From: Flavobacteriaceae bacterium
GTDB lineage: Bacteria; Bacteroidota; Bacteroidia; Flavobacteriales; Flavobacteriaceae
DNA: 33,249 nucleotides
Reading direction: 5' to 3'
Assembly (NCBI GenBank): GCA_947458575.1
Contig: CANHBE010000001.1
Location: 1-33,249, forward strand
Below the pieces are notes generated by a model. It was not told where the DNA came from, made no database searches, and was given only the letters and a program-made list of their open reading frames with translations. The translations under genes were made by a program, and so were the position numbers. Shown piece by piece: positions 1 through 33,249 of the stretch (the first letter of the stretch is position 1; each line of letters starts with the position of its first letter).

Positions 1-561
1 GTTCATCATGTGCTTACAGAACTAAAAATTAGAAGAGCAATTCTAATAGGACATTCTATGGGAGGCTACGTTGCACTTGCTTTTGCAGATCTCTTCCCAG
101 AGTATATGAAGGGTTTGGTATTGCTCAACTCGACATCTAAAGAAGATAATCCTGAACGAAAAACAAATCGGGATCGCGCTATCAAAGCTGTAAAGTCAGA
201 TTTTACCTCTTTTGTGCGACTTTCAATTTCCAATCTTTTTTATGAACACAACCGGGTAAGATTAAGTAATGAAATTGAGTCAATAAAATTAGAGGCGCTG
301 AAAACCCCTTTGCAAGGTATTGTGGCTGCATTAGAGGGAATGAAAATTAGAAAAAATCGCGAATTTTTGCTTCATCTTACTTCATTTCCAAAACTTCTCA
401 TTTTAGGAAAGAAAGACAGCGTGCTCAATTTCGAGGAAAGCGTCACGCAAACAGAAAATACTTCCGTTCAGGTGGTTGCGTTCCCGGACGGTCACATGAG
501 CCATATCGAAAACAAGAATGAGCTCTTAGACATTCTTTTAGGCTTTATCAAAGGCCTATAG
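1..561 (+). CDS. Alpha/beta-fold hydrolase (5'-truncated by window edge)
   Basis: Frame is open from base 1. GHSMGG nucleophile elbow, with Asp (GKKD) and His (GHMSH) at catalytic-triad positions. Confidence 0.88.
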   Translation, partial: VHHVLTELKIRRAILIGHSMGGYVALAFADLFPEYMKGLVLLNSTSKEDNPERKTNRDRAIKAVKSDFTSFVRLSISNLFYEHNRVRLSNEIESIKLEALKTPLQGIVAALEGMKIRKNREFLLHLTSFPKLLILGKKDSVLNFEESVTQTENTSVQVVAFPDGHMSHIENKNELLDILLGFIKGL

Positions 562-568
562 GCTAAGC

Positions 569-3328
569 TCACAATTTTTCTTCAAACGGTATTGTTGGAT
601 CAAAAATCTCCTGAAGCAAGACTACAATTTCGTTGGTAAAATATTGCAATACTTCTTTTGTTATGATTGAATTTTCATTGTTTTCTGATTTGAAAATAAA
701 TGGCAAAAAGCCTGCACTGAGATTCTTAAAGGAAATTATGCCTGCCTCCATTTGACTAATTGTCGAATCTTCCATAAACATGTAGGAATATGCTAATACC
801 TGAATAATTTTGTCGTTTTTCAATTCTTTTGTAAGTCCGTCCCAGGTCTTTAAAACCATATTTCTCCTTTCAACCTTTCCTGTCTTGTAATCGATAACAC
901 GAACAATACCGTTTCTCTCTTCAATTCGATCAACATTACCCTTTATCAAAACTGGACAGGGTAATTTAGGGTCTGAAAGCCAACGCTGAAAAGTCGTCTC
1001 GATAGCGAGAATTCTGATTACATCACCATCATCTACAGCCTGTATTTCCTTCTTAATAAAGTTTTGTAGATGTCTCTTGGCAACTTCAAATGCTAACAAG
1101 TTGCGACCTTTGTTGATTTCACCTTCTCTATAAATCAATTTGAATTGGTTTCTCACTTCCTCTTCAATTAAATTTAAGAAACCTTGTAACACTGATTTTG
1201 TCAGTATTTTTCCTTCATAGGGTTTGTAAAAGGATCGCAGTGATTCATGAATAATAGTCCCAAGAGTATTTGCAGCAATTGTTTCTTCAACTTCTTCAAT
1301 TTCGCGAACCCGAAGAATTCTCTCTAGATAAAACGCAAATGGATTTCTTATATAACTGGTTAATGCTGACGGGGAAAAACTACTTTCAGCTATTTCGTGC
1401 AAACGATTTAGCACCAAATCTGACTTATAAATACTTCTCAATTTCGATGTAACCTTGGGCATTGCTGCATTAAAAATTTCATGAGAAATTGAATGATTCG
1501 GGCGGTTTTCAATCTCTATTTGAGTAATAAACCTGCTTTTTTCGCCTGCATCAAATCCTTCACTTTCGGTATTGTATAGCAGGAATACGTTCTTGGCCCG
1601 CTGCAATAAGTGGTAAAAGTGATAAGTGTAAATTGCGTCTTTTTCCTTATATGTTGGCAAACCATATTCTCGTTTTACATCATAGGGGATAAAAGAATTG
1701 CTTGATTTACCTGCTGGGAACTTGCCTTCGTTCATCGAAGTAATGATCACATTTTCAAAATCTAAAACTCTGCTTTCTAGAACTCCCATGACCTGAAGGC
1801 CGCTTAGGGGTTCGCCTTCAAAAGAAACCTCGGCCAAATCAACTATCTGCTTATATATGGAATACGCAATCTCCACAGTTGAAACATGACTGTACTGTGA
1901 GGCATAATTGATTAATTTATTGATGACTTTGTAGATCGAAAACAGAAATGCTTTAGCGATTTTTTCTTCTTCATTATCGCTAGAAATCTTTCCTTTAATC
2001 ACTTGAATTATCGCGACAATTCTATTTAATGATATTAAAACTTCTCCTTCCCACTTGTCAAACAGTAGATGAAACAACTCACAACGATTCTTCTGCAATT
2101 CGAACAATTTTGAATTTGAAATAAAAGAATAGTTATTTTTCTTGATAATCTCAACTAAAGGACCAGCGTTGACATATGAAGATATAAGTGGATGAGTCAA
2201 AACATCCAGAAGTTCTTTGTGATAAAAAGTGTAATTCCCTTTCCGTTTGATTGCACTAACATGCAATTTGAACAACTTGTTTACCAAGATTTGAGCTGGA
2301 TTATTCCTGCTAGAATAGCCCATTGTGATGTTTAATTTATCTACACTGTCCGGCAATGAATACAATACCGGCAGCAAAAGACTCTCATCTGCAAGGACAA
2401 TTGCCGTTCTGCTTAAATCGTTTTGAGAACTTTGGCTTTCTAATTTTTCTACAATGTTTCCAACGATTCTCGCTTGTCCGATAGACTTTGGCGTACCGAT
2501 AATATTTATTCTTTTCTTTTGATTAAACTCATTGCTAATCCATTCAAATGGGTTTGTTTTGTAAAAGGACCAATTCTTCTTGTACTGTCTAATAAACAAT
2601 CCGGCATCATGATCAGAATCTGACAGAAAAGACTCATCTATGTCCCAATAAATCTTTACATCAGCATTTACTTGAAGTTCCCTAAAAATTAACTCCTCCA
2701 CAGCGTTTAGTGCATTGAATCCGGCAAATATTAAATTCTTACCTCGGTACTGGCTATTATTTTCCTTTAGTCTATTTAATGCCTCTCTGTATATCATTCC
2801 TTGATATCCCTTTTTCTTCTGCAACAGGTGATTATAGAGGGATGAATAATATTCTGGAAGCCTTTTCCAAAAATCAAGATGTTTTTGTACAAGTTCTGAC
2901 CTAGGATCTGTGGTAACCGACCAGTGTTTGATTTCCTCAATATCATCCAAATATCGAAGAATTCTGTTTGGGTCTATTAGATATCTGTCAATCTCATTAA
3001 AATCCTGCAGTAGAGTTTTTCCCCAATTGGCAAAGATTTCAAATGACTGAGGCTCGGTATCTTTGCATTTTGTAACATAAACTTGATAAAACTCAAAAAG
3101 AATCTCAACAGGGTCTATTTGACGTAGTCCAGCGAGATCTTCCACGAAATCTTCTATGCTTAGTATTTGAGGAGAAAAAGTAGGGCTAGCAATTTGCTTT
3201 CTCAATGCATCGATTAAATAGATTCTTGCCCTCTTACTAGGTAAGACAACTATAGTTTCTGTTAATTCATCTTTGTAATCATGAATTAGAGTTTCGGCTA
3301 TTTTCCCAATAAACGATGTGTCTGTCAT
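569..3328 (-). CDS. addB: AddB-like subunit: inactive helicase-like N-terminus plus C-terminal PD-(D/E)XK nuclease
   Basis: 919 aa. C-terminal FSPSAL, GTIIH, GNVDRIE and IDYKTG RecB-type nuclease motifs; no Walker A; addA-like gene nearby on the same strand. Confidence 0.8.
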   Translation of the reverse strand: MTDTSFIGKIAETLIHDYKDELTETIVVLPSKRARIYLIDALRKQIASPTFSPQILSIEDFVEDLAGLRQIDPVEILFEFYQVYVTKCKDTEPQSFEIFANWGKTLLQDFNEIDRYLIDPNRILRYLDDIEEIKHWSVTTDPRSELVQKHLDFWKRLPEYYSSLYNHLLQKKKGYQGMIYREALNRLKENNSQYRGKNLIFAGFNALNAVEELIFRELQVNADVKIYWDIDESFLSDSDHDAGLFIRQYKKNWSFYKTNPFEWISNEFNQKKRINIIGTPKSIGQARIVGNIVEKLESQSSQNDLSRTAIVLADESLLLPVLYSLPDSVDKLNITMGYSSRNNPAQILVNKLFKLHVSAIKRKGNYTFYHKELLDVLTHPLISSYVNAGPLVEIIKKNNYSFISNSKLFELQKNRCELFHLLFDKWEGEVLISLNRIVAIIQVIKGKISSDNEEEKIAKAFLFSIYKVINKLINYASQYSHVSTVEIAYSIYKQIVDLAEVSFEGEPLSGLQVMGVLESRVLDFENVIITSMNEGKFPAGKSSNSFIPYDVKREYGLPTYKEKDAIYTYHFYHLLQRAKNVFLLYNTESEGFDAGEKSRFITQIEIENRPNHSISHEIFNAAMPKVTSKLRSIYKSDLVLNRLHEIAESSFSPSALTSYIRNPFAFYLERILRVREIEEVEETIAANTLGTIIHESLRSFYKPYEGKILTKSVLQGFLNLIEEEVRNQFKLIYREGEINKGRNLLAFEVAKRHLQNFIKKEIQAVDDGDVIRILAIETTFQRWLSDPKLPCPVLIKGNVDRIEERNGIVRVIDYKTGKVERRNMVLKTWDGLTKELKNDKIIQVLAYSYMFMEDSTISQMEAGIISFKNLSAGFLPFIFKSENNENSIITKEVLQYFTNEIVVLLQEIFDPTIPFEEKL

Positions 3329-3339
3329 TTTATAAAAAT

Positions 3340-3371
3340 AAAAAACGTCTCAATAACTTGAGACGTTTTTT
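3340..3371 (-). terminator. Intrinsic terminator after the OmpA-family gene
   Basis: Perfect inverted repeat AAAAAACGTCTCAA-taac-TTGAGACGTTTTTT about 20 nt past the stop. Confidence 0.85.
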
Positions 3372-3391
3372 TAAAATATTATCAAGAAGAA

Positions 3392-4798
3392 TTATCTAAC
3401 CAAATTCACTTCAACTCTTCTGTTATTAGCTTTACCAGCTTTAGTTTTATTGCTATCTATAGGCTTACTTTCTCCAAAACCAGTAGAGGTTAATCTTTCC
3501 TCTGCAACTCCATTTGTTACCAAATAATCCTTAACTGCTTTGGCTCTGTCTTCTGAAAGTTTCTGATTAGCAGCATCTTTTCCATCGCTGTCAGTATGAC
3601 CTTCAATGCTAAACTTCGAATCTGGGTACTCTTTCAAGATTGCTGCAATAGATTGCAGAACAGGGTAAGTTTGTTGTTGGAAAGTAGATTTACCAGAGTT
3701 AAACAATATTGTTTTCGCGTATGCATTCAACTTCTTAACTTGCTCCTCAGAAATTTCTGGACATCCTTTGTTAGCAACGGTACCTTTTACATCAACACAC
3801 TTATCATCTTTATCCAAAACTCCGTCTCCGTCTGTGTCTGGCCAAGGACATCCACCATTTTCTTTTGGACCTTTAACTTCAGGACATTTGTCAGACTTAT
3901 CTGTAACACCATCTCCATCAGCATCTGGACAACCGTTCAAAGATTTAGGACCTGCAACTTCTGGACAAGCATCATCTTTGTCAGCTATTCCATCTGCATC
4001 CGTATCAGGGCATCCTTGGAACTCAGCTAATCCAGCAACATCTGGACATGAATCACTACCATCAATTATACCATCACCATCAGTATCTGGACAACCTTTA
4101 AATTGCTTAAGACCAGCAACTTCAGGACACGCATCATCTTTGTCGTATATACCATCACCATCTGTATCTTTACCTCCAAATTTAAATGTTAAACCTGCGA
4201 AATGCTGCATGTGTGATGGAACATTCTGCTCGGGAATTCTTGCTTCATTATCAAATGAGTACTTGTATGTAGACTGAAACGACAAACCAACCATTTCTGT
4301 GAACCAAAAGGTCAGTCCAAAACCACCGTTTGCGGTTCCGAAACTAGCATCACCCATAGAAGCGTAACCTCCTCCAACATGCATCGAAGGATCTACAACT
4401 TTCCAACCAAACATTTTAGCAAAACTATATTTGATTTCTCCATCCGCAGCATAGTAACTTAAGTCGCCTGGATTGATTACAGTATAATCACCTGGAATCG
4501 TAACTCGTGGCTCAACCCATCTTTTGATTCTGTTAACGGATCCTGTAATTCCGAAAGAAAAACTTCCGCCAACATTTCGTGATACATTGATGTATGATAC
4601 AGATGGAAGGATATTCCAATTATCATTTACATTGAAATACTGAGAAAATTGATCTTCAATGCTAGAAGCCGCACTAACTCGAGTGTCAACCGCATTTGTT
4701 CCAAAGGAAATAGCCCATGGGTTGTTACTATCTTGTGCCTGTGAACTTAGTCCAGTAAACATTAAAACAGCAGCAAATAATTTGTTAAGATGTTTCAT
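3392..4798 (-). CDS. OmpA-family outer membrane protein with thrombospondin type-3 Ca-binding repeats
   Basis: Signal peptide [21 protein letters not shown]; ATG 4798 preferred because the promoter lies inside the longer ORF. Beta-barrel N-terminus, 5 DxDxDG..D.C repeats, C-terminal OmpA domain ([20 protein letters not shown]). Confidence 0.93.
3758..4168 (-). repeat. Five ~81-bp coding repeats (TSP3-like, 27 aa each)
   Basis: [27 protein letters not shown] and four diverged copies. Confidence 0.9.
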
Positions 4799-4831
4799 AC
4801 TTAAATTTGTTAGATTACAATAATTGTTAGG

Positions 4832-4862
4832 CAAAAATAACATCTAAATTCTTAATTACAAA
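4832..4862 (-). promoter_or_regulatory. Bacteroidota primary-sigma promoter of the OmpA-family gene
   Basis: TTTG (4862-4859)-N19-TATTTTTG (4839-4832) matches the -33/-7 consensus. Confidence 0.75.
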
Positions 4863-4908
4863 ATGAAATGTTAAAAAAAAGCCTGCTAATAACTTAATGA
4901 AGTGATAA

Positions 4909-6102
4909 TTACACCACATTTAACATTTTCCCCACTTCCGAAAACGCAGATATAGCGATATCTATTTGTTGCTTTGTGTGCGCCGCTGACAATTGAACTC
5001 TAATTCTTGCTTTGCCTTTTGGCACGACAGGGAAGAAAAAACCAACAACATAAACGCCTCTTTTAAGCAATTCATCTGCCATAGTCTGAGACAATTGAGC
5101 ATCGTAGAGCATCACAGGAACAATAGCAGAATCTCCATCAATAATGTCAAAACCTGCTTTTTTGATTTGCTCCTTAAAATATTTTGTATTCCATTCGAGT
5201 TTGTCTCTCAGAGTTGTTTCTTTCTCAAGCAAATCAAAAACTTTAATTGAAGCTCCGACTATTGCGGGCGCTAAGGAATTGGAAAACAGATAAGGCCTAG
5301 ATCTTTGTCTCAAAATCTCGATAATTTCCTTACGACCTGTTGTATATCCTCCCATTGCTCCTCCAAGCGCCTTACCAAGTGTGCCGGTAATTATGTCAAC
5401 TCTTCCCATTACTCCCTTGGCTTCTAAAGTTCCTTTCCCTGTCGCTCCGATGAACCCGGCTGCATGACATTCATCCACCATAACAAGCGCATTGTATTTG
5501 TCTGCCAAATCACATATTTTATCTAATGGAGCAACAATGCCATCCATTGAAAAAACACCGTCAGTCACTATAAGCTTGTAGCGAGCATTTGAGGCATCGG
5601 CTTGAATCAATTGAGATTCTAAATCCTGCATGTTACTGTTTTCGTATCGATACCTTTTAGCTTTGCAAAGTCTAACCCCATCAATTATCGAAGCGTGATT
5701 AAGACTATCCGAAATGATGGCATCTTCTTCATTAAACAAAGGTTCAAAAACTCCTCCATTTGCATCGAAAGCAGCTGCATAAAGTATTGTGTCTTCAGTA
5801 CCATAGAATGCTGCTATTCTCTTTTCAAGGGTCTTATGGATGTCTTGAGTCCCGCAAATGAACCGAACTGAGGACATCCCAAATCCGTGTGAGTCCAAAG
5901 TGTCTTTCGCTGCCTTAATGACGTCAGGATGTGAAGATAACCCCAAATAATTGTTGGCACAAAAATTCAGTACTTTCTCTCCACTTTCAATTTCTATTTC
6001 AGCTCCCTGAGACGAAGTGATAATTCTTTCCCTTTTAAACAATCCGTTTTCCTTGATTGTATTTAACTCATCTTCAAGGCATTGCTTTAAATTTCCGTAC
6101 AT
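4909..6102 (-). CDS. kbl: Glycine C-acetyltransferase (2-amino-3-ketobutyrate CoA ligase)
   Basis: [29 protein letters not shown] (PLP lysine), [11 protein letters not shown]. Confidence 0.96.
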
Positions 6103-6113
6103 AATTTCATATT

Positions 6114-9100
6114 TTACAATTGAACTAACTCGATTTTTTCGCCAATATAAACCAAAGTCTTGGCTTTTACCACAAATTTCATTTTTTCCAATACCATCTG
6201 GTAGTTTTCTAATTGAAGACGATGTTTCTCCTGATGTAATCCGGTCTTATAGTCAAGAATGAAAGCGTGATTATTTGAATTGATTACAACTCGGTCTGGT
6301 ATTAGAAGACTTCCTTCATTATTAATAATAACTTGCTCGCTGTAAACTTTTTCTGCATCGGAGAAAAAGACCGACAGCTCTTTGTGGCTCACTATTTCAC
6401 TGATTGTCTTGCCAACTTTCCCCATTTGGCTACGCTGAATTAATCCAACTTCAACTGCATTTTCAATAGCGCTCTTTAAATCACTTTCTTTGACAACCCA
6501 AGAAAGAATTTTATGAATCAAATTACCATATTCTATGGCCGATTCTTGGTAAGTCCCCCAAAGACCAGAATCCCTCTGAGCAATTCTTATTCTTTTGGGA
6601 TCGAATTTGGAAAGCACTTCAACTATTAGATTTTGATTAAATGGTGTTGAATGATCAATTGATAATCTATCGACTTTACCAAAAGAGTAATGGGTTTTGT
6701 TTTTATCATAAATATTGATACTCTCTAAATATTTCACAAAGAAAGATGCCATGTTGTTGGGGAAAGTCCCGTCCTTTCTCGGTTGAATTTCAGTGGAAAT
6801 AATGTGCAGTTGCTCCTCTGCTCTTGTCAATGCTACGTACAATATGTTGATATTGTCCAATAATTCCTCTTGCTTCTGCTTCTTGTATTCAACTGATGCA
6901 TGTTCTCCAAAATTTTCTACAGATCGACTGTTATCTATCAGGACTCTTGATAATCCATAATCATCGTTGGTGTTTTTTATCCAAATTCTTTCTTTTGGAC
7001 TTTTCTCGTATTCTTCCTCAGCAAAAGGGAAAATAACAACGGGAAATTCGAGTCCTTTGGATTTATGAACTGTTAGAATCCGAACCGCATCAGTTTCTTC
7101 AGGCAACGGAACGCTATGTTTATTTGAATTCTCTTTCCAATACGATAAAAAATCTGAAATACCAGCTTGCTTGTGATAATCCCGTTCCAAAATCAAATCC
7201 AAAAAACATTGCAAGTAGGCATCGCGATACTTTGAATCAACAAGCACCCCAATTAATAGCTCAACCGCTTCGTAAAGGGACTTTCTTCTTAATTCAGTCC
7301 ATTTAATTGATATATCAAATTCGTGAAGCCAAGCCTCAAATTGGACTTCTTTCTCCAGTTTCATTCCCGCAGCAATAAAGTCGTGTTTCTCAAAAGAATG
7401 ATTTAATTTACAAGAAAGATAATAGAGCATATTTGCTTTTGACTCTCGGTTGTTCTGATTGTGTAGATATTCTAATACACTTACAATAAACTTGACTTCA
7501 GGTGAATTATCAATCAATAACGTTTCTGACGAAATAATTGGGATACTGTGCTGGGACAAATAATTTGCCAATTCAACGCCTTGAATTTTCTTTCTGGTGA
7601 GAATTGCAATCTGTTTGTAGCTGAATCCTTGTTGAAGGCTTTCCTTTATTCTATCAAGGGAAGCTTTGCAATACATAGTTTTGCGATCTAGCTCTTCTTC
7701 ATTTAGATCGATATCCTCTTCCGATTTTGAAGCTAAAAAAGTTATACCAACATACCCGCCTTGCTTGTCAGTGCATAACTGCTGGCTGTGGTTTTGATAC
7801 AGATTCTTGTAATTTGGATCTTCAAATTCTCCAGACAAGAATCTAAAAAAGCTGTTATTAAAAGTAATCACTTCTGAATAACTGCGATAATTTGTGTCTA
7901 ATTCAAATACTTTTTTGTCTTTATTGTGGAAGGGATTATTACAATTACTTAATTCAATAAATTGTTCTGCCTTTCCTCCTCTCCATCTATAGATGGACTG
8001 CTTTGGGTCGCCAACAATCATTAACGTTCCTTTGTTCTCTGGCCCAAATTCACTAGATAAAGCATTATCTATCAATGGAACTAGGTTCTGCCATTGCATT
8101 TCTGAGGTATCTTGAAATTCATCGATAAAGAAATGGTGATATTTTTCTCCTATTCTTTCGTAGATAAAAGGAGCAGGTTGGTTCTGAATGTGATGATAAA
8201 TAAGTGAATTAAACTCAGCAATCGACAGTAGATTTTGCTCTTTCTGGATAACTGTCAACTCTGCCGAAATTGTATTCAAAAGTGACAACGGCGTAATATT
8301 CTTTAAAACAGCTTTGTAAAACGCGATCCTTTCAAAATTTTGGTAAGCCTCATTTAGTAGAACCACAATTTTTGGAAGGAGTAAATTTATTTCAGAAACA
8401 TCCGTAGCAGATTTGTTTAATTGAACACTATCAACAGTTTCGAACTTTTTGTTACTTTCTTTGAAATTTCCCAAACTAATACTTCGCAAATGATTGGGAA
8501 AAGTTCCTCTTGAAAACGAACTCAAATTAATGTTTGAATTCGAAAGTAATTCCAATGCGGCGTTTCCAATATTAATGTTAATTTGTTCAAGATGTTCCTT
8601 CGAGTCCTGAATCTTTTTCTTGGCCTCTATAAAGTCTTCGATTTCATTTTTGTGAAGCTCATCTATTTGTTCTCTGTTGTTCTCGCTGTAAAGAAGTTTA
8701 CTTACTTCGAAAATCTCTCGGGTAATGTCCCACGATTTATCACTATCTGTCTTCTCAAAAGCAAAATCGACAAGGAGATTAGTGATGCTCTCTGATTGTC
8801 CAGCCTGCGAGACAATAGATTCGACAGCCTCAATTAATAAAGAGTCAGTGTCCAAAACAACTTCAAATGTAATTGGCAGATCCAAATCATAAGCAAAAGC
8901 CCGAATTACTTTGTGTGTAAATTTATCAATGGTTAATATGTCAAAAGAAGCATAATTGTGCACTAAGTGCTTTATGATTTTTCGAGCTTTTTCCTTTAAT
9001 TCTAAAGTTGACTTATTAGTCTCTTTCGATAATTGCTCTAATAATTGCTTTGATTTTTCACTTGCTTCAGGTCTCGAAAACTGATGTAAATTATAAACTA

Positions 9101-9290
9101 TACGGCTTTTCATCTCATGAACAGCCTTGTTTGTAAATGTTATGGCTAAAATATTCCGATAACTATCATTTCTCGGAGACGAAAGGATAATTTTCAGGTA
9201 CTCTTTGACTAATGTGTAGGTCTTTCCTGATCCGGCTGAAGCATCATATACGGAGAACGAAGGTATATCTTTACTTACTATTTCCTCCAT
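6114..9290 (-). CDS. addA: AddA-like UvrD-family helicase/nuclease
   Basis: [48 protein letters not shown]; C-terminal GNLIH..PDR..DYKTG nuclease. Start is 9290 or 9296. Confidence 0.88.
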
Positions 9291-9375
9291 TATCATTTTG
9301 TTTGTTAAAGTTTGTCATTCAGCGCTACTTTACTGGCTCTCTTAGCCAAATAATTAGAATAAGGTGTTTCTTTTC

Positions 9376-9397
9376 CAAAGTTAAATCATTAATTTTG
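9376..9397. promoter_or_regulatory. Divergent -7 promoter elements for addA (-) and sodA (+)
   Basis: TAACTTTG on minus (9383-9376) and TAATTTTG on plus (9390-9397); -33 boxes not clear. Confidence 0.55.
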
Positions 9398-9432
9398 AAT
9401 AAAAATTTTTACGAACTACTAAAACTACATTT

Positions 9433-10041
9433 ATGGCCTTTGAATTACCCTCGTTAACTTATGATTATGATGCATTAGAGCCACATATTGATGCTCGTAC
9501 TATGGAGATTCATCATACAAAACATCACAATGCATATACAACTAACTTGAATGCAGCGATTTCCAATACTGATTTGGAAGGCAAAACTATTGAAAACATA
9601 CTCATTAATCTTGACATGACAAACATGGCTGTCAGAAACAATGGAGGCGGTTTTTATAATCACAACTTATTTTGGACAGTAATGTCTCCTAATGGCGGCG
9701 GAGTTCCCAATGGAGAATTATTGAATGCAATTGAAAGAGATTTCGATACTTTCGATGAATTTAAAGCACGTTTTGGTAAAGCTGGTGTTACCCAATTTGG
9801 TTCAGGTTGGGCATGGCTTTGTGTCAAAAATGGAGGAAAATTAGAAATCTGTGGGACTGCAAATCAAGACAATCCTTTGATGCCTGATATTGGCTGCGGG
9901 GGAACACCAATACTTGGCATGGATGTTTGGGAGCATGCATATTACCTAAATTATCAAAACAGAAGACCTGATTATATTGAAGCTTTTTTTAATGTAATCA
10001 ATTGGACTGAAGTGGCGAGAAGATACGCAATCGCCAAATAA
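9433..10041 (+). CDS. sodA: Superoxide dismutase, Mn-type signature
   Basis: [20 protein letters not shown] and DVWEHAYY motifs. Confidence 0.93.
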
Positions 10042-10058
10042 GTAGTTTAGATATGCCA

Positions 10059-10103
10059 TAAAGAAAAGGCCGGTTTTGTAGAACAAAACCGGCCTTTTCT
10101 TTA
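10059..10103. terminator. Bidirectional terminator after sodA
   Basis: 21-bp perfect stem TAAAGAAAAGGCCGGTTTTGT / ACAAAACCGGCCTTTTCTTTA with a 3-nt loop. Confidence 0.9.
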
Positions 10104-10114
10104 GATAGTTGTAA

Positions 10115-10190
10115 AAAATAAAAAAGGTGAAATTGCTTTCACCCTTTTTGCCCCAAATCTACCATAAGCTTAAACCTACTAAATTATGGT
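10115..10190 (-). ncRNA. Putative small RNA, tandem copy 1
   Basis: Upstream TATATTTA (-7 variant, 10202-10195). 5' stem ACCAUAA/UUAUGGU, linker AGAUUUGGGGC, terminator GGUGAAA-GCAA-UUUCACC-U6. Paralog 192 bp away. Confidence 0.68.
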
Positions 10191-10306
10191 GCTGTAAATA
10201 TATTACCAAATCCCAGCTTTGCATTATTGAACGCTTAATTATATTGGAATAATAGGCAAATAAGAGTGAATGTGCCTTTTTGAATAGGTCTAAATCAAAA
10301 CTATTG

Positions 10307-10382
10307 AAAATAAAAAAGGTGAAATTTCTTTCACCCTTTTTGCCCCAAATCTACCATAAACTTAACCTACTAATGCTATGGT
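10307..10382 (-). ncRNA. Putative small RNA, tandem copy 2
   Basis: Consensus promoter directly upstream. 5' stem ACCAUAG/UUAUGGU (G-U pair), same linker, terminator with GAAA loop and U6. Confidence 0.72.
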
Positions 10383-10386
10383 TCAC

Positions 10387-10418
10387 CAAAAGTATAGTTA
10401 CGAACTCTTTTCCACAAA
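10387..10418 (-). promoter_or_regulatory. Promoter of sRNA copy 2
   Basis: TTTG (10418-10415)-N20-TACTTTTG (10394-10387), exact consensus, with no protein-sized ORF downstream on this strand. Confidence 0.75.
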
Positions 10419-10471
10419 TAAATTAGACGAACTACACCAAAACTCGATAAAGTGTTGAGAGTTTGTCCGTG

Positions 10472-12370
10472 TTAATAAGCTCTTGTATCTTTTCCTTCAA
10501 AAAAGTTAATAAAAGCTCTATTAACTACTCTATTTCCTCCAGGAGTTGGGTAGTTTCCCGTAAAATACCAATCCCCTAAATTCTTCGGGCATGCAATGTG
10601 TAGGTTGTCAATTGATTGAAAAATAATCTTAACTTCAGAATTTATGTCAGAACTACTTAACATTTCAGCTATCTTATCCGATATTTCTTGCTCATGAAAA
10701 GGACTGTAAATTTCTGTTACAAAGTTTCTTATCTCAGAATCCTTGAGAAATTCTTGAGCTTTACATTTCTGATACACCTCTTCTACTATATGGTAGAGAT
10801 TTCGTTCTTGCAATAACAAAAGTGCTGCCTTAAATGCAATTAATCCTTCTAATTTTGCCATATCAATGCCGTAGCAATCCGGATAACGGATCTGTGGTGC
10901 AGACGAAACAATAACAATCTTTTTAGGTTTTAGCCGATTAAGCATTTTTAGGATACTCATCTTCAAAGTAGTTCCTCTAACAATGCTATCATCAATCACC
11001 ACTAAATTATCCGTTGGCTGCACAACCCCATAGGTCACATCATAGACATGTGCTACCAAATCGTCTCGGCTTTTGTCCTCTGTTATGAAAGTTCTTAGTT
11101 TAGCATCTTTTATTGCAATTTTCTCGGTTCTAATTTTTACCGACAAAATCTGCTCTAATTTTTCTTTTGTCAGAGTCTTTCTATTTTCAATAATGAATTT
11201 GTTTTTCCTTTGATTTAGGAAATCTTGCGCTGCTTCAACCATTCCAAAGAATGAAGTCTCGGCAGTATTGGGAATATACGAAAAAACAGTGTTGTCGGTG
11301 TCATTTCCAATGGCATTGAGGACAGACGGCAAAACCAATTTCCCCAAAGCTTTTCTTTCCTGATAAATTTCTGCATCGCTCCCGCGAGAAAAATAAATTC
11401 GCTCGAAAGAGCATGCTTTCTTTTCTAATGGACTGATTATTTCTTCCTCCGATACGTAACCATTCTTTTTTACGATCAAAGCATTACCGGGATTTAACTC
11501 CCTCACTTTATCAAAATCCACATTAAAAACAGTTTGTATTGCAGGTCGCTCTGAAGCAACAACCACAATCTCATCGTCTTCATAAAAATAGGCTGGCCGA
11601 ATCCCAGCAGGATCTCTAAAGACAAAAGCGTCGCCATGTCCGAATAGTCCAGCCATTGCATATCCTCCGTCCCAACCGCGTGATGCTTTCTTTAATATCT
11701 TTGAAACATTTAGTTGCTCAGCAATTACGGGCGAAGCCTCTCGTTTGGACAACCCCTTGTTCTTGCAATTCTGATATAGCTCGGTAACTTCGTCATCTAA
11801 AAAATGACCTATTTTCTCCATCACAGTTACGGTGTCGGTCATTTCTTTTGGATGTTGACCAAGTTCAACCAGACTATTAAATAGTTCATTTACATTTGTC
11901 ATATTAAAGTTTCCTGCAACTATTAAGTTACGATGCATCCAATTGTTTTGTCTTAAAAATGGATGGACACTTTCAATGTTGTTTTTTCCGAATGTCCCAT
12001 AACGCACATGCCCCAGAAAAAGCTCGCCTACATAAGGAACATCTCTCTTCAGGAGATTTATATTGTCATTATACTCTGGATGTTGCTCCATTTCTGAATT
12101 TATTCTCTCGTTTATTTGAGAAAAAATGTCTTGAATAGGCTGTGCATCGTTCGAACGTATCCTACTAATGTATCTTTCACCCGGACTAACATCTAATTTA
12201 ATGGACGCGAAACCTGCGCCATCCTGACCTCGATTATGTTGTTTTTCCATAAGTAAGTACATTTTCTGTATGCCATAAAATGCAGTTCCGTACTTTTCCT
12301 TGAAAAATTCAAGTGGTTTTTTGAGTCTTAGCAAAGCAATTCCACATTCGTGTTTTATCGAGTCGCTCAT
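10472..12370 (-). CDS. purF: Amidophosphoribosyltransferase (long Bacteroidota form)
   Basis: Propeptide then catalytic Cys (KHECGI), QHNRGQDGAG, GHVRYGT, PRPP motif VIDDSIVRGTT. Confidence 0.92.
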   Translation of the reverse strand: MSDSIKHECGIALLRLKKPLEFFKEKYGTAFYGIQKMYLLMEKQHNRGQDGAGFASIKLDVSPGERYISRIRSNDAQPIQDIFSQINERINSEMEQHPEYNDNINLLKRDVPYVGELFLGHVRYGTFGKNNIESVHPFLRQNNWMHRNLIVAGNFNMTNVNELFNSLVELGQHPKEMTDTVTVMEKIGHFLDDEVTELYQNCKNKGLSKREASPVIAEQLNVSKILKKASRGWDGGYAMAGLFGHGDAFVFRDPAGIRPAYFYEDDEIVVVASERPAIQTVFNVDFDKVRELNPGNALIVKKNGYVSEEEIISPLEKKACSFERIYFSRGSDAEIYQERKALGKLVLPSVLNAIGNDTDNTVFSYIPNTAETSFFGMVEAAQDFLNQRKNKFIIENRKTLTKEKLEQILSVKIRTEKIAIKDAKLRTFITEDKSRDDLVAHVYDVTYGVVQPTDNLVVIDDSIVRGTTLKMSILKMLNRLKPKKIVIVSSAPQIRYPDCYGIDMAKLEGLIAFKAALLLLQERNLYHIVEEVYQKCKAQEFLKDSEIRNFVTEIYSPFHEQEISDKIAEMLSSSDINSEVKIIFQSIDNLHIACPKNLGDWYFTGNYPTPGGNRVVNRAFINFFEGKDTRAY

Positions 12371-12390
12371 AATTAATTAGGTCTATAAAT

Positions 12391-12417
12391 AAAAATGCCC
12401 CGAAAAATTCGAGGCAT
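12391..12417 (-). terminator. Probable terminator after the PfkB kinase gene
   Basis: Minus strand AUGCCUCGAA-uuu-UUCGGGGCAU followed by a U run. Confidence 0.65.
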
Positions 12418-12425
12418 AAAATAAG

Positions 12426-13349
12426 TTATAATTCGATATCAAAATGCACTAGTGATTTGAATTGCTTCAATCGATCTTGCACTTCGTCCTTTTTGAGTTC
12501 AAGCATCCTTTCAGTTCCAAATTTTTCAACGCAAAAGGATGCCAAATTTGATCCTTGAATAATGGCCTGTTTCATATTGTTGAATGAAACATTCTCGCTT
12601 TGAGTGATGTATCCTGCAAATCCGCCTGCAAAAGTGTCTCCCGCACCAGTAGGGTCAAAAACTTCTTCCAAAGGTAATGCTGGAGCATAGAAAATTTCCT
12701 TTTTATGAAAAAGTAGTGCGCCATGTTCACCTTTCTTAATGACCACATACTTTGGACCCATCGCATGAATCTTGGCTGCTGCTTTTACAAGAGAATATTC
12801 CCCCGATAATTGACGTGCCTCCTCATCATTAATAGTAATAACATCAACGCGTCGTATCACGTTCAGCAAATCTGATAATGCGCAATCCATCCAAAAGTTC
12901 ATTGTGTCAAGTACTACTAATTTCGGCTGTTTTGCCATTTGATCTAAGACACTACTTTGTACCAACGGATGCAAATTCCCCAACATTACTACATCGGCAT
13001 CTCTAAAGTTTTCAGGTACTTTGGGTTGGAAATCTGCCAAAACATTGAGTTGCGTTTCTAAAGTGTCTCTTGAGTTTAGATCGTTGTGATAACGTCCACT
13101 CCAGAAAAAGGTCTTCCCTCCTTTTACAATTTCAAGCCCTGAAATATCAATATTTCTATCAGTTAGTAAATCAAGATATTCTTGTGGAAAATCGTCCCCA
13201 ACTACAGACACAATCGAGGACTTAATATTAAAATTAGAGGCAGATAAACCAATAAATGTTCCTGCTCCACCCAAAATTTTATCGGTCTTCCCGAATGGGG
13301 TTTCAATCGCGTCGAAAGCTACCGTTCCAACAATTAGTAATTTATTCAT
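12426..13349 (-). CDS. PfkB/ribokinase-family carbohydrate or nucleoside kinase
   Basis: GGAG, NDEEA and DPTGAGDTFAGGF signature. Confidence 0.92.
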   Translation of the reverse strand: MNKLLIVGTVAFDAIETPFGKTDKILGGAGTFIGLSASNFNIKSSIVSVVGDDFPQEYLDLLTDRNIDISGLEIVKGGKTFFWSGRYHNDLNSRDTLETQLNVLADFQPKVPENFRDADVVMLGNLHPLVQSSVLDQMAKQPKLVVLDTMNFWMDCALSDLLNVIRRVDVITINDEEARQLSGEYSLVKAAAKIHAMGPKYVVIKKGEHGALLFHKKEIFYAPALPLEEVFDPTGAGDTFAGGFAGYITQSENVSFNNMKQAIIQGSNLASFCVEKFGTERMLELKKDEVQDRLKQFKSLVHFDIEL

Positions 13350-13372
13350 TTGATTGTTTTGAAATTATGGCG

Positions 13373-13404
13373 CAAATGTAGTTGATAAGTTTGAAAGTTA
13401 CAAA
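13373..13404 (-). promoter_or_regulatory. Promoter of the PfkB kinase gene
   Basis: TTTG (13404-13401)-N20-TACATTTG (13380-13373). Confidence 0.78.
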
Positions 13405-13422
13405 AGTGTAAAAATAACAGGA

Positions 13423-13908
13423 CTATAGAAGCTTATTTGACTCCTTCTCATAGAACTCATCCAGAGAAAGTTGATTCTGCAAGGAAGCCATGACGGCTAA
13501 TTCATCACAGCGTTCATTTTGAGCATGATTATTATGACCTCTTATCCACTCGAAATCTATTTGATGCATGCGATATATCTTCAAAAACCGCCTCCAAAGG
13601 TCAGGGTTTTTTTTTCCTGCAAATCCTTTCTTTTCCCACTGGAAAACCCACTTTTTCGTTACGGCATCAACAACATATTTTGAGTCCGAAATAACTAGAA
13701 CTTTTGTATTTTGCTTCTTCAATTTCTCTAAACCAACAATAACTGCAAGTAATTCCATACGGTTATTGGTAGTCAACCTAAATCCCTCATAAAATTCCTT
13801 TCTGTATGGTTTTCCGACCCATTCCATTACTATTCCATAGCCTCCATTGCCAGGGTTTCCCTTAGCGGCTCCGTCAGTGTAAATATGTACTTCATGTTTA
13901 GTATTCAA
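13423..13908 (-). CDS. rnhA: Ribonuclease HI
   Basis: IYTDGA.GNPG, TTNNRMEL, SDSKY, WIRGH, NERCD; TTG start. Confidence 0.95.
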   Translation of the reverse strand: MNTKHEVHIYTDGAAKGNPGNGGYGIVMEWVGKPYRKEFYEGFRLTTNNRMELLAVIVGLEKLKKQNTKVLVISDSKYVVDAVTKKWVFQWEKKGFAGKKNPDLWRRFLKIYRMHQIDFEWIRGHNNHAQNERCDELAVMASLQNQLSLDEFYEKESNKLL

Positions 13909-13912
13909 CTTA

Positions 13913-14479
13913 TTAATGCTTTCTTAGAATTTGTTCAATAATCTTGGGAAGATACTCATGTTCTAGTTTCTGAACTTTAGCAGCAATTTCATCTGCATCC
14001 TTACATTTATCAATGGAAATTGATTTTTGAAAAATCACCTCACCTTTATCGTAATGTTCATTTACATAATGTATTGTGATTCCAGTTTCTTGGTCACCTT
14101 CATCGATTACTGCCTGATGTACAAACTTCCCATACATACCTTTCCCACCATATTTTGGCAACAAAGCAGGGTGAATATTAATAATTTTGCCCGGGAATTT
14201 CTCCACAAATTGATGCGGCATATGAAGTAAAAACCCAGCCAAGACGATAAGGTCAGGAAAATAAGTACGCACTCTTTCCGCTACCAAGCCTTTATTAAGA
14301 TCTTCCTTGGAAAAAACAACTACTGGAACTTGATTTCGAACTGCACGTTCCACCACTGCTGCATTTGGATTATTACAAAACACCGCTGAGACCTCTACAA
14401 TTGGGTTAGAACGAAAATACTCAATTATTCTCTCTACATTAGAGCCAGAACCGGAGGCAAATAGCACAATTCTTTTCAT
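13913..14479 (-). CDS. purN: Phosphoribosylglycinamide formyltransferase
   Basis: FASGSGSN, LAGF, INIHPALLP, TGITIHYV. Confidence 0.95.
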   Translation of the reverse strand: MKRIVLFASGSGSNVERIIEYFRSNPIVEVSAVFCNNPNAAVVERAVRNQVPVVVFSKEDLNKGLVAERVRTYFPDLIVLAGFLLHMPHQFVEKFPGKIINIHPALLPKYGGKGMYGKFVHQAVIDEGDQETGITIHYVNEHYDKGEVIFQKSISIDKCKDADEIAAKVQKLEHEYLPKIIEQILRKH

Positions 14480-14614
14480 TTCTGCGATAATATCAGATTC
14501 AATAAAAGCATGACAAAAAATAATCCGTTGGAAATAGAATCAAATTCTGGGGACAATTTATTAAAATACTAGACACATTTATTAACTAAATCGTGGTTTT
14601 CAAATAAAGTTTTT

Positions 14615-14622
14615 TATTTTTG
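14615..14622 (+). promoter_or_regulatory. -7 promoter element of acpP
   Basis: TATTTTTG about 30 nt before the ATG. Confidence 0.6.
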
Positions 14623-14653
14623 TCAACAAATTAAATTCTAAAATTAAAAAATT

Positions 14654-14890
14654 ATGTCAGACATTGCATCAAGAGTAAAAGCGATTATCGTAGACAAATT
14701 AGGTGTTGACGAAAACGAAGTTGTAACAGAAGCTAGCTTCACAAATGATTTAGGAGCTGATTCGCTAGATACAGTTGAGCTTATCATGGAGTTCGAAAAA
14801 GAATTTGACATTCAAATTCCAGACGACCAAGCAGAAAATATCGCTACTGTTGGTCAAGCTATTTCTTACATAGAAGAAGCTAAAAAATAA
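14654..14890 (+). CDS. acpP: Acyl carrier protein
   Basis: 78 aa, acidic, [12 protein letters not shown] motif. Confidence 0.98.
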
Positions 14891-14898
14891 TAACCATC

Positions 14899-14931
14899 AC
14901 ACCCGCAAATAGTAATTTTGCGGGTGTTTTT
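14899..14931 (+). terminator. Intrinsic terminator after acpP
   Basis: ACACCCGCAAA / TTTGCGGGTGT stem plus T tract. Confidence 0.85.
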
Positions 14932-15062
14932 GTTTTTAAGTTAATACGTCGATTGAAATTCAATCTTTAATAAAAAAATACCCGAGTCTCTTTTGTGCTT
15001 TCAATACATGAAGAAATTGTTGGGTATTCTTTGTTTAAAACAAAATCAGTAAAATCAATATT

Positions 15063-16310
15063 ATGGTGTTAAAACGAGTTGTAGTAACAGGTCTAGGTGC
15101 GCTTACTCCTATTGGAAATAATATCCAAGAATATTGGGATGCTCTGGTCAATGGAAAAAGTGGAGCTGCACCCATCACTTACTATGATACCGAAAAGCAC
15201 AAGACAAAATTTGCCTGCGAAGTAAAGAACTTCAATGTAGAAGACTACATTGATCGCAAAGAAGCTCGTAGAATGGATAAGTTTGCACAATATGCCATTG
15301 CAGCAAGTGAAGAAGCCATTAAAGATGCCGGAATAACGAAAGAAAATGTTGACAAAAACAGAGTGGGTGTAATCTGGGGCGCCGGAATTGGTGGTCTGGA
15401 AACATTCCAGGAGGAAGTAATCAGCTATGCACAAGGAGACGGTACACCGCGATTCAACCCATTCTTTATCCCAAAGATGATTGCGGATATTGCACCGGCA
15501 CATATTTCGATGAGAAATGGATTTATGGGGCCAAATTACACAACTGTTTCTGCATGTGCATCTTCAGCGAATGCCCTTATTGATGCTTTCAATTACATCA
15601 GATTAGGAATGTGTGATGTTATTATCTCAGGAGGCTCAGAGGCAGCCGTTACTATAGCTGGTATGGGCGGGTTCAACTCTATGCAAGCATTATCAACCAG
15701 AAACGACAGCCCTGAAACTGCCTCTAGACCCTTTGATGCAACAAGAGATGGTTTTGTGCTTGGAGAAGGAGCAGGCGCTTTAGTTTTGGAAGAATATGAG
15801 CATGCGAAAGCTCGAGGAGCTAAGATCTACTGTGAGATTGGAGGTGGCGGAATGTCTTCCGACGCATACCACCTAACTGCGCCACATCCCGACGGAATAG
15901 GGGTAATAGCAGTAATGAAAAACACACTTCAAGATGCAAATATGACTGCCGATCAAGTAGATCATATTAACACACACGGAACTTCAACTCCATTGGGTGA
16001 CGTAGCCGAACTTAAGGCAATTTCTGCAGTTTTCGGCGAACATGTTAAGAATATCAATATCAATTCTACAAAATCGATGACCGGTCATTTGTTGGGTGCG
16101 GCTGGTGCTATTGAAGCAATCGCCTCTATTCTCGCGATAAAATACGGTATAGTGCCTCCAACTATCAACCATAGTGTTGTTGATGAGAATATTGATCCAA
16201 GTTTGAATCTCACATTAAATAAAGCGCAGAAAAGAGAGGTAAATGTCGCCATGAGTAACACTTTTGGCTTTGGCGGTCATAACGCCTGCGTACTATTTAA
16301 AAAAATATAA
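15063..16310 (+). CDS. fabF: Beta-ketoacyl-ACP synthase II
   Basis: RVVVTGLG, SACASS, HGTSTPLGD, KSMTGHLLGAAG, SNTFGFGG. Confidence 0.97.
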   Translation: MVLKRVVVTGLGALTPIGNNIQEYWDALVNGKSGAAPITYYDTEKHKTKFACEVKNFNVEDYIDRKEARRMDKFAQYAIAASEEAIKDAGITKENVDKNRVGVIWGAGIGGLETFQEEVISYAQGDGTPRFNPFFIPKMIADIAPAHISMRNGFMGPNYTTVSACASSANALIDAFNYIRLGMCDVIISGGSEAAVTIAGMGGFNSMQALSTRNDSPETASRPFDATRDGFVLGEGAGALVLEEYEHAKARGAKIYCEIGGGGMSSDAYHLTAPHPDGIGVIAVMKNTLQDANMTADQVDHINTHGTSTPLGDVAELKAISAVFGEHVKNININSTKSMTGHLLGAAGAIEAIASILAIKYGIVPPTINHSVVDENIDPSLNLTLNKAQKREVNVAMSNTFGFGGHNACVLFKKI

Positions 16311-16318
16311 CTCTAGTC

Positions 16319-17062
16319 TTGAGAAAATTCATTAAAAGAATATTTAAAAACTCCCGCTCTAGCAATGACGGGATTTTTTTTTCTACTATTGAAGAGATAT
16401 TAGGCTTTCAACCAAAAGATATCGAAATTTATAAAAGGGCTTTCATTCATCGGTCATCGAATAAGACAGACCTGAATGGAAACGCAATCAATTATGAGCG
16501 ACTGGAATTCTTGGGTGATGCCATGCTAAGTGCCGTAATTGCAGCTCACTTATTTAACAAAGTCCCAGCCGCAGATGAAGGCTACCTGACTAAGATGCGG
16601 TCAAAAATAGTAAGTCGAGAACATCTAAACGAATTAGGTCGAGATTTAAGTCTAATTGATTTTATTGAAAGCAAAGTACCAAACACACATTTTGGTGAAA
16701 ATATACATGGAAATGTATTTGAAGCGTTAATCGGAGCAATTTATTTAGACCTTGGTTTTAATTATTGTGAAAACTTCATTCAAAAAAAAGTTATCATTCC
16801 ATACGTTGACATAAGTAAGTTGGAAGGCAAAGTAATCAGCTACAAGAGTCTAGTAATTGAATGGTGTCAAAAAGAAAAGAAAAGTTTTCAATTCGAAATT
16901 TACGAAGACAACAGCATTACCGGAGAACGATTGTTTGGCGTCAAACTTAGCATAGACAATAAAGTAATTGCAAAAGCAAGAGCAACCTCTAAAAAGAAAG
17001 CTGAAGAGAAAGCTTCCCAAAGAACATATTTTGCACTTCAAAATAAAATTGACTCTAAATAA
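16319..17062 (+). CDS. rnc: Ribonuclease III
   Basis: ERLEFLGDA, FEALIGAIYLD and a C-terminal dsRBD; TTG start. Confidence 0.95.
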   Translation: MRKFIKRIFKNSRSSNDGIFFSTIEEILGFQPKDIEIYKRAFIHRSSNKTDLNGNAINYERLEFLGDAMLSAVIAAHLFNKVPAADEGYLTKMRSKIVSREHLNELGRDLSLIDFIESKVPNTHFGENIHGNVFEALIGAIYLDLGFNYCENFIQKKVIIPYVDISKLEGKVISYKSLVIEWCQKEKKSFQFEIYEDNSITGERLFGVKLSIDNKVIAKARATSKKKAEEKASQRTYFALQNKIDSK

Positions 17063-17173
17063 AAATTATTTGGAACTATATCGATTTCGTTGTTAAATTC
17101 GAACGTACAAGGGGTTTCAGGGCAACTTTTTCTTATAATTAATACTATATTTACGACTTATTTAATTTGTGAA

Positions 17174-17662
17174 ATGGCAGTATTAAAATTGCACATCGAA
17201 GAATTTGATGAAGTTGACTACAATTTAATTGCGATATATAGTACATTGGAAGATTATAGGCTTGCTTATTTTATCAACCAAAAATTACCAATAATTCTCA
17301 GTAGAAACAAAGAGGAAGTTGTTGTATCGGTTAAAGAAGGTGAGGCATTTTTCTCCAAATATACCTACGAAAACGAAAACACAACTCATAAGTGGAGTCT
17401 GATTCAAAACAAGAACGAAATAAAAATAACACCAAAAAACAACACTCAAGGCCTGTTTTCAGATAGCACGCTCGAAGTCTCAAAAAAAGTGTACTTAATT
17501 ACCGAACACAAAAAAGTTGATTATTTTTTAAAAATTGAAAACACTACTACAGATCTCTGCTTAGATGACGTTGTAGATAAATTAAAGAAAATAGATAGGA
17601 TTTCAGCGGCTTATCCTCTGTTACCTGAAACAATAAAATCAAAAAACAATTTAATTTTTTAA
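17174..17662 (+). CDS. IPExxxVDY-family protein (unknown function)
   Basis: LEDYRLAYFIN and LITEHKKVDY motifs; ATG at 17174 preferred; sits between rnc and pyk. Confidence 0.82.
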   Translation: MAVLKLHIEEFDEVDYNLIAIYSTLEDYRLAYFINQKLPIILSRNKEEVVVSVKEGEAFFSKYTYENENTTHKWSLIQNKNEIKITPKNNTQGLFSDSTLEVSKKVYLITEHKKVDYFLKIENTTTDLCLDDVVDKLKKIDRISAAYPLLPETIKSKNNLIF

Positions 17663-17667
17663 TAGAA

Positions 17668-19101
17668 ATGCCAACAAACAAAAAAACGAAAATTGTAGCC
17701 ACATTAGGACCTGCATGCGGCACTAAAGAAGTGATGAAAAGCATGATTGATGCAGGAGTAAACGTGTTTAGAGTCAATTTTTCTCATGCTGACTATAACG
17801 ACGTAAAAGAAAAGATAAACTTAATTCGTGGGCTTAATGAAGAATTTGGCTACACTACCGCAATCTTAGCAGATTTACAAGGACCTAAATTGAGAGTTGG
17901 TGTGATGAAAGAAGATGTCGTTGTAAACGACGGGGACTTAATTACTTTTCAAACAGCAGAAGATATCCCGGGTACTGCTCAAAGAGTGTATATGAATTAC
18001 AAGGAGTTTCCAAAAGACGTCAATCCGGGTGAGAGAATTCTATTAGATGATGGAAAGTTGATTTTTGAAGCTGTCGAAACTGATCGAAAAACTGAAGTAG
18101 TATGTAAGGTTATTCAAGGTGGACCGCTTAAATCGAAAAAAGGTGTAAATCTTCCCAATACCAAAGTGTCATTACCTGCTTTAACCAAAAAAGATATTAA
18201 AGATGCCATTTTTGCAATCGAACAAAAAGTTGATTGGATAGCTCTTTCTTTTGTCCGAACAGCTGAAGACCTAATGGAGTTGCAAGAACTGATTTCCAAG
18301 CACTCAGACCATAAGATTCCCATTGTTGCGAAAATAGAAAAACCGGAAGGTGTGGCTAATATTGATAAAATTGTTGCCTATTGCGACGGACTTATGGTTG
18401 CTCGAGGTGATCTTGGCGTGGAGGTTCCGGCACATGAAGTTCCGCTTATTCAGAAAAAATTGGTCAACAGAGCCAAAACTGCAAGAATTCCTGTAATTAT
18501 AGCAACACAAATGATGGAAACAATGATAACCAGCTTAACACCAACTAGAGCTGAAGTCAATGATGTTGCAAACTCCGTAATGGATGGCGCCGATGCTGTG
18601 ATGCTCTCCGGAGAAACCTCAGTTGGAAATTATCCGATTCAGGTTATTGAAAAAATGACGCAAATTATCTCAGCAGTTGAAGATTCACCATTAATTCAAG
18701 TGCCGCAAAATACGCCTCAAGTCAGAACAAAAAGATTTATTACAAAATCTATTTGTCACCATGCTGCCACGATGGCAAACGTAATTAAAGCCAAAGCGAT
18801 CTGCACACTTACCAATAGTGGATATACTGCTTTCCAAATTTCGGCATGGAGACCTTCCGCACATATATTAGTGTTTACATCTAATAAGAGAATCCTTACA
18901 CAGTTAAACCTGCTTTGGGGTGTTCGATCGTTCTATTATGATAAACATGTAAGCACAGACGACACCGTAACTGATATTAACCAAATGGCTCGTGATCGTG
19001 GTTATGTAGACAAAGGGGATTTTCTGATCAATTTAGCTGCCATGCCTGTTGCTGACCGAGGAATGGTAAATACCCTAAGGGTTTCAGAAATTGAAAATTA
19101 G
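17668..19101 (+). CDS. pyk: Pyruvate kinase
   Basis: KTKIVATLGP, DLQGPK, AKIE, MVARGDLG, DAVMLSGET. Confidence 0.97.
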   Translation: MPTNKKTKIVATLGPACGTKEVMKSMIDAGVNVFRVNFSHADYNDVKEKINLIRGLNEEFGYTTAILADLQGPKLRVGVMKEDVVVNDGDLITFQTAEDIPGTAQRVYMNYKEFPKDVNPGERILLDDGKLIFEAVETDRKTEVVCKVIQGGPLKSKKGVNLPNTKVSLPALTKKDIKDAIFAIEQKVDWIALSFVRTAEDLMELQELISKHSDHKIPIVAKIEKPEGVANIDKIVAYCDGLMVARGDLGVEVPAHEVPLIQKKLVNRAKTARIPVIIATQMMETMITSLTPTRAEVNDVANSVMDGADAVMLSGETSVGNYPIQVIEKMTQIISAVEDSPLIQVPQNTPQVRTKRFITKSICHHAATMANVIKAKAICTLTNSGYTAFQISAWRPSAHILVFTSNKRILTQLNLLWGVRSFYYDKHVSTDDTVTDINQMARDRGYVDKGDFLINLAAMPVADRGMVNTLRVSEIEN

Positions 19102-19148
19102 AATAAAGTTGATTATTGGTCAGTCATTCTATTCTCTTGTCTTCATCA

Positions 19149-20231
19149 TTAGAAATCAAACTTTAGTTGAACGACCATCGACTTCTTAATTCCTGAATTT
19201 AAGTTACTGAGTGATATCCCTAATAATCTAACGGATTCTTTCATTCGCTCTTGGAATAATAGCTCTGTAGTTGTTTCCATAAGCAATGTCTTGTCTGAAA
19301 TAAAGTACGGTAAGGTTTTGCTTCTAGTCTGTATTGTGAAATCGCTGTACCTAATTTTTAGGGTTATCGTTTTTCCCGATACATTTTGTTTACGCAAACG
19401 CCTTTCCAATTCCTCTGCAATAGTTTCCAATTTGCTCAGCACAAATACTTCCGAAGATAAATTTTCATTAAAAGTACGCTCTGCTGCTACTGATTTGGCA
19501 ATTCGCTCCGGTACCACTTCACTATGATGAACTCCTCTAACTACATCAAAATAGTAGCCTCCCGAATTACCAAAGTGTTTCTGTAGAAAATCTATCGACT
19601 TACCCTTAAGATCAAGTCCGGTAAATATGCCCAATTGGTACATCTTTTCGGTGGTTACTTTCCCCACACCATAAAACTTCTTGATAGGTAACTTTTCAAG
19701 GAAAGTCTCTACTTCATTCGCATTAACCGTTTTTTGTCCGTTTGGCTTATTATAATCTGACGCCACTTTTGCAACGAATTTATTGATTGAAATACCCGCT
19801 GACGCTGTTAATCCTACCTCCTCAAATATACGCTGTCGAATTTCATTTGCAATCAAGGTGGCGCTTGGATTTCCTTTCTTATTTTGCGTGACATCCAAGT
19901 ACGCTTCATCCAAAGAGAGAGGTTCCACCAAGTCGGTATAATCATAGAATATTTTTCTGATTCGAGTAGATATCTCTTTGTAACGATCAAATCTGGGTTT
20001 CACGAATATCAATTCTGGACAGTTCTTTTTAGCTAAATAGCCGCTCATGGCACTGCGAACGCCGAATTTTCTGGCTTCGTAACTTGCCGCTGCAACAACA
20101 CCTCGATCTTCTCCGCCACCGACTGCAATGGGTTTCCCTCTCAGCTGCGGATTGTCTAGTTGCTCAACGGAAGCATAAAAGGCATCCATGTCAACGTGAA
20201 TAATTTTTCGAATTTGATCAGATTCAATCAT
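19149..20231 (-). CDS. dinB: DNA polymerase IV
   Basis: HVDMDAFYASVE, ASYEARKFGV, SLDEAYLD. Confidence 0.96.
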   Translation of the reverse strand: MIESDQIRKIIHVDMDAFYASVEQLDNPQLRGKPIAVGGGEDRGVVAAASYEARKFGVRSAMSGYLAKKNCPELIFVKPRFDRYKEISTRIRKIFYDYTDLVEPLSLDEAYLDVTQNKKGNPSATLIANEIRQRIFEEVGLTASAGISINKFVAKVASDYNKPNGQKTVNANEVETFLEKLPIKKFYGVGKVTTEKMYQLGIFTGLDLKGKSIDFLQKHFGNSGGYYFDVVRGVHHSEVVPERIAKSVAAERTFNENLSSEVFVLSKLETIAEELERRLRKQNVSGKTITLKIRYSDFTIQTRSKTLPYFISDKTLLMETTTELLFQERMKESVRLLGISLSNLNSGIKKSMVVQLKFDF

Positions 20232-20235
20232 ACAA

Positions 20236-20295
20236 CAAATTTAGCAAGACTTCCAGCATATATGATTTGATTCTACTTCAAAACCTTTATCTTTG
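20236..20295. promoter_or_regulatory. Divergent promoters for dinB and the CYTH gene
   Basis: TAAATTTG on minus (20243-20236); TTTG-N18-TATCTTTG on plus (20266-20295). Confidence 0.55.
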
Positions 20296-20313
20296 ATAAA
20301 AAACAGATTCAAA

Positions 20314-20781
20314 ATGGTTGAAATTGAGCGAAAATTTCTTGTTCTAAATGAAACATTCAAAGAAGTTGCATCACACAAATATCAAATTGCACAAGGATAT
20401 CTTAATTCACATCCTGAACGAACTGTTAGAATCCGAATAAAGGGAGAAATTGGATTGTTGACAATAAAGGGGAAGGGAAATAAATCCGGCACAACCCGAT
20501 TTGAGTGGGAAACTGAAATTTCACTTCTTGAAGCTAAGCCATTATTGGCGATGTGCGAGGATGGCGTAATTATCAAAACAAGATATGAAATTGAAGTGGG
20601 CCCTCATACTTACGAAGTTGATGTTTTTTCCGGTGAAAATGATGGCCTTATCATAGCAGAGCTAGAGCTTAATGACGAAAACGAATTGTTTGAAAAACCC
20701 AGTTGGCTGGGTCAAGAAGTCACAAATGACAAAAAATACTACAACGCTAATCTAAGCAAGAAACCTTATTGTAAATGGTGA
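20314..20781 (+). CDS. CYTH-domain (triphosphate tunnel metalloenzyme) protein
   Basis: EIERKFL, QGYL, TVRIR, LTIKG, AELEL; ATG at 20314. Confidence 0.92.
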   Translation: MVEIERKFLVLNETFKEVASHKYQIAQGYLNSHPERTVRIRIKGEIGLLTIKGKGNKSGTTRFEWETEISLLEAKPLLAMCEDGVIIKTRYEIEVGPHTYEVDVFSGENDGLIIAELELNDENELFEKPSWLGQEVTNDKKYYNANLSKKPYCKW

Positions 20782-20785
20782 TATA

Positions 20786-21268
20786 TTAGTCGGCTATTTC
20801 AATCTTGACCTTGATGCTACCGCTATTCTTATTGTTCGCAATTTCCATAAAAGCTCGTTTTGAAAGGTCTATTTCTCGTCCTCTAACAAAGGGGCCTCGA
20901 TCGGTAACTTCAACTAATACACATTGATCATTAGCTTCGTTGGTAACTCTAAGGATCGTTCCAAATGGAAACTTCCGATGTGCTGCTGTGTAATTCTTAT
21001 TGCTAAATTTCTTACCGCTAGCTGTTTTTCTTCCGTTAAACTTATCGGCGTAATATGAGGCGTGAGCCCCAGACTTATGCAGTCTGAATTTTCCTTTAAC
21101 TGCAATTACAGTGTCATTAAAAATAATCTCCGGCTGAACCACTGCAGGATTATCAATTGAAATTGTATCCTTTAGAACTGTCATTTTATCCTTTTTCTTA
21201 GGATTTGATTGAGCGACAAGTTGGGGTAGAAAGCCTAGTAGCAAAAAGATCAATATTGCTTTTTTCAT
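20786..21268 (-). CDS. RlpA-family (double-psi beta-barrel) lytic transglycosylase, secreted, no SPOR domain
   Basis: Signal peptide MKKAILIFLLL; ASYY..F.GRKTASG, TAAHR..PFGT, DRGPF, IDLS. Confidence 0.88.
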   Translation of the reverse strand: MKKAILIFLLLGFLPQLVAQSNPKKKDKMTVLKDTISIDNPAVVQPEIIFNDTVIAVKGKFRLHKSGAHASYYADKFNGRKTASGKKFSNKNYTAAHRKFPFGTILRVTNEANDQCVLVEVTDRGPFVRGREIDLSKRAFMEIANNKNSGSIKVKIEIAD

Positions 21269-21329
21269 GTAACATCTTTTTTGATAGACCACGGTTTAAA
21301 TGAAGGAGATTATTCGATCAATCATCCTA

Positions 21330-21752
21330 TCACAACCACAAATTCCATGGTATTCGAGATAAAATTAAGACTAGACCAACTCCATAAAAAACAGTAATTG
21401 CCTTAAATTTAGCATGGTTTTCTTCACCTTTCTTATGCTTGCTCCAACCAACAGTAATCATTATGATTGCTATTACATTGATAAGTGGATGCTCCAAAGA
21501 TGTCAATCGCAGCGCACTATCACTCATCTGTCCTAATGAAGCAGAACCCAGAGGAGATACGAAATACAATATCAATCCGAAAACCAATTGGATGTGGGAA
21601 GCTATCAAGGCCATCAGCGAAATCCTTCTGTCTTTCGCGGTAAATTCCTTTCTTGAACTCATACCAATTACAGCATTTATTACTGCAATAATCAAGGCGA
21701 TTAAAACTAAATATGCCCAACCTGAATGTGCTTTTTGAAGAATATAATACAT
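21330..21752 (-). CDS. Four-TM membrane protein with helical histidines (possible cytochrome b-like)
   Basis: Four hydrophobic segments with AHS, SHIQ and EHP; TATATTTG promoter element at 21781-21774 supports the start at 21752. Confidence 0.7.
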   Translation of the reverse strand: MYYILQKAHSGWAYLVLIALIIAVINAVIGMSSRKEFTAKDRRISLMALIASHIQLVFGLILYFVSPLGSASLGQMSDSALRLTSLEHPLINVIAIIMITVGWSKHKKGEENHAKFKAITVFYGVGLVLILSRIPWNLWL

Positions 21753-21825
21753 TTTTCTGTTTTTAATGAATTTCAAATATAATCAAAAAGCTTTAGGAAG
21801 CTATCTTTTTGATTGACTAACTTAC

Positions 21826-23481
21826 TTAGTTTTTAGTTGATTTGTTTTCGAGAAAATATTTCAACAAGAACTCTGTGGAGGCATCGTGTGATTTTATCGT
21901 TTTTGAGTCGATTTCACTCAAAATAGAATTTGCTAATTGCTTTCCAAGCTCAACACCCCATTGGTCGTAACTAAAAATATTCCATAATATTCCTTGCACA
22001 AAGATCTTGTGCTCATACATCGCAATCAATGAGCCTAAGGACTCGGGTGTTAGTTTCTTAATCAGGATGGTATTAGTAGGCTTGTTTCCTTCGAAAACCT
22101 TAAATGGCAAAAGATATGCTGCAGCTTCATTTGAAATACCATGATTGGCGAATTCTTCTTGTACTTGCGTCGATGTTTTTCCATTTAAAAGTGCCTCAGT
22201 TTGAGCGAAGAAATTTGACATAAGTTTATTATGATGATCAATCTCACCATGAAGTGGTTCAATAAATCCAATGAAATCCGTAGGGATTAACTTAGTTCCC
22301 TGATGAATTAATTGAAAAAATGCATGTTGAGAATTTGTTCCTGGTTCGCCCCAAATAATTGTTCCTGTTTCGTAATTGACCCGCTTTCCGTCTCTTCCGA
22401 TGCTTTTGCCATTACTTTCCATGATGCCCTGTTGTAGATACGACGCTAACTTCTGAAGGTATTGAGTATAAGGGATTAACGCTTCGCTTTCGGCACCATA
22501 AAAATTATTATACCAAATACTTAATAGTGCCAGAACAACAGGAATATTTCCTTTAAACTCCTCATTTTTGAAATGCTCGTCCATTGAATGAGCTCCTCGC
22601 AATAAAGCATCAAAATTATTATAGCCCACTGCTAAGCAAATTGAAAGTCCAACGGCGCTCCACAGCGAAAATCTTCCCCCAACCCAATCCCACATCGGAA
22701 AAATATTATCTGCATCAATGCCGAAATTGGTCACGTTCTTTACATTCGTCGAAACTGCTACAAAATGTTTTGCAACGTCTTCTTGTCTTGCCGATTGCAG
22801 AAACCAGTTCCGGATTGTCTCCGAGTTAGTTAATGTCTCCTGCGTCGTAAAAGTTTTTGAAACGATGATGAATAAAGTCGTTTCGGGGTTTATCTTTTTT
22901 AAGATTTCATGTACATGATCACCGTCTACATTCGAAACAAAATGACAATTAAGGTGATTCTTGTAGTATTGCAAAGCCTCAACAACCATTGCAGGTCCCA
23001 AATCAGAACCTCCGATACCAATATTGACAATGTCGGTAAAAGCTTTACCTGTATGTCCTTTTCTGGTCCCGTCGGTCACTTCTTTTGTAAATAGCTCAAT
23101 CTTCCTTTTTACTTCATAAATTTCCGGAACTACATTTGACCCTCCAACGGTTATTGTGGCATTCTCAGGGGCGCGTAATGCGGTGTGCAAGACTGCTCTA
23201 TTCTCAGTTTGATTGATTGTCTCGCCCGAAAAATATTTTGAAATAGCATTGCCTAGCTGCATCTCCTGAGCCAGATCTAGTAAAAGATTCATCGTTTCTG
23301 TTGAAATCCGGTTTTTTGAATAATCAATCAAGAAATCATTCCATTTAATGTGGAACCGATTAGCTCTCCCGTCGTCATTCACAAACATTTCCTTAATTGA
23401 ATTATGCTCGCCTTCATCATAATGGGCTTGCAACTTTTGCCATGCAGTTGTAGATGTTGGATTTATTTGTTGTAATGCCAT
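21826..23481 (-). CDS. pgi: Glucose-6-phosphate isomerase
   Basis: [40 protein letters not shown]. Confidence 0.97.
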
Positions 23482-23503
23482 AGTTTTGGGTTTAAATGAG
23501 GTG

Positions 23504-23511
23504 CAAATTTA
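23504..23511 (-). promoter_or_regulatory. -7 promoter element of pgi
   Basis: TAAATTTG(CA) 22 nt before the ATG. Confidence 0.65.
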
Positions 23512-23613
23512 CAACTTAGTTTGTTAAATTAGGATTAACAATTTTAGCCTTCGAAGAAGTGGATCTATAGCAAATTTGACGTGACAATTGACAATAAATT
23601 AATGCATCAAAAC

Positions 23614-24843
23614 TCACTTTTTATCTTTTAACTGCGCTACACTATCCAATTCTCTTTTTAATGGTTTCATTAGAGAGAGGAAACGAGGCAGGTTCCGTTT
23701 ATCCATAGGTTCGGAATTTGGGAGTTTTAAACGTAATGCATCCACTTGCACCCCGTTTTTCCAAAATCGATAGCAGACATGTGGCCCTGTAGCGAGACCG
23801 GTACTTCCAACTTTCCCAATTACATCTCCCTGATTCACTCGTTGACCGCGACGGACCAAAATTTTGGACATGTGAAGGTATTGTGTAGAGTAAGTTCGAT
23901 CGTGTTTGACTTTTACAAAATTTCCATTCCCCGCAGTAAATCCTGTTTGCTCAACAACACCTGACGCCGTGGTCATAATTGGAGTTCCTGTTGGTGCTGC
24001 ATAATCTGTTCCTTTATGAGCCTTCCAAATCATTTGGACGGGATGAAAACGACTTTTTGCAAATCTTGAAGTAATATTGACATATTTTAAAGGTGCTTTC
24101 AAGAAAAAATTCTTCAGCGCCTTTCCTTCATCATCAAAATAATCAATTTTGCCGGAACCTTGATTTTGCTCAAAAGGAAATGCGTAAATTTTCTTTCCCT
24201 TATACTCGAAGAATGCAGCTTCAAGATCCTCTACACCGTCGTAAATGGTGTCTTCAATAAATCTTTCAGTGAAAGTAATTCCGAACTTATCGCCTTTTTT
24301 CAGCTTGAAAAAATCTATTGACCAGGCATAAATTTTGGTAATCTTGCTGGCAAGTGAGGCATCAACCCCTTCTTTTTCAATTGCTTCTGAAAGCGAACCA
24401 TCTAAACTACCCGCAATTGTTTTTCTCTTGATTACAATAGGTCTTATCTTTTTATAAACATGCAAAGAATCCCTGAAATCAATGACAAAATAACTTCCGC
24501 GATCGGGCTGGTAAACAAATGCTTGTAACTTCTTGTATCGATCTTTTGATCGGAATATAGTAAATGGCTTTCCAATCCTCATGATGCGAACATCAAAACT
24601 GTCTTTTACTTTTTCGACAATATTGTAAACTTCTTGATCTCCTATATTTTGTTGATTTAGGATGCTTCCGAATGTGTCTCCGGTTTGAATTGTGTCATTT
24701 AACACATTAAAATCATTGTATTTAAATCCAAATTGCTCGACAACAGGAATGGGTTTACCTTGCTCAAACACAATTTCTTCTTCCGATTTGTTGCAGGAAA
24801 AAAAAGTGACAACCAGAGAAAGAAGTAAAATTCTCTTTTTCAA
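23614..24843 (-). CDS. M23-family peptidoglycan DD-metalloendopeptidase, lipoprotein
   Basis: Lipobox-like FFSC; HKGTD, YLHM and GPHVC (M23 HxxxD and C-terminal His region); TTG start. Confidence 0.9.
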   Translation of the reverse strand: MKKRILLLSLVVTFFSCNKSEEEIVFEQGKPIPVVEQFGFKYNDFNVLNDTIQTGDTFGSILNQQNIGDQEVYNIVEKVKDSFDVRIMRIGKPFTIFRSKDRYKKLQAFVYQPDRGSYFVIDFRDSLHVYKKIRPIVIKRKTIAGSLDGSLSEAIEKEGVDASLASKITKIYAWSIDFFKLKKGDKFGITFTERFIEDTIYDGVEDLEAAFFEYKGKKIYAFPFEQNQGSGKIDYFDDEGKALKNFFLKAPLKYVNITSRFAKSRFHPVQMIWKAHKGTDYAAPTGTPIMTTASGVVEQTGFTAGNGNFVKVKHDRTYSTQYLHMSKILVRRGQRVNQGDVIGKVGSTGLATGPHVCYRFWKNGVQVDALRLKLPNSEPMDKRNLPRFLSLMKPLKRELDSVAQLKDKK

Positions 24844-24861
24844 AGCTTGCTTTTTGAGTTT

Positions 24862-25794
24862 TTAGAAATTTGTTCCCCAGTTCTTCAATTCTTCTTCGGA
24901 CCATAATTCGGGGAAGAAAATTCTTCTTTGATATTTTGGATGCATATACTTCTTCCAGTCACTTCCCCCTGTTGCTTCTCCTGTTCCTTGGCCACTTTCG
25001 ATATATTTCTTAGCAGCATTAAGATGTCCCATAACCCAGGTTACATTTACCGTATAGTCATAATGACGCATAGCTTCAATCAGTTTAGGATTTTTCTGAT
25101 CTTCATCCGGAAGTTGTTTGAATTTTTGCCAAAGATTTATCGTATTGTAACGTTCCATTTCTCTGAGGAACATACTTTTATATTTTCTTTCAAACTCCAG
25201 AATCAAAAACGACTTTTCACCTGTGCCGTGATCTTTTCCTGCTGCCTGCCAATACAAGTGCTCAAAAGCATGCTCGTAGGGTGTATTACGATCTATGGTT
25301 GCTCTAAATCTATAATCTATCAGATTAATTAAATCTGTAGAGCTAAATTCAATTAATCGGTATTGTGCACTTTGGAAACCGCTTGCAGGAGTTAATGTGT
25401 TTCTGAATTTCATATACTGATCAACCTCCATTCCGTCACCCATAATATCAAAAGAAGTTGTGAGCATATCGAAATATCTACTGATACGAGTGAGTCTCTC
25501 TGTAAAAAATCCAGTTTCCGGTTTCTGATTATTGGTAATCTGATCGATCTCCCAAAGAATCATCTTGAATAGGAGTTCATTTACTTGATGGTACATGATA
25601 AAAACCATTTCGTCAGGCAATGTCGTTCTTTGGATTTGCAGATTAAGCAGCGCGTCAGTCTGTATGTAATCCCAATAAGTTATTGGTTTTGCCCAAAGCA
25701 ATCCCTCTAGATGAGTCGTTGTCTTTTGGTTTATTGCATCAAACTTTTCTTCAATATTATCAAGAATCAACTGAGTTTCGCTATCAAGTTTCAT
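24862..25794 (-). CDS. Tryptophan 2,3-dioxygenase family protein
   Basis: Y.DY....LL.LQ, DEMVFIMYHQ..EL.FK, FR..L.PASGFQSAQYR, W...H, ATGGS loop. Confidence 0.88.
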   Translation of the reverse strand: MKLDSETQLILDNIEEKFDAINQKTTTHLEGLLWAKPITYWDYIQTDALLNLQIQRTTLPDEMVFIMYHQVNELLFKMILWEIDQITNNQKPETGFFTERLTRISRYFDMLTTSFDIMGDGMEVDQYMKFRNTLTPASGFQSAQYRLIEFSSTDLINLIDYRFRATIDRNTPYEHAFEHLYWQAAGKDHGTGEKSFLILEFERKYKSMFLREMERYNTINLWQKFKQLPDEDQKNPKLIEAMRHYDYTVNVTWVMGHLNAAKKYIESGQGTGEATGGSDWKKYMHPKYQRRIFFPELWSEEELKNWGTNF

Positions 25795-26570
25795 TAAGAT
25801 TTTACTTTTAGTTTAAATGAATATTTCAACCCTTTAAAGCCATCCAAATCGGCCTTTATTGATCCTACAGCCAGACTAGCTTTGATACGAAGTGGTAATT
25901 TGTTATCGTCATCTGAAATCCAAACTGTTAAACTTTCTTCTTCCTTAAACACTCTTCCTGATTGCACAAGTGGTCTAAAAATCATTGCTGAGACAGTTCC
26001 AAATTTCGTTTCTATATCTTCATTTCCGAGGAATTTCAACTTAAATTTGGTGGATTCATCATCAAAAAACATATCAACCGTAATTGACTCCCCTACTTTT
26101 AACTTGTCGATTGTTGGGTGATTTCTCAGATAGTAAAAAGTGGAGACAATGTCTTGGGTGTGACTTGCGAAAGAAAAGGTCTTTTCCGTTTTGTTCTTGT
26201 AATCCTTTACCAAGATTCTTAAGTTCTCTTGATTAAAAAAACCTTCCTGATTTTTTTTATAGCCTCCTTCATCAATTTTTCGAACAAATCGATATGGATC
26301 GCCTGTTTCCTTGTCAAAATAACTCTCGTACAAATCATCCACCTTAAAAAAGAACCTCGACAGGCCAGTTGTATATCCTTTACCTACTGCATGAAAAACT
26401 CTTTTGTGATTGATGACCGCCTCTTTTACCTCCAATGTCGCGTAACCTGCATTTACAAGACCATAATGAATTCTGAACTTGAACCATTCACCTACATCAA
26501 AAGCCCGTTCTTTTTGATTACTGAAACCGAATGTAGATGCTACAAATAATAAAACAAGGGCTTTTTTCAT
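25794..26570 (-). CDS. DUF3108-family secreted protein
   Basis: Signal peptide from ATG 26570; GEW..F.IHYG...AG, FFKVDD.YESY, WISDD.NK.P patterns recognised from memory. Confidence 0.78.
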   Translation of the reverse strand: MKKALVLLFVASTFGFSNQKERAFDVGEWFKFRIHYGLVNAGYATLEVKEAVINHKRVFHAVGKGYTTGLSRFFFKVDDLYESYFDKETGDPYRFVRKIDEGGYKKNQEGFFNQENLRILVKDYKNKTEKTFSFASHTQDIVSTFYYLRNHPTIDKLKVGESITVDMFFDDESTKFKLKFLGNEDIETKFGTVSAMIFRPLVQSGRVFKEEESLTVWISDDDNKLPLRIKASLAVGSIKADLDGFKGLKYSFKLKVKS

Positions 26571-26611
26571 TTTTCTTGAATTGATTTCGCGCCGAAATAC
26601 AATATCTGTTC

Positions 26612-26643
26612 CAAATGTATTAAAACAAAAAAACTCAGTCAAA
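26612..26643 (-). promoter_or_regulatory. Promoter of the DUF3108-TDO-M23 unit, overlapping the upstream terminator
   Basis: TTTG (26643-26640)-N20-TACATTTG (26619-26612). Confidence 0.72.
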
Positions 26644-26738
26644 TAATGACCGAGTTTTTATGCTATTAACCAACCAAAAACTATAAATTAAAATAATTTA
26701 TATAAAAATTCCGGAAACCACTCCTTCTTTTTTGTTGG
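26627..26738 (-). ncRNA. Putative ~110-nt small RNA (or terminated leader)
   Basis: TTG-N21-TATATTTG promoter (26772-26741), no AUG ORF inside, terminator AAAAACUCGGUCA-uuauu-UGACUGAG-U7 (26659-26627). Confidence 0.62.
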
Positions 26739-26860
26739 TGCAAATATACGGTTGCTTATGAATAATGCTCAATAAAAATTAATCTTTAACGAAAAGTATT
26801 CAAAAACAATACTACTATATCGTTGTATTTTAAATAATTATCAATTAAATTCCTTAAACG

Positions 26861-28021
26861 CTATAAAGTTCCTCTTTTTTCTTGCTCTCTTTCGATAGAT
26901 TCGAAGAGTGCTTTGAAATTTCCAGCACCAAATCCTTTTGCACCCATACGTTGAATAATTTCAAAAAACAAGGTTGGTCTGTCTTCGACCGGCTTTGTAA
27001 AAATTTGAAGCAAGTAACCATCCTCATCAGCATCTACCATGATTGCTAATTTTTCTAGCGTATTCAGGTCTTCGTGCATCATTTTCATATGCTCACCAAG
27101 ACGATTAGGAATGTCCTCATAATAGGCTCTAGGCGGTGCTGACAAGAATTCTACTCCACGTGCTCTGAGAGCCGTCACCGTGCTGATAATATCATCGGTT
27201 GCTACGGCAATGTGTTGCACGCCGGATCCTTCATAAAAATCAAGATATTCTTCAATTTGTGAGCGTTTATTGCCGTTTGCCGGTTCGTTGATAGGGAATT
27301 TTATCCTACCATTGCCATTGCTCATTACTTTACTCATCAATGCAGAATACTCCGTATGAATTTGTTTGTCGTCAAAAGAGAGAAAATTAACGAATCCCAT
27401 TACATCTTCATACCATTTTACCCAAATATTCATTTGATTCCATCCCACATTTCCGACCATATGATCGACATATTTGAGTCCAACAGCAGTCGGATTATAG
27501 TCAGATTTCCATTCTACATAACCCGGCAAAAATGTTCCGTTATAGTTTTTGCGTTCGACAAACATATGAACGGTTTCTCCGTAGGTGTATATTCCTGCTC
27601 GAACTACTTCACCGAATTCGTCTTTTTCGATGGTCGGCTCCATAAATGGTCTAGCACCTCGTTTGGTTGTTTCTTCAAAGGACTTTTTAGCGTCTTCTAC
27701 CCATAAAGCAATCACTTTTACGCCATCGCCGTGTTTTTTTACATGATCACCTATTGGAGAATCGCTATTCAGCGCAGTTGTTAAAACCAATCTGATTTTA
27801 TCCTGTTTTAGCACATAAGAAGCTCGGTCTCTTACACCCGTTTCCAATCCCGCGTAAGCTAGTGATTGAAACCCGAATGCAGTTTTGTAAAAATGGGCTG
27901 CTTGTTTGGCGTTTCCAACGTAAAATTCGACATAATCGGTTCCTAACAAGGGCAGGAAATCTTGTGCTCCTTCAAATATTTTTTCGAGTCCATACTCGAC
28001 TGATTTTATTTCTTTTGACAT
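26861..28021 (-). CDS. hppD: 4-hydroxyphenylpyruvate dioxygenase
   Basis: DHMVGNV, PINEP, SQIEEYL, QHIA, LLQIFTKP, FFEIIQR, GFGAGNFKALFESIE. Confidence 0.97.
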   Translation of the reverse strand: MSKEIKSVEYGLEKIFEGAQDFLPLLGTDYVEFYVGNAKQAAHFYKTAFGFQSLAYAGLETGVRDRASYVLKQDKIRLVLTTALNSDSPIGDHVKKHGDGVKVIALWVEDAKKSFEETTKRGARPFMEPTIEKDEFGEVVRAGIYTYGETVHMFVERKNYNGTFLPGYVEWKSDYNPTAVGLKYVDHMVGNVGWNQMNIWVKWYEDVMGFVNFLSFDDKQIHTEYSALMSKVMSNGNGRIKFPINEPANGNKRSQIEEYLDFYEGSGVQHIAVATDDIISTVTALRARGVEFLSAPPRAYYEDIPNRLGEHMKMMHEDLNTLEKLAIMVDADEDGYLLQIFTKPVEDRPTLFFEIIQRMGAKGFGAGNFKALFESIEREQEKRGTL

Positions 28022-28124
28022 AATCTTATTTTTTTACTTTCGTTTCCGCTACTACAATTCTTTGATTCTGAAGCAACGGAAAGCGGGTTTTTGATTTTAT
28101 GAAAATTTGTAATGTACTGCAATT

Positions 28125-28199
28125 GCTAGCCCTGATGGCAGCGGCATCCTTTTGTGTTGGCGTTCAACACAAAAGATACAGCGAACAGCAGGAAGTAGC
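28125..28199 (+). ncRNA. Structured intergenic element resembling the Flavo-1 RNA motif
   Basis: GCTAGCCCTGATGGCAGCGGCATC, then an 11-bp stem CTTTTGTGTTG/CAACACAAAAG, then ATACAGCGAACAGCAGG; nested GCTA/TAGC and CCTG/CAGG pairs. Family name is from memory, not searched. Confidence 0.6.
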
Positions 28200-28208
28200 T
28201 TCTAATAA

Positions 28209-29366
28209 CTATTCTACCCAAGACTTGTAATAAACCCCATCATCTATAGCCATAGCATCTTCAGTAACCATGAGTGGTCTGAACGTATCTACCATAACCG
28301 CAAGTTCTTGAGTTTCTGTTTGACCGATGCTTCGTTCCATTGCACCTGGAGCTGGACCATGAGGAATTCCTTTAGGGTGCAAAGTGATATGCCCTTGTTC
28401 GATATTATTCCTTGACATAAAATCGCCATCTACGTAATAAAGCACCTCATCACTGTCAATATTGCTGTGGTTATAAGGAGCCGGAATAGCCTTTGGGTGG
28501 TAGTCGTAAAGTCTTGGACAGAACGAGCATACGACAAAAGTAGATGTTTCAAAAGTTTGATGCACCGGTGGCGGTTGATGTACCCGACCTGTAATCGGTT
28601 CAAAATTATGAATTGAAAATCCGTATGGGAAATTGTATCCGTCCCAGCCAACAACGTCAAATGGATGCGACGCATAGACTATTTCGTGAATCATTCCTTC
28701 TTTTTTTACCTTAATCAAGAAATCACCTTTTTGATCGTAGGTTTCTAGTTCATGAGGCAACTTGAAATCGCGCTCACAAAATGGAGCGTGTTCAAGCAAT
28801 TGGCCTGATTCGTTTTTGTATCGTTTGGGCGTGTAAAAAGGGGCGAACGACTCTACATAGAACAACCTATTATCAGTAGTTTCGAATTCAATCTGATAAA
28901 TCATTCCTCGTGGAATAATCAAATAGTCGCCGTACTCGAATGAGATATTCCCGAGCATGGTGCGCAATTTTCCTTTTCCTTTGTGAACGAATATCATCTC
29001 ATCCGCATCTGCGTTTTTGTAAAAATAGGATGTTAGTGAATGTTGTGGTGCTGCTAAACCAATTGTGCAGTCGCGATTAACCAGCATTGGCTTTCTACTA
29101 TCTAGAAAATCCATATCAGGCTTTACTTCAAAGCCTTTTAGCAATAAGGACTTAATGTTTTTATCAATAGCAATTTTAGGCTCTACTGAATATGATTTGA
29201 TTATTTCCTTTACTTGTGTTGGGCGATGTACATGGTAGAGCAGAGAAGAATGTCCATGAAAACCCTCCGTACCAAACAATTGCTCATAATATAACCCACC
29301 ATTCTGCTTTTCGAAGGTTATATGTCTTTTTTGAGGAAAACTTCCTAATTTATGATATACAGGCAT
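28209..29366 (-). CDS. hmgA: Homogentisate 1,2-dioxygenase
   Basis: NADADE, SHPFDVVGWDG, HQPPP.H, PYNHSNIDSDE, LHP.G.PHGP, AVMVDT; adjacent to hppD. Confidence 0.92.
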   Translation of the reverse strand: MPVYHKLGSFPQKRHITFEKQNGGLYYEQLFGTEGFHGHSSLLYHVHRPTQVKEIIKSYSVEPKIAIDKNIKSLLLKGFEVKPDMDFLDSRKPMLVNRDCTIGLAAPQHSLTSYFYKNADADEMIFVHKGKGKLRTMLGNISFEYGDYLIIPRGMIYQIEFETTDNRLFYVESFAPFYTPKRYKNESGQLLEHAPFCERDFKLPHELETYDQKGDFLIKVKKEGMIHEIVYASHPFDVVGWDGYNFPYGFSIHNFEPITGRVHQPPPVHQTFETSTFVVCSFCPRLYDYHPKAIPAPYNHSNIDSDEVLYYVDGDFMSRNNIEQGHITLHPKGIPHGPAPGAMERSIGQTETQELAVMVDTFRPLMVTEDAMAIDDGVYYKSWVE

Positions 29367-29631
29367 GATTAAATAAATGATAATTAATAAATTGATTTAC
29401 AACATTTACTATTAATCACTCTGGATTTCTCTTAATCATGTACTTGAGATGTACCAGCAATTCTGTCCAATACATATTCATATTTTATGAGGTTATTGTG
29501 TTCTAAGAGATGCAACAAATTGACCAAATCAACTCTGCTAATTGGATCAAAGGCAAGATTTTGATTTTGTTGTAACAAATATCGGAAAAAAACATCTTTA
29601 GAGATTAAATCTAGCGTGATATTTTTGAAGG

Positions 29632-29673
29632 CAAAAAAGGCGCTTGCGAAATTAATCGACAGCGCCCTTTTTG
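29632..29673 (-). terminator. Terminator after the amino-acid permease gene
   Basis: Minus strand AAAAAGGGCGCUGUCGA..UCGCAAGCGCC-U6. Confidence 0.78.
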
Positions 29674-29689
29674 ATCATTCTGATTTAAT

Positions 29690-31183
29690 TTACTCTTTCG
29701 GATTGTTGAGGTTACTGTTTCGTTTGCCGTAAACAAAATAAATCACCAGTCCAAGACCAAGCCAAAGTACTAATCTAAGCCAGTTCGTCCAACCTAAACC
29801 GTATATCATGGCTAAGCAAACTAGTATTCCCAATATTGGCACGACTGGCACAAAAGGCGTTTTGAATTCGCGTTTCATATCTGGTTCTCTTTTTCTCAAT
29901 ACTATAACAGAAAAACAAACTAAAATGAAGGCAAATAAAGTTCCGATACTAGTCATATCGCCAACAATATCTCCCGGAACAAATGCCGCGAACAGACCTA
30001 CAATAAGAAGGATAACTAAATTGGCTTTGTAAGGTGTTTTATATTTCGGGTGCAGATCTCCGAAGGCTTTTGGCAAGAGACCGTCTTTTCCCATTGCATA
30101 AAAAACTCTTGATTGACCCAACAACATCACCAATATTACAGAAGAAAATCCTGCTAGAATAGCAATTGTAACAAATTGAGCTAACCACTCATAACCAACC
30201 ATATATTTACTAATTGCAAAAGCAACAGAAGCTTCTTTACCACCGGTTCTAAAGTCTTCGACAGTTGCCACACCAGTCAAAACGTGGGCAAAAAGTATAT
30301 ATAGAATCGTACAGACCGCTAAGGAGCCTAGAATTCCTATTGGCATATCGCGCTTTGGGTTTTTTGTTTCTTGCGCAGCCGTACTTACTGCATCAAAACC
30401 AATAAAAGCGAAAAAAACCGTTCCTGCCGCACCTAAAATTCCAACAATGCCACCGTAATGATGTCCGATACCTTGGTCGTCGAAATATGTTCCGTTCTCA
30501 GGAATGTACGGTGTATGATTTAAAGGGTTGATGAAATTCCATCCTATCACAATTATCAAAACGACAATTGTGACTTTAACCACTACAATTAACCCGTTGA
30601 CAAACGCGGATTCTTGAGTTCCTTTGATCAACAATAGGCTAATAATCGCAACGATGAAAAGTGCTGGCAAGTTGATGATTCCTTGTTGTAAAACTTCCTG
30701 CGTATTTGGATCTACAATTTTTTGAAATGGTGAATGACAGAGAGAATAGGGAATTGGATTTACATGCATGACATTGACCAGCAAATTATTGAGATACTCA
30801 CTCCACGCTATTCCTACAGTGGCGGCACCGACAGCATATTCCAAAATCAAATCCCAACCAATAATCCATGCCAATAATTCTCCCATCGTTGCGTAAGTAT
30901 AGGTATAAGCGCTTCCTGAGATTGGAATCGAGGAAGAAAGCTCTGCATAGCACAATCCCGCCAAAGCACATCCTACTGCAGCAACAATAAAACCAATTGT
31001 CACTGAGGGACCTGCGTTTTGAGCGGCAGCAGTTGCGGTTCTAACAAAAAGGCCAGCGCCAATAATTGCTCCAATTCCCAAGGCAACTAATGACCAAGCC
31101 GTCAATGTTCTTTTCAATCCTTTTTCTGACTCAGCGGCTTCGCTCATCAATAGTGCTAAAGATTTTTTCTTCCAAATAGACAT
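29690..31183 (-). CDS. APC-superfamily amino acid permease (CAT-like)
   Basis: GIGAIIGAG, CYAEL, SGSAY, FFAFIGFDAV; about 12 hydrophobic segments. Confidence 0.93.
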   Translation of the reverse strand: MSIWKKKSLALLMSEAAESEKGLKRTLTAWSLVALGIGAIIGAGLFVRTATAAAQNAGPSVTIGFIVAAVGCALAGLCYAELSSSIPISGSAYTYTYATMGELLAWIIGWDLILEYAVGAATVGIAWSEYLNNLLVNVMHVNPIPYSLCHSPFQKIVDPNTQEVLQQGIINLPALFIVAIISLLLIKGTQESAFVNGLIVVVKVTIVVLIIVIGWNFINPLNHTPYIPENGTYFDDQGIGHHYGGIVGILGAAGTVFFAFIGFDAVSTAAQETKNPKRDMPIGILGSLAVCTILYILFAHVLTGVATVEDFRTGGKEASVAFAISKYMVGYEWLAQFVTIAILAGFSSVILVMLLGQSRVFYAMGKDGLLPKAFGDLHPKYKTPYKANLVILLIVGLFAAFVPGDIVGDMTSIGTLFAFILVCFSVIVLRKREPDMKREFKTPFVPVVPILGILVCLAMIYGLGWTNWLRLVLWLGLGLVIYFVYGKRNSNLNNPKE

Positions 31184-31245
31184 AATAACTACGTTTTATT
31201 GTTGGTTTAATTTGAATTCTTTGACTTCACAAATAGGTCACGTGT

Positions 31246-31253
31246 CAAATATA
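31246..31253 (-). promoter_or_regulatory. -7 promoter element of the permease gene
   Basis: TATATTTG about 60 nt upstream of the ATG; -33 spacing is not canonical. Confidence 0.5.
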
Positions 31254-31301
31254 TTATTTTTTCAATAACATCAGACACAAATTTTTTAGTTGACGTAATG
31301 A

Positions 31302-33249
31302 TTAAAACCAGAACCCCACGCTAAACCAAGCGAATGTCCTCTTGGTTTCTGGAGACCATGAATATTTAAACTCTATTGGACCCAGCAAAGACTCAAGGCC
31401 GTACCCGACAGCATATCCTGTATAGCTGATTCTATTAATCCAATCGGCAGTTTCAAAAAGATTGTTTTTGATATTGGCAAAATTTCCAGAAAGATTGATG
31501 TGGTTTTTCTTGTAGAACTCGTAATCCAATGTAACATCACTTTTGATGTAACTATCACCCGACAAACTCAAGAAATCATACCCATAAAATGGTCTGAAAT
31601 TATTGATTGTTGTAAAGCCATAACCTCCCAATACAAAATCAAAAAAATGTACGCTTTCGTTTCCGAATGCAAGTCCCATTTCCGACTGTACTTTCAGAGT
31701 TGTTTTTGGTCTGATCGTTGTAGCAAGACCAATTTCTCCTTTGGCTATCGAAAATTTATTGAACTGATTGGTGTAATCTGATGATATTAGATAAGACTGA
31801 ATATCTCCAAAAAAATACCATCCTTTTTTCGGAAAAAACTTGTTGTCTAAATCGTCGTATTTTATATAGGCGAAAGCACTCGAATAATTACTTTTCTCAA
31901 ATTCAGAATTGATTGCATTGAGTGTTGCCGAGCTGATATCCAAATGCCGGAATTCCAGTCCACCACCGATAAGAAATTTTTGGATAAAAATAGTTTGCAC
32001 ATAAAATTGATTCATAAACTCGATGTAATCAATATTGAGACTTCTGATTCCTAATCTTTGAAGCGTTTCCCCGTCATTAAAGTCTGTTTCAACATTTCTG
32101 TTAAATCTATTATACCGTGATTTGAAACCAAAGCTCCAGTAAAAACCGTTGTCAACATAATAATCGAGGTTAAATCTGAGGTTGTCTCCAACTATAAGAT
32201 CAAATGAAGTGATATCATTTCTAAATATGCTGTTTTTTTTTGTAACGTTAATCAAAGCTCCTGTTTTGAACAAATCGTCGTAATGCAGAGCAAACTTTAA
32301 GAAGGTCTTAGTAGGGTTTTCTGTCAATTCTACAATTAGATTATCTTTTTTATTATTCTTTTCAATTTGGTAACTGATTGTGCTAAAGTTCTGCGTTGAA
32401 GCCAAATTATCAAATCCAATTTTCAGGTCATCATAACTATACGTTCCAAGCTGCTTCATTCGTAGTTTACCTAAAACATAAGCCCGAGTATATTTTTTTA
32501 GCGGATTTATTTTGATTCCATCTATATCAAGATTGCACGGAGGAAGTTGCCCTGTGATTGGTTTATTAGCTTGCGAGGAGTCACCTAATTTTCTCAGTGC
32601 TTCATATTGCGCAAAAGCGGCTTCTTCTCCTTTTTTGATGATTTCTTTACCGTCATCAAAAGAAATGACTCCAAAATCCTTGATGTCAGGCTTGATGTAT
32701 ATATCTGTGAGGGCGACTTTTTCTTTCATCTTCTCAATCATTTGCAAATTGGTTATTTGCACTAGTATTCGTGTTGCCTCTTTCAGTGCTTTTCGATTCT
32801 TGAGATCATCTTGCACATCCACTCCAATGACAATATCTGCGCCCATTTTTTTAATTTCCTCGACCGGGAAGTTATTCGAAACGCCGCCATCTACCAATAA
32901 TTTTCCTTCAATTTCTACCGGTGCAAACAAGGTTGGAAAAGCACCACTTGCCAATAACGCTTTTGCCAAATACCCATTTTGCAACAAAACTTCATCTCCT
33001 GTCTCAATATCAGTAGCAATACACAGAAATGGGATTGGCAACTGATTGAAATTGCGAATATGTCTGACGTTGTACGTTAGCTTGTTGAGCAGGTTATAAT
33101 TGTAAAGTCCTTTTGACAATGACGTCGGAACTCCAACTTTTAGTTTCTCAAATGGCAATGTAAACGCGTACATTTCATCATTCCGCTTTTCGTAGAAATT
33201 CTTTGAGGACCTCGGAATATAATCACTCAACAAATCATCAAAATCCGTA
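31302..33249 (-). CDS. Patatin-like phospholipase fused to POTRA-like and Omp85-like beta-barrel domains (PlpD-like); 5'-truncated
   Basis: Frame is open to the window edge. ATDIETG, ASGAFP and LVDGG patatin motifs; amphipathic beta-strands ending in GFWF. Confidence 0.85.
   Translation of the reverse strand, partial: TDFDDLLSDYIPRSSKNFYEKRNDEMYAFTLPFEKLKVGVPTSLSKGLYNYNLLNKLTYNVRHIRNFNQLPIPFLCIATDIETGDEVLLQNGYLAKALLASGAFPTLFAPVEIEGKLLVDGGVSNNFPVEEIKKMGADIVIGVDVQDDLKNRKALKEATRILVQITNLQMIEKMKEKVALTDIYIKPDIKDFGVISFDDGKEIIKKGEEAAFAQYEALRKLGDSSQANKPITGQLPPCNLDIDGIKINPLKKYTRAYVLGKLRMKQLGTYSYDDLKIGFDNLASTQNFSTISYQIEKNNKKDNLIVELTENPTKTFLKFALHYDDLFKTGALINVTKKNSIFRNDITSFDLIVGDNLRFNLDYYVDNGFYWSFGFKSRYNRFNRNVETDFNDGETLQRLGIRSLNIDYIEFMNQFYVQTIFIQKFLIGGGLEFRHLDISSATLNAINSEFEKSNYSSAFAYIKYDDLDNKFFPKKGWYFFGDIQSYLISSDYTNQFNKFSIAKGEIGLATTIRPKTTLKVQSEMGLAFGNESVHFFDFVLGGYGFTTINNFRPFYGYDFLSLSGDSYIKSDVTLDYEFYKKNHINLSGNFANIKNNLFETADWINRISYTGYAVGYGLESLLGPIEFKYSWSPETKRTFAWFSVGFWF

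What the first reader, a model, noticed from the sequence alone, without database searches (positions are those of the whole stretch)
10115..10418. Tandem pair of paralogous, independently promoted small RNAs between sodA and purF
Seen: two 76-nt direct repeats 192 bp apart (10115-10190 and 10307-10382), 52/53 identical over the terminator-proximal part, with unrelated flanks. On the minus strand each has a -7 element at the same offset (TATATTTA; TACTTTTG with a perfect -33 box). Each then has a 5' hairpin displaying UUAGUAGGUU, an invariant linker AGAUUUGGGGC and a U-tailed terminator. The differences preserve structure: the terminator loops GCAA and GAAA are both GNRA, and an A-U pair becomes G-U, which works only on the minus strand. 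Inference: a sibling sRNA system, either base-pairing through the UUUGGGG seed or sponging an RNA-binding protein, with the two promoters reading different signals. I do not recognise the family. This is the best candidate for an undescribed system here.
Basis: partly seen in the sequence, partly recalled or inferred. Interest (0 to 1): 0.82.

Follow-up and report, generated by a model that had tools for sequence, protein, structure and literature searches.

The report
Tandem Rfp13 sRNAs silencing CAP lipoprotein
These two repeats are copies of a small RNA gene found across Flavobacteriaceae and already shown to be transcribed in a fish-pathogen relative (Rfp13); the RNA is predicted to base-pair over the start of a CAP-domain lipoprotein message and likely shuts off its translation, with the two copies likely switched on by different regulators.

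Summary
It is the Rfp13/Rfp15 family of Flavobacterium psychrophilum (PMC9723704, supplements). Rfp13 is 73 nt, lies on the minus strand just after sodA, has a mapped start on the same A as predicted here, and rises about 2^7-fold in stationary phase. Its function is untested and no Rfam family reaches threshold. It occurs in 85 of 100 Flavobacteriaceae genera sampled, with two or more copies in 77 of those 85, mostly between sodA and purF.

Three things are new here, all computed. (1) One outstanding target: the leader of a CAP-domain lipoprotein gene (G000:C39, beside pdxH) pairs from -40 to the AUG at -45 kcal/mol, rank 1 of 2259; the site is kept in 14 of 20 congener hits. (2) Copy 2 carries a period-20 direct-repeat operator, likely LytTR-type, that also precedes a LytTR gene, gldK and secreted-protein genes. 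(3) Copy 1 lacks it and carries a different conserved 30-nt element at fixed spacing.

It works like Bacteroides GibS/FopS but fails FopS membership. F. psychrophilum keeps the RNA without a CAP gene beside pdxH, so other targets are likely.

The parts
10115..10190 (-). sRNA copy 1 (sodA-proximal); predicted start 10190, end in the U tract near 10119
   Evidence: (90 bits); start inferred from the mapped start of Rfp13
10307..10382 (-). sRNA copy 2 (purF-proximal); predicted start 10382
   Evidence: (103 bits); its 5' 41 nt are identical in 36 of 245 copies collected
10120..10149 (-). intrinsic terminator of copy 1
   Evidence: covariation
10312..10341 (-). intrinsic terminator of copy 2
   Evidence: covariation
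10342..10353 (-). linker seed of copy 2 (nt 30-41; 10150-10161 in copy 1), single-stranded in copy 2
   Evidence: invariant columns; opening cost 1.4 kcal/mol; pairing profile
10360..10371 (-). loop block of copy 2 (nt 12-23), second predicted pairing region
   Evidence: pairing profile in CAP leaders
10195..10202 (-). -7 promoter box of copy 1
   Evidence: logo of 234 upstream regions; consensus in PMC7366714
10387..10394 (-). -7 promoter box of copy 2
10415..10418 (-). -33 promoter box of copy 2
10424..10457 (-). period-20 direct-repeat operator of copy 2 (-75 to -42), likely bound by a LytTR response regulator
   Evidence: 27.2 bits with a matrix trained on 229 relatives' promoters, window excluded
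10239..10270 (-). second conserved unstructured element ahead of copy 1 (-80 to -49), likely an operator for an unknown regulator
   Evidence: 18 of 174 relatives' loci; ends -44 to -49 from the start in 16 copies; unique in own genome
9433..10041 (+). sodA, convergent flanking gene with its own terminator at 10059-10103
10472..12370 (-). purF-like amidophosphoribosyltransferase, upstream flanking gene
   Evidence: TIGR01134 match below cut-off; F. psychrophilum purF is annotated at the same length, 1899 nt

Best explanation
The two repeats are paralogous genes of the Rfp13 small-RNA family, and their RNAs are predicted to act in trans by pairing over the ribosome-binding region and start codon of target mRNAs, chiefly that of a CAP-domain lipoprotein beside pdxH, which would repress its translation. 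Each copy has its own promoter and terminator (shown in sequence; transcription shown for the F. psychrophilum ortholog only). Copy 2 is likely activated by a LytTR response regulator through a direct-repeat operator shared with secreted-protein genes, gldK and a LytTR gene (inferred). Copy 1 is likely activated by another factor (inferred), so two signals would feed one regulatory output. The CAP gene carries the same operator in about a third of relatives, which would make an incoherent feed-forward loop there (inferred). More targets are likely.
For: Expression of the ortholog: start on the same A, 5'-end coverage 7237, SigA promoter, log2 fold change 7.09 stationary vs exponential, 2.38 iron chelator, 2.2 NaCl. 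Target: CAP leader -44.9 and -45.9 kcal/mol, rank 1 of 2259 leaders (means -17.6 and -18.2, sd 3.7 and 3.8; next best -36.4 and -35.3; best of each of 6 shuffled sRNAs -29.8 to -34.0). Net of opening costs of 6.9-9.3 plus 7.6 kcal/mol the pairing stays strongly favourable. Site kept in 14 of 20 congener CAP hits, 13 of 17 pdxH-adjacent. In other genera 15 of 24 pdxH-adjacent CAP leaders carry both blocks and 20 of 24 the linker block, against 38 and 175 of 2281 background leaders. Co-occurrence: CAP hit in 57 of 65 genera with the RNA and 2 of 15 without. The site covers the A(-3, -6, -11 to -15) determinants of Bacteroidota initiation (PMC7366714; same bias in own genome). Operator: 17 own-genome hits of 17 bits or more, 16 intergenic, against 0-3 with five shuffled matrices; top hit precedes a LytTR gene; 16 of 50 CAP genes vs 0 of 347 background genes. 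Rfp13, Rfp15 and 2 of 4 LytTR genes share expression cluster B546.
Against: No experiment on pairing or regulation. No compensatory change between sRNA and target was found, because the sRNA barely varies. F. psychrophilum has the RNA but no CAP gene after pdxH and no CAP-type annotation under the terms searched. 8 of 65 genera and 2 of 20 congeners have the RNA without a CAP hit with this query; 4 of 17 pdxH-adjacent congener leaders lack the site. By the full-duplex criterion only 7 of 30 other-genus leaders pass. 0 of 10 leaders from a divergent clade carry both blocks (8 of 10 the loop block; pdxH was not found in the 1.2 kb fetched for any of them). The two blocks were defined after seeing the data, and kin are not independent. 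The own CAP gene scores only 11.8 for the operator. The operator precedes only 5 of 16 scored LytTR homologs. That LytTR proteins bind such repeats is recalled; searches found no paper defining the site in this group.
Confidence: 0.68

Rival explanations
1. A broad regulator: the RNA pairs loosely with many leaders (surface, motility and secreted proteins such as gldJ), and CAP is one well-fitting target among many, or its leader acts as a sponge for the RNA.
For: The 41-nt 5' part is nearly invariant across the family even where no CAP gene is found. gldJ leaders hold the loop block in 7 of 28 genomes vs 1.4% background. Published CopraRNA ranks include remG, sprD and gldL. The RNA reaches the top values seen in the array rows read.
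Against: gldJ duplexes are weak (median z -1.3) and lack the linker block (0 of 28); a conserved 64-aa gene gave median z -1.0. Linker-only matches in congeners are near the reversed-pattern control, and only 3 of 30 loci examined had a start codon within 70 nt.
Confidence: 0.17
2. A protein sponge: the copies titrate an RNA-binding protein such as the RbpB-like RRM protein, and the CAP complementarity is secondary.
For: One RRM_1 gene in the own genome; FopS and GibS bind RbpB (PMC11697453); multicopy and abundant.
Against: There is one motif per RNA, not a repeated one. A protein-binding motif does not explain a conserved antisense site over a start codon. FopS bind RbpB and still act by pairing, so binding would be compatible with the best explanation.
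Confidence: 0.07
3. An iron-sparing RNA like RyhB or PrrF1/2, repressed by Fur and aimed at iron enzymes such as sodA.
For: Tandem pair beside sodA; Rfp13 is commented 'induced under iron depletion', log2 fold change 2.38.
Against: Growth phase gives 7.09 and salt 2.2, so iron is not the dominant cue. The conserved upstream elements are direct repeats upstream of -42, not a palindrome over the promoter. sodA is not among the top 25 leaders for either copy. A Fur matrix was not tested.
Confidence: 0.05
4. Duplicated terminators, a repeat element, or leaders of small peptides, with no trans function.
For: The hairpins can terminate on both strands; a 26-codon antisense ORF starts opposite copy 2's 5' end.
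Against: The non-terminator part is the most conserved; there are 1-6 copies per locus; the ortholog has its own start. The antisense ORF has a median of 5 codons, and 35 of 201 reach 25.
Confidence: 0.03

Closest known systems
Rfp13 and Rfp15 of Flavobacterium psychrophilum (Guerin et al. 2021, PMC9723704)
   Same: Same family and locus: Rfp13 lies on the minus strand after sodA, Rfp15 after purF; same start offset; Rfp13's 5' part is one of the variants collected here.
   Different: In that species sodA and purF are 44 kb apart and Rfp15 has a degenerate linker. In the parts read, the paper does not call them paralogs, names no operator, does not list a CAP target among the 52 CopraRNA rows seen, and tests neither RNA.
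FopS (RF04319) and GibS of Bacteroides (PMC11697453, PMC7366714)
   Same: Multicopy, about 70 nt, AU-rich 5' part plus terminator, primary-sigma promoter; long pairing over the start codon represses translation. The FopS model is the best Rfam hit on copy 2, full length.
   Different: 21.6 bits vs gathering score 56; the 5' R1 seed is missing and a G-rich linker is present; tandem at one locus rather than 12-15 copies per genome; predicted target is a CAP lipoprotein, not susC.
Tandem sibling sRNAs under two-component or metal control (OmrA/OmrB, PrrF1/PrrF2; details recalled)
   Same: Adjacent paralogs with separate promoters and a shared seed.
   Different: No sequence relation; those siblings share one regulator (recalled), while here the two copies carry different upstream elements.

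Membership tests
Rfp13 family (F. psychrophilum) | Sequence of the 5' part and linker | tested here: met
   Copy 2 differs by one base from the commonest variant, which equals the F. johnsoniae CopraRNA input; Rfp13's variant occurs twice among 245 copies
Rfp13 family (F. psychrophilum) | Minus strand, convergent with sodA or downstream of purF | tested here: met
   both genes flank 15 of 19 congener loci and 21 of 29 other-genus loci
Rfp13 family (F. psychrophilum) | Discrete transcript from a primary-sigma promoter | tested here: inconclusive
   Promoter boxes present; the RNA runs laid were contigs of relatives only; shown for the ortholog
FopS (RF04319) | Score at or above Rfam gathering threshold 56 | tested here: not met
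   21.6 and 15.5 bits; unrelated own-genome sites reach 22.6
FopS (RF04319) | R1 seed at the 5' end | tested here: not met
   The model's first ten positions align with a gap and mismatches; that these hold R1 follows
FopS (RF04319) | Detectable homology of the 5' part | tested here: inconclusive
   p 0.23 and 0.10 against shuffles for 2 distinct FopS copies; reverse search 20.1 bits on 2 of 3
FopS (RF04319) | Binds the RRM protein RbpB | not testable with these tools
   One RRM_1 gene present
FopS (RF04319) | Represses by pairing at the start codon | tested here: inconclusive
   Predicted and conserved for the CAP leader; not shown by experiment
Fur-repressed iron-sparing sRNAs (RyhB/PrrF type) | Iron is the dominant signal; Fur box over the promoter | tested here: inconclusive
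   Iron 2.38 vs growth phase 7.09; no palindrome in the logo; Fur matrix not run
REP/MITE-type dispersed repeats | Many dispersed copies per genome | tested here: not met
   2 strong copies in own genome; 1-6 per genome in 85 genera

The most novel reading that the evidence does not exclude
This is the central stationary-phase riboregulator of Flavobacteriaceae: an expandable array of near-identical RNA genes, each copy plugged into its own signal, that forms a LytTR-driven feed-forward loop timing a CAP lipoprotein and other surface or type IX-secreted proteins, and it is the flavobacterial branch of an ancient Bacteroidota family that also gave FopS and GibS.
Probability: 0.22. Interest if true: 0.8.

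Novelty: new member of a known kind. Interest (0 to 1): 0.58.

Why it matters
Few sRNAs of Bacteroidota have known targets, and within the searches made only Rfp18 has been tested in Flavobacterium. This RNA is present in most Flavobacteriaceae genera sampled and strongly induced in stationary phase. It now has a concrete predicted target, a candidate activator and a second promoter element, all testable in F. johnsoniae. It also gives a regulatory handle on bacterial CAP/YkwD-like lipoproteins (no solved relative found by sequence), and a candidate binding site and regulon for flavobacterial LytTR regulators.

Tried and rejected
Rfam at gathering threshold: nothing at this locus, only Flavo-1 at 28124-28199. 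FopS membership rejected; homology left open.

Public RNA runs: 24 rows, none holding half the words; four laid, all contigs of relatives, so no evidence on expression.

Linker-only seed scan in 24 congeners: counts near the reversed control, mostly antisense to coding regions. Small intergenic ORFs (755): no outlier apart from the locus itself. gldJ and the 64-aa gene as targets: weak. Rfp47, which lies where the CAP gene would be in F. psychrophilum, shows no remnant of the site by eye. The second upstream element as a structured RNA: no consensus fold on either strand. An 8-codon sense ORF seen by eye in both copies was not pursued, since the A tract it crosses varies in length among relatives.

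A per-9-mer enrichment count over own-genome leaders was not run, so weak multi-target seeds remain open. Three look-ups in earlier findings returned nothing. Literature searches for Rfp13, for LytTR sites and for CAP lipoproteins in this group found nothing relevant beyond PMC9723704; subscription papers are not covered.

Full report
Observation. They fold better on the minus strand than any of 200 shuffles, end in U-tailed terminators, and have -7 boxes at the same offset, with a -33 box only in copy 2. The flanking genes are sodA and a purF-like gene. In an alignment of 22 copies the terminator has changes on both sides in 5 of 13 pairs and the 5' hairpin in 0 of 10, so the 5' 41 nt are kept as sequence.

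Distribution. The locus matched 20 of 24 congeners. An exact 18-mer scan gave 119 stretches in 7 of 64 parts of the genome collection, about 1100 in all; most of the 80 titles shown name Flavobacteriaceae, some only Bacteroidota, and one each is labelled Bacteroidales and Pseudanabaena. From 139 loci I collected 245 copies in 130 loci, 1-6 per locus, median spacing 199. A covariance model found it in 85 of 100 genera of the family, with two or more matches in 77. Outside the family 4 of 131 genomes gave only weak hits of 32-36 bits. sodA and purF both flank 15 of 19 congener loci and 21 of 29 other-genus loci. The own genome has two strong copies; the third hit, at 26 bits, is the antisense of the CAP leader described below.

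Prior description. No Rfam family reaches threshold here. The supplements of PMC9723704 list Rfp13 (73 nt, minus strand, 83 nt past sodA) and Rfp15 (66 nt, just past purF, degenerate linker). Rfp13's start is the A that corresponds to 10190 and 10382, with 5'-end coverage 7237 and a SigA call. Log2 fold changes are 5.68 (transition), 7.09 (stationary), 2.38 (iron chelator) and 2.2 (NaCl); Rfp15 gives 3.37 in stationary phase. The main text names both only as structured and conserved. I saw passages of the main text and rows of six supplementary tables; the SI Appendix could not be opened.

Target. Duplex scans of nt 1-45 against 2259 own-genome leaders (my own gene calls) put one gene far ahead for both copies: G000:C39:4261-4761, at -44.9 and -45.9 kcal/mol. 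The next best were -36.4 and -35.3, and six shuffled RNAs reached at best -29.8 to -34.0. The product is a 166-aa CAP-domain protein (weak YkwD match below cut-off). Its lipoprotein signal is read by eye, not predicted by a tool. The duplex runs from -40 to the AUG. In congeners 14 of 20 CAP hits keep the site, at -34 to -52 kcal/mol against shuffles near -20; 13 of 17 pdxH-adjacent ones do. In other genera the leaders are shorter. Only 7 of 30 pass the full-duplex test, but 20 of 24 pdxH-adjacent leaders hold the linker block and 15 of 24 both blocks, against 175 and 38 of 2281 background leaders. By the stricter perfect-6-mer rule 7 of 17 congener leaders hold both. These blocks were defined after seeing the leaders. 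CAP hits not beside pdxH hold both blocks in 1 of 9, and ten from a divergent clade in 0 of 10. A CAP hit was found in 57 of 65 genera with the RNA and 2 of 15 without (80 of the 100 genera searched); kinship and genome reduction inflate this. F. psychrophilum has no CAP gene after pdxH, so the RNA likely has other work. gldJ is a weak candidate, with the loop block in 7 of 28 genomes.

Control. A logo of 234 upstream regions shows a direct repeat with period 20 between -75 and -42. A matrix from 229 relatives' promoters scores copy 2 at 27.2 bits and copy 1 at 4.1. It gives 17 own-genome hits of 17 bits or more, 16 of them intergenic, against 0-3 for five shuffled matrices. The top hit precedes a LytTR response regulator. 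Other hits of 14 bits or more precede gldK, an LRR protein, a WG-repeat protein, large Ig-like, CotH and choice-of-anchor L proteins, an L,D-transpeptidase, a TPR protein and a LuxR-type regulator. The repeat precedes 5 of 16 scored homologs of that LytTR gene (3 of 19 not scored, 3 of 16 with short ORF calls); these five lie about 4-5 kb from the array. Two of four LytTR genes of F. psychrophilum share cluster B546 with Rfp13 and Rfp15. That LytTR proteins bind imperfect direct repeats about 21 bp apart is recalled. The repeat also precedes 16 of 50 CAP genes against 0 of 347 background genes, though the own CAP gene scores only 11.8. In arrays it precedes 69 of 72 first, 33 of 34 middle and 51 of 72 last copies (matrix trained on these). 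Many copies that lack it carry a second, unstructured 30-nt element (18 of 174 loci), ending -44 to -49 from the start in 16 copies including copy 1, and unique in the own genome. Its regulator is unknown.

Mechanism. Shown: the genes, their promoter boxes and terminators, their spread, transcription of the ortholog, and a conserved antisense site in CAP leaders. Inferred: that pairing occurs and blocks initiation, as GibS and FopS do over start codons in a phylum that relies on A-rich leaders (PMC7366714, passages; PMC11697453, passages and section 8); that a LytTR regulator drives copy 2 and another factor copy 1; and that a feed-forward loop exists where the CAP gene has the operator.

Comparison and verdict. 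The RNA works like GibS/FopS but is not a FopS member: 21.6 bits against 56, no 5' R1 seed, and similarity not above shuffles with the two FopS sequences I had. The iron-responsive IroR preprint was seen as abstract and outline only and was not compared. PMC5395568 and PMC11212332 were seen as passages and add nothing on this RNA. The finding is a real, catalogued but uncharacterised sRNA family of a known kind; the target, the operator and the split control are new predictions within the searches made.

Noticed in passing
window 28124-28199 (+): Flavo-1 RNA motif, RF01705, 76.1 bits.
   Followed up: no
G000:C212:3726-3920 (-), L216: Conserved 64-aa gene, missed by my gene calls, behind a 26-bit copy of the period-20 operator; homologs in 30 of 30 genomes searched, all unannotated; operator in 1 of 30.
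   Followed up: partly
L258:206-272 (+), G236: Possible distant homolog outside the family: 36.4 bits, keeps parts of both pairing blocks and a terminator.
   Followed up: partly
L381-L385 vs L009, L010, L018, L019, L020: In five congeners a LytTR gene with the operator lies about 4-5 kb from the sRNA locus.
   Followed up: partly
G000:C39 about 100-110 nt before 4261; L152, L153, L157: A second, partial copy of the linker-complementary site lies further upstream in several CAP leaders.
   Followed up: no
window 12368-12417 (purF leader): The purF leader ranks third for copy 1 (-32.0 kcal/mol), within the range of shuffled RNAs.
   Followed up: no
G000:C191:2-3193 (-), L214: Large choice-of-anchor L protein gene with both the operator (25.5 bits) and a linker-complementary stretch just before its start codon (-30 kcal/mol); conservation not tested.
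   Followed up: partly
G000:C2:10825-12240 (-), L208: gldK has a 21-bit operator 196 nt upstream, hinting at LytTR control of the type IX secretion core.
   Followed up: no
L007:1716 (+), L102:910 (+), L134:272 (-): A divergent subclass of copies with an altered loop block and neither upstream element.
   Followed up: no
G000:C16 near 17375 (-): A stretch with a linker-like motif inside an apparent hairpin, unrelated in the rest.
   Followed up: no
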